A DNA stretch of 47,473 bases. Source: Candidatus Aenigmatarchaeota archaeon (GTDB lineage: Archaea; Aenigmatarchaeota; Aenigmatarchaeia; CG10238-14; SCSR01). Below are positions 1 through 47,473 of the stretch, piece by piece. The DNA lies in the NCBI GenBank assembly GCA_016187405.1, contig JACPJS010000004.1:1-47473 (forward strand), read 5' to 3'. Both the position numbers and the translations under genes were made by a program. Positions within the stretch are counted from its first letter, which is position 1; each line of letters opens with the position of its first letter. The notes beneath the pieces are model-generated. The model was not told the origin of the DNA. It did not search any database and saw only the letters and a program-made list of their open reading frames with translations.

Positions 1-20
1 AGTAGTATTATCTCCAAATA

Positions 21-557
21 ATGATGAGAAGATTAATCATATTAGATCTATATGGAACTATTGTTAAAGCTGATAAAAGGGACGGAGTAGTTAGACCTGG
101 TCTACAGGAATTCTTGGATTACTATAGTGATTCTAAAAAAGTCATTTTTACTGATGGGGATATAGAAACAGTTGAAGCTGATTTGCGTCTTACTGGATTA
201 ACTGGGAAGTTTGATAGAATCTATGATCAAAGACATTGTATTGCTGAAGTTGCATATCACATGCAAAATGAAAAGTTTAGAAAAATTTTAACGAGCCGAG
301 GGAGAGGCGATATCAAAAATCTGGAACAAGCATGTAAAGATTTTTCTATTCCAAAATCTGATGCAGTATTTATCGGGGATAACTTCTATGGAAGAGATTG
401 CAAATCAGCAGAATTCCATGGAGTAAGATTTATCAGAGTACCACAGTATAGAACTAATCTCCCTGATTTGGATGAAAGAGACAAAACGGAAGGTTATGTC
501 GAATATGAAGACCCTACGAGTCCCTTTTCTTTTATGTCACTTATAGGGAAGATATGA
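21..557 (+). CDS. HAD-superfamily hydrolase
   Basis: Motif I DLYGT near the N-terminus, motif II FTDG, motif IV FIGDN..GRD. Confidence 0.8.
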   Translation: MMRRLIILDLYGTIVKADKRDGVVRPGLQEFLDYYSDSKKVIFTDGDIETVEADLRLTGLTGKFDRIYDQRHCIAEVAYHMQNEKFRKILTSRGRGDIKNLEQACKDFSIPKSDAVFIGDNFYGRDCKSAEFHGVRFIRVPQYRTNLPDLDERDKTEGYVEYEDPTSPFSFMSLIGKI

Positions 558-582
558 GTAAAAAAATTACTTGTCATTAATT

Positions 583-747
583 TTACGCGACCAAAATTTT
601 GAGAAGTATCTCAACAGTAGCGAGACCAAGAACTATGAAGACAACATGCTTTGGTTTCAGTTTCAGGACTTCTTTTTCCTCTTCATTGTAACGGATCAAA
701 CCACCGATACCGCTAGGCATATACATCTTGTCTTTCTTAGACGACAT
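583..747 (-). CDS. secG: Preprotein translocase subunit Sec61beta (SecG), 54 aa; absent from the ORF track
   Basis: Manual translation MSSKKDKMYMPSGIGGLIRYNEEEKEVLKLKPKHVVFIVLGLATVEILLKILVA*; GGLxRY...KLxPxHV plus one C-terminal TM helix is the archaeal Sec61beta pattern. Confidence 0.9.
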   Translation of the reverse strand: MSSKKDKMYMPSGIGGLIRYNEEEKEVLKLKPKHVVFIVLGLATVEILLKILVA

Positions 748-777
748 AATAATCAATTCTCATAAAGGTTCTTAAAT

Positions 778-1947
778 CTAAGACCTTGTCCTTACAAATG
801 ACTTTAGATATCCTCTGCTCCACACCCACACTACAACAAGACCAATTCCCGACAATATGTAAGGCAAGTTTATTTGGTATGTTGCTATGGCTCCTCCTAT
901 TACAGGACCCAATACTCTTGCAAGCGATCCGAAAGATTGTGATATGCCCATTACTACACCCTGCTCATCCTTTTTGGATTCCAATGATATCAATGATTGC
1001 GTATTAGGATTGATGAAACTGAATCCCAATGAAAACAAGAAGCCAGCTGCAATGACATGATAAGCCGAAGTCGCGAATCCCAGCATCAGATAACCTACGC
1101 TGAACAAAACAAGACCGATTCTAATCAAAAGCGTTTCATTGACTTTTGTGAGAAGATATCTGATGCCAAATGCCTGACTGATGAAAGATACAACTCCAAT
1201 CATTGCGAAATAATATCCAATCTGTCCTTCTGTCCATGATAGAAGTTTGTTTGCAAATAACGGGAATACACCTAACGTAAGTGCGGAACAAAAGTTTACA
1301 AGGAAGAAAAGCACCAGCAAGAAACCCATGTTCTTCGGTTGCATTATTTCTCGGGTCAGCTTGTAGTTGAAAAACTGTATCTTGACATTTTTCTTCGGCA
1401 AATGAAGAGATTCCTTGAGCAATACGAGTATCAATAGCGAATTGACAAATGAAAATATGAATGTTATTAGAAATGGTGTCTGTATGGAAAATTGTGCAGC
1501 GAAGAATCCGCCGATGAATGGACCGATTATGAAGCCGATGCCGAATACTGCACCGAACAATGCCATCAGTCTTGTTCTTTCATGCGATTCGCTTAAATCT
1601 GCGATATACGCCTGAGCGACTCCGATATTCGAACCGCCGATTCCGGAAAGTGTTCTGGCTATAAACAAAATCCAAAGGTCGTGCGAAAAGAAAATTATAA
1701 CGTATGATAACGCATTCAGCATTGAACTGACGAACAGGACAGGTTTTCTCCCGTACTTGTCAGATAGTCTTCCTAGAACAGGGCCGAAAATGAACTGGAA
1801 TAGTGAATAAGTCGCGACCAGCAATCCAACTACCAGTGCGTTCCCGCCATAATTCTCTACAAGAAAAGGAAGGAGAGGTATTATGACACCAAACCCGACC
1901 AGATCCATGAACACTACGCCAAATAAAATCCAGAGTTTCTTATCCAT
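778..1947 (-). CDS. MFS transporter, TetA/DHA1-like
   Basis: About 12 hydrophobic segments; motif A GRLSDKYGRKP; motif C GFIIGPFIGG. Confidence 0.9.
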   Translation of the reverse strand: MDKKLWILFGVVFMDLVGFGVIIPLLPFLVENYGGNALVVGLLVATYSLFQFIFGPVLGRLSDKYGRKPVLFVSSMLNALSYVIIFFSHDLWILFIARTLSGIGGSNIGVAQAYIADLSESHERTRLMALFGAVFGIGFIIGPFIGGFFAAQFSIQTPFLITFIFSFVNSLLILVLLKESLHLPKKNVKIQFFNYKLTREIMQPKNMGFLLVLFFLVNFCSALTLGVFPLFANKLLSWTEGQIGYYFAMIGVVSFISQAFGIRYLLTKVNETLLIRIGLVLFSVGYLMLGFATSAYHVIAAGFLFSLGFSFINPNTQSLISLESKKDEQGVVMGISQSFGSLARVLGPVIGGAIATYQINLPYILSGIGLVVVWVWSRGYLKSFVRTRS

Positions 1948-2030
1948 AGAAACAAAACTTTGTGCAAAAGAGTAGATAAAGTTTTATTTCTCAGTGTACC
2001 GCAATATATTCAATTCAGAAACGAAAACTA

Positions 2031-2441
2031 TTACTCCGGTCTCATATATTTTGTTAGTTCCATTCCAGATGTTCTAACAAATCCAAATTTTTCGTAGAAT
2101 GGAATGTTAGCAGGATTTTCTTCCCATGCGAATAGAGCAATAGAAGCATATCCTTTGTCCTTAACTCTGTTAATAAGCTCTTCAAGAATTTTTGCCCCTA
2201 CACCTTGACGCTGATAATCTGGATGTACTCCAATATCGTAAAACATGCACATTATCCCGTCTTCCACTATACGCCCTGTACCGATTAATCTTGTACCATC
2301 CCAACCAGTATAGAAAAAAGAAGATTTGGACAACACTTCATTCCATTTTTCCCATCCTCTTGGTTTCCAACCTATTGCAGCCCATAAATCATCTAATTGT
2401 TGGGTTTCTACATCTGTTCCTTCTTTGTATGTGACATCCAT
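2031..2441 (-). CDS. GNAT-family N-acetyltransferase
   Basis: VHPDYQRQGVG acetyl-CoA motif; FYEKFGF. Confidence 0.9.
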   Translation of the reverse strand: MDVTYKEGTDVETQQLDDLWAAIGWKPRGWEKWNEVLSKSSFFYTGWDGTRLIGTGRIVEDGIMCMFYDIGVHPDYQRQGVGAKILEELINRVKDKGYASIALFAWEENPANIPFYEKFGFVRTSGMELTKYMRPE

Positions 2442-2473
2442 ACAATGAAATAAAATAATAAATTTAAAAAGTT

Positions 2474-2701
2474 TTACTTCTTTCTTTGCCAGAATGTGAA
2501 CGAGTTATTGTTGTATCCTAGAACAGCCAGAGAAATTATCATCAACACGAATCCAATCACAACATGCGTTTCATGAGGAGTATCTCCCAATCCGATCAAT
2601 GCACCCAGTCCACTGTGAAGTGCATGCGGCAGGAACGCGAAGAACACACCGATTACCAATCCAATCGTCCCAAGGATGTTTACGATGTCATGTGATTTCA
2701 T
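2474..2701 (-). CDS. Small two-TM membrane protein
   Basis: Two hydrophobic helices with His-containing loop; co-oriented with neighbours. Confidence 0.65.
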   Translation of the reverse strand: MKSHDIVNILGTIGLVIGVFFAFLPHALHSGLGALIGLGDTPHETHVVIGFVLMIISLAVLGYNNNSFTFWQRKK

Positions 2702-2728
2702 AATTTTCCTGATAAGAAAGAAGAGGGC

Positions 2729-3106
2729 TTATCTCTTAAGCCCGTATGCAACACCCAGTGAAACTACTGCTATTGCCAAGTGTAAGTATGTGATTGTTGT
2801 ATTAATCGCAAATACACTGAACAATACAGCAAGTCCTTGTGGAACTAGACCGACAAGACCTACAACAGCGGCTCCGATTCCGAGACCCATGTTATATGAC
2901 TTGGCAGAACTTTTCATCCCGAACCAAAGACCCAATGCTCCTACTACGATGTGCAAAATGTTTTCGTAAGTGTTTGCTCCGAACAATGGACTAGTAGCCG
3001 AGCTTGATGCTGGCACACCAACCAATGGATTGGATACAAATCCTACAAGGCCGACCAGCACTAAAACAGCGCCGATGACCATAGCGTAAGTTTTTTGAAC
3101 TTCTAT
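2729..3106 (-). CDS. Four-TM membrane protein, DUF4383-like; start revised (ATA at 3106 or ATG at 3082)
   Basis: G..LVLVGLVGF, N.LHIVVG, LHLAIA pattern; SD AGGTGAT at 3117-3111; TATA TTTATATA at 3147-3140 lies inside the longer ORF-track call. Confidence 0.7.
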   Translation of the reverse strand: MEVQKTYAMVIGAVLVLVGLVGFVSNPLVGVPASSSATSPLFGANTYENILHIVVGALGLWFGMKSSAKSYNMGLGIGAAVVGLVGLVPQGLAVLFSVFAINTTITYLHLAIAVVSLGVAYGLKR

Positions 3107-3227
3107 GCGTATCACCTGAATCGTAATTGTTGGGGACGGTATATAAACTTTCACCAAACTTGGAGATAACGAAGTTTTAATCTGATTTTATAAGTTTAGA
3201 AAACAATTTTGATTAGCGATAAAATTT

Positions 3228-4637
3228 ATGGATTTTTTTCAAGGAAACGGAGCCTATCAATTATCCGATGTTTATTTTGGAAGATACACGGATACTGACG
3301 AAGACCCGATTAAAGGTAAAAAAGCTACTTGGGGAAACGGTTTGGCAGCTTATCATTTACATGTACCTACAGCAACAGACATAACTTTCGGAGTTGTTTT
3401 TAACTTTGGTTCGTTAAATGAAGGCCGTTTACCTGTCGAGACTGCTCATGCATGGGAACATGCGGCATTCTCAGACCAGCAAATGTTGAAATTAGCTAGG
3501 AAGTACCATGCCAGAACACCACATGATGAAGGTAGTATTTGGACAGAGCTCCATCGTATAATAGGTAGGGTCAATTGCAGTAGTCAATGGTCGCTTTTCC
3601 CTGCATTAGAATCATTGTGCAGATCTGTCTATGGTATCACAGATGAAAAGTTAGCTAGTTTTGAACAAGAAAGAATTCCGATGGAAATAGAATCCCGTGC
3701 ACACCGCAATAACGCCGACGAGTTCTTTCCTTATAGCGTTCTTGCACCAGCTGTCTTTCATGATACTTCATTAAAAGGAAGAATCGCGTATGCACGTCAT
3801 TATGGACATTATCGTTCAGGACTACAGACAAGTCATGTTACAGCATACCATCATGCAAACTTCAGTCCCGATAAAATAGTAGTTGTCGTAACTAGTCCAA
3901 ATGAGGACGACGATACTACCAAAACATTCAAAGTAGTTGATAGGGCACTGGGAAAATTAGAAATGCGTCCTACAAGAGATAGAACCTTATCGGTGTCAAC
4001 TAGGGCACAGACACAAAAACTAACAGTCGACAAAAGATACGATGCACCTCGCGTTGGTATGGGATGCAGAATTCCGAACACTTTAGATGTGGTTGCCGCA
4101 GTAGACATACTCGATTCTATGCTTGCAGATGACGGTGCAAAAAGATATTTGGAAGTTGCTAGGTCCCAAACTGGAGGGTATCCTAAATTTTCCTACCATG
4201 TATATTCAAATCGCATGACTACCGGCACAGGTACAGACGCCTATCTTGTTTTTGGACCAACACTTCCAGGGCGACATAACGAATTACGAGATGCGATATT
4301 TGAAGCATGGGATATCGGAGGTCTCGTTAGGTACAAAGAGATATTTCGTAGCGGGAAAGAGCGAGCGCTTGCCCGTCATAACGAAAATTTGCAGACTGGA
4401 TCGCAAGTGTTTTTAATGGCTAGCGATCTACATTTCGATCCAAGAGATGTTAATAATCCTGACTCATACAGGGAAAAGGTAGAAGGTTTGACATTTGAAG
4501 AAGTTTTAGACGTCCAACAAAGATACATCAGTGGTGAAAATTGTGCAGCAATAGCTGTCGCACGTCCAATCAGAAAAGGCACAATCCGGGTCACACATCA
4601 ACCATCTCGACCACAATTGAGACTAGCCGCAAGATAA
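3228..4637 (+). CDS. M16 (insulinase-like) zinc peptidase, divergent
   Basis: Inverted zinc motif HAWEH after FNFGS..E; distal Glu region EQERIPMEIE; two-lobe length. Confidence 0.75.
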   Translation: MDFFQGNGAYQLSDVYFGRYTDTDEDPIKGKKATWGNGLAAYHLHVPTATDITFGVVFNFGSLNEGRLPVETAHAWEHAAFSDQQMLKLARKYHARTPHDEGSIWTELHRIIGRVNCSSQWSLFPALESLCRSVYGITDEKLASFEQERIPMEIESRAHRNNADEFFPYSVLAPAVFHDTSLKGRIAYARHYGHYRSGLQTSHVTAYHHANFSPDKIVVVVTSPNEDDDTTKTFKVVDRALGKLEMRPTRDRTLSVSTRAQTQKLTVDKRYDAPRVGMGCRIPNTLDVVAAVDILDSMLADDGAKRYLEVARSQTGGYPKFSYHVYSNRMTTGTGTDAYLVFGPTLPGRHNELRDAIFEAWDIGGLVRYKEIFRSGKERALARHNENLQTGSQVFLMASDLHFDPRDVNNPDSYREKVEGLTFEEVLDVQQRYISGENCAAIAVARPIRKGTIRVTHQPSRPQLRLAAR

Positions 4638-4719
4638 AGAATAAAGTGTGCACATCATATTTCTATACAAAAATTAAACCAAGCGGCATAATTTAATATC
4701 AGTCACTATAATACGTATT

Positions 4720-5583
4720 ATGAACAAACTCTTTACAATAGCCTTAGCCTTGATTTTAATTCTACCTACGCCCTACGCCCAAAATCTTACAAACTATTCA
4801 ATCCAAAGTCAAGAAATCAAGTTTGATATTCAAGCAGACAATTCAGTTAAACAAACCATGAAATTCACTTTCAACAACCCGATTAATACAGCTATTAACT
4901 ATACCGTGGACAACAAAGTCCACAACATCCAGGTATCAGACGGTAAGCAGTATATAGATTACAGACTGATACCTAACGCCGATTCGTATATTATCGAAAT
5001 TTTTCCGAAGGAACCTTCAACAACACTGATAATTTCATATAGAGCAGACGACGTTGTTTTTCACAGTGATTCTATCGAACACTTCTTCACAGAATTCTCA
5101 TTTGGTAATACTGTTCAAAATCTCAAAGTCCAGGTTATGCTTCCGGTAGGTTACGGTGTATATCAGAATTCATATCTCCCAATTGACGGCACGATAAATT
5201 CAGACGGCCAGAGAATAATTGTTACATGGGAAAAAACAAACGTGCAAGGGAATATTCTATTTTCAGTCAAGTTCGAAAATCTAAACTCATCGCCAAATAT
5301 TTTACCAATAGCAATCGTAATTTCAATCGGAGCCGTTGCTTACATCTATTTCCATTTCAGAAAAAAAACGAAAGAAGAATTCATCAAAGGATTCAGGGAA
5401 GATGAACAAAAAGTCATAGGTTATCTAGAACAACACAAGAAGACATTCCAGAATAGACTCCAAAAAGAATTCAATTTCTCCCGCGCGAAAGTAACAAGAA
5501 TAGTGATGGTGCTTGAGCAGAAGGGTCTGGTTAAAAAACAGAGATACGGAAGGACAAACAGACTAACCTGGTTGAAGAAATGA
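4720..5583 (+). CDS. Membrane-anchored HTH protein (signal peptide, extracellular beta domain, TM, C-terminal wHTH; COG2512-like)
   Basis: N-terminal hydrophobic signal, TM at about aa 194-213, then EDEQKVI..Q..LQKEFNFSRAKVTRIV..LEQKGLV.K.RYGRTN. Confidence 0.8.
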   Translation: MNKLFTIALALILILPTPYAQNLTNYSIQSQEIKFDIQADNSVKQTMKFTFNNPINTAINYTVDNKVHNIQVSDGKQYIDYRLIPNADSYIIEIFPKEPSTTLIISYRADDVVFHSDSIEHFFTEFSFGNTVQNLKVQVMLPVGYGVYQNSYLPIDGTINSDGQRIIVTWEKTNVQGNILFSVKFENLNSSPNILPIAIVISIGAVAYIYFHFRKKTKEEFIKGFREDEQKVIGYLEQHKKTFQNRLQKEFNFSRAKVTRIVMVLEQKGLVKKQRYGRTNRLTWLKK

Positions 5584-5584
5584 A

Positions 5585-5626
5585 TGTTTCACGACTGTTT
5601 CACCACACTTACTAGCGCCTGAAACA
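5585..5626. promoter_or_regulatory. Candidate operator: TGTTTCAC direct repeat (11-bp period) plus inverted copy
   Basis: TGTTTCAC at 5585-5592 and 5596-5603; TGAAACA at 5620-5626. Confidence 0.45.
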
Positions 5627-5658
5627 TACAAATAATTCATAATCAACGAGGTGGTTGA

Positions 5659-5877
5659 ATGCAGTTAAAAAGAACTCTTCTATTGGAATGGATTGAACCA
5701 AGTCCAAACAAAGTGGAGGATATCTACGAAGAACTAGTAAAACTTTACCGTAAGAAAACCGAACTGGCTTACGGTGCGTGCAGTAACTGTGAAAATCTAT
5801 CAACCGATCTCTCCCTAGCTGCCAACGGGTGGCTTTGCGAAGATTGTAGAGACGAAATAATGGAGGTGGACAAATGA
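5659..5877 (+). CDS. Small zinc-finger protein (CxxC...CxxC)
   Basis: GACSNC...NGWLCEDC; SD GAGGTG upstream; ATGA overlap with next gene. Confidence 0.7.
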   Translation: MQLKRTLLLEWIEPSPNKVEDIYEELVKLYRKKTELAYGACSNCENLSTDLSLAANGWLCEDCRDEIMEVDK

Positions 5878-6674
5878 AGAAATGGTTTATAGCATTAGCA
5901 ACTTCTCTAGTATTGCTAATGCCTGTAGCAATGGCACAGCAAGCAACAACAAACGCAACATCTGTTTCATCGACAGATTTGCAATTCAAAAGATTTGGTG
6001 AATCGTTTCAGGACTTTGTCTTCAACGTCAGGCATATCCTAACTTTCAGTAATGACGCCAAACTAGAATTGCTCAAGGAAAGAAACGATGAAATGAAATC
6101 AAGGCAACAGGCTTGGTTGGACATCAAGGCTCAAGCCCTGCAAGAATTCAGATCAGGAAATCTGACTGCAGAAGAAAAACAAGCAATCGTGAGCGAACTT
6201 CAAGGTGAGCACAAAGCGATAATCAAGAATCATCTGGAAATGACATCAGAAACGAAAGATATCGAACTGAAAGCGAAAGCACACAGCAACACAGAGTTGG
6301 AGACAAAAAGCCATGAAGAAGCTGATATAGAGGAACAATCACAACTGTCATCCGGGTTGAACCTGACAGACTCAGATTTCTTCCTAGCAATTCACTCAAA
6401 TGGAAACACGACATTGACAGCTGACGAAGCTGCATCAATAGTGCAAAGAGACTTTGGTTTCAATGCGTCTCAAGTCAAAACAGAAACAAGAGGCAACACG
6501 ACATACTATGTTGTGACAGGTAACAGTACCGAATCGTCTGGTGCGTATTCACTCACAAAGAATTTCGAAGTGTGGGTTGAATCAGACACTGGTGTAGTAG
6601 CAGCTGTAAACTTGGGAACAAACATAGCTAGTAAAGTTCAAGGCCATACATTAGTTGGAGTAGGGGTGGAATAA
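5874..6674 (+). CDS. Secreted protein with helical N-domain and possible PepSY-like C-domain
   Basis: Signal peptide ending AMA-Q; SD GGAGGTG; LTF...AKLEL resembles the next gene; LTADEAASIV...YYVV...VWVESDTG.V PepSY-like. Confidence 0.6.
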   Translation: MKKWFIALATSLVLLMPVAMAQQATTNATSVSSTDLQFKRFGESFQDFVFNVRHILTFSNDAKLELLKERNDEMKSRQQAWLDIKAQALQEFRSGNLTAEEKQAIVSELQGEHKAIIKNHLEMTSETKDIELKAKAHSNTELETKSHEEADIEEQSQLSSGLNLTDSDFFLAIHSNGNTTLTADEAASIVQRDFGFNASQVKTETRGNTTYYVVTGNSTESSGAYSLTKNFEVWVESDTGVVAAVNLGTNIASKVQGHTLVGVGVE

Positions 6675-6718
6675 CCCCAAATTTTTTATTTATAAAATAC
6701 AAAATAGAAAGTGAAATA

Positions 6719-7534
6719 ATGAGAACATATCTGATAGTCGCATTGGCAGTTTTGGGAATTTTTGTTACACCTGTTTTCGCCCAATTGGGATCTCAGGCAT
6801 TCCCTGACGTGAATTTCAGTAACGAGAACATAACAGATGCAAAGATTACCGTGGCAGAGACGGCATTTTCCAATCCTGGATTACTACCTGACAGTCCTTT
6901 GTATTTTTTCAAGAGAGTGAAGGAAAACGCCCAATTATTCTTGACTTTCAACGAGGAACAAAAAGCAAAATTACATTTGGAACTGGCTAAAACAAGGTTG
7001 TCAGAAGCCAGAGCTTTGGTTGAGAAAAACAAAACAAGAGAAGTGGAAACTGCGGTTAATGAGTTTAGTGACGAAGTCGATAAGTTAGAAGCCTCTCAAG
7101 GTATTGGAAGAAATGTTTCAGCTTTTGTCAAGGATACGAACGAAACACTTGAAAAAAGCAGAATAGTATTGGCACTCGTTCTACAGAAAGTTCCTGATCA
7201 GGCCAAACCTGCTATTGAAAGAGCTCTCAACAATACTGTTGAAAAGAAAGTCAGGATAGAAATCAATTCTAATGAGACAGATTCTGAAAAGGCAAAAATC
7301 AGAATTGAAGAGAAAACAAAAAGAGAACTAGAAAAAAATAATGAAATCAAGGACACAGTAAGAAAGATCAAGGAAAGGTCCGAATCAGAAAAGCAAAACA
7401 TAACAAGGTCGGAAACAACTCGTACAAGTGAGATTATAGAAAAAACTAAAAGCGAAACAGAACGTACTGTAAGAGAAATCAGCACTCAAACTGCGAATAG
7501 GATAGGAAAATCATTGCCTTCTATTGAAAAATAA
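6719..7534 (+). CDS. Secreted DUF5667-like protein
   Basis: PGLLPDSPLYFFKRVKE..QLFLTF...KAKLHLELA..RLSEA; VPDQAKPAIERA. Confidence 0.75.
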   Translation: MRTYLIVALAVLGIFVTPVFAQLGSQAFPDVNFSNENITDAKITVAETAFSNPGLLPDSPLYFFKRVKENAQLFLTFNEEQKAKLHLELAKTRLSEARALVEKNKTREVETAVNEFSDEVDKLEASQGIGRNVSAFVKDTNETLEKSRIVLALVLQKVPDQAKPAIERALNNTVEKKVRIEINSNETDSEKAKIRIEEKTKRELEKNNEIKDTVRKIKERSESEKQNITRSETTRTSEIIEKTKSETERTVREISTQTANRIGKSLPSIEK

Positions 7535-7539
7535 AAAAA

Positions 7540-7793
7540 GGCGTGCTGGGCATAGCCCCTCTTCTGTTTTGGTAGCATTTATCTAAGCGCTAATGCTTGC
7601 ATCCAAGGTTATACCAGTCCGTTTCATTCTGTCACCGGCACTTCTTTTCATCATCATACTGCCGTCAACAGATTCGTTTCTGATTCTGGTTTCTGACTTC
7701 TCAGCCAGCTGCTTCCACAGCACCTTACCGGATGGAGGGAACTTCCTCAGTTTTCCTTTGACAGAAAACCGAAGCTACCTGACCAGCGTCGCC
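7540..7793 (-). ncRNA. rnpB: Archaeal RNase P RNA (about 254 nt)
   Basis: Minus strand: P1 GGCGACGCTGG/CCCAGCACGCC; CR-I GAGGAAGTTCCCTC pairs with CR-V ACAGAAGAGGGGCT (P4 with bulged U); P2 GGTAGC/GCTACC; P5 CATCC/GGATG; TGAAAC; TATA box about 25 nt upstream and T-run downstream. Confidence 0.93.
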
Positions 7794-7826
7794 TAATTAC
7801 TAAGTAACAGAACTAGTTTATAAACT

Positions 7827-8150
7827 TTATACAAGGTCAATGACTTTTTCAATTTCACCGTACCCAATTACCAAGCTCTCCGTTGACATAACACTAAAAA
7901 GTCCGTATGTGTCCCTTTCAATATGAGCATCTTCCCATCCGGCTTCCCGATATCTTCTTGCAACTTCATATGCAACTCTTCGACTAGTGCCGTAATGTAA
8001 CAAGAAATGAACTTCTTTATGTTCAACGTCATAACGTCCAATCACCTCATTTATTCTTCCTATCTGCCAGTCAACACTAGAAAGTTCTTCGTCAGAAAGT
8101 TGTCTTAATCCTTGATATGATCTTGCAGCTTGTACAGGGGTGGTAATCAT
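7827..8150 (-). CDS. Hypothetical protein (ORF track says +; sequence shows -)
   Basis: cat at 8148-8150 and tta at 7827-7829; contains YEVARRYREAGW. Confidence 0.6.
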   Translation of the reverse strand: MITTPVQAARSYQGLRQLSDEELSSVDWQIGRINEVIGRYDVEHKEVHFLLHYGTSRRVAYEVARRYREAGWEDAHIERDTYGLFSVMSTESLVIGYGEIEKVIDLV

Positions 8151-8212
8151 TCAAATATTATTATAGCAAGTAAAGATTTAAGTAATTAAATTCTACGAAA
8201 CCAAATAATATT

Positions 8213-8716
8213 ATGAGACTTGTTAGGACGATTTTGGAAAGCCTTGGGAAAAATTGGAAGTGGATAGTGTTCGGAGCAGTACTTTATGTTCTACCTGCAT
8301 TATACAGATATTTCACAACAAATTCACTGGTTCCGATACTTGATTACACACTTTTCCTATATCAGCAAAATTCACAGATAATTCCAGTCAATCTAGAGAC
8401 TCTTGGAGCATTATTCCTGATACAAGGTTCGCTCGGTGCAATAGTAGGCAACAGTTTCTTTGAAATGATTCTGAAAAGAAAACTTGAAGGAACTGAAAAA
8501 TATCTTGCTTATGTCCTAGGATCTGTATCGTTTGCTTTGTTATGGACGGGAGTGCAATTTGTAGGTTACAATTTCCTGAATCCGGTTGGTCCTTGGGGTA
8601 ATTCTGTATTTCCAAGTTCGAATGTATACGGTAGAAATATACTGATTTCACTTACAGTCGCACCATTGTTGCCTTATTTGATAGAACTTCTTAACAGAAA
8701 AATTAAATTACATTAA
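8213..8716 (+). CDS. Hypothetical membrane protein (about 4 TM)
   Basis: Hydrophobic segments; TATA-like TTTAAG about 30 nt upstream. Confidence 0.65.
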   Translation: MRLVRTILESLGKNWKWIVFGAVLYVLPALYRYFTTNSLVPILDYTLFLYQQNSQIIPVNLETLGALFLIQGSLGAIVGNSFFEMILKRKLEGTEKYLAYVLGSVSFALLWTGVQFVGYNFLNPVGPWGNSVFPSSNVYGRNILISLTVAPLLPYLIELLNRKIKLH

Positions 8717-8719
8717 AAA

Positions 8720-9175
8720 TTATTTTTTCTCTGGATCTTCGCAGATTTTTTGGTATAACTCTGTTGCGAGTTGCTTTAAAGTTTCTTCAGTTTCGTTGCT
8801 TTCTCTAACAAATGACATACCATCTTTAGCTAAAGAGTTCGTGTAATCATGGAGTCCTTTTGGACCATCTTGATCAAAAACTCTTGCTGGATATCTGGCC
8901 AAAATTTTCCCCCCATTATCTTTAACTACGCTGCCGAAAGACCTTCCATACTTGTTCAATAAAGTTGCACATTCATTTATTCCATTTGAACTAACTACAA
9001 GCCTGTTAAGCTTTAACACCTGACCCTCAGCGTAACGTGTTACAGGTGTGACTGTTACATTGAGTTTTGGGCTTTCAGAAGCTGGTGAAGCTGGTGAAGA
9101 GGAACATGCTGATAACAATGCAGCAGCTAAAACGATGCCTCTCCCGAACCCGCTGGTTAAATAACCATTTGACAT
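8720..9175 (-). CDS. Putative lipoprotein (ORF track says +; sequence shows -)
   Basis: cat at 9173-9175; lipobox-like LLSAC followed by SSPASPASESP. Confidence 0.6.
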   Translation of the reverse strand: MSNGYLTSGFGRGIVLAAALLSACSSSPASPASESPKLNVTVTPVTRYAEGQVLKLNRLVVSSNGINECATLLNKYGRSFGSVVKDNGGKILARYPARVFDQDGPKGLHDYTNSLAKDGMSFVRESNETEETLKQLATELYQKICEDPEKK

Positions 9176-9227
9176 AGTTTTTATATATTCAGATAACTTT
9201 ATAAGTTTAGTACTTTTTAGTAGTATA

Positions 9228-10082
9228 ATGTCATTTCGAATAGGTCAAGTACTTCAACTAAGTCTTTTTAGTCTTGTTTTATCTTGCACAACTGGGGTAG
9301 CGCAGGCACCAAATTCACCAATACCAACAGTGCCTCCTCAAAGAGAGATAGAAATACAAAATGCTACAAAATGCGAGACACAAAAGGTTGTTAGAGGTCA
9401 TTATCAATGGAACTGGTCCGATGGAACATGCTTTTTTGTACCTGCTGTGTCAATAGATTGCAAAAATTGCAGTAAGGAAAAATTAACTGAATTACAAAAA
9501 ATATTCGATGCAGGATACGATCAAGCTTTGAAAGGCTTTGGAATGGAACCTTACGAAAATCCTCGTTTTAGAGGACTTCATGTAAAAATTCACGAAAATC
9601 ATCTACAGTTTGGTCTAAACCATAGTCCATCAGATGCTTATCGAATCTATGAAGGACCTGGAGCAATCGCACATGAGATTACTCACGAATTCGATATCTA
9701 TTTACTGGGAGATCACGGTCAATCATGGTACGCAGAAGGCTTGGCCGACTACATCGATGATGGTGTAATAAGAAAGAATGCACAGAAAGTTATCAACGAT
9801 GTTAAAAAGGATCCAGAATTCTGGACAAAATATCCTGAATGGAAGGAAGTCCATGATACAGGTGCCCTTTACTTCGGTGAATTGATAAACAAAGGATTGA
9901 CGCCAGAGAAAAACAGATTGGCTCTTAAATATCTCCATGATACACGACCGTATCAAGGGTCTAGATGGGCATCCCCAAAAATCATAAATGCCGCTTACGA
10001 AAAAGCATTGGGATTGAATTCGGGTGAACTTGATTATCTTTTAGCGCTACTGAAACCAGGGTTAGACGCAAATAGACGTTAA
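9228..10082 (+). CDS. Putative lipoprotein zinc metallopeptidase (gluzincin, clan MA-like)
   Basis: VLSC lipobox-like; AHEITHEF then WYAEGLADY third-ligand motif. Confidence 0.75.
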   Translation: MSFRIGQVLQLSLFSLVLSCTTGVAQAPNSPIPTVPPQREIEIQNATKCETQKVVRGHYQWNWSDGTCFFVPAVSIDCKNCSKEKLTELQKIFDAGYDQALKGFGMEPYENPRFRGLHVKIHENHLQFGLNHSPSDAYRIYEGPGAIAHEITHEFDIYLLGDHGQSWYAEGLADYIDDGVIRKNAQKVINDVKKDPEFWTKYPEWKEVHDTGALYFGELINKGLTPEKNRLALKYLHDTRPYQGSRWASPKIINAAYEKALGLNSGELDYLLALLKPGLDANRR

Positions 10083-10115
10083 CAACTGGAAATTTAACAG
10101 ATATAATTAAACAAG

Positions 10116-10186
10116 TGGGTCCGAGGAGAATTGAACTCCTGCCTCGTCCACGTCAAAGACACGTCCTACCACTAGACTACGGACCC
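10116..10186 (-). tRNA. tRNA-Val(GAC)
   Basis: Cloverleaf GGGTCCG/CGGACCC, anticodon loop TT-GAC-GT, T-arm AGGAG-TTCAATT-CTCCT; CCA not encoded. Confidence 0.93.
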
Positions 10187-10190
10187 ATGC

Positions 10191-10685
10191 TTAAACTTTG
10201 TACAGATATGAATAAAAATGTCCTGTTCTTATTTTCCTAACCTCCTTCCAGCCTTCTATAGGATGACTGGTTGAAACAATTCTAGTTCCTTTCTTCAGTT
10301 TCAACAATTTCGGTTTCAATCTCTGTGTAAGTTTGTGCGAGAGATACATCACAACCACGGTAGCATCTGATATGTTCTGTTTGAATATGTCGTTGTGGAT
10401 TATTTTTTTTCCCGGATTCTTCATACGGGACAACCAGACCATGAATCGATTTTTTTCTATCCCAATTGACTTTGCGTTGAATTCTTTTGATGCGATACTA
10501 ACAATTCTACCGTCACCTGAGCCTAAATCATATACAACATCATTTTTCTTCACATTCGCAAGTCTCAACATCTTTCTTATCGTATCTTTTGGCAAAGGAA
10601 TTGGTGGCGCTTCGTTTCTGACAAGTTCCAACCACAACCAAACAAGAAATGGAATAGGAATTAATGTCAACCAATACAAATCCAT
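10191..10685 (-). CDS. Class I SAM-dependent methyltransferase with N-terminal TM (FAM173/DOT1-like)
   Basis: VYDLGSGDGRIV, GIE, ATVVVMYL, GTRIVS. Confidence 0.85.
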   Translation of the reverse strand: MDLYWLTLIPIPFLVWLWLELVRNEAPPIPLPKDTIRKMLRLANVKKNDVVYDLGSGDGRIVSIASKEFNAKSIGIEKNRFMVWLSRMKNPGKKIIHNDIFKQNISDATVVVMYLSHKLTQRLKPKLLKLKKGTRIVSTSHPIEGWKEVRKIRTGHFYSYLYKV

Positions 10686-10712
10686 AAATAGCTTTTCGTT
10701 TATTGTTTATTT

Positions 10713-11078
10713 ATGGCAAGAGGTACTTTCCAAGGAGACGATATAAATATTTACCTAACTCCGGATGAAATAACAAATTTAGGGTTTTTGGAGATCAGGC
10801 GTGTTGGTAGTCGTGGCAGATTGGCTCATCCTCCACTTGAAGTTGAACTGGTAACCGATGGAGGATTAGTAAAAGCGACGATAGAAGTTACAAAATTGCA
10901 ACAACCTGAAAGATACAGTGACCATATAAAAGTTGATAGACGTCCAGAAGGTTTCTATATTCAAATTGATGAAATAGCCCATGACAGAATGCATTATGAC
11001 AGGCCAGATGATAGAAGGCATCCGCTTGCTGAAACTAGATACAACGGTTCTGACAAAGTAAGTTTTTGGTTAGAGTAA
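10713..11078 (+). CDS. Hypothetical protein
   Basis: 121-aa ORF filling the gap before the tRNA; no recognised motif. Confidence 0.55.
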   Translation: MARGTFQGDDINIYLTPDEITNLGFLEIRRVGSRGRLAHPPLEVELVTDGGLVKATIEVTKLQQPERYSDHIKVDRRPEGFYIQIDEIAHDRMHYDRPDDRRHPLAETRYNGSDKVSFWLE

Positions 11079-11080
11079 GG

Positions 11081-11198
11081 CGCTGAAGGCGAGATTTGAA
11101 CTCGCAAGCAGCAAGCTGCGCTGGTTTAGCAAACTTACACGATATAAGGCTTTTACACCTATACATCTCAGTGCCATACCAGGTTAGGCGACTTCAGC
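11081..11198 (-). tRNA. tRNA-Ser(GCT) with 34-nt intron at position 29/30 (intron 11135-11168)
   Basis: Acceptor GCTGAAG/CTTCAGC-G, long variable arm GCAGC/GCTGC; anticodon stem CTG|GT/ACCAG forms only after intron removal; loop TT-GCT-AA. Confidence 0.9.
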
Positions 11199-11281
11199 AT
11201 ACATAAAAGATAACAGTTGAAATTTATAAAATGTTATTAGAATGCTTAAATCTTTAACTATCTTCTATTTGTTTAGATTAT

Positions 11282-11614
11282 ATGGTACAAAGGTATTTCC
11301 CTGAGAGTGCGATCGAACTTAGATCTCCCCTAAATGGTGAGAGAATTATTGCAGGAACAGGTGATATAATACAATTAAGAAATTCTCGAACTGGGGGTAG
11401 TGTTGCGGGTTATGTTAGAGAAATTCATGCACGCAGCGTTACTCTTTCACACGAAGATCCGTATTTTAGAACAAAATATCTATGGCATGTTGTTCTTGGA
11501 ATGCATGATTATCACAAGTTTTTTCCAGGGGATAGAAGTTATGATTTGAGAAAATTCGATGAATTTGAAGTGTTGAAAAAACATCCCAACAATGTAGCGC
11601 CTCATAATAAATAA
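11282..11614 (+). CDS. Hypothetical protein
   Basis: 110-aa ORF, SH3-like beta pattern (GDIIQL...GYVREI...VTL); no firm family. Confidence 0.55.
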   Translation: MVQRYFPESAIELRSPLNGERIIAGTGDIIQLRNSRTGGSVAGYVREIHARSVTLSHEDPYFRTKYLWHVVLGMHDYHKFFPGDRSYDLRKFDEFEVLKKHPNNVAPHNK

Positions 11615-11723
11615 ATTCTATCTTTTTCGTTTTGAAAATTTTTTATTATTCAGAAATATAACCTCACCATGAAAAAACAAATATTTAAACTAGTTTTACC
11701 AAATAACATAAGGTGAATGAAAA

Positions 11724-12020
11724 ATGCCAGTATCTGTAAGAGAAGTTTCTGATATGTTATCAAAGGATGTTTTCACAAACAAGGGATTTTACGTAGGTAA
11801 GATCAGTGAAATGGAATTTGATTTGACAAAATTCAAGGTAAGAGCGCTAGTTATCGAGGCAGCAAAGAGTTCGACAGTAGGAAAGATGATTGGCGGAAAG
11901 AGAGGAGTAGTAGTTCCTTATTCCATGGTGCAGTCAGTCGGAGATGTCGTGATAATGAAGCACATCAACGAGAACCTTCCTGAAGGGGAAGAGTTGGAAG
12001 CAGCTCCTGTTGGAAGATAA
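11724..12020 (+). CDS. PRC-barrel protein, CdpB-like cell-division candidate
   Basis: VFTNKGFYVGKI.E..FD...VRAL and GVVVPYSMVQSVGDVVIMK; SD AGGTGA. Confidence 0.85.
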   Translation: MPVSVREVSDMLSKDVFTNKGFYVGKISEMEFDLTKFKVRALVIEAAKSSTVGKMIGGKRGVVVPYSMVQSVGDVVIMKHINENLPEGEELEAAPVGR

Positions 12021-12028
12021 ATTCTAAA

Positions 12029-12304
12029 TTAACTTCTAATTTGAACAGACTTTTCTAAAGCGTCAGCAGCATCTCTCAATCCAATCCAGTATCTTGCTTT
12101 ACCTTCGACTATATATTTGTCATTTGGTTTGTAGAATCTCCCACGAAACTCTCGCCATCTTCCTTGAACAAAATCATATCCTTCGTCATCAACGCCAGTG
12201 ATAAATCCCAATAATTCATGTGCAGGATCCAATCTTTGTAGTCTTCTATAATCTTGTATAATCAACGAAATTACAGCATCGTGATCACTTGCTATGTCAC
12301 TCAT
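12029..12304 (-). CDS. Hypothetical protein
   Basis: 91-aa ORF; TATA-like element upstream. Confidence 0.55.
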   Translation of the reverse strand: MSDIASDHDAVISLIIQDYRRLQRLDPAHELLGFITGVDDEGYDFVQGRWREFRGRFYKPNDKYIVEGKARYWIGLRDAADALEKSVQIRS

Positions 12305-12359
12305 AAAATTAATACTAACATTAAAGATTTAAGCATCTTAGAATTGCATAGAAAATTCT

Positions 12360-12397
12360 AAAAGGAAAAAGAGTAAAGGGGTGAAATAAATTTCACC
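12360..12397 (-). terminator. Hairpin plus T-rich tract after the ftsZ transcription unit
   Basis: GGTGAAAT/ATTTCACC inverted repeat at 12380-12397, followed on the - strand by CCTTTACTCTTTTTCCTTTT. Confidence 0.5.
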
Positions 12398-12462
12398 TAC
12401 CCTTCTTCAAATATGTCCATTTCTTCTACTTCTTCAAACGGATCCCATATGTCGTCTTCCAT
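12397..12462 (-). CDS. Candidate 21-aa acidic micropeptide MEDDIWDPFEEVEEMDIFEEG
   Basis: ATG at 12462, TAG at 12397; SD-like AAAGGGGG upstream; 50 nt downstream of the ftsZ stop. Confidence 0.55.
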   Translation of the reverse strand: MEDDIWDPFEEVEEMDIFEEG

Positions 12463-12512
12463 TTTCTTCGCCCCCTTTCGGTTAGATTAAATGTAGTAAG
12501 AGAGGCTGGGCC

Positions 12513-13664
12513 TCATCTTATTACATCAATTCCTAGAGAGTGACTGATTTCCCTTACGACAGGTGCTTCTCTCATTACCGGACCTAGGATGTACGGTGAA
12601 CGGACGCCTGTTATGATGGCTATTACTTGAACCTTGCCTTCGAACTCTGGAAGAATTCTAGCCCCCCAGAATACTTGTGCTGTTGGGTCAAGATGTCTTG
12701 CGACAGTTTCACCAATCAAGTTGACTTCGTCTAACTTGAGATCTGGTCCACCTGCAATGTGAACTAGTGCTCCTGAAGCTCCAGTGTAGTCAACTTCCAA
12801 CAATGGGTTTTGCAATGCTTTTGTAATTGCATCCTCTGCCCTGTTGCTCGAGCTGCTTTCACCTACTCCAATTGCTGCTACTCCACCTGAGTGCATCAGA
12901 GCTCTAACGTCTGCGTAGTCAAGATTGACCAGGCTTGGTAGAGTTATAGTTTCTGTGATTCCCTTTACCATGCTTGCGATTAACTCGTCAGCCACACCAA
13001 ATGCTTGTTGTACAGACAGGTTGCCTGCATATTTCAACAGTTTGTCATTTTCTATGACGATTGCAGTGTCTGATACCTGTCTTACCGCAGCCAAACCCTC
13101 TTCGGCTTTGTTTATTCTTGCCCCTTCTAGTTTGAAAGGCATTGTAACTACTGCGATGACAATCGCACCAAGTGACTTGGCGATCTCACATGCAATGGAA
13201 ACGGATCCAGTACCAGTTCCCTTTCCTAATCCAGCGATTGCGAATACAAGATCTGAACCATCAAGTTGTGCCTTGATATCATTTCTAGATTCTTCTGCTG
13301 ATTTTCGTCCGATGTCAGGAATACCTCCTGCTCCGAGGCCTCTTGTCAGTTCTCTTCCGATCAAGATTTTCTTGTCAGCTTTACCGACTGCCAAGTGTTT
13401 AGCGTCAGTGTTGATCGATACTGTATTTGCACCCTCGACTCCCATTTCTGTCAATCGAGTAACTGCGTTCTGTCCAGCACCCCCACAACCAATGACTGTA
13501 ACTTTAGCTTTCTTGACGGAGAAACCGAATTCTTGTTCTGCCAGTTTGTAGTAATCTACATTGCTGTATGTCGCACCTGAGCTTGACTCAAGTTTGAATC
13601 TATTCTGTAGAGTCTCACCCTGACCCTGGGAATTTCCCAGTACTTTTCTTACGATGCTGTCCAT
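12513..13664 (-). CDS. ftsZ: Cell division protein FtsZ, FtsZ2-type
   Basis: GCGGAG.N, NTD, GLGAGG.P, T7 loop NLDYAD, WGARI...GKVQV, C-terminal LGIDVIR; SD AGGAGG. Confidence 0.95.
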   Translation of the reverse strand: MDSIVRKVLGNSQGQGETLQNRFKLESSSGATYSNVDYYKLAEQEFGFSVKKAKVTVIGCGGAGQNAVTRLTEMGVEGANTVSINTDAKHLAVGKADKKILIGRELTRGLGAGGIPDIGRKSAEESRNDIKAQLDGSDLVFAIAGLGKGTGTGSVSIACEIAKSLGAIVIAVVTMPFKLEGARINKAEEGLAAVRQVSDTAIVIENDKLLKYAGNLSVQQAFGVADELIASMVKGITETITLPSLVNLDYADVRALMHSGGVAAIGVGESSSSNRAEDAITKALQNPLLEVDYTGASGALVHIAGGPDLKLDEVNLIGETVARHLDPTAQVFWGARILPEFEGKVQVIAIITGVRSPYILGPVMREAPVVREISHSLGIDVIR

Positions 13665-14042
13665 GTTTTTCTCCTCCTATCTCTTGCAAAACATATTTTG
13701 CGTAATCGAAAACTCTTTATTAAGAGATTTTCAATTAATGTTACGAGAAATGGAATTGGAGAAATAGTTGTAACTTAGAATTAAACTATACGTCACACAC
13801 AAAACACACACGAGTAACAATTATTTCGTTCTGATTTATATATACTTATTGTAAATTCCATTCTATATTTTTCACAACATACATTTCAAATTTCGTCATT
13901 TTCTAGAATGTTGTAGGCTTTGTTTATTCGTCAATCAGATGCATTTTACGATTGTGCACAAAAAAAATTCATATACAACACGTTGTAATCACAATTTTTT
14001 CCTTCGAAAATGTTTAAGTTGTAGAAAAATCAAAATGATTTC

Positions 14043-14585
14043 ATGGTTTTAGATTTTTCCCCAATTCAAACTGAAATTTTATTCAAACTTTTGGTAGCCA
14101 CAGGTATAGGTGCTTTGATAGGATTGGAGAGGGAATTAAAATATAGTCCTGTTGGAATCAAGACTTATTCTATCATAGGTCTTGGTTCGTGCCTTTTCAC
14201 GATTTTATCAGGTTTGGCAAATCAGGATTTTGTCGGGGGTATCGTTACTGGTGTCGGTTTCCTTGGCGCAGGTGCAATTTTCAAGAGTGACAAGGGAGTA
14301 AGAGGTCTCACAACGGCAGCTTTGGTCTGGATATCGGCAGCCTTAGGCATGGCGATAGGTTTTGGCTACTTTACATTAGCGTTGTTCGGAACTGTGATAG
14401 TTTACGTAATTTTGATAATCATTGGTTACATCGAAAGGAAATATATTTCAAGGATAGCTCAGGAAGGCGGTCTCGATATAGAAAGGGCTAAAAGAACTAT
14501 TGACTCCCTTTCAAAGTACTTGGATGAGACTAAGAAACACATCAAAAGCCTTCATAAAAAACAAAAGAAACCATCAACCAAATGA
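14043..14585 (+). CDS. MgtC/SapB family membrane protein
   Basis: GALIGLERE, GIKTY, IVTGVGFLGAGAI, GLTTAA.VW. Confidence 0.92.
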   Translation: MVLDFSPIQTEILFKLLVATGIGALIGLERELKYSPVGIKTYSIIGLGSCLFTILSGLANQDFVGGIVTGVGFLGAGAIFKSDKGVRGLTTAALVWISAALGMAIGFGYFTLALFGTVIVYVILIIIGYIERKYISRIAQEGGLDIERAKRTIDSLSKYLDETKKHIKSLHKKQKKPSTK

Positions 14586-15542
14586 TAATTCCATCTGATT
14601 CTCATCTGTCTTTACTCTTCTATGCCTGACAGTCTTGTATTTTTCGAACCAATCCTTCACTTCATCGCCGAAAATAGGATGCATTACCTGACCAATCACA
14701 CCTGAAGTGCCGTCTCTGCCAAAATCTTTCTGTCTGTAATAATCTAATGCAACAATGTCAGTTCCTCCAACAAATTCGGTCTCATCTATATCAACAGCTC
14801 TACCATCTCTTATCACATAACCCCTTATCGCACGTTCACCTTTCTTTTTTTCGTATTTTTGAGCGAATTTCACTTGTTCTCTTCCCAATGCAGGTGCCGA
14901 ATACTGATGCCATTCTTTACTCATCCTTTTTATTCCACATACCAAATCTTTTCGAGGAACATCTCCTGAAAGCAATCTATCAATCTCAGTCTGTGCAAAA
15001 TTTCTGGCTGAAGAGTAATCTCTCTGAACCAGTGTCCGATTTACAAGTTGTTCAACAAAATTTCTTTCATAATTAGTTCTGTCACGAAAATGCCAATCAT
15101 ATCCGGGAGTTTTAAGATTACCACCGACGTATGCAATTACCCTTCCATCTCCAACAAGTATACATTGTCCTGTTCCCAGTTCAATCATATTTGGATATTC
15201 AGTCCCATCATTGTCAACAAAGACAAAAATACCAGCTACTGTAACTATTTTTTCCTTTTGCAATTCTTGTACAAACCTTTCTTTCGTAGTTTCTATCCAT
15301 GAATTGACTTGTTCCTTCCAAAATCCATGAATACCGTAGAAAACATTATCGTCCTTTGATTCTAGATCTTCCATTATGACTGCAGAAGCCTTTTCCATCC
15401 TTCTTGCCCAAGTTACCCTTCCAGTATTATCTTGAGGAACGTGATTGAACGTTCTGTAGAATCTGGATTTCAAATAAGGAGCAAGAGCTGTAGGGAAGAA
15501 CGGTATATGAAGAACTTTAACGTCGTATACGCCTAGATTCAT
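14574..15542 (-). CDS. Degenerate family-B polymerase palm/fingers/thumb-like protein with C-terminal PIP-like motif
   Basis: LGVYDVKVLH (motif A position), NVFYGIHG (motif B-like), KDLV..IKRMSK.W.QY (thumb-like), ends QMELSFG; ATGA overlap with the upstream exonuclease gene. Confidence 0.55.
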   Translation of the reverse strand: MNLGVYDVKVLHIPFFPTALAPYLKSRFYRTFNHVPQDNTGRVTWARRMEKASAVIMEDLESKDDNVFYGIHGFWKEQVNSWIETTKERFVQELQKEKIVTVAGIFVFVDNDGTEYPNMIELGTGQCILVGDGRVIAYVGGNLKTPGYDWHFRDRTNYERNFVEQLVNRTLVQRDYSSARNFAQTEIDRLLSGDVPRKDLVCGIKRMSKEWHQYSAPALGREQVKFAQKYEKKKGERAIRGYVIRDGRAVDIDETEFVGGTDIVALDYYRQKDFGRDGTSGVIGQVMHPIFGDEVKDWFEKYKTVRHRRVKTDENQMELSFG

Positions 15543-16780
15543 CCTTTCATCCCCAAAATCACCAGTTTCTTATCGTTCATATCGATGGAAGGCTGTCTTC
15601 TTTCACCCAAAGTCAACAGACTTCTTTGAGTTCTCACAGAATAATAATTCGTCACAGAGTTACCAGTGAAACATACTGTAGTAGGATCTGTTTCAAAATC
15701 TATAGCCTCAATTACAATCTGTGGTAAATCTAGTTGTCCTATTCGAACAGTTGTTAATGTATCCCTTGCACAATATCGTGCAATCTTAAATGCAACACCC
15801 CTGTCGTACTTTGCCCTTTCACCAAGTACGTCGAATTCATCTCCTTTGATTTCCTTTTCCATAGGTATTCCATGGTTTTGGGCTACAGTTGGTAATGTGT
15901 TGTTTGGCAATCCGAGATTATTTCTGGACCATGCAAGTGTATCTATCACAAATCTACCATCCACAACTACCTTGTCTGTTTGATTCTTCTCTTTTCCTGC
16001 TCTGAATGAATGGAAACCTGGAATGCCACCTTCAATCCTAGGTTCTGTTCCACCTATTCCAATTCTAAAATCACCACTTCTTCTCAAATGCGGTAAATCA
16101 AAATCCATCAGGTTATGTCCATAAATCCACAAAGGATCCTTTTCTATTATATCCTGCTTGACCAATTCTACCAGTCCCGGAATCGAATCAGCTCTCTCAA
16201 CTCTGAAATGATGACCATCAATATCCATCCAATCCGTACCAGTATCATAAAGTGTGAAAATCGTGTTACCTTTGCCACTGACCCCAGCAACCATGTATAT
16301 TAGCGGATTGTCGGTGTTCATACCGGTCAATTCAATGTCTAGTCCATAGAACGTATCTTGCAGAAGATGTTCAGGTCTGACCTTGCGCATTGTTACAGTT
16401 CCATTTTTTATGGCAAGCAGAGGAGGATATCTCAATTTCAACGATACTTCTGGCTTTGAAACCATTCTATATACCTTAGTCGCCTTCTTGAATTCTAAAT
16501 CAGATTTGAGCTCTCTTGGACCGTAAAGTACAACAACATACATTGATCCCGAATTGAAAATTCTCGGATTATATTGCACCAATGAGGTGCCTCTCAGAGA
16601 TTTTTCCAGTTCGTCTGCCTCGATGAAAGAGAGTCTATCACTGACGAAATGATCATCCATATCACGTTCGACTACATGAGAATGTCCTTGATAATCCCTG
16701 ACATATAACAAAGTTTTTCTACCTGAATCAGGATTCTTCACTCTGATATCTAAAAGGAAACCGTCTTTGACTTCATCCAT
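15539..16780 (-). CDS. PolB-type N-terminal plus 3'-5' (DnaQ/DEDDy) exonuclease domain protein
   Basis: ExoI LDIE, ExoII GHNLMDFDLPHL, DGRFVIDT, ExoIII YCARD; N-terminal FLLDI...LYVRD. Confidence 0.85.
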   Translation of the reverse strand: MDEVKDGFLLDIRVKNPDSGRKTLLYVRDYQGHSHVVERDMDDHFVSDRLSFIEADELEKSLRGTSLVQYNPRIFNSGSMYVVVLYGPRELKSDLEFKKATKVYRMVSKPEVSLKLRYPPLLAIKNGTVTMRKVRPEHLLQDTFYGLDIELTGMNTDNPLIYMVAGVSGKGNTIFTLYDTGTDWMDIDGHHFRVERADSIPGLVELVKQDIIEKDPLWIYGHNLMDFDLPHLRRSGDFRIGIGGTEPRIEGGIPGFHSFRAGKEKNQTDKVVVDGRFVIDTLAWSRNNLGLPNNTLPTVAQNHGIPMEKEIKGDEFDVLGERAKYDRGVAFKIARYCARDTLTTVRIGQLDLPQIVIEAIDFETDPTTVCFTGNSVTNYYSVRTQRSLLTLGERRQPSIDMNDKKLVILGMKG

Positions 16781-16802
16781 AAAGATGAATCTCTGATAAG
16801 GA

Positions 16803-16809
16803 ATTTAAG
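16803..16809. promoter_or_regulatory. Shared bidirectional TATA box of two divergent leaderless operons
   Basis: ATTTAAG lies about 25 nt from both start codons (16780 - and 16831 +) in a 50-nt gap. Confidence 0.55.
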
Positions 16810-16830
16810 CCTTAGATTTGCTGTAGTTTT

Positions 16831-17808
16831 ATGCCACGTGTCATATCGTCGACAAGAACACTGACGAATCCAGTTTTGATAGACAGGTTGCTATTCGTAT
16901 TGTTGCCTTTGTTGGATGATAGACCATTCTTTCCATCAAGAGAAAATAAATATGCAGAAATGTTCAGGCAGTCTCAAGAAAGAGTCCAAGAAAAACCGAT
17001 AGGTGCATTGAAACTAGGACATGATTATCATGCACAGTTGAAAGACCATATTGGAGATCTTGTAGACAAAGTCGTCATTCATACGACAGGAGTTTCGGTA
17101 GATTACACACAGGGAAGATATCCTAGGCACTTGGGAATAGATCCGATGAGTGAAAGAAACAGGTTGTATGCCGAGATTCAGAGTTTGATGCACAAGATTG
17201 GTGTCGAATGGAAATATGACGGTGAATTTCCTAAAGAATTATTCGTTTGGATACCAGTTGCACATGAAGTTCATCCTCTTGTTGTAAGAAGAGATGATTC
17301 ATTACAACATGCGTTCCCAACCGCAGTGAAACATGCAAATTCTATAGCAGAAGGAGAAAACAGGAAAACTTTCGGAGATTTGAAAAGAGAACTAGGTGAC
17401 GAAGATTTCAAGAAAGGAAATTATTTATTTTCACCAGCGCTTTTCGATGTGGATGTAGCTAAAAGATTTTATCTTGATGTAGACGAGGGGCAACTTCAAA
17501 CCTCTCTAACTTTCAACAGATATCTTCTGGGAAACGCATTTGCAAAATTGATGTTGAAATATCTGGAACATGCTGATGGAATCAAAGGAATGATAAACAT
17601 CTATTCCGAACGTGGATCTTATGCATATGATGTTATGAAGATTGCTCAAACAGTTCTCAGAAGGAAATATGGTCAGATGTTTACAATAAACGATTTCGGA
17701 GGAATAATGAGGAATGCCGAGATGCCACAAGAAGCTGAAGCACACATATCTTCATTGAGAATATTGGAAGGTGCAATTAAGAGTTCAGCAAGGAAATATG
17801 CAAGGTGA
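16831..17808 (+). CDS. Hypothetical protein (325 aa)
   Basis: Long ORF; its end AGGTGA doubles as SD for the next gene. Confidence 0.7.
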   Translation: MPRVISSTRTLTNPVLIDRLLFVLLPLLDDRPFFPSRENKYAEMFRQSQERVQEKPIGALKLGHDYHAQLKDHIGDLVDKVVIHTTGVSVDYTQGRYPRHLGIDPMSERNRLYAEIQSLMHKIGVEWKYDGEFPKELFVWIPVAHEVHPLVVRRDDSLQHAFPTAVKHANSIAEGENRKTFGDLKRELGDEDFKKGNYLFSPALFDVDVAKRFYLDVDEGQLQTSLTFNRYLLGNAFAKLMLKYLEHADGIKGMINIYSERGSYAYDVMKIAQTVLRRKYGQMFTINDFGGIMRNAEMPQEAEAHISSLRILEGAIKSSARKYAR

Positions 17809-17812
17809 TTAA

Positions 17813-18814
17813 ATGGGAGATTGTCCGTTCAAACCATATATCAGCTGTTATTTTTCCGATAGATGCCCTGGCAACAAACCAGCTCATTGTACATATGATC
17901 TTCTGTTAGCACACGGAACATCAACACTCGATAAAGATGCGATAGAAAATAATTACAAAGTCAAGCCAATTGAACAGGTTATAGATGAACTCAACAAAGC
18001 TGATAATTATGTATTTGATGAAAGCGGTAATCATAGAGATTTCACAAAGTTGCGAGCCGGCAGAAAAATAGAACCCTATCCATTCCAACCAGTTTCAGGA
18101 GACATGTATCATATCAGAGGAAGTGAGTTTGTTTCACGATCACATTTGGGGAGATTGGTGGGAAAAATGCGTTTTCCAGTTTCCTTCCCAGATCATTATA
18201 GGGATGCTGGTATTGCCATAGACGCAGTCGTCACGCATCAAGACCACGATGATTATGTTCATAATCAAACTTTGTCCAATCCAATGAACAGAAACGAATA
18301 TTGCCAGAAGGAAGTCTTTGCAGATATAGGTGGTTTGGTGTTCATGGGTCACATAGACGTTTCATTGAGAATGGGCGATACACTTGTACTATTGGATGTC
18401 AAAAGAGCAGCACAGTCAAATCCAGGACACAAAAAACAATTGTTGTCATACGCTCTTGCAGTAGACAGAGCAGGCGAGTTTGATGATTATGTTCTGGTAA
18501 ATATGAATCACGTGAATAAAATAAGTTCACGCCCGATGAATCCGAGGTTTGAAGTATTACATATTGACAAGGGAACATCAAGAATGATACCGGCATTATC
18601 AGAAGAAGCGAGAAAATCATTTACGATACAACAAAGCATGATGGCCAATCCTGATATCATGCGTGCATTGTGGGAATTAGAAAGGCCTGATGGCAAGAAA
18701 TCTCTAATATACAGAGGACTAGTTCCGTATGTCCAATATCTTTTTGATCACATGGATGAAAGGTTCGATCTTCTAGATCCCAAGTTCAGAAGAGGATTGG
18801 AATTAGCAGCTTAA
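17813..18814 (+). CDS. PD-(D/E)xK nuclease (Cas4/RecB-like core) with N-terminal Cys4 motif
   Basis: GHIDV...LLDVKR, then QLLSYALA (QxxxY); N-terminal C-x7-C-x5-C-x7-C. Confidence 0.8.
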   Translation: MGDCPFKPYISCYFSDRCPGNKPAHCTYDLLLAHGTSTLDKDAIENNYKVKPIEQVIDELNKADNYVFDESGNHRDFTKLRAGRKIEPYPFQPVSGDMYHIRGSEFVSRSHLGRLVGKMRFPVSFPDHYRDAGIAIDAVVTHQDHDDYVHNQTLSNPMNRNEYCQKEVFADIGGLVFMGHIDVSLRMGDTLVLLDVKRAAQSNPGHKKQLLSYALAVDRAGEFDDYVLVNMNHVNKISSRPMNPRFEVLHIDKGTSRMIPALSEEARKSFTIQQSMMANPDIMRALWELERPDGKKSLIYRGLVPYVQYLFDHMDERFDLLDPKFRRGLELAA

Positions 18815-18854
18815 CTATTTTTATTTCAATCTACCAATTAGAAGAAGTGATATT

Positions 18855-19145
18855 ATAACAGATTACCAGAAAGTTGACAGCGAACTGATAAAGAGAATCG
18901 CAAAGAATGCAAGACTGAATTTGTCAAGCGAAGAGATAGAAAAATTCACGAAAGAACTGAAAGATATTCTGCAAGCATTCAAAAGTCTGGACGAGATTAA
19001 TACCGATAAAGTTGAACCGTCATTTCATCCGCAAAAGATTTCTGATGTGTATAGGGAAGACAAACCTGAAAAATTCGAATGGAACCCATTAGGAAATGCA
19101 GAACATAAAGAGAAAAAATATTTCAAGGGACCGAAGATCATATGA
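18855..19145 (+). CDS. gatC: Asp/Glu-tRNA amidotransferase subunit C; start extended upstream of the ORF-track TTG
   Basis: In-frame upstream codons read VDSELIKRIAKNARLNL (GatC first helix); then EEIEKF..IL..F..L.E, REDK, YFKGPKII. Confidence 0.85.
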   Translation: MTDYQKVDSELIKRIAKNARLNLSSEEIEKFTKELKDILQAFKSLDEINTDKVEPSFHPQKISDVYREDKPEKFEWNPLGNAEHKEKKYFKGPKII

Positions 19146-19867
19146 AGCTGAACGACAAAGTAGCAATTGTAACAGGATCCAGTAGAGGTATAGGAAGAGC
19201 AACTGCTGTAAAATTGTCAAAGGAAGGTTATAGAGTTGTAATTAATTATAATGAAGATTTGGATGGAGCTAATAAAACAAAACAATTGTGTGAAAAAGAT
19301 TCTTTAATTATAAAGGCCGATGTTAGTAAAATTGCTGAATGTAAAAAACTTGTTGATGAGACTTTGAAAAAATTCGGTCGAATAGATGTTTTGGTTAATA
19401 ATGCAGGGGTTGCAAATAAATTACTAGTTGAAGATGTTACTGAAAAAGATTGGAATTACATAATCGAAACAAATTTGAAAGCCGTATTTTTCCTTAGTCA
19501 ACTAGTTTCAAAAAATATGAAAAGTGGAAGTATAGTTAACATAAGTTCGATACGTGCTTTTGATGGCAGACCTGGAAGAAGTGTATATGATATTTCAAAA
19601 GCTGGTATTGTGAGATTAACTAAAGACTTTGCGCTTGAACTAGGCGGTAGAAAAATAAGAGTAAACTCCATTGCACCAGGATATGTAGAAACCGACATTA
19701 ACAAATCCATGACAAAAGAAATTAGAGAACAGATGACACAACAAATTCCAATGAAGAGATTTGGTGAACCTGAAGAAATTGCAAATGTTATAGCATTTCT
19801 TGTTTCTGACGAAGCAAGCTACATAAATGGCGAAGTAATTGTTGTTGATGGTGGTTTTCTGTGCTAA
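19142..19867 (+). CDS. SDR-family oxidoreductase, FabG-like
   Basis: TGSSRGIG, NNAG, YDISK, PG.VET, VDGG. Confidence 0.92.
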   Translation: MKLNDKVAIVTGSSRGIGRATAVKLSKEGYRVVINYNEDLDGANKTKQLCEKDSLIIKADVSKIAECKKLVDETLKKFGRIDVLVNNAGVANKLLVEDVTEKDWNYIIETNLKAVFFLSQLVSKNMKSGSIVNISSIRAFDGRPGRSVYDISKAGIVRLTKDFALELGGRKIRVNSIAPGYVETDINKSMTKEIREQMTQQIPMKRFGEPEEIANVIAFLVSDEASYINGEVIVVDGGFLC

Positions 19868-20328
19868 ATCTGAAAAAAATAATTACAAAATATTTGAAAG
19901 AAGCTAAATTAATGCAGATAGCAACTTCTAAAAACAATAAACCATGGGTAGCAACAGTTTGGTATGTTCAAGATGAAAAATTGAATCTTTACTTTATTTC
20001 TAGAAGAAGTAGGAGACATTCGTCGGAATTAAAAGACAATCGTAATGTTGCTGGTGCGATAGTTAAACCACATACAAAAGGCAGTGGTGAAAAAGTTGTA
20101 GGACTTCAATTTGAAGGTACATCACATGATCTTACAGATGAACCAAATGAAATAAAAAAAGCTGATAGACTTTATCATAAAAAATATTCCTTAGCAGAGC
20201 ATATATCACTAAAGCAGTTAACTGATCCAAAGTGGGTAGCAACTTATTATGTAGTTCATCCAAAAGTTTTTGTTTTATGGGACGAGATTAATTTTCCCGA
20301 CAATCCACGGCAGGAGTTCAAGTTATGA
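19861..20328 (+). CDS. Pyridoxamine 5'-phosphate oxidase-like FMN-binding protein
   Basis: MQIAT...KPWVATVWY...LYFIS...RHS..L..N..VAGAI...GLQFEG. Confidence 0.8.
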   Translation: MLNLKKIITKYLKEAKLMQIATSKNNKPWVATVWYVQDEKLNLYFISRRSRRHSSELKDNRNVAGAIVKPHTKGSGEKVVGLQFEGTSHDLTDEPNEIKKADRLYHKKYSLAEHISLKQLTDPKWVATYYVVHPKVFVLWDEINFPDNPRQEFKL

Positions 20329-21716
20329 AGTTGGAAAAAATTTCTGTAAGGGATTTTGTAAGAGATGTTAAAGCTGGAAATATCGATTTGGAAGATTTCG
20401 CACAACATGTTGTTGAGAATTCAAAAACAATCCAGAAAAAATACAACCCGTTCATAACTCTTATCGACAAAATAAAAAAACCGAAATCATCTGGAAGACT
20501 TGCAGGATTGCCGATCACAGTAAAGGATAACATTTGTACGAATGGAATCCAAACAACCGCAGGTTCAAAAATATTGAAAGGATATATCCCGCCATTTGAT
20601 GCGACATCAGTATCAAATGTGAAAGAGGAAGGCGGATTTATTTTAGGAAAAACTGCAATGGATGAATTTGGTTTTGGTACATTCTGCACTAATTGTGCAT
20701 ATGGAGTTCCTAAAAATCCTCATGATGTAGAAAGAAGTTGCGGTGGTTCATCCGGTGGTGCGGGCTGCATAACAGCAGCAAGCGATTTTCCCACAATCGC
20801 ATTGTCAGAATCAACAGGAGGAAGCATATCAGCTCCGGCATCATTCACAGGAACAGTGGGATTGACACCTACATACGGATTGGTTTCACGATGGGGATTG
20901 ATTGATTTTGCAAACAGTCTGGATAAGATCGGGGTTATTGGAAAATCTGTCTACGATGTTGCATTGGGATTGTCTGTTATCGCCGGAAATGATAAGAAAG
21001 ATTCCACTTCACTAAATGTTCCTAAGAAAGATTATACGAAAACTCTAACAGGAAAAATAAAGGGAATGAAAATCGGAATACCAAAAGAATATTTTGATAA
21101 TGTCGATGATAAGATTTCTAAGATTGTTTGGGCTGCCATAAAGAAACTGGAAAAGGAAGGCGCAACATACAAAGAAGTTTCATTGTCACATACAAAATAT
21201 ACAATATCGTCTTACTACATAATTGCTGTATCAGAGGCTTCCACAAACCTTGCGAAATATTCTGGATTGAGATACGGATTGCAGAAGGAACTTCATGGCA
21301 ACTTTGATCAATACTTTTCTTCAGTCAGGACCGAAGGTTTCGGTGAAGAGGCAAAAAGAAGAATAATTCTTGGCACATTCGCACGTATGGCAGGTTATCG
21401 CGATGCATATTATTTGAAAGCACTAAAGGTAAGAACCAAGATAATAGAGGACTTCAAAAAAGCTTTCAAGAAGTTCGATGTATTGGCTGCACCGACTATG
21501 CCAATTGTTGCACCTAGATTTGACGAAATAGAAAAATTATCACCATTGCAGAATTATACAACTGATATTCTCACAGCCGCACCGAATCTCGCAGGTATAC
21601 CTATGATTTCTGTTCCTGTTGGTAAGATTGGGCACTTACCAGTTGGCTTCCATTTGATGGGCGATCATTTACAGGAGGAGAAGATTCTGCGTATTGCTGA
21701 TGCCATTGAGAATTGA
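20325..21716 (+). CDS. gatA: Asp/Glu-tRNA amidotransferase subunit A
   Basis: VKDNI, GKT.MDEF, GGSSGG, TGGS, EASTNLAKY.G.RYG, GFGEEAKRRIILG. Confidence 0.95.
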   Translation: MKLEKISVRDFVRDVKAGNIDLEDFAQHVVENSKTIQKKYNPFITLIDKIKKPKSSGRLAGLPITVKDNICTNGIQTTAGSKILKGYIPPFDATSVSNVKEEGGFILGKTAMDEFGFGTFCTNCAYGVPKNPHDVERSCGGSSGGAGCITAASDFPTIALSESTGGSISAPASFTGTVGLTPTYGLVSRWGLIDFANSLDKIGVIGKSVYDVALGLSVIAGNDKKDSTSLNVPKKDYTKTLTGKIKGMKIGIPKEYFDNVDDKISKIVWAAIKKLEKEGATYKEVSLSHTKYTISSYYIIAVSEASTNLAKYSGLRYGLQKELHGNFDQYFSSVRTEGFGEEAKRRIILGTFARMAGYRDAYYLKALKVRTKIIEDFKKAFKKFDVLAAPTMPIVAPRFDEIEKLSPLQNYTTDILTAAPNLAGIPMISVPVGKIGHLPVGFHLMGDHLQEEKILRIADAIEN

Positions 21717-21789
21717 CGCCATATCTTTCCATAATTCCCTTAACATAACCAGCTCTGTAGTATCTTTTATGCCCTTCAATAACATATTC

Positions 21790-22035
21790 TCAGTTGTCCC
21801 TTATCACAATTTGTCTTAGAGTATCCTCACTAATTTCAAGAATGAATGCAACTCTACTTAAACCAAGAAGCTCGTCATCGTTACGTAAATACGAATCTCT
21901 TTCATCTTGATCTGAAGGTTTTGCCTCTCCAATCCTAGTGAATATTATATGGCCATTGATACAATGATACTCCTCTTCATTTTTGCCAATAAGTTTACTA
22001 AAAATTTGTCCGCCACATTTAGTGCAAGTTTCCAT
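21790..22035 (-). pseudogene. Zn-ribbon plus HTH protein interrupted by an in-frame TGA
   Basis: METCTKCGG...YHCINGH, then LLGLSRVAFILEISEDTLRQ; the frame continues past TGA as EYVIEGHKRYYRAGYV. Confidence 0.45.
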
Positions 22036-22058
22036 ATCTAAACACTTCCCAATTAACC

Positions 22059-23225
22059 TTAAGTTCTTATGAACTGGCTCAATTTTCTCTGTTGAATTGT
22101 TTCTCTTAATAAATTGCTCTGCTTTATCCATTCTTTCATAGGAGTCTTTACTCTTGTCCCAACATATTCAAGCACCGTATTTATAGAATCGAATTTCTTA
22201 GGCTGTTTCTTCATGGCTTCTCTGACATTCTCTCTAACATTCCAGACACCCAATGGGATATATCCGGGATACGCTTCCCTGAATATTATCACAGCAGCCT
22301 GTCTCTTTTCATTCTCAAGTAATTCATTCACAGCCAGTCTTGCAGAATAATACGCTCCTCCTATAGACGCATAACCTTTCTTACCATCGAACCTTTCATA
22401 ATCAGATCCAACCTCCAATTTGTCACCAATTATATTGGGGAACCAAACCTCCATGCTCTCATAAAACCATCTCATCGGAAGCAACATTATTACGAACTTG
22501 TTGTTGATATTTTCAGATTCGTAAACACGATACCCTTCTATCATTGGGTATGATTTTATTTTTTCCAAAAGATGCAGTGACAACATATCGTCTACTGCGG
22601 TTATGCTCCATTTTGTAGGTACGAGTTTTCTATTTTTCTCCAAACCGAATGCACCAACGCTCAAAGCCTTTTGAATCGCAGATACCACCAATCCATTATT
22701 GTATAAATTTACAACCGCTTCTTTTGATTTCAAGTCGGTGTCATAATAAAATTTTTCCATATGGCGTTCCATCTTGCCTGATGTTACTCTCATCTCCTTC
22801 AATTCTGCACTAGGACCAAACGGTTGGATATCCTCGTTGAAGAACACGCCTCTCGGTTTCTTTGTGAATTCAGCTTCAAGCTCCAGAGAATTTTTAGCAA
22901 GTGCGATCTCCTGTAATTTCAACGCAGTCTTGCTCTGGACGTCTTTTATATCCAAAGTCTCCTTTCCACGAACTAGTGACAGCCTGAAATTGATTACATC
23001 TTCCACTGTCTTGTTTGTCTTGAACCATTCCTCCGGCAAGTCCATCATCATCGTATCTCCATGAACGGGAGGAATCAACGGGCCTACAAAAACCTTAGGA
23101 TAACCTTCTTTACCAATGAAGACTGAAGGTGGCGATGCACCAGAAACACTCTCCCCTACCTCGATTGTTTTGAAATTAAATCTCGAATACAGGTGGTTAA
23201 GATAGGTAGCTTTACCTTTTATCAT
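22059..23225 (-). CDS. nreA: Nre-family DNA repair protein
   Basis: SPPSVFIG..GYPKV, RKLVPTKWSITAVDD, GGAYYSARLA, PLGVWNVRENVR, C-terminal PIP QRKLSQF. Confidence 0.92.
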   Translation of the reverse strand: MIKGKATYLNHLYSRFNFKTIEVGESVSGASPPSVFIGKEGYPKVFVGPLIPPVHGDTMMMDLPEEWFKTNKTVEDVINFRLSLVRGKETLDIKDVQSKTALKLQEIALAKNSLELEAEFTKKPRGVFFNEDIQPFGPSAELKEMRVTSGKMERHMEKFYYDTDLKSKEAVVNLYNNGLVVSAIQKALSVGAFGLEKNRKLVPTKWSITAVDDMLSLHLLEKIKSYPMIEGYRVYESENINNKFVIMLLPMRWFYESMEVWFPNIIGDKLEVGSDYERFDGKKGYASIGGAYYSARLAVNELLENEKRQAAVIIFREAYPGYIPLGVWNVRENVREAMKKQPKKFDSINTVLEYVGTRVKTPMKEWIKQSNLLRETIQQRKLSQFIRT

Positions 23226-23321
23226 AATTTAATAGAATGATTAGTGTTAGAAATAGTTATTGGAGGTTCATTTCCCACATCTTTCAAAACGTTTAAGTTC
23301 TTTTCTATACTTTAATTAATC

Positions 23322-24095
23322 ATGGTGGTAGCAACTCAAGAGTTTCAATATCAAAAAGTTCCACAAATAGGACTATACGTAGCTGCAACCAAAGCTTTAG
23401 ATGAAACAGGAAGACCGCTTGAAACAGGAAAACCACTAGTTGGAATAAAATGGTATCCTACTAAAGAATGGGTTCAACATGCAGGATTAATTCTGCCAAC
23501 ATCAAACCAATGGTCTATATCAAGAGATTATTTTCAAATAGCCCACCCTGAAATAGCGGACGACATGAGTACTAGTCCAGCAGAATGGACTGATTCACTG
23601 CTTGCACATCCAAGAGATGGGAAATACGCATCAAATCTAAACAATTCAAGAATTCCAGCCAAATGTAAATACATACTATTGATTGAAGGATCGACTGTGA
23701 TCCTAGATAAAAAACGAGGTTACGTTGTTGACGGTGGAGAAGTGACAGAACTGCCAAACTTTCCAAAGAAATCAGATTATCCAGAACAACCTATTCCAGA
23801 ATTGGGACTGATTGAAGGAGTTTACTTGATAAATTCAGATTTCAGTTCTGAGGAAGGTCTAAGACCTGTCGTTCGTGGGCGTAACTGGGGTGGCCCCATT
23901 GAACATTTGGACGCGATTGCGCTCAGTAGACCTTCAGTTTCAGATCTGAATATTGGCTTCCGTCCGGCACACAGAAGACTGGTCGAAACAGAACCTGAAA
24001 ATGATCAAGACTTTGTTAGAGTTCCTCGAAGTGAATACGAAAGTTTGCTAGGAGACTCTGTAGCATTGAAAAAGGTTGGACAAACTTTAGGTTAA
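23322..24095 (+). CDS. Hypothetical protein
   Basis: 257-aa ORF with TATA TTTAAG upstream; the VVRG...IGFRP end loosely recalls FGE/C-type-lectin-like folds (weak). Confidence 0.6.
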   Translation: MVVATQEFQYQKVPQIGLYVAATKALDETGRPLETGKPLVGIKWYPTKEWVQHAGLILPTSNQWSISRDYFQIAHPEIADDMSTSPAEWTDSLLAHPRDGKYASNLNNSRIPAKCKYILLIEGSTVILDKKRGYVVDGGEVTELPNFPKKSDYPEQPIPELGLIEGVYLINSDFSSEEGLRPVVRGRNWGGPIEHLDAIALSRPSVSDLNIGFRPAHRRLVETEPENDQDFVRVPRSEYESLLGDSVALKKVGQTLG

Positions 24096-24157
24096 ACAAT
24101 AATTATTTAGCGATGAAATACTACCCTATAAAAATTCCTGTGTACATAGTAAATATT

Positions 24158-25552
24158 ATGAAAGCTATAATGGGTTTGGAAATACACGTTCACCTACTAA
24201 GTGAGACCAAACTATTCTGCAGTACGTCTACCGATTATGAAAACAAGGAACCGAATGAGAACACTTGTCCGATATGTCTGGGATTCCCAGGTTCCAAGCC
24301 GCAGTTCAACAAGAAGATACTCGAATATGCATTGATGGTATCAAAAGCATTGAATTGTGAAATATCACCGGAGATGTTCTTCTCAAGGAAATCTTATTTC
24401 TATCCAGACATGCCGAAGAACTTTCAAATCACACAATATGAAATCCCAATCGCAAAGAACGGGCATTTGATAGTAGGCAACAAGAAAATCCGAATAAGGC
24501 GTGTGCAGATTGAGGAAGATCCTGCAAAGATTGTTCATGTCGGCGGTGGCATTACGAATGCACAATATACGTTGATAGATTACAATCGTTCTGGTGCGCC
24601 GATGGTGGAGATAGTTACAGAACCTGATTTTGAGAACACTCAACAAGTTAGAGAATATTTATCCAAACTACAATCTATACTGGAACATCTTGAGGTTTAC
24701 GATTCTGGTAAGGAAGCGTCATTGAGAGTCGATGCAAATGTTTCGATTGAAGGAAGCAAGAGGGTTGAAGTCAAGAACATTACAGGATTTGTGAATGTCG
24801 AAAAGGCGTTGAACTATGAAGTCATTCGACAGAAGAATCTTTTGCAGATGGGAATAAAAATTGAACAGGAAACAAGACATTTTGACGAGACTACAAAAAC
24901 AACCGCATCATTGAGAAAGAAAGAAACTGAAGATGACTATGGATATATTTTCGAACCTGACTTACCAAGATTTACAATTTCTTCCGCGACGATCAAATCA
25001 ATAGAAAAACTTATGCCAGAGCTTCCGGATGCGAGAGTTGCAAGATTCGTGAAGAAATACAAAATAGCAGAGAACCAAGCACAAGTTCTCGTTTATGGGG
25101 ACAAGGCACTAGCTGATTTCTTTGAAGACTGTGTTATGGATTTCAAGAAGCCAGAATTCGTCTCACGATGGATAATTACCGATTTGTTGAAGATATTGAA
25201 CTGGAATAGTCTGACGATAAGAAAATCCAAATTAACCCCAAAGAATTTTATAGAATTTCTGAGAGCAATGGGCAAAGGAGAAATAACAGAGAGATTAGGT
25301 AAAGAGTTAATAAAAGAATTAGTACCTACAGGAAAATCCGTAAAGGAATTAATGAAAGAGAAAAAGGTTCCACAGAAAATTGATTTGAAGTCCGTAGTGA
25401 ATGAAGTGATAAAAGAAAATAAGAAAGCTGTTGATGATTACAAATCTGGAAATGAGAAAGCATTACAATTCTTAATAGGACAAGTGTTGAGAAAAACGAA
25501 GTCTGCTGCAGATCCGAACAAGATTAAGGAACTATTGACGAAGATGCTATAA
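24158..25552 (+). CDS. gatB: Asp/Glu-tRNA amidotransferase subunit B; start revised to MKAIMGLEIH
   Basis: GLEIH, CPICLG.PG, RKSYFYPDMPKNFQITQY, DYNRSG.P..EIVTEPD, RVDANVS. Confidence 0.96.
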   Translation: MKAIMGLEIHVHLLSETKLFCSTSTDYENKEPNENTCPICLGFPGSKPQFNKKILEYALMVSKALNCEISPEMFFSRKSYFYPDMPKNFQITQYEIPIAKNGHLIVGNKKIRIRRVQIEEDPAKIVHVGGGITNAQYTLIDYNRSGAPMVEIVTEPDFENTQQVREYLSKLQSILEHLEVYDSGKEASLRVDANVSIEGSKRVEVKNITGFVNVEKALNYEVIRQKNLLQMGIKIEQETRHFDETTKTTASLRKKETEDDYGYIFEPDLPRFTISSATIKSIEKLMPELPDARVARFVKKYKIAENQAQVLVYGDKALADFFEDCVMDFKKPEFVSRWIITDLLKILNWNSLTIRKSKLTPKNFIEFLRAMGKGEITERLGKELIKELVPTGKSVKELMKEKKVPQKIDLKSVVNEVIKENKKAVDDYKSGNEKALQFLIGQVLRKTKSAADPNKIKELLTKML

Positions 25553-26449
25553 AAGTTTTGGCATGTAGTTCAAAAATTGTTCTAGATTTCTTAGAGTCAG
25601 TTGAACTTTGTCAGGGTCCGATAAAACTCCTGCAAGTCTATAAACTTCATGAGCTACAGTAGTAATTGTTGTCGCTACTACACCCACTTCTGCAATCCTT
25701 TCTCCTCTTCCGTTAGAAAACAAACGCCTAAGACCTTTCCCTATGCAGAATATACTTCCAATTAATGCAGCACCGATAAGTGCACCGTATAGTGCATAAT
25801 TGATATCGTAAGTTGTAACTTGCACAGGGTATGGAAAATGTTCAGTACCTGCAGGTACAGGTTTTGTACCTACAAGTTCCCTAACCAAATAAAATGGTTC
25901 CTTATCCGTAACAGGCACTCTCACACTTACAGTTTTTGGCACTTCTGGTAGAATCAAAGGCCTTCCAGGGTATATCTCATCACCCAATATACCATCTGGC
26001 GCATTTACAACCCTACCGTTTACGACAGATTTTGTGTCAAGTACAATTTCAGGATTTGCTTTAACGTTCGGGGTATAAGTTGCAATTACATTGACTTGTT
26101 TTGCAGTTTCCTGATCAGTCTTTAAATCAAGATAGCGTTCTTCCGTAATCCGCCAAAGAGTCTGATTTGGTCGTATTGTTATATTTTCATCTTTTTTTAC
26201 AGTTTGTGGAACAAAGATTTCTCCATGTTTATCCTCAAACTTATAACCAACAATTAATCCTGGGCCGGTATATTCCAAAGGTTTCACCACGGTCGTGTCG
26301 CTATATACAGATTCTTCTCTTGTCGTAGGTCTTTCACCGTCTCTAGTCTCAGTGCGATACCCTTCAGAAGCTGCATATCCTATTATACCACCGACTCCCG
26401 CACCAGCAGAAATACTAGCCACATTAACAGCAGCTTTAATCAGTTTCAT
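25547..26449 (-). CDS. Membrane-anchored protein with a LysM-like domain
   Basis: TIRPNQTLWRI...ANP...IYPGRPLILP; hydrophobic segments at both ends. Confidence 0.55.
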   Translation of the reverse strand: MKLIKAAVNVASISAGAGVGGIIGYAASEGYRTETRDGERPTTREESVYSDTTVVKPLEYTGPGLIVGYKFEDKHGEIFVPQTVKKDENITIRPNQTLWRITEERYLDLKTDQETAKQVNVIATYTPNVKANPEIVLDTKSVVNGRVVNAPDGILGDEIYPGRPLILPEVPKTVSVRVPVTDKEPFYLVRELVGTKPVPAGTEHFPYPVQVTTYDINYALYGALIGAALIGSIFCIGKGLRRLFSNGRGERIAEVGVVATTITTVAHEVYRLAGVLSDPDKVQLTLRNLEQFLNYMPKLL

Positions 26450-26575
26450 TAAAAATCAATGATAGTATAGTAATCCAGTAATTATTTATCCTTGAACAAG
26501 GTTTAGACAGTATTTAAACTTTTTTTAAAAGAATTTCCAAAAGCTATTTAAGTTTCTTTCAGATATTCTATTAAT

Positions 26576-26661
26576 GCCTCATTAGCTCAGTAGGTAGAGC
26601 AGCACGCTGTTAAGTTTCTGCAGATACGTGAAGGTCCGCGGTTCGAGTCCGCGATGGGGCG
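26576..26661 (+). tRNA. tRNA-Asn(GTT) with 13-nt canonical 37/38 intron (26613-26625)
   Basis: Acceptor GCCTCAT/ATGGGGC-G; CT-GTT-A|AGTTTCTGCAGAT|A; CTGT/GCAG central helix of the BHB motif. Confidence 0.93.
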
Positions 26662-27291
26662 CTATTTACTAATCACGTACAAGTCAACTTCAATCTCTTT
26701 CTTTGGCTTGTCATGGAACTTGAACATATGCTGAATAGGAAACTTGTACGGAATGATTTTTTCCACTTGTCCTCCACGATCCTCTATGAATTTCGTCAGG
26801 AACTGAACAGTTTTTTCATAACCATCCTTGTGCAACGAATAGATTTTATTTCCACATTCCAATGCCTTTTCTAAAAATATTCTATCGGCATGTTCTTTCT
26901 GTATTCCAAATGGCGGATTTTGTATTACAGTGTCACATTTACCAGAGAATTTCTTCAGATCAGATTTGATAAACTTGATTGAACCCTTCACAGCAATATT
27001 GTTCGTTATAATGAATTCCATGTTTTGTTCTGCGACATTAAGGACTTGATCGTCTATGTCAACTGCAATCACTTCCTTTGCCCCGAGTATTAGTGCACCT
27101 ATGGCAAGTCTACCACTGCCACATCCAAGATCGTACACAACCTTACCTTCAATGTCACCAGACATATATGCCTGATGCAGTATATCAGCAGCGAGTTCTC
27201 CTGGAATTGTATACTGTTCCAATGATGGCTTAGGAGTTTCTATTTGTTTCAGTTTAGAAAGAGTTATCTCGAGCTGTTTCTTGGAATGCAT
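26662..27291 (-). CDS. METTL5-like N6-adenine RNA methyltransferase
   Basis: LEQY..P, DLGCGSG, QNPPFG, FH.KP. Confidence 0.9.
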   Translation of the reverse strand: MHSKKQLEITLSKLKQIETPKPSLEQYTIPGELAADILHQAYMSGDIEGKVVYDLGCGSGRLAIGALILGAKEVIAVDIDDQVLNVAEQNMEFIITNNIAVKGSIKFIKSDLKKFSGKCDTVIQNPPFGIQKEHADRIFLEKALECGNKIYSLHKDGYEKTVQFLTKFIEDRGGQVEKIIPYKFPIQHMFKFHDKPKKEIEVDLYVISK

Positions 27292-27313
27292 AATTATTGA
27301 TTGGATTGGATAT

Positions 27314-28591
27314 TTATTTTCTTGAATTGATAGCCAGTCTCAATGAACTTTCCATAAACATTGCACCATCTCTCATAAAGTATACATTATGTTCATCAAC
27401 CACTTTACCATGTTCATCAACAACACCCTCTTTATAAAAAACTTCTTCCATCGTTATAATTTCTAATGGAATTCCATGCGAATACAAAATAGGATTGACG
27501 AACTCACCATGACGCAATAGAACTTGTAGAAGTGGAAAAGTCGCTGGTAAACTGAATAGATATGTGCTATTTCCATATGCTGTACTAAGTGTGCCGTTTG
27601 TCCCAGCCCTATAAGTCGGTGTTCCTGAGAAGAAATCCCCTACATTAGCCAAAGTCTCTACATAAGGTCCGCCATCAGAGAAAACCCTACGATAATCCAC
27701 ACTTGTTATTCTTGAAATAACCGATGAGTTTACCCCCATATCAAGAATTGCAGGAGGCAGAATTCTATTCTTGACTTGACTCAAATCTATATCTTTTATC
27801 TGACTCAGGTCTATATTTTTAATATTGTTTATGTCTATTTTTTTAGGATCGATTTTAATATTTTTTATCTGACTCAAATCCATATTTTTGATCTCGTACA
27901 GGTCTACACAAGGGTATACCTGACTTAGTACATCCTTCTCCCATTCAATTCCATGAACAGGACTGTTTATCGTGACTATACTGTGGATTCTACCTTTCAG
28001 CTCAGGATATTGTGCAAGCGCATAAAGCGCAACTATACCGCCTTGACTATGTGTAATTAGATCGACTGGAGTTTTTGATTTCAGAATGAAATTTCTCAGA
28101 TTCTCAGCGCTACCACCATTACCATCAATAGATTTCATTGTTTCTAGAACATCGTATCTGTCTCCAGATAATCCTCCTGCTTGATAGTTGAAATAATAGA
28201 AATCGGAGCTGGTGTATTTCAGGTCTCTGGAAAGCCAAGTTGTAATTTCACTAAATGTATTTCTAGGATTTCCATCACACATTCCAGAAACGTAAACTAT
28301 TGGATTTCTTGTTGGAGATTGTGTCTGTCTGACTGTAGGTGAAGGTTCTGGCTGTGGAGTCGGAGTGTTAGTTTTTAAAATTGTTGGAGAAGGTGATTGT
28401 GTTCTCTGCACTGGAGTAGGTGCTACTGTCGGCTCTGATGTGCTTAGAGTTGTCGGAGAAGACTGTACACTCGAAATTTCTGGTTTATGTGTCTCAGGAT
28501 TGTATGTGGCATTCGATATGTCAATTGGTTGCTGGCATGCAGTTAGTGCGAGTGTTAATCCAAGTTCAAACAATTTCCTACGAATCGACAT
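27314..28591 (-). CDS. Lipoprotein alpha/beta hydrolase (PGAP1/lipase-like) with Pro/Thr linker
   Basis: LTAC lipobox, PT-rich linker, VYVSG, nucleophile THSQGG, INSPVHG. Confidence 0.75.
   Translation of the reverse strand: MSIRRKLFELGLTLALTACQQPIDISNATYNPETHKPEISSVQSSPTTLSTSEPTVAPTPVQRTQSPSPTILKTNTPTPQPEPSPTVRQTQSPTRNPIVYVSGMCDGNPRNTFSEITTWLSRDLKYTSSDFYYFNYQAGGLSGDRYDVLETMKSIDGNGGSAENLRNFILKSKTPVDLITHSQGGIVALYALAQYPELKGRIHSIVTINSPVHGIEWEKDVLSQVYPCVDLYEIKNMDLSQIKNIKIDPKKIDINNIKNIDLSQIKDIDLSQVKNRILPPAILDMGVNSSVISRITSVDYRRVFSDGGPYVETLANVGDFFSGTPTYRAGTNGTLSTAYGNSTYLFSLPATFPLLQVLLRHGEFVNPILYSHGIPLEIITMEEVFYKEGVVDEHGKVVDEHNVYFMRDGAMFMESSLRLAINSRK
27770..27905 (-). repeat. Intragenic 8-aa degenerate repeats (IDLSQIK[ND])
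   Basis: MDLSQIKN...IDINNIKN-IDLSQIKD-IDLSQVKN; DNA ttttatctgactca recurs. Confidence 0.75.
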
Positions 28592-28615
28592 TAATTTTAT
28601 TTTGTAGAACAAAGT

Positions 28616-29176
28616 TTAAACTCTAATTACTAATGTACCAGTAAGAGTTTCTGTTGTTTGTTGTGGCAACATATCTGAATTATCCACTACATTATCAAAA
28701 ACTGATTGGTCGTATATATCAATGCCATACAGCTTTTCGAATAATCCTCTAGATTCTTCATCTTTCATTTGAATTAATCTCATCATTTCTTCTACAGTAA
28801 ATGGTTTTTGCGTTCGCGAAGAATATGCAATTCTTGCTCTAGTTTCAAGCCTCGCTGCTAAATAAATTCTAAATAAATCAGCCCCTTCGTATAACCATGG
28901 TAAAGTCCACGAGTCAAAAATAACATTATCTCTACTCCTCGCTATTTCTAGAATCGTTTCATCAGTTCGTCTATCAATGGTCGGATCACGTACTCTTCTT
29001 CCTGTCAACTCTCTACCTGATCGTAACCAATAGTGGACTTCATCTTGAGGTGAAACTCCTGCATACCGCAATAAAACTTCAGAACCACTTATATAATCTA
29101 GACCGAACCTTTCAGCTAATTTCTTGGCTTGGTATGTCTTTCCACTGGCAGTTAATCCTGCTATAGCCAATTTCAT
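28616..29176 (-). CDS. Cytidylate kinase-like P-loop kinase; start revised to MKLAIAG
   Basis: GLTASGKT, L..ISGS, IYLAA..ETRARI, F.KLYGID. Confidence 0.8.
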   Translation of the reverse strand: MKLAIAGLTASGKTYQAKKLAERFGLDYISGSEVLLRYAGVSPQDEVHYWLRSGRELTGRRVRDPTIDRRTDETILEIARSRDNVIFDSWTLPWLYEGADLFRIYLAARLETRARIAYSSRTQKPFTVEEMMRLIQMKDEESRGLFEKLYGIDIYDQSVFDNVVDNSDMLPQQTTETLTGTLVIRV

Positions 29177-29222
29177 GATGAAAGGATAATAATAAAAGAA
29201 TAAATACAACTTTAGTTTTCAT

Positions 29223-30152
29223 TCACGCTCTAACAGCCTGGTCCCAGTTCAACATAGGAATCTCGTATCTTTCAGTATCGTCTGTCCCGACACGTGGACA
29301 TGTGGTGTTGATAAGAAAATCCAATTTCAATCCAAGTATTTTCTCTTGTGTTAGCTCATCACCAGCAAGGATGTAAGCCTCTTTACCCATCTTCTCAAGA
29401 TGTTTCTTTATCGTATAAGGCAAGACTAACTGTCCTTTCTTCCACGTTACCAATATACCAACCTTCCTTGCATCTTTGAATAACGATTTGTTCCACGCGA
29501 TTATTTTGTGTATTCTCTTCTTCTCGTCATCGACATTCGTCAATTTCTTAGCTTCCACATCAACAGTCAACATAGGCTTGTCTGTATTCAAAACCAATCC
29601 TACGCCATAAAATTTCGCAGCGGATACCACAAGGAAAACATCAACCTTGCCTTCAATAACTTTCCCAGCTTTCAATCTGCATCCTAGAATCTGTCCAGGA
29701 TATTTCACACCCTCTACTTCTGCGATGAAAACTTTCTTTCCCTTACTCTCAAGATATTTCTTCACTTCAGGCAATTTATCCATATACTGTATGGAACCAA
29801 CCAATCCGATTTTCTTGTATTTGCCTATCTTGCCTAATTCTTTTTCGATAATAGGAACAGGATCCGAACCTATGAAATATTCCCAGTAAACAACTGGAAT
29901 CTCAGGTTTCACGCCAAAATCAACATGGCCAACATGGAGTATGACATCACATTTCATCCTCTTAGCTTCCATATCCCTCACATCGCATGCGCCATAAGTC
30001 CTTTCAACACATAGAACACATTCAAACCCTTCTTTCTCTAGAGATTTTGCAATCTCTTGTATCTCTTTGCTCTTCAATCCTTCTGGGAACTGGATGAACA
30101 CACGCTTTCCAGCTTTCTTTAGTTCACCTATGATGTGTTTCGGTATTTCCAT
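29223..30152 (-). CDS. dph2: Diphthamide biosynthesis radical-SAM enzyme Dph2
   Basis: IQFPEGLK, YGACD, HVGH, GQILGC, KKGQ, TCPR. Confidence 0.93.
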   Translation of the reverse strand: MEIPKHIIGELKKAGKRVFIQFPEGLKSKEIQEIAKSLEKEGFECVLCVERTYGACDVRDMEAKRMKCDVILHVGHVDFGVKPEIPVVYWEYFIGSDPVPIIEKELGKIGKYKKIGLVGSIQYMDKLPEVKKYLESKGKKVFIAEVEGVKYPGQILGCRLKAGKVIEGKVDVFLVVSAAKFYGVGLVLNTDKPMLTVDVEAKKLTNVDDEKKRIHKIIAWNKSLFKDARKVGILVTWKKGQLVLPYTIKKHLEKMGKEAYILAGDELTQEKILGLKLDFLINTTCPRVGTDDTERYEIPMLNWDQAVRA

Positions 30153-30186
30153 ATCAAAGTTAAGTTAGTGTCACGTATTTATAATT

Positions 30187-30426
30187 ATGGAAAAAGTTTC
30201 AAACGAAATCATGCGCAAAGCAAGAATGCTTTTAGAATTCGGCAAAGTGCAGAAAGACATCGATACCGAAAAGAGAACTTATTATACGGTTGAAGGAGAC
30301 TCCGAAACTCATTCAGTGATATACGACAAGATAAAAAAAGAATTCCTATGTGATTGCAAATGGTCTACACTGACGAATAAGAAATGCAGTCATATGTTTG
30401 CAGTAGAACTCAAAGGAATGGAGTAA
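30187..30426 (+). CDS. SWIM zinc-finger protein
   Basis: Y.V.G...H.V...CDC...CSHMFAV. Confidence 0.8.
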   Translation: MEKVSNEIMRKARMLLEFGKVQKDIDTEKRTYYTVEGDSETHSVIYDKIKKEFLCDCKWSTLTNKKCSHMFAVELKGME

Positions 30427-30481
30427 AAATAAAATCAAAAATTAAAAAATCTAGATTTTGTTATTAGAAGAAATTTTTAAA

Positions 30482-30505
30482 TTATTTCTTCTTTTTCTTT
30501 GCCAC
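30482..30505 (-). CDS. Candidate 7-aa micro-ORF MAKKKKK
   Basis: GTG GCA AAG AAA AAG AAG AAA TAA, 7 nt after SD GGAGGTGT (30520-30513); TATA TTATATAT at 30569-30562. Confidence 0.45.
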   Translation of the reverse strand: MAKKKKK

Positions 30506-30520
30506 CTTAGTTACACCTCC

Positions 30521-30534
30521 ATGGTATATACCAT
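30521..30534. repeat. Perfect 14-bp palindrome ATGGTATATACCAT
   Basis: Direct reading; abuts the SD of the micro-ORF. Confidence 0.8.
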
Positions 30535-30607
30535 TTGTAATAATTATTTGTTTTTCAGTACATATATAATTAATTCTTTCAGAAAATTTTGTTTAAAATG
30601 AAAATTT

Positions 30608-31921
30608 TTATGGAATTATTCTCTGAGTGTCTCTTGGAAACAAAGTTGACTCTCTTACATTCTCCAAATCCAAAAGTTTCATCACAAATCTTTCTATTCC
30701 AAGCGAGAATCCACCCATCGTAGGCACACCATATCTGAAAACTTCTGTGAACCATTTTAGAAATTCCAGATTCATTCCCTTTTCTTTCGCCTGAGAAATT
30801 AATTTGTCATATCTGTGTTCCCTCTGCCCACCAGAAGACAATTCTGTACCTCTGAATATCATATCAATGCTTCTTGCGTATCTCGGTTCATCGTCCACTC
30901 TCATGACATAGAATGGTTTTACTGCAGATGGGAATCTGTTTACAAAAAAGAATTCGCTTTTGAATTTTTCCTTCACATAATTTCCAAGAGCTTCTTCTGC
31001 TTCTCTGTTCATATCCTCGTCTTTGCCTATAGGTTTCCCAATTTCCTTCAAGATATCATAAATTTTTGGAAATTGTAATTCTGGAAATGGTGTTTTAGGT
31101 ATTGTAATAGTTTTTCCAAGTGTCTCCAACTGCTCAGCGCAATCTTTCTTTACTTTTTCAAGAGCATGGACGACCATACCTTCTTCAACCCTCATCACCT
31201 CATGTTCGTCTTCGATAAATGCAAGCTCTGCCGCGATTGTCCTGTGTTCAGTCATGTGTCTTATTGTATGGCTCTTTTCAGCTCTCCAACTCGGTCCCAT
31301 TTCAAATATCTTTTCGAACCCACCAGCTACTAACAATTCTCGATGTAGTTGTGGGTCTTGCCTGAGGAACACTTGTCTGTCAAAATAAACAACAGAGAAA
31401 ACCTCCGAACCACCTTCTGATATACCTCCTATCAATGATGGCGTGAAAACTTTCATGAATTTCTCGCTTGATAGATATTCGTCCATTGCTGTCATTAATC
31501 TCGATTCTATTTTGAAAATTGCAAGATTTTCTGGTGAACGCAAGTCGATTGATCTCCAGTCAAGTCTCGTATCCAAATGACTCTTGGTTACTTTTCTCGG
31601 ATCTATAGGAAGAGAGGTCTCTGCTTCACTCAATCGTACTATCTCTTTAGGAATGATTTCTATCTTGCTTTTCGTCTTTGCAGTTTCTTGAACAGTTCCT
31701 TTAACTGCTATAACGTCTTCACTGTGTAAATTTTCAATCTGCTTCATTATCTTGTAAGTCGCTTTTCCTTTTTGCACCGTTATCTGAACAAGCCCTTCAA
31801 AGTCTCTCAACAAAAGGAAATTTATCCCACCTAGAAGTCTTATGTCATGAATCCAACCAGATACTATAACATCCTTCCCAACCATCTTTTTCAATTCGTT
31901 CGTATAGTGAGTTCTTTTCAT
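30608..31921 (-). CDS. aspS: Aspartyl-tRNA synthetase, archaeal type
   Basis: MKRTHY, GWIHDIR.LGG, RLDWR.IDLR, SEGGSEVF, RAEKSHT.RH, ELSSGGQREH, FPRD. Confidence 0.95.
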   Translation of the reverse strand: MKRTHYTNELKKMVGKDVIVSGWIHDIRLLGGINFLLLRDFEGLVQITVQKGKATYKIMKQIENLHSEDVIAVKGTVQETAKTKSKIEIIPKEIVRLSEAETSLPIDPRKVTKSHLDTRLDWRSIDLRSPENLAIFKIESRLMTAMDEYLSSEKFMKVFTPSLIGGISEGGSEVFSVVYFDRQVFLRQDPQLHRELLVAGGFEKIFEMGPSWRAEKSHTIRHMTEHRTIAAELAFIEDEHEVMRVEEGMVVHALEKVKKDCAEQLETLGKTITIPKTPFPELQFPKIYDILKEIGKPIGKDEDMNREAEEALGNYVKEKFKSEFFFVNRFPSAVKPFYVMRVDDEPRYARSIDMIFRGTELSSGGQREHRYDKLISQAKEKGMNLEFLKWFTEVFRYGVPTMGGFSLGIERFVMKLLDLENVRESTLFPRDTQRIIP

Positions 31922-31925
31922 ATCA

Positions 31926-32168
31926 TCACTTTAGATTGTACACTAGTATCCATGCCACCAACCATACCAAGAAATATGTCACCGCTGTTGTTGTGAGGAA
32001 TACAGATGTTTTCTTTACTTCGATGAATTTTCTAGTTACAAAATAAGAAATCCCGTACAAAACCAGTGCAAGTCCAACTTCAATCATCGTATCAATATAT
32101 ACTGACACCAATGCAACCAACACTCCTAGGATAAAATAAATTATCGTCAATTTTCTGTCGTTATCCAT
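31926..32168 (-). CDS. Small three-TM membrane protein (possibly archaeal EMC6-like)
   Basis: Three hydrophobic helices, C-terminal YFLVWLVAWILVYN; operonic between rnhB and aspS. Confidence 0.6.
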   Translation of the reverse strand: MDNDRKLTIIYFILGVLVALVSVYIDTMIEVGLALVLYGISYFVTRKFIEVKKTSVFLTTTAVTYFLVWLVAWILVYNLK

Positions 32169-32172
32169 GAAA

Positions 32173-32853
32173 TCACTTTCTAAGAACGAACTCCATTATC
32201 TTTTTCTGCCAGTTCTTCTCCTGCATCATTTCTGTAGTCACCCATGATTTTCTTATGTAATCCGGCAAGTTTTTACCGTTTGTTTCGGCAATGATTTTCT
32301 CCATGAATTGTATTGTCAACGGGTCATGAGGATACCCTACACCAAAATCCACGCCCAAAGTCTGTTTCAACTCTGCTATCTCTCTGTCTCTTTCGACTTT
32401 AGCAATTATAGATGCTGCACCAACGACTACAACCGACTCGTCCATGTAATTATCAACAACTAAATCAACATTCTTGGTTTTAAGAAACCCACTTATCACT
32501 TCCTTGAAGCGTTTTGGATTCTGTGTCAATGCATCGACATAGAACTTGGCGTCTGGTTTGAACTCTATTATCTCTGCCATCTTCATGGCTTCAATCTTGT
32601 CAAGGTTTATCCCCATCTTCCTGTACGAATCTATCCTACATGGAGCTACTTTAAAGACTATGATGTCTCTTGCAATTTTCTGTATGTGGTCGTATAATTG
32701 TTCACGCTTCTTCGGTTTGATATCCTTGGAGTCTTTCACACCAAGTGTCTTCAATTTCTTTTCAGACTTTGGGTCGATTGTCACACCGGCTACTACCATA
32801 GGACCTATTACAGCACCACGTCCAGCCTCGTCTATTCCACCGATTAATTTCAT
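32173..32853 (-). CDS. rnhB: Ribonuclease HII
   Basis: GIDEAGRG.VIGP, GVKDSK, AASIIAKVERD, G.GYP.DP, RKSW; PIP QKKIMEF. Confidence 0.97.
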   Translation of the reverse strand: MKLIGGIDEAGRGAVIGPMVVAGVTIDPKSEKKLKTLGVKDSKDIKPKKREQLYDHIQKIARDIIVFKVAPCRIDSYRKMGINLDKIEAMKMAEIIEFKPDAKFYVDALTQNPKRFKEVISGFLKTKNVDLVVDNYMDESVVVVGAASIIAKVERDREIAELKQTLGVDFGVGYPHDPLTIQFMEKIIAETNGKNLPDYIRKSWVTTEMMQEKNWQKKIMEFVLRK

Positions 32854-32901
32854 GACTTCACTAGAATTGTTTTATGTTTTCACTTTTATTAGTTTATTCT
32901 A

Positions 32902-33363
32902 ATGGTAGACATCTCTTCTGTAGTCAAAGAACTGGAATCTGGCAAAGATTTAGACGACATACTGCAGAAATATGACTGGAAATCATTCGAGGAGTTCGTA
33001 TCAGATGTGTTCAAAGAGAACGAGTTCTCCACAAAACTGAACTTCCGTTTCAAAACAACCAGAAGATATGAGATAGACGTGGTTGCAATCAATGGAAATA
33101 AGATATTCTGCGTCGATTGCAAGTGGTGGGGTAGCGGACGGTATAAGAAATCTGGTCTGAAGAAAGCCGTTACGATGCAAGAGAATCGTATAAAAGAATT
33201 CAGAAAATTTCTGAGAAAAAATCCAATTAACGACGTGAAAATAAAATATGAGATATATCCATTATTGGTTACTTTGCACGATGAGGACATGATAAGATTC
33301 AAAAATACATTTTTGGTTCCAGTTTGGAAGTTGAACAAAGCTTTAAATGACAACTTGCTTTAA
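32902..33363 (+). CDS. Restriction-endonuclease-fold (Mrr/NERD-like) protein (ORF track says -; sequence shows +)
   Basis: ATG at 32902 on +; WKSFEEFV, EIDVVA, VDCK. Confidence 0.8.
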   Translation: MVDISSVVKELESGKDLDDILQKYDWKSFEEFVSDVFKENEFSTKLNFRFKTTRRYEIDVVAINGNKIFCVDCKWWGSGRYKKSGLKKAVTMQENRIKEFRKFLRKNPINDVKIKYEIYPLLVTLHDEDMIRFKNTFLVPVWKLNKALNDNLL

Positions 33364-33431
33364 ATTGCTTTGCGACATCTTTATAAGCAACTATATAAAG
33401 ATATTGATATAATAAATATTTCTGTGGTTTG

Positions 33432-33980
33432 ATGGTTAAAGATTTCAAAATAAGAATTGAAAATATCGTTGCTTCTGCGTCAATGAATGTCGTTATACCT
33501 CTTGAAAAAATTGTTAAAAAGATGGAAGGTATGGAGTATGAACCAGAGCAATTCCCCGGCCTTGTTTATAGAATGGAAAAACCAAAGGCAGCTGCATTAA
33601 TTTTCGGTTCGGGTAAGGTCGTATGTACAGGTGCCAGAAGCATCACGGATGTCAAAACAGTTTTCAAGAAAGTTGCAAAGATAGTCGAATCACTTCGCAT
33701 AAAGGTTCCTAGGCAATACAAGACACAGATTGAAAATATTGTAGCTAGTGCGAGGCTGGACGCGTTGTTGAATCTTGATGATATCGCATTTACGTTGGAA
33801 AATTCCGAATACGAACCAGAACAGTTCCCTGGATTGGTTTATAGGATGGAAAATCCAAAGGTTGCATTTTTGCTATTCGGATCCGGAAAGATAGTGTGTA
33901 CAGGCGGAAGAAGCATAGACGATGTGAAGATTGCGGTTGTAAAGCTACACAAGAAATTAAAATCAATCAAGGCAATGTAA
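33432..33980 (+). CDS. tbp: TATA-box binding protein
   Basis: Two repeats of IENIVAS...EYEPEQFPGLVYR..PK...L.FGSGK.VCTG. Confidence 0.98.
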   Translation: MVKDFKIRIENIVASASMNVVIPLEKIVKKMEGMEYEPEQFPGLVYRMEKPKAAALIFGSGKVVCTGARSITDVKTVFKKVAKIVESLRIKVPRQYKTQIENIVASARLDALLNLDDIAFTLENSEYEPEQFPGLVYRMENPKVAFLLFGSGKIVCTGGRSIDDVKIAVVKLHKKLKSIKAM

Positions 33981-34072
33981 GTTGTTCTCGAATCGTAGTT
34001 ATAGATTACAAAATAGGTTTTGAAAGTTTTCAATAAAAAGAAGCATTTATATTTCTAAAAATATTCCTATAC

Positions 34073-36100
34073 ATGGATAATTCTAATCTTATTGAAAAGT
34101 TTGTAGATTTCCTAAACGAATATTACAAGGACGAACTGGTGCAGGCTGCGAATGAAGGAAAAAAATCAATTAATGTTGATTTTTCAAAGCTGGAGCAGTT
34201 TGATGTCGACATAGCAGATTATCTTTTGGAAAATCCTGCCGAGACTATACCAACTGCACAGAAGGCTGTCAAGCAAATCGATGTCGGATATCTTGATGAA
34301 GGATTCAGATTGAGATTTTTCAACCTGCCAGAGAATAGAAACATCAGAATCAGAAATGTAAGAGCGGAACATATAGGGAAATTGATTGTTGTCGACGGTA
34401 TTGTAAGACGTGCGAGTGAAGTAAGACCTGAAGTAAGCGAAGCCATATTCCAATGTGTTGAATGTGGGAGTAATATGACGATGATTCAGGTTGAAAGGAC
34501 GATTCGTCCTCCGATGGAATGCGAGAATCCTGCATGCAAGAACAGACGCGCATTCAGGCTTGTCGATCAGAGATTGTATGATGCAAGGTGGCTTGTTTTC
34601 GAAGAGCCATTCGAGATTGTTGAAAGTGAGAAACCTTCCACACTAAGGGTGTATCTGAAAGAGGATTTGACGGTTCCTAAGATGCAAAACAAGACTGATC
34701 CTGGAAACAGAATCAAGGTGACTGGAGTAATAAAACAACTTCCGGTAAGGATGAAAGGAACTGTTCAGAGACAGATGGATATTTTCTTGGATGCAAATTA
34801 TGTAGAATCTGTAGAGGCTGAATGGGATGAGGTTGAAATAAAACCTGAACAGGAGCAACAAATAATAGAACTAGCAAAAAGTCCAGATGTTTATGAAAAA
34901 CTTGTGAAGTCAATAGCGCCTACTATATACGGTCATGATCATATCAAACTTGCAATTGCATTACAGCTGTTTGGTGGAGAAAGACATATACAGACAGACA
35001 GGTCACGTGTGAGAGGAGACATACATCTTTTGTTGATTGGTGATCCATCGACTGCAAAAAGTGTATTGATGAAAGTCACATCGACATTGATTCCACGTGG
35101 AAGATACGTATCAGGCAAGGGTGTGACACAGGCTGGATTGACTGCGTCTGTTGTGAAGGATGAAGAATTTCTCGGCGGTTGGGTATTAGAAGCTGGTGCA
35201 CTTGTTCTTTCAAACAGATCAATGATTGCTATAGATGAGTTCGAAAAGATTGAAAAGACAGATCAAGTTGCATTGCACGAGGCTATGGAGCAACAGACAA
35301 TCAGCATTGCCAAGGCAACTATAGTGGCAACATTGCCTGCACAGACTGCGGTGTTGGGTGGTGGTAATCCAAAGTTGGGAAGGTTCGATCCTTATGTTCC
35401 TATCAAAGAACAGGTTGACATACCAGAAACTTTGTTGACAAGATTTGATTTGAAATTCGCATTGAGAGACATACCGAATGCCGAGCGTGACTTGAAGGTC
35501 GCAGAACATATTTTAAAGGCAAGACACTTTTCAGAAGATACTGAAGAAGTAAAACCTGAGATAGATCCAGAGTTCCTAAGAAAATATATTGCATATGCAA
35601 GAAAGAATTGCCATCCGAAATTGACACATGAATCTGCAGATGCTATAAAAAACTTTTATCTTGAATTGAGACAGAGATCCAGAGAAGATTCTCCGATTTC
35701 AATAACACCAAGACAGTACGAGGCTTTGATAAGAATGGCAGAGTCTTCGGCAAAGATACAGTTGCGCGATTTGGTTACTGTCGAGGATGCACTTCGAGGT
35801 ATCGATTTGATGAACGAGTCGCTGAGAGAGTTTGGTCTCGAGCTTGAAACAGGTGAAATAGATATAGACAAGGTTGAAGGTGCTAGTGCGACATCATTGC
35901 AAAGAAACAAGATAAGGCACATCCGTGACATAATAGATGATTTGGAAAAGAATTATGAGAAAGGCGAGATACCGAAAGATGAAATAATTCGTATATCAAT
36001 GGAACAGAATATTAAAGTTCCTGAAGAAATATTGGCAAAGATGCAATTAGAGGGGTATATTTTCTCACCAAGACCCGGAGTCATATCAAAGGTAAAGTAA
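34073..36100 (+). CDS. mcm: MCM replicative helicase
   Basis: Zn finger C..C/C....C, SIAPTIYG, GDPSTAKS, AGLTA, IDEF, LHEAMEQQTISIAKA, TRFD, ITPRQ. Confidence 0.97.
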   Translation: MDNSNLIEKFVDFLNEYYKDELVQAANEGKKSINVDFSKLEQFDVDIADYLLENPAETIPTAQKAVKQIDVGYLDEGFRLRFFNLPENRNIRIRNVRAEHIGKLIVVDGIVRRASEVRPEVSEAIFQCVECGSNMTMIQVERTIRPPMECENPACKNRRAFRLVDQRLYDARWLVFEEPFEIVESEKPSTLRVYLKEDLTVPKMQNKTDPGNRIKVTGVIKQLPVRMKGTVQRQMDIFLDANYVESVEAEWDEVEIKPEQEQQIIELAKSPDVYEKLVKSIAPTIYGHDHIKLAIALQLFGGERHIQTDRSRVRGDIHLLLIGDPSTAKSVLMKVTSTLIPRGRYVSGKGVTQAGLTASVVKDEEFLGGWVLEAGALVLSNRSMIAIDEFEKIEKTDQVALHEAMEQQTISIAKATIVATLPAQTAVLGGGNPKLGRFDPYVPIKEQVDIPETLLTRFDLKFALRDIPNAERDLKVAEHILKARHFSEDTEEVKPEIDPEFLRKYIAYARKNCHPKLTHESADAIKNFYLELRQRSREDSPISITPRQYEALIRMAESSAKIQLRDLVTVEDALRGIDLMNESLREFGLELETGEIDIDKVEGASATSLQRNKIRHIRDIIDDLEKNYEKGEIPKDEIIRISMEQNIKVPEEILAKMQLEGYIFSPRPGVISKVK

Positions 36101-36826
36101 ATGATAGCGAAGAGATTGCCTGCAATTAAAGTGAGAATATCCGATTTGGCGAATGGTAAATATTTTTACGGCAGCAAGGAAGAACTCAAAGCAGGATATG
36201 TTATCACACCATACGGGGAGAAAGTGACAAGGGTAAATGTTTTTGGGACGGTTGTTGAAAAGTTTGTGAGCGATGCTGGAAATTTCTCCTCGATAACTGT
36301 TGATGACGGGACAGACACGATAAAGGTAAAATCGTTTGAAGGTAGCACGTTTGAAAAAATAGATTTGGGTGATTTGGTACGCGTGGTAGGAAAACTGAAG
36401 GAATATAATGGTGAGTTGTATGTCAATTATGAGATTGTCAGGAAAGAGACCGATCCTAATTTTGAACTGCTTGCAAAGACAGAAGTCTTGAACAATCTGA
36501 TACAGAAGAAGAGAATCATAGACAACATAAGGGCAATGTCAGACCAGATGGATTCGGAGGAACTCAGAAATTATGTCCAAGATACTTATTCGATGGACGA
36601 AGACACATTGGGTGTGATACTGGAAGCCAAGAAGAAAGAGATCGATTACAAGCCTGTTGTTCTTGATGTAATAAAGAAACTTGATGAAGGAAACGGGGCT
36701 GAGATATCGAAGATTTTTCAAGTGATAAACTTGCCGGAGAATGTTACAGAAAGAACTGTAAATGAGCTGATAAATTCCGGTGACTTGTACGAGCCTAAGA
36801 TAGGATTTCTGAAAAAGGTTAATTAA
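36101..36826 (+). CDS. RPA2/RPA32-like OB-fold plus winged-helix protein
   Basis: KR.PA.KV.I, RVNVFGTVV, DDGTDTI, V.VVGKLKEY; C-terminal GDLYEPK.G. Confidence 0.85.
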   Translation: MIAKRLPAIKVRISDLANGKYFYGSKEELKAGYVITPYGEKVTRVNVFGTVVEKFVSDAGNFSSITVDDGTDTIKVKSFEGSTFEKIDLGDLVRVVGKLKEYNGELYVNYEIVRKETDPNFELLAKTEVLNNLIQKKRIIDNIRAMSDQMDSEELRNYVQDTYSMDEDTLGVILEAKKKEIDYKPVVLDVIKKLDEGNGAEISKIFQVINLPENVTERTVNELINSGDLYEPKIGFLKKVN

Positions 36827-36848
36827 GCTATCTGCTCAATCTATTGAC

Positions 36849-37043
36849 ATGGGTTACGAAGATTTGCTCGAATCAGCATTAGAGAAGATACCAAAGAGGG
36901 AAAGCACCAAAGACAGGTTTGAGATACCGCAGGCTCAGATAGAACCTCAGGGCAACAAGACTCTGATAAAAAATTTTGTAGATATTGCAAGCAAATTGCG
37001 AAGGGAACCAGCACACATTTCAAGATATTTGTTCAAGCAGCTT
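36849..37043 (+). pseudogene. N-terminal half only of translation initiation factor aIF-2beta, in frame with the downstream Nudix ORF
   Basis: YEDLL..A...P....RFEIP......GNKT.I.NF.DIA..LRR.P.H...YL.KQL; C-terminal zinc ribbon absent. Confidence 0.7.
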
Positions 37044-37088
37044 GTCAACATACAAACCCATTTAACTTGTACATATCATAAGGAGATT

Positions 37089-37487
37089 ATGCCTAAAAAC
37101 TATGTGGCTGTCAAGTCGTTGATAGTAAGGAATAATAGGATTTTAATAATTAAAAGAAATTCAAATGAAGATTTTTTTGCTAATGAATGGGATCTACCTG
37201 GAGGTAAAGTGTTATTTGGTGAAAATCCCTTAAATGCTCTCAAGCGTGAAGTGAAAGAAGAATGCAGGCTTGAAATTAAACCTATAAAACCTATTGATGT
37301 CTGGACATTTTTCAAAAACAATAAACAAACACAAGTTATAGGAATAACTTTTCTTTCTAAAATTATTTCCGGTAAATTGAAACTGGGTGATGAACATTCG
37401 GATTATAAATGGATAAGAATAACCGAAGTCAAGAATTATAAAATACATCATGGGATAAAAGAGACAATTAAAAAGTTCAAGGAATGA
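37089..37487 (+). CDS. Nudix hydrolase
   Basis: WDLPGGKVLFGENP.NALKREVKEE Nudix box; own SD AAGGAG before the ATG at 37089. Confidence 0.88.
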   Translation: MPKNYVAVKSLIVRNNRILIIKRNSNEDFFANEWDLPGGKVLFGENPLNALKREVKEECRLEIKPIKPIDVWTFFKNNKQTQVIGITFLSKIISGKLKLGDEHSDYKWIRITEVKNYKIHHGIKETIKKFKE

Positions 37488-37561
37488 TAATTTACTAGTA
37501 AGTTTACGGAACAAGATTCTGCTGATAAAGTAATAAACTCTCCCGACGAATTATAAATTAC

Positions 37562-38413
37562 ATGTTCAAGAAATATGGCTTATTGGGAATCTTACTGATA
37601 ATACTAGTCGAACTCAATTTTTTCTTCAAGATACAACCATTCGCCAATATTTATTTTCCGATAATATGGTTCGGATATATTCTCATAATTGACGCACTCG
37701 TTTACAAACTGAGAAAAAACTCACTGTTGAGCAACAGACTTACTTATTTCATTGGAATGGTGATAATCTCTTCTTTGATTTGGTGGGTTTTCGAATTTGT
37801 AAACCTAAGGACTGGAAACTGGAGCTATTCAGGTCTTAACGGTTTTGATACGACTGGTTTTAGTTCCAGTGTTGTGCGCAACCTGTTCGGCACATTAGCA
37901 TTTTCAACAGTCCTTCCGGCTTTGTTCGAGACAGTCGAACTCATACGCGCATTGCACCTCTTCGACAACAAGAAACTACACAAAAAATTCAGAATCTCAA
38001 AATTATTTTTACATTCGATGATAATATTAGGAGCACTGTGTTTCATTGCACCAATAGTTTTACCAGCTTTCACTTTTCCACTTGTATGGCTAAGTTTCTT
38101 TCTCATACTCGATCCGATCAACTATCTCCACGAACAACCTAGCATAATAGGCCATCTTAAAGACAGGAAGCTTGTCATACCTCTTTCATTGCTCCTTGCA
38201 GGAATTGTTCTTGGTTTCCTCTGGGAATTCTGGAACTATTGGGCCATACCTAAATGGACTTACAGCATACCTTTCGTCGGATTCTTCAAGATATTCGAGA
38301 TGCCTATACTCGGATACTTTGGATATTTCCCGTTCTCATTCGAGTTGTATGCGATGTACTGGTTCATCCGAAGTTTGTTTGTCCACAAGGAACATCTGTT
38401 GGCTGACAGTTGA
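37562..38413 (+). CDS. Polytopic membrane protein with internal duplication
   Basis: WWVFEFVN...NWSY and LWEFWNYW...KWTY; FEMPILGY.GY.PF..E. Confidence 0.75.
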   Translation: MFKKYGLLGILLIILVELNFFFKIQPFANIYFPIIWFGYILIIDALVYKLRKNSLLSNRLTYFIGMVIISSLIWWVFEFVNLRTGNWSYSGLNGFDTTGFSSSVVRNLFGTLAFSTVLPALFETVELIRALHLFDNKKLHKKFRISKLFLHSMIILGALCFIAPIVLPAFTFPLVWLSFFLILDPINYLHEQPSIIGHLKDRKLVIPLSLLLAGIVLGFLWEFWNYWAIPKWTYSIPFVGFFKIFEMPILGYFGYFPFSFELYAMYWFIRSLFVHKEHLLADS

Positions 38414-38454
38414 ATAAGGATTTAAAGATAACGTGATAGTTAAAATTAGATACT

Positions 38455-38772
38455 ATGGCAAAACCAAAAATTCCACCACTGTATAGTTTGGTAGACACGC
38501 TTTATCATACGGTAGTCGATAATTTGTCTGAAGAAATTCAAAAAAGGGAAGTTGCAGCTGCGAATGTTTTTGGAATTGTCGGAACTTATGTTGTTACCAA
38601 AGGATTGCATCAATTCATAGACGAAAAATATTTGATTGCCGGATTAGTAGGCATACCTATTGCTTATGCAGCAGCACAGCCAAAACGTGTCATATCAATT
38701 ATAAAGAACTATCCTGTATACACATCTGGAATGGTCGGTTGTGTCGAGGGCGGTTTGTTATCTCTACTCTAA
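38455..38772 (+). CDS. Hypothetical membrane-associated protein
   Basis: 105-aa ORF with hydrophobic segments; TATA TTTAAA upstream. Confidence 0.55.
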   Translation: MAKPKIPPLYSLVDTLYHTVVDNLSEEIQKREVAAANVFGIVGTYVVTKGLHQFIDEKYLIAGLVGIPIAYAAAQPKRVISIIKNYPVYTSGMVGCVEGGLLSLL

Positions 38773-38822
38773 GTCGCTTCTATAACTTTAAGATTTAAAC
38801 CCAATGAATATACAAGATTCAA

Positions 38823-39119
38823 ATGTACTGGGCGAAAGTTTACGGCGTAAAGGACGAGATAGTAGTTGCTATATGCGATGAAGATTTGCTAGACAAGACA
38901 CTTAATTTTAAAAATAAGGTTGAAGTGAAAGTCACTAAGGGATTCTATGGCGACAGGTATATCGACGATACGGTTGCATTGAGATTGTTGGACAAGTCTA
39001 CGATCGGAAACCTGATGGGGAAGAATATCGTCAAGCTTGCGATGAAAAACGGTTTTATATCAAAAGAAAACATTATCAATATTGATGGTACTCCTCACGC
39101 ACAATTTGCTAAAATCTAG
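38823..39119 (+). CDS. DUF424 family protein
   Basis: VVAICDEDLL.K, V..GFYG, IGNLMG..IV..A...G.I.....I.IDG.PHAQ. Confidence 0.88.
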   Translation: MYWAKVYGVKDEIVVAICDEDLLDKTLNFKNKVEVKVTKGFYGDRYIDDTVALRLLDKSTIGNLMGKNIVKLAMKNGFISKENIINIDGTPHAQFAKI

Positions 39120-39489
39120 GAAAGGGCAGTTCTTCATACTTTCCGCAGTAGCTGTAGTTACGATACTGTTCTTCGTCAGCAGATGGATAGAACCGTTGCG
39201 TGTGACAGACACTTCTTCTGTAGTTTTGAGTGATGAAGCGTATGTTTTTGATAACATCAATGAAAAAACCACGAATGCAGTGAAAGGAAGTGAAAATTGT
39301 GATGAACTTGATTTCAATGTTCAGGAGTATAAGAATTTCGTAGAACGGTACGGTCTTGATCGTGGATATAAGATAACACTCGATTATTCAATTCCGTCAT
39401 GTACAGCAACAGCCACTGTCATATTTCATTTAAAATTACATTCGGATAAAGTGGATGCAGCAAGTGACTTTAGTATTGTATGGCCATGA
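39085..39489 (+). CDS. Class III signal-peptide (pilin-like) protein; start uncertain
   Basis: RKG/QFFILSAVAVVTILF prepilin-type cleavage motif. Confidence 0.7.
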   Translation: MVLLTHNLLKSRKGQFFILSAVAVVTILFFVSRWIEPLRVTDTSSVVLSDEAYVFDNINEKTTNAVKGSENCDELDFNVQEYKNFVERYGLDRGYKITLDYSIPSCTATATVIFHLKLHSDKVDAASDFSIVWP

Positions 39490-40020
39490 TCAAGTTTTAA
39501 TCATTTTGTTGGTTATTAAAAAGTAAATTACACCCACTGCCATCATTATAGTGAGGAATCCTTCAATTCCATATTCAGGCAGGCTAAACAGTCCGGATGT
39601 CACAGGTATGTTCACACTTTCAATCTCACACGTTGCACAATTAACAGAACTAACAGTTACAGTGATTTGACTGTCTATATCAACCAAAGAGGTGATGGAA
39701 AATTCTGTAAAAGCGATATCATCCGGGGCGACTGTTCCAGTTGTAACCTGATGCGGCACTATGTTCACAGTGTTGGGGTTTGATGATGTGATGCTCACGA
39801 TATAACTGTCCTCAGATTTTCCAATGTTTCCGACGTCTACACGAAAATAAACTGGTTTGCCTACATTAGATGTTATTGCCGCAGCAGTTCTAGTTGAAAA
39901 TTTGTAAGATGCGCTCGGGTCGACAACTTGGGACAATGCTATTTTTGAAAAAATAACCGCCCCTATCAAAACAGCCGCAAAGACAAATGCAATTTTATAT
40001 CGTGCATTAATTTCTATCAT
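39490..40020 (-). CDS. Secreted Ig/CARDB-like single-domain protein with LPEYG-TM C-terminal anchor; start revised to 40020
   Basis: SD GGGGGTGG before ATG 40020; signal peptide; N.G...DSY.V, CxxC, LPEYGIEGFL plus TM. Confidence 0.7.
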   Translation of the reverse strand: MIEINARYKIAFVFAAVLIGAVIFSKIALSQVVDPSASYKFSTRTAAAITSNVGKPVYFRVDVGNIGKSEDSYIVSITSSNPNTVNIVPHQVTTGTVAPDDIAFTEFSITSLVDIDSQITVTVSSVNCATCEIESVNIPVTSGLFSLPEYGIEGFLTIMMAVGVIYFLITNKMIKT

Positions 40021-40089
40021 AAATCCCACCCCCTTTCGGTATTTCGCAAACTATCATTACCTTTGAGAATATAAAAAGAATTCAGAAAA

Positions 40090-42387
40090 TCAACGTCTTC
40101 TAAAGTTTTGTTTGGATATAGGATTATAAAATAAAAACACAGTTGCGATAAGAACGATCTGCAGAAATCCTTCAATTCCATATTCAGGCAGGTTGTAGGT
40201 TCCTGATCTTACAGGTATTGTAAATGTTTTCGGTGCGCATGTCGGGCAGTCCAACGAAGTAATAGTAAGTGAAATTGTATTGTCAACATCAACCAATGGC
40301 GTGACGGATATTATTACTGGGAATATTGCACGAGAGTTTACAGAATCTGTTGTTATGCTTGTTGAGGAAACGCTGACAAATTCAGGCGACGCGCTCGAAA
40401 TGCCAACATTGTATCTGTCGCTGAAAAGCCCATTGTTGATTATGTTCAATTCCAAAATGAATGGCTGTCCGACCGGCGTTGTTATTGTTCCTCCAGGAGC
40501 ATTTATATCAAAATCGTATGCATTGAAGTCGTGATTCACAACTGCTGTATACTGTCCTTTTCCTTGCTCAGGATCGTAAAACAAGCATTTTATTTTGTTA
40601 CCGTTCTGAGTGAAATCGTAAGCCGGATTCGTAACCGTGCAGCTTCCTTTTTTTAACGATTCAGTTCCTTGTTCGAACGGATACGGCGTACATGCTTTTC
40701 CTATTGCAGCACAGTCTTGAATCGTTGGATCACAGTTGAGCCCACATTCAACATTCATTTTATTCTCTGGAGCTGCTGTATAGTACGCGTTCCACCTCGC
40801 AGTAAATAGTTGATTGTTTCCAAAGTAATCAAATTCTGCAACGACAGGTGCTGATGGTGGCACTACAGAAAATCCAGGGTCCACCGACGTTCCGCTTGAC
40901 GATTTGATGTTGAAAGTAAGACTGCATGCTCCTCCGTTTGATTTGATATGGACTTTGAAAACATCCTGTACATTCTGCGGAGAACCTAAGCTAGTAGCAA
41001 ACGAGGATACCTTCCCTCCTGCTGTGTATGCGATTGTTCCAACTGGAAAGATTCCCGTGCTCGGATCACATTTGCCATAAGTGACGACATCAGTCAATAG
41101 ATATGTTGCAGGACATGTAACAGTAGACTCTTCTTTAGCTTTGATTATCCACGTATACTCACCGCTTTTTTTGTAAACCGCTGTCTTTGTAGGCAGATCG
41201 AAATTATCAGCTGCATTACCAGTCGGTTGAAGTGAAAATGATTGAACGCATGGAATTGGTTTACATGAGTATCCGGTTACACAGTTCTTCGAGTCAATGT
41301 TTGTTTTCAATTCTGTTCCGAACTGGCATTGAGGTTGCGTAGGTGGTGTAGGACAAGCACATGTATAACTCGTAGTACAACCGTTCGAATTTTTAATGGG
41401 TGTTGGATATCCTGTGCCGCATGTTGGTGCTGCCGGAGGAGCTGGGCAGCATGGTATCGATGGGACGCATGATCCACATGAACCGCTAGTGCATGTTTTC
41501 GTACATTGTCTGATTTGGCCATCAGGACATGTTATCGTGCCTGATCCGCATTGGTTCCCCGATATTGATTGGGCGTTTATGCACCCACGTGCATCATGAT
41601 AATCTGTCCCTGTGGGCGCGCATGCGTTTCCTGTAGGGCATGATGTTGGAGCATAACATAATGGTAGGTTTGGTCCAGGAGTGGGTACAGTTGTAACACA
41701 CGTGCTGTAGTCGACAATACAATTACTATTACATGATGGAGTTCCCGTTTTTCCCACAGATCCGCATGTATTGCCATTCAAATTGTTGCTGTCACATTGT
41801 TCACCAGGGTCTATTTGGCCGTTACCACATAATGAAGCTGGTGTTCTACCCTGGCATTGATAACTTGGTGAGCATTGATTGAAATTATTACAAACAGTTG
41901 TTTGACTACCATCTATACATGTTCCCGTTCCAGGTCCTCCAGAGCTTCCGCATGTTCCAAAACTGCCATCAGAAAAGCAGCATGTTTTATACCATTCACC
42001 TGTCGTACATTGGTCACTTCCGGTTGCGGGGCAAACACCTGGCTGAATTACATTACCCCCACCACATCTATCAAGGGCAGAGCATGATTTAATGTTCCAA
42101 TCACATGTTGCAGAACATCCTAATTCATCGAAATCCAATACAATGCCTATATAGGTATAACATGTCCACGTATTGTAATCAACGCTATTTTGAGGCTTTT
42201 CTCGGCATTGTGCTATAGCACCTACACATGATTCATCGATATTAGGTGCTTCATCCCCACGAACAACATAATTTACCGATTGGCCTGGATTATAGTTTCC
42301 GGGAACAGTAAACGATGTTGTAGTAGCTATCGAATTTTCAACAAATACGAACAAAATGAGTAAGGTTATTAATAATATATATCGCAT
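40090..42387 (-). CDS. Large cysteine-rich surface protein with a myxobacterial-type Cys repeat and LPEYG-TM anchor
   Basis: Signal peptide; CGNGQIDPGEQCD; very many Cys; C-terminal domain paralogous to 39490-40020; TM then RRR. Confidence 0.8.
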   Translation of the reverse strand: MRYILLITLLILFVFVENSIATTTSFTVPGNYNPGQSVNYVVRGDEAPNIDESCVGAIAQCREKPQNSVDYNTWTCYTYIGIVLDFDELGCSATCDWNIKSCSALDRCGGGNVIQPGVCPATGSDQCTTGEWYKTCCFSDGSFGTCGSSGGPGTGTCIDGSQTTVCNNFNQCSPSYQCQGRTPASLCGNGQIDPGEQCDSNNLNGNTCGSVGKTGTPSCNSNCIVDYSTCVTTVPTPGPNLPLCYAPTSCPTGNACAPTGTDYHDARGCINAQSISGNQCGSGTITCPDGQIRQCTKTCTSGSCGSCVPSIPCCPAPPAAPTCGTGYPTPIKNSNGCTTSYTCACPTPPTQPQCQFGTELKTNIDSKNCVTGYSCKPIPCVQSFSLQPTGNAADNFDLPTKTAVYKKSGEYTWIIKAKEESTVTCPATYLLTDVVTYGKCDPSTGIFPVGTIAYTAGGKVSSFATSLGSPQNVQDVFKVHIKSNGGACSLTFNIKSSSGTSVDPGFSVVPPSAPVVAEFDYFGNNQLFTARWNAYYTAAPENKMNVECGLNCDPTIQDCAAIGKACTPYPFEQGTESLKKGSCTVTNPAYDFTQNGNKIKCLFYDPEQGKGQYTAVVNHDFNAYDFDINAPGGTITTPVGQPFILELNIINNGLFSDRYNVGISSASPEFVSVSSTSITTDSVNSRAIFPVIISVTPLVDVDNTISLTITSLDCPTCAPKTFTIPVRSGTYNLPEYGIEGFLQIVLIATVFLFYNPISKQNFRRR

Positions 42388-42421
42388 GTATAATTATTTG
42401 TATTTTTAGTTAAATAATTCT

Positions 42422-43132
42422 TTATCTGAAATCTTCTACAAAAACATCTTTATAGGGTGTTTCAATATACGATTTTATTTCTTGAAAACCTCTGACTTTA
42501 TCAGGAAAATACTTTAATCTAACTGCCACATTAGAATCTCCACTTAATGTATCAATATGTTCACCGGCTATAGCCACTTTTTGACCTCTCTTAATTTCTA
42601 CCGGTCCTTGAGGCACTAAAATACTGCCTTTGCTCACTAGATAAGAAATAGCATATCCAGAATTATCAAATATTGTCAGTTCATCTGCTGTAGCACCAGA
42701 CCCGTATGATACATAATAACCATTTTCTCCAGAATAAATAATGTTTGATCCTCTAGAAAGAGTAATCTCAACTATGTTATACCCAGCTTGCAATTTACGG
42801 TTCGTCAAATTGCAGTTGACACAGGGTGAACTCAAATAAAAGCTTCCAAATCTCGATTGATATGGCGTTGGACTTGGAGATTGCGAAGCAACGACAGGTG
42901 CAGTTACTTGAATTGTTGGTGTAGGTATGGGAATGGGTGTTGGTGTAACAATCAAAGGTGTCGTTTGAATCGTCGGTGACACACTAGGAGCAACTGTTTG
43001 TGTTGCCACAGCATTTGTCTGAACTGGCTGTGTTGGTGTAGCACTATTGTTTCTATTACTAGCTATCCCAAAATAAAGTCCAAGAGTCAAGAGTGCAGAT
43101 GCCCCAACACCCACAATAGTACGTCTTCTCAT
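42422..43132 (-). CDS. Membrane-anchored Pro/Thr-linker protein with degenerate M23-like domain
   Basis: N-terminal TM, PT linker, SILV..G.VEIKRGQKVAIAG. Confidence 0.55.
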   Translation of the reverse strand: MRRRTIVGVGASALLTLGLYFGIASNRNNSATPTQPVQTNAVATQTVAPSVSPTIQTTPLIVTPTPIPIPTPTIQVTAPVVASQSPSPTPYQSRFGSFYLSSPCVNCNLTNRKLQAGYNIVEITLSRGSNIIYSGENGYYVSYGSGATADELTIFDNSGYAISYLVSKGSILVPQGPVEIKRGQKVAIAGEHIDTLSGDSNVAVRLKYFPDKVRGFQEIKSYIETPYKDVFVEDFR

Positions 43133-43178
43133 TTACCACACCTAAGTAACAAATATCTTAACTTACATATAAGCTTTT

Positions 43179-43796
43179 CTATACTGCAAAGTAGCTTGGC
43201 TTGTCGTTTGCCCAGTAATATGTATAACCAGAATGCTTTTCGAGATACAGTTGAACCGGAAACGGCGATGTAGACACGTTATCGAAAGCGCCGGCTACCT
43301 CCAATCTGAGCATTGCGTCAGTTCCATTTATAGAAAAAGGAATTTTCACTATTGCTACATTTTGGCCGCGATTAATTGAGTCATCCACCTTAACCAGCAG
43401 ATTGGAAGTATTGGCTACGACATAAACGGCGTAAATGTTGGCAGTGGGATGTTTAATGTAGATGTAAGTAATGTTATAATTCATCGAATTGTAGATATTC
43501 GTTACACGTCCAGGCGCTACCGCAGTCAGCATAGTGTTACTAGGTAAGTTAAAATCGACGTAAACGAAATTATTTGCAATCGGTGTCTCTTTTACGCTAT
43601 AGTTAATGCCATTTTCAAATGGAAGTGTAAATCCCTTGAACTCCTTAGCATCACCGTCCACACCGCCGAAATACTTGATTTCCAAGATGTTTTTTTCCGA
43701 TTCTGCTATCTTCTGGTTGCTGAGGATTAGATATGAAATCCATATTGCTACGGAAACCAAAAGCAAGATGATCAGAAACTGAACTTGACCTTTCAT
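43179..43796 (-). CDS. Class III signal/TM protein with degenerate M23 (LytM)-like domain
   Basis: MKG/QVQFLII; VDFNLP.NT.LTAVAPGRV...I.IKH...Y...VKVDD.INRGQ.VA...LEV; Zn-binding His residues absent. Confidence 0.65.
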   Translation of the reverse strand: MKGQVQFLIILLLVSVAIWISYLILSNQKIAESEKNILEIKYFGGVDGDAKEFKGFTLPFENGINYSVKETPIANNFVYVDFNLPSNTMLTAVAPGRVTNIYNSMNYNITYIYIKHPTANIYAVYVVANTSNLLVKVDDSINRGQNVAIVKIPFSINGTDAMLRLEVAGAFDNVSTSPFPVQLYLEKHSGYTYYWANDKPSYFAV

Positions 43797-43800
43797 CCTA

Positions 43801-44754
43801 TCACGGTGCTTTGCAGCAAGATGCTACACATGTAGTTCCCACTTGGACAAGTCTTCCATTGTCACATCGCCACGTTATTGACTGGCCAGTTCCAGGCTGG
43901 TTTTCACACCCAGACAGCGTGCCTAGACATGTGGTTTTAGTGCCCGCTCCCGATTGAAGCGTCGTAGTGCCATCGGTAGCCACACTCGGCAATGTGCACG
44001 TTGGCAGTGGAACAAAGAAGCATGTATGGTCGTTCCAATTCCATTGATAATATCCACCGGATACAGTCTGCGCTTCACAAGATTGAGCGCTTTGTGATTC
44101 CGAATTGGATCTGCATTGATTCAAGAACGATTTATATGATGTTCCAGAGCAACATTGCTGTGTGCCACTGGGTGTTTGGCCATTACCAGCGCATGTGGGG
44201 CATGCCGGACATGTACTCGAAATAGTATGCTGGCAGTTATCTTGGCATCCTACAATCTGTCCGCAAGTTGATGCTGTGCATTGTGAATTGCAGCTCGTTA
44301 TCGTAGGAGTGCATTGAAAAGTAGGGCATGGGGCGCATGTTCCGGGCTTGTTACGATTACCACAATTATCAACGCATGTAGTTGGTTGTCCGCACGTCAC
44401 AGCAGTGCATACAGGCTCGCAAGATACGGCTACACTAGGAACACAACCTCCTCCGCCAGACGATGCTGGTTGTTGCACAGGCTGTTGAACTGGGGGTCGC
44501 TGTTGTGGCTCTTGCGTCGGGGCATTAGTCGGGTTCTCTCTGGTCCCCGGTCTTTCTGCAACATGTGTAAAGCCGGATGTTACAAGCTCTTTTTGTGCAA
44601 GATTCTGATTGATGGTGTCCGCAGATGCACCAAATCGTATCATTTCCCTTATCATCATGTCGAATAATTCATTAGCAGTCAGCAGCGCATATGCAGGGAC
44701 AATCAACAATCCTACAACGACGATGGCGATTAACAGTGCAAATTTGCTACCCAT
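43801..44754 (-). CDS. Secreted cysteine-rich protein with tandem Cys repeat
   Basis: Signal peptide; CTAVTCGQ...CVDNC...TCAPCP and CTASTCGQ...CQDNC...TCPACP. Confidence 0.75.
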   Translation of the reverse strand: MGSKFALLIAIVVVGLLIVPAYALLTANELFDMMIREMIRFGASADTINQNLAQKELVTSGFTHVAERPGTRENPTNAPTQEPQQRPPVQQPVQQPASSGGGGCVPSVAVSCEPVCTAVTCGQPTTCVDNCGNRNKPGTCAPCPTFQCTPTITSCNSQCTASTCGQIVGCQDNCQHTISSTCPACPTCAGNGQTPSGTQQCCSGTSYKSFLNQCRSNSESQSAQSCEAQTVSGGYYQWNWNDHTCFFVPLPTCTLPSVATDGTTTLQSGAGTKTTCLGTLSGCENQPGTGQSITWRCDNGRLVQVGTTCVASCCKAP

Positions 44755-44790
44755 AAACTAAATTACCTCGCGATTGTAATAAACTCATAC

Positions 44791-45318
44791 TCAACACTGC
44801 TTGCTGTCTTTCGGTTCCTTGCATATTGTAAAACGTGTATAGTTTGAAATTACAACAGACCAGTAAGTCTTGCTGGAGATGTCATTATCGCTTCTTTGGC
44901 AAGTCAGATACCCACCTATGCTGTCCAGATACGCGCATTTCCAGTCTGTATTGTGCACATCCGCAGTAGTGAAGTAAACATCCAACAGTGCAAAACTCTC
45001 ATTGACGGAATTCGTCGGAGTTAGTACGAAAATTTGGTAAACTGGCTGTGTGCCGGGATTTGACAGATATGCACCGAAACGTGTTTGGTTAACCATACGG
45101 CTGTCGTTAACATCCCACTGTGCAAAATATAACGATGAATTAACTTTAGTCACGGTCATGTTTTGTGTGAACTCACTATTCAGATTCATTGATATGAAAT
45201 TCGCCAATTTCTCTTCTGGGGCTAGTTGATTGGACAAGAAATCATTTACAAGCAAATATGCAATCGCTACAGTTGCGATGAAAAGTACGATATAGGCGAA
45301 ATAGTTGGGCAATTCCAT
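44791..45318 (-). CDS. Membrane-anchored hypothetical protein; start revised to MELPNY
   Basis: N-terminal TM, several N-x-S/T sequons, Cys pairs. Confidence 0.6.
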   Translation of the reverse strand: MELPNYFAYIVLFIATVAIAYLLVNDFLSNQLAPEEKLANFISMNLNSEFTQNMTVTKVNSSLYFAQWDVNDSRMVNQTRFGAYLSNPGTQPVYQIFVLTPTNSVNESFALLDVYFTTADVHNTDWKCAYLDSIGGYLTCQRSDNDISSKTYWSVVISNYTRFTICKEPKDSKQC

Positions 45319-45386
45319 ATTGAATTTAATTTGTTTTTTGGGGAATATATAGATTTTAGAGACTCTTTTCAAGTGAGACAACTCTT

Positions 45387-45533
45387 TTATTTCAGCATTA
45401 TAAAAATAACTATCGGATATTGGTATCGTAATAATTTGCGATACATCTCCTTTTTAGAAACAGCAACAACCACGATTATGAATCCTAAAGATACACCAAT
45501 GCAGAACCCAATTCCATATAGGATATTGAGCAT
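45387..45533 (-). CDS. Candidate 48-aa membrane peptide (absent from the ORF track)
   Basis: MLNILYGIGFCIGVSLGFIIVVVAVSKKEMYRKLLRYQYPIVIFIMLK*; fills the gap, co-oriented. Confidence 0.4.
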   Translation of the reverse strand: MLNILYGIGFCIGVSLGFIIVVVAVSKKEMYRKLLRYQYPIVIFIMLK

Positions 45534-45549
45534 TTATTAATTATAGATT

Positions 45550-46943
45550 TTATTGCTGTTGCGCTCTCCAGCTCAGATTACCGTAAAATGAAGTTGGTTT
45601 TATCAATGCATTTGATGATGAATAAATATTTTTGAGCGAGTCAAAACCTGCAGTAAACTTTGCATAATCTTCTTCTGCCGATTTGACTTTAATGTCAACC
45701 CATGATGAAGGATCGTGTATCGTGGATATTAGTGATCTCAAATTGTCATAATTGCTCGATAATCTATCAGCATTGTTGATGTATACACCACGTTCATCTT
45801 TAGATAAAGAATCAAACCTAGTGACAGGATAGACAGTTTCAACAGGTTTTGTTATTCCGAACGAGTCTGACCCCAAATCTGTTGCGGGTGAAACCCTGAA
45901 ACTTATAGCAATTGGTATTGCATCTGGAAACGTTGAAGGTATTTTAGTCAAACTATCCTTGTCGATTCTCCACAATCCCCTTTCAGGATTGACAGTACTC
46001 AATTGTATTGTATAATGCAAAACAGCAACAGCTTCTTCTTTCCCCTGTGGCGACACCTGATATAAACGTACAGAATCTATGTTAGAGACTTTACTTCCGC
46101 TTAATTTGTATAAAAGTTGCAAGAGACTCGATCCAGTATTTATCAAATCACTTCTTCTGACGCCACTGTAAACTACCAAGTCACCATTGTAAACCGGCAC
46201 ACCATTTATGACTTCTATGTAACTTTGAGAGAACGTTCCATTGAGTTTATTGTCAAATACCCAACCATAGAATCGATTGTCTCTGCCACCTATTGTTTTA
46301 TCATCGGAACTAGCCAAGTTATATCTGACAATGCTTTGCTCTACAGATAATGGATCTATAGTTCCAGTTTTTAATACATTGATTGGTTCTGGTATGTTCG
46401 CACTGAAATTCAACGAGTTAGGTCCTGAACCGATACGATAAGTACAATTTGGAGACGATGCTGTTGTCTTACAATTTTTATCTGTGATCGTAAACGTTTC
46501 ACCAGGTTTAAACTGTCCTGAAATTACTGATATTCCGGATGCATCCCCTCCCGATAATTTAGCAATCTCAAGTGAGCCACAATTAACAGTATTGTTATCT
46601 TGCGGTTTCACAGTACATTTTCCAGTTTCAAATGATATGGGGATACGGATGAATTTCTTACTCTGATACCAAGACTAAAATGACTTGTCAGCCCATAATC
46701 AACTAGACTAAATGTGAGATTTGCTGTAGGTGAAGGTATTGGCGATTGAGTGCGTGGTGCGATAATTAATGGTGTTGATGTAGGAGTAGGAGCAACAGTA
46801 CGTATTGGTGTAGGTGCAACTGTCGGTGCATTTGTTCTCACTGGAGTGTTTTGTGGTGAGGGAATTGACTGTGTAGGTGAGCATGCTACAGCACTTATTA
46901 ATACAATTTTTCCAACATCGAAAAGTCTGTCAACCAGTTTCAT
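45550..46943 (-). pseudogene. Pro/Thr-linker lipoprotein apparently split by a frameshift (ORFs 46608-46943 and 45550-46611)
   Basis: First ORF has lipobox-like VAC plus PT linker but almost no domain; second has no signal peptide and its frame is open about 60 nt upstream of its GTG. Confidence 0.5.
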
Positions 46944-46979
46944 AATCCAATTAAGACAATAAACTTTTTAAGGTTTATT

Positions 46980-47473
46980 TTATGCCGAGAATTTTATATA
47001 CGGCAGAAATTCCTTTCGAATTTTTCTAGTCGAACAGTGCAACTCTTTCGATAGTTCCAATAGTTTTTCTTTCTCTTCCTTCCTCTCAAACTTGCTTCCA
47101 CCAAGCACGATCATATTGTTCGGATATTGATATCTAGAAAATTTTCTGTACATCTCATTTTTGGATACAGCAACCCCGCCAGTCATCAAATCTATCATGT
47201 ATGCAAGGAACTTCCAGTTCTGTCTCGACCTTATCCTCTGTCTGAACATATCAGCCTTGCTCAATACATCATACGCGCGTGCAATCTCCTCTGGTTTCTC
47301 ATATTCATTCGGAATGTTGTTTTCAATCCACCAGAATATTTCCTCAGGATCCTTGTCAACGTTGTTTATCGCAAGTTTGGCTGCAAGCGCAGTTTTGGTT
47401 TTGAATATCATCATCAATGCATTGAAAATACTCTGCTCCTTCTCACGAGACGTTACAGAATCCAAGTCATTTT
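46980..47473 (-). CDS. rfcL: Replication factor C large subunit, C-terminal part (runs off the window)
   Basis: RE.E.SIF.AL..IFKT, DKDP.E...WIENNIP.EY, AY..LSKAD.F..RI..RQ.W..L.Y, HCSTRK. Confidence 0.9.
   Translation of the reverse strand, partial: NDLDSVTSREKEQSIFNALMMIFKTKTALAAKLAINNVDKDPEEIFWWIENNIPNEYEKPEEIARAYDVLSKADMFRQRIRSRQNWKFLAYMIDLMTGGVAVSKNEMYRKFSRYQYPNNMIVLGGSKFERKEEKEKLLELSKELHCSTRKIRKEFLPYIKFSA

What the first reader, a model, noticed from the sequence alone, without database searches (positions are those of the whole stretch)
14574..18814. Candidate four-gene DNA-processing system: split PolB derivative plus unknown protein plus Cys4 PD-(D/E)xK nuclease under one bidirectional promoter
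Seen: two divergent two-gene operons whose ATGs are 50 nt apart around a single TATA-like element. The left operon is coupled by an ATGA overlap; the right has a 4-nt gap with an SD. The left arm encodes both halves of a family-B polymerase, the right arm an orphan and a RecB/Cas4-fold nuclease. Known: archaeal PolB2 operons typically carry a RadA-like gene and a small partner, and casposons carry Cas1 and terminal repeats; none of these is visible here. Inference: a co-regulated PCNA-linked end-resection, repair or anti-MGE complex built from a repurposed polymerase scaffold.
Basis: partly seen in the sequence, partly recalled or inferred. Interest (0 to 1): 0.85.

Follow-up and report, generated by a model that had tools for sequence, protein, structure and literature searches.

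The report
Dead-polymerase exonuclease plus nuclease module
A small archaeon carries a compact gene block that recurs in related tiny archaea: a DNA polymerase relic that keeps only its DNA-trimming site, paired with a nuclease and a base-reader-like protein, apparently an undescribed DNA-processing machine.

Summary
Four ORFs sit at 14574-18814 with the ATGA overlap, the 50-nt divergent gap and the 4-nt gap described.

- **Left arm:** a split family-B polymerase derivative. All DEDDy exonuclease residues are invariant across relatives. The polymerase motif A Asp and motif C DTD are lost.
- **"Orphan":** not an orphan. It has 78 representative relatives and a confident model. Its best structural match is the DUF5591-bearing protein AF0587 (Z 10.1), with weak hits to uracil-DNA glycosylases.
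- **Fourth protein:** a Cas4/RecB-family nuclease (Z 12.3 to Cas4) with an extra, family-wide N-terminal Cys4 cluster.

The genes form a conserved module.
- The orphan occurs in 5 of 371 genomes of the window's phylum and in 41 of 401 Nanoarchaeota-type genomes.
- In 20 of 20 fetched loci, a PolB-like gene lies divergently next to it.
- Orphan and nuclease are fused in 13 of those 20.
- A same-genus genome has the flanking genes adjacent, without the block.

The module is not PolB2, a casposon or CRISPR-linked. I found no description of it in print.

The biological role is inferred, not shown: clamp-tethered lesion or end processing, or degradation of foreign DNA.

The parts
15539..16780 (-). 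PolB-like N-terminal half (P0001, 413 aa): N-terminal domain plus DEDDy 3'-5' exonuclease domain. ExoI D148-I-E150, ExoII N223/D228, ExoIII Y336/D340.
   Evidence: Pfam DNA_pol_B_exo1 E 4e-5 and PHROG polymerase exonuclease subunit E 5.9e-6. D148, E150, N223, D228, K309 and D340 are invariant in 21 sequences. The relatives' profile matches Thermococcales PolB at E 2.7e-32.
14574..15542 (-). PolB-like C-terminal half (P0002, 322 aa): degenerate palm/fingers plus thumb. The motif A Asp position is His, motif C reads VDNDG, and KKRY is replaced.
   Evidence: No Pfam hit. It is collinear with residues about 415-706 of the fused 706-aa orthologue. Profile A4 positions 573-716 match Pfu PolB 591-735. 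Motif columns are not conserved in 23 relatives.
14577..14597 (-). C-terminal QMELSFG tail of P0002, a PIP-like (clamp-binding-like) variant.
   Evidence: The family tends to end in Qxx[LIMFV][FWYL]: 10 of 23 against 6 of 197 control genes. The window's own tail does not match that strict pattern.
15539..15542 (-). ATGA stop/start overlap that couples the two polymerase halves.
   Evidence: The junction is identical in contigs of 3 runs. The same split point is seen in P0008 and P0010.
16781..16830 (.). 50-nt divergent intergenic region with a central AATTTAAG (16802-16809): a putative shared TATA element for two near-leaderless transcripts.
   Evidence: Eleven of 17 other loci printed have 36-66 nt gaps, most with a central TTTAAA-type palindrome. 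No transcript data are available.
16831..17808 (+). P0003 (325 aa): new family with an alpha/beta fold. It is most like the DUF5591-bearing protein AF0587 and, weakly, uracil-DNA glycosylases. Conserved R19, D104, TTGVSVD, NRY, SYA and MRN.
   Evidence: 78 representatives. AF2 model pLDDT 94.3. VIA Z 10.1 to 2q07_A, 5.4 to SMUG1. No sequence or profile link to PDB or DUF5591.
17813..18814 (+). P0004 (333 aa): Cas4/RecB-family PD-(D/E)xK nuclease (core about residues 95-320) with an extra N-terminal domain.
   Evidence: TIGR00372 E 9.8e-5 and PADLOC Cas4 E 2.6e-5. Model pLDDT 92.6. Foldseek SSO0001 E 2.1e-4. VIA Z 12.3 and 11.8 to Cas4.
17822..17890 (+). N-terminal Cys4 cluster C4-x7-C12-x5-C18-x7-C26 of P0004.
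   Evidence: All four Cys are invariant in the 13 stand-alone nucleases and present in most fused forms. The metal is unknown.
18356..18451 (+). Nuclease catalytic motifs D182, D195-x-K197 and Q209-xxx-Y213.
   Evidence: Invariant in 26 of 26 sequences. They align with the AdnB nuclease motifs.

Best explanation
The four genes are one self-contained, horizontally patchy DNA-processing module of DPANN archaea.

**Component 1.** A family-B polymerase relic, split here into two translationally coupled chains. It keeps an intact DEDDy 3'-5' exonuclease site, has lost the polymerase catalytic carboxylates, and usually ends in a clamp-binding-like motif.

**Component 2.** A two-part partner, encoded here as two genes and fused in many relatives. 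It consists of a UDG/ArcS-core-like alpha/beta domain and a Cas4/RecB-type nuclease with an added Cys4 metal site.

**Proposed mechanism (inferred).** The UDG-like domain engages DNA at an unusual base, lesion or end. The Cas4-like nuclease cuts or resects the 5' strand. The polymerase relic uses its retained DNA-binding cleft and exonuclease to remove the 3' strand, possibly held on PCNA. Both arms are co-expressed from one bidirectional TATA element. The most likely role is clamp-coupled excision or end processing in genome maintenance.

**Shown here:** gene order, co-inheritance, fusions, residue conservation and folds.

**Inferred:** physical complex, substrates, PCNA binding and cellular role.
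For: **Module conservation**
- The orphan family is found in 5 of 371 genomes of the window's phylum.
- It is found in 41 of 401 genomes of the phylum of G371. That count includes the unpublished genome G707.
- All 20 of 20 fetched loci have a PolB-like gene divergently adjacent. G024, G075 and G292 do too.
- Orphan and nuclease are fused in 13 of those 20 loci, and in 20 of 77 representative proteins.
- Pairwise distances of the PolB-like and orphan proteins correlate: r 0.83 over 21 pairs, with 0 of 2000 permutations reaching it. Kin are not independent.

**Exonuclease live, polymerase dead**
- The only invariant columns in 19 full-length relatives are D151, E153, N224, D229, K299, Y326 and D330. 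Motif A and C columns vary freely.
- PF00136 detects 0 of 19 module proteins.
- Canonical PolBs exist elsewhere in G024, G075 and G292.

**Folds and clamp link**
- Thumb homology to Pfu PolB 591-735.
- Nuclease fold and motifs.
- Orphan fold.
- C-terminal motif enrichment, 10 of 23 against 6 of 197.
- A PCNA gene is present in G000.

**Discrete block**
- In same-genus locus L098 the flanking MgtC-like and GatC-like genes lie 190 nt apart, without the module.
Against: - No activity, interaction or expression data exist.
- The window's own C-terminus (QMELSFG) fails both the strict family pattern and the canonical PIP box.
- The orphan's fold assignment rests on one Z 10.1 match plus Z 4-5.4 UDG matches interleaved with alpha/beta hydrolases and tubulins. 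Foldseek found nothing. hhalign against DUF5591 gave a probability of 3.3%.
- No UDG catalytic motifs are recognisable.
- The window's nuclease lacks the C-terminal Cys triad seen in most relatives.
- The sporadic distribution and the variable insertion spot fit an accessory or defence gene as well as a repair gene.
- G292 has the polymerase relic and orphan without the nuclease next to it, so the nuclease is not obligatory.
Confidence: 0.5

Rival explanations
1. Anti-virus or anti-plasmid defence. The UDG/ArcS-core-like domain reads a modified or non-canonical base in foreign DNA. It then licenses destruction by the Cas4-like nuclease and the polymerase-derived exonuclease, making a modification-dependent restriction system.
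For: - Patchy distribution: 5 of 371 and 41 of 401 genomes.
- The module sits at a variable spot. The same site is empty in L098 and holds an unrelated 354-aa gene in L096.
- The closest fold match carries the DUF5591 domain. Viral members of that domain family act on 7-deazaguanine in DNA (passages of 10.1101/2023.04.13.536721).
- Solo Cas4 genes of DPANN have been suspected of defence roles (passages of PMC5704561).
Against: - No PADLOC system matches beyond generic Cas4-like or DEDDh domains.
- Neighbours are housekeeping genes and are not conserved. No restriction-modification, toxin or abortive-infection genes were seen next to it.
- A clamp-binding-like tail points to replication or repair.
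- The ArcS motif PC-x3-KPY-x2-S-x2-H is absent and profile similarity is nil.
Confidence: 0.28
2. Relic of a virus, plasmid or casposon-like replication module (PolB + UDG + PD-(D/E)xK nuclease, as in large DNA viruses) that is decaying or selfish, with no host function.
For: - The module appears as a discrete 4.2-kb block relative to same-genus genomes.
- The polymerase is catalytically dead.
- The trio of protein types recalls viral replisomes (recalled). Vaccinia D4 and the EBV alkaline nuclease appear among weak fold hits.
Against: - Exonuclease and nuclease catalytic residues are invariant across proteins only 17-30% identical, which shows long purifying selection.
- There is no Cas1 in G000, which is 73% complete.
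- There are no convincing terminal repeats, and no integrase among the neighbours.
- No relatives were found in viral contigs, phage or plasmid collections with the queries used.
Confidence: 0.1
3. The split polymerase is a pseudogene or assembly error. The cluster is either a chance neighbourhood or an ordinary PolB2-type translesion operon.
For: The gene is in two pieces, and Pfam sees only a weak exonuclease hit.
Against: - The same split point recurs in P0008 (47% identity) and P0010 (31%).
- The ATGA coupling and the identical junction in 3 runs argue against an error.
- Adjacency holds in 20 of 20 loci.
- PolB2 lacks conserved ExoI and ExoIII (passages of PMC7544198), whereas both are invariant here.
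- The PolB2 partners PPB2 and iRadA (abstract of PMC11791011) are not present among the four proteins.
Confidence: 0.03

Closest known systems
Archaeal family-B DNA polymerases of the Thermococcales type (e.g. PDB 2jgu, 1tgo)
   Same: Collinear N-terminal/exonuclease domain with ExoI-III, and a thumb region that aligns to residues 591-735. There is also a C-terminal clamp-binding-like tail.
   Different: The motif A Asp and motif C DTD are absent in all 23 module members, and KKRY is not kept. PF00136 matches 0 of 19. The gene is split here. It is always paired with the orphan gene, and the carriers have separate canonical PolBs.
PolB2 (Dpo2) mutasome with PPB2 and iRadA
   Same: A divergent archaeal PolB paralogue once thought inactive. 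It works with dedicated partner proteins, and some members carry clamp-binding motifs (abstract of PMC11791011).
   Different: PolB2 has lost ExoI and ExoIII but polymerises (passages of PMC7544198). Here the exonuclease is intact and the polymerase site is lost. The partners are a UDG-like protein and a Cas4-like nuclease, not PPB2 and iRadA.
Cas4 / RecB-family nucleases (SSO0001, type I-C Cas4, AdnAB and AddB nuclease domains)
   Same: The fold matches: Z 12.3, 11.8, 9.2 and 9.2. The D...DxK...QxxxY motifs are invariant. Most relatives have a C-terminal Cys triad.
   Different: There is an extra N-terminal domain of about 95 residues with an invariant Cys4. The window's protein lacks the C-terminal Cys. 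No Cas1 or CRISPR context exists. It is often fused to the orphan domain.
AF0587 / ArcS core domain (DUF5591) and the uracil-DNA glycosylase fold
   Same: The best structural match of the orphan is 2q07_A: Z 10.1, rmsd 3.1 Å, 138 residues. SMUG1, MUG, TDG and viral UDGs recur at Z 3.4-5.4. 2q07 carries the DUF5591 motif region.
   Different: No sequence or profile similarity: hhalign probability 3.3% and 0 PDB hits. The ArcS motif and the UDG motifs are not recognisable. That AF0587 is classed with the UDG fold is my recollection.
Catalytically inactive C-terminal PolB module of eukaryotic Pol epsilon
   Same: A PolB copy retained as a scaffold after loss of catalysis (passages of PMC7544198).
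   Different: In Pol epsilon C both the exonuclease and the polymerase are inactive, and it binds the CMG helicase. Here the exonuclease site is strictly conserved.

Membership tests
Family-B DNA polymerase (as homologue) | Exonuclease domain with ExoI DxE, ExoII NxxxFD and ExoIII YxxxD | tested here: met
   Pfam PF03104 E 4e-5. The residues are invariant in 19-21 relatives. PDB profile match E 2.7e-32.
Family-B DNA polymerase (as active polymerase) | Motif A DxxSLYPS Asp and motif C DTD carboxylates | tested here: not met
   The window has VLHIPFFPT and FVDNDG. The columns are unconserved in 23 relatives. PF00136 matches 0 of 19.
Family-B DNA polymerase (as homologue) | Collinear palm-end/thumb region | tested here: met
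   Profile A4 positions 573-716 match Pfu PolB 591-735, i-E 6.5e-6. No structure of P0002 was predicted.
PolB2 mutasome | ExoI not conserved and ExoIII missing; partners PPB2 and iRadA | tested here: not met
   The exo motifs are invariant here. None of the four proteins hits RadA/Rad51 families. PolB2 features are taken from passages of PMC7544198 and the abstract of PMC11791011.
Casposon | Cas1 integrase and terminal inverted repeats around a PolB | tested here: not met
   No PF01867 match in G000, which is 73% complete. Only short, low-identity repeats inside the flanking genes. The flanks are an FtsZ-like gene (my reading of the 383-aa translation) and MgtC- and GatC-like genes, in conserved synteny with same-genus genomes.
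Cas4 / RecB-family PD-(D/E)xK nuclease | RecB motifs II (D), III (D/ExK) and QxxxY on a Cas4-like fold | tested here: met
   D182, D195, K197, Q209 and Y213 are invariant in 26 of 26 sequences. Foldseek E 2.1e-4 and VIA Z 12.3 to Cas4 structures. HMM scores lie below the curated cut-offs.
Cas4 proper | Fe-S cluster held by one N-terminal and three C-terminal Cys; CRISPR-cas or adaptation context | tested here: not met
   The window's protein has no C-terminal Cys triad and G000 has no Cas1. Most relatives keep a C-terminal triad.
Uracil-DNA glycosylase superfamily | UDG alpha/beta fold with motif 1 (GxxPx after strand 1) and motif 2 (HPSP-like) | tested here: inconclusive
   Fold hits to SMUG1 Z 5.4, MUG 4.3, TDG 4.2 and D4 4.1 are interleaved with unrelated folds. 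The motifs are recalled and were not recognised in alignment A3.
ArcS core / DUF5591 (PF17884) | Motif PC-x3-KPY-x2-S-x2-H; Pfam profile match | tested here: not met
   No Pfam hit. hhalign A3 vs A9 probability 3.3%. The motif is absent from A3. Only structural likeness, Z 10.1. The motif is quoted.
PIP-box clamp binders | Qxx[LIM]xx[FY][FY] (canonical, recalled) at a terminus, binding PCNA | tested here: inconclusive
   The window tail is QMELSFG. The short form Qxx[LIMFV][FWYL] occurs in 10 of 23 relatives against 6 of 197 controls. Binding was not tested.

The most novel reading that the evidence does not exclude
A new class of archaeal nucleic-acid surveillance machine. A base-flipping reader domain of UDG/ArcS-core fold recognises a non-canonical or hypermodified base, such as uracil or a 7-deazaguanine. 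It hands the DNA to a Cas4-like nuclease and to a polymerase-turned-exonuclease riding on PCNA. The two strands are then degraded with opposite polarity without any helicase. In effect this would be a modification-dependent restriction or lesion-excision system built on a dead replicative polymerase.
Probability: 0.2. Interest if true: 0.9.

Novelty: new variant of a known kind. Interest (0 to 1): 0.72.

Why it matters
Inactivated polymerases kept as scaffolds are central to eukaryotic Pol epsilon and archaeal PolB2, but both lost the exonuclease. Here the reverse happened: the exonuclease survives and the polymerase site is gone. The relic is locked to a nuclease and a glycosylase-fold protein in about one in ten of the 401 Nanoarchaeota-type genomes sampled.

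DPANN archaea have minimal genomes and poorly understood DNA repair and defence. A dedicated three-part module is therefore likely to matter for how they maintain or protect DNA.

The family is nearly invisible to Pfam: 3 of 19 members hit the exonuclease model and none hits the polymerase model. Automated annotation therefore misses it.

It also yields a new protein family with a confident model, and testable enzymes.

Tried and rejected
**Fold and homology searches that gave nothing usable**
- Foldseek of the orphan model against PDB and BFVD gave no match at E <= 0.001.
- The ESM Atlas gave no usable lead, because its own model is poor.
- Profile A3 against PDB sequences gave 0 hits.
- hhalign of A3 against a DUF5591 alignment gave probability 3.3%.

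**Complex prediction**
- Complex prediction with P0001(130-413) + P0002 + P0003 gave no verdict (score 0.00, controls not run). This is neither support nor evidence against binding.

**Viral, phage and plasmid collections**
- Viral-contig scans with A1 and A2 found no relative. Those patterns were narrow.
- tblastn of P0003 against the phage and plasmid collections found no match.

**Expression**
- No RNA holder is listed for the stretch, so there is no expression evidence either way.

**Defence libraries**
- PADLOC and PHROGs gave only generic DEDDh, Cas4 and polymerase-exonuclease hits.

**Ideas rejected**
- I considered that the roughly 800-aa PolB-like genes found by the search for related loci were further module instances. 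They have no orphan or nuclease neighbour, and their genomes lack the orphan (0 of 5). They are a separate subfamily.
- I rejected a transposon reading for lack of terminal repeats.

**Literature**
- Searches found no description of the module. Neither did passages read in PMC7544198 and PMC5704561.
- The supplementary tables of both papers were closed and may list such proteins.
- The library lacks most subscription journals.

**Not done**
- No structure of P0002.
- No residue-level superposition of the orphan on UDGs.

Full report
**1. Observation**

One search confirms four ORFs at the stated coordinates:
- P0001: 15539-16780(-), 413 aa
- P0002: 14574-15542(-), 322 aa
- P0003: 16831-17808(+), 325 aa
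- P0004: 17813-18814(+), 333 aa

P0001 and P0002 overlap in GGATGA. The divergent ATGs are 50 nt apart, with AATTTAAG at 16802-16809, about 25 nt from each. P0003 and P0004 are 4 nt apart, with AGGTGA upstream.

Contigs of three runs from one groundwater study (possibly the source) cover the P0001/P0002 junction with no differences. The GC content of the block is like that of its surroundings.

**2. Host**

The window lies in a 440-kb, 73%-complete genome. A source names the closest relative's protein as coming from a Candidatus Aenigmarchaeota archaeon. The host is therefore a DPANN archaeon.

**3. Polymerase relic**

- **P0001:** it matches the PolB exonuclease domain (Pfam E 4e-5; PHROGs).
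- **P0002:** it has no Pfam hit. In a same-family genome (G024) the two halves are one 706-aa protein, P0005.
- **Link to PolB:** a profile of 19 full-length relatives (A4) matches Thermococcales PolB at E 2.7e-32 in two collinear stretches. The exonuclease stretch runs 148-406 to 135-378. The region from KKRY through the thumb runs 573-716 to 591-735.
- **Conservation:** the only invariant columns of A4 are D151, E153, N224, D229, K299, Y326 and D330, which is the DEDDy site. The motif A and motif C columns have no conserved acidic residue in any of 23 members. The window reads VLHIPFFPT and FVDNDG, and G024 reads AIYVPLFEE and LEDNG.
- **Detectability:** Pfam detects the exonuclease domain in 3 of 19 members and the polymerase domain in 0 of 19.
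- **Not the replicase:** PF00136 finds canonical 800-900-aa PolBs elsewhere in G024, G075 and G292, and in two module-free congeners (5 of 5 genomes). None was found in the incomplete G000.
- **The split is real:** P0008 (47% identity) and P0010 (31%) end at the same inter-domain point. One Nanoarchaeota-type locus (L069) is split elsewhere.
- **C-terminal tail:** 10 of 23 module polymerases end in Qxx[LIMFV][FWYL], against 6 of 197 other genes of the same loci. The window's QMELSFG is a variant that fails this pattern. G000 encodes a PCNA.

**4. The "orphan"**

- A two-sequence profile found 78 representative proteins at E <= 1e-3, 54 of them at <= 1e-10.
- The family is very divergent, with 24% mean column identity. 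R19 and D104 are nearly invariant.
- With this alignment AlphaFold2 gave pLDDT 94.3 and pTM 0.93.
- Foldseek found nothing.
- The exhaustive VIA search gave 2q07_A (AF0587) at Z 10.1, rmsd 3.1 Å over 138 residues, well above the next rows. Those rows include SMUG1 (Z 5.4), MUG (4.3), SMUG2 (4.2), TDG (4.2) and vaccinia D4 (4.1), interleaved with alpha/beta hydrolases.
- SMUG1 again led the second look (Z 5.4). A pithovirus UDG led the non-significant BFVD list.
- 2q07 carries the DUF5591 motif region. The Nanoarchaeum protein NEQ526 aligns to its positions 19-103 at E 2.5e-9. If the entry's numbering is offset by about 225, the VIA range 244-394 is that domain. This is an inference.
- According to passages of 10.1101/2023.04.13.536721, DUF5591 is the catalytic core of archaeosine synthase. 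Viral copies act on 7-deazaguanine in DNA.
- Sequence-level kinship is not supported: hhalign probability 3.3%, no PDB profile hit, and no ArcS motif.
- I therefore call it a new family with a UDG/ArcS-core-like fold. That AF0587 is classed with the UDG fold is my recollection.

**5. Nuclease**

- P0004 hits Cas4 models weakly (TIGR00372 E 9.8e-5; PADLOC E 2.6e-5).
- In 26 family members, S104, G133, D182, D195, K197, Q209 and Y213 are invariant.
- The model (pLDDT 92.6) matches SSO0001 Cas4 by Foldseek at E 2.1e-4.
- By VIA it matches Cas4 of Cas4-Cas1 complexes at Z 12.3 and 11.8. SSO0001 and AdnA score 9.2, AddB 7.8 and Dna2 7.5, all over residues about 95-320.
- Residues 1-95 form an extra domain. 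Its four Cys (4, 12, 18, 26) are invariant in the 13 stand-alone nucleases.
- Most relatives also have a Cas4-like C-terminal Cys triad. The window's clade has lost it.

**6. The module**

- **Own phylum:** the orphan profile matches 5 of 371 genomes. G024 and G075 have polymerase relic, orphan and nuclease. G292 has relic and orphan followed by an unrelated gene. In G074 the contig ends at the orphan.
- **Phylum of G371:** it matches 41 of 401 genomes (this includes the unpublished G707, which I did not analyse).
- **Adjacency:** I fetched the 20 best published loci. In 20 of 20 a PolB-like gene lies next to the orphan on the opposite strand. One is cut by a contig end, and one was found by BLAST clustering only.
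- **Fusion:** orphan and nuclease are one ORF in 13 of those 20 loci and two ORFs in 7.
- **Representatives:** 20 of 77 carry the nuclease domain behind the orphan domain.
- **Short contig:** the metagenome contig L007 shows the same divergent pair.
- **Other neighbours:** none is conserved beyond close kin.
- **Co-divergence:** distances of relic and orphan correlate at r 0.83 over 21 pairs, with 0 of 2000 permutations reaching it. Kin are not independent.
- **Promoter:** the intergenic gap is 36-66 nt in 12 of the 17 loci printed (the window included), most with a central TTTAAA-type palindrome.
- **Synteny:** in same-genus genomes the flanking synteny is kept (an FtsZ-like gene by my reading of its translation, then MgtC-like, GatC-like and GatA-like genes). 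The MgtC-GatC gap is 190 nt in L098. In L096 it holds an unrelated 354-aa gene with no Pfam or PADLOC match. The module is thus a discrete block at a variable spot.

**7. Interpretation**

Shown here:
- A conserved two-to-four-gene unit.
- Strong purifying selection on two nuclease active sites.
- Loss of the polymerase site.
- Gene fusion of the orphan with the nuclease.

Inferred:
- The proteins act together on DNA.
- The UDG-like domain supplies recognition.
- The Cas4-like enzyme and the PolB exonuclease supply opposite-polarity degradation.
- The clamp tethers the relic.

Repair and defence cannot be separated with these data. I put clamp-coupled genome maintenance first (0.5) and modification- or foreign-DNA-directed defence second (0.28).

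Neither PolB2 nor casposon membership survives the feature tests.

**8. Literature and tools**

Four searches, and passages of the PolB survey (PMC7544198) and the Cas4 phylogenomics paper (PMC5704561), gave no description of this module.

Noticed in passing
Loci L004-L024 (e.g. L004:4129-6531, L016:7995-10361): A second subfamily of roughly 770-830-aa PolB-like proteins occurs in small DPANN-type genomes. It keeps DIE / GHNxMxFDQ / YCxxD exonuclease motifs but lacks the motif A Asp and motif C DTD. It sits in a conserved housekeeping neighbourhood. By my reading of the translations, that is a DnaG-like primase upstream (12 loci) and a RIO-type kinase plus a KH-domain protein downstream (8 loci). 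Five such genomes lack the orphan family.
   Followed up: partly
L096:8086-9150 (same-genus genome G007), at the position of the module: The MgtC-GatC gap that holds the module in the window holds an unrelated 354-aa gene here, with no Pfam or PADLOC match. In G006 (L098) the gap is empty at 190 nt. The site looks like a variable hotspot.
   Followed up: partly
L069:4459-7020: In one Nanoarchaeota-type locus the module's PolB-like gene is in two ORFs (236 aa and 609 aa). The split is at a different point from the window's.
   Followed up: no
L032:8071-10291 and 10309-11022 (G292): This is a module variant without the nuclease. The orphan is followed by an unrelated 382-aa gene. A 237-aa Cys-rich protein that looks like an endonuclease III/HhH-type glycosylase (by eye, not tested) lies just beyond, on the other strand.
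   Followed up: no
Proteins P0092-P0102: DUF5591 (ArcS core) is fused to a radical-SAM domain in 385-428-aa proteins from DPANN-type sources. The Nanoarchaeum copy (NEQ526) is the core domain alone.
   Followed up: no
window 26576-26662 (+): ARAGORN reports an 87-nt tRNA of undetermined identity with a two-letter anticodon call. It may be an intron-containing or otherwise atypical tRNA.
   Followed up: no
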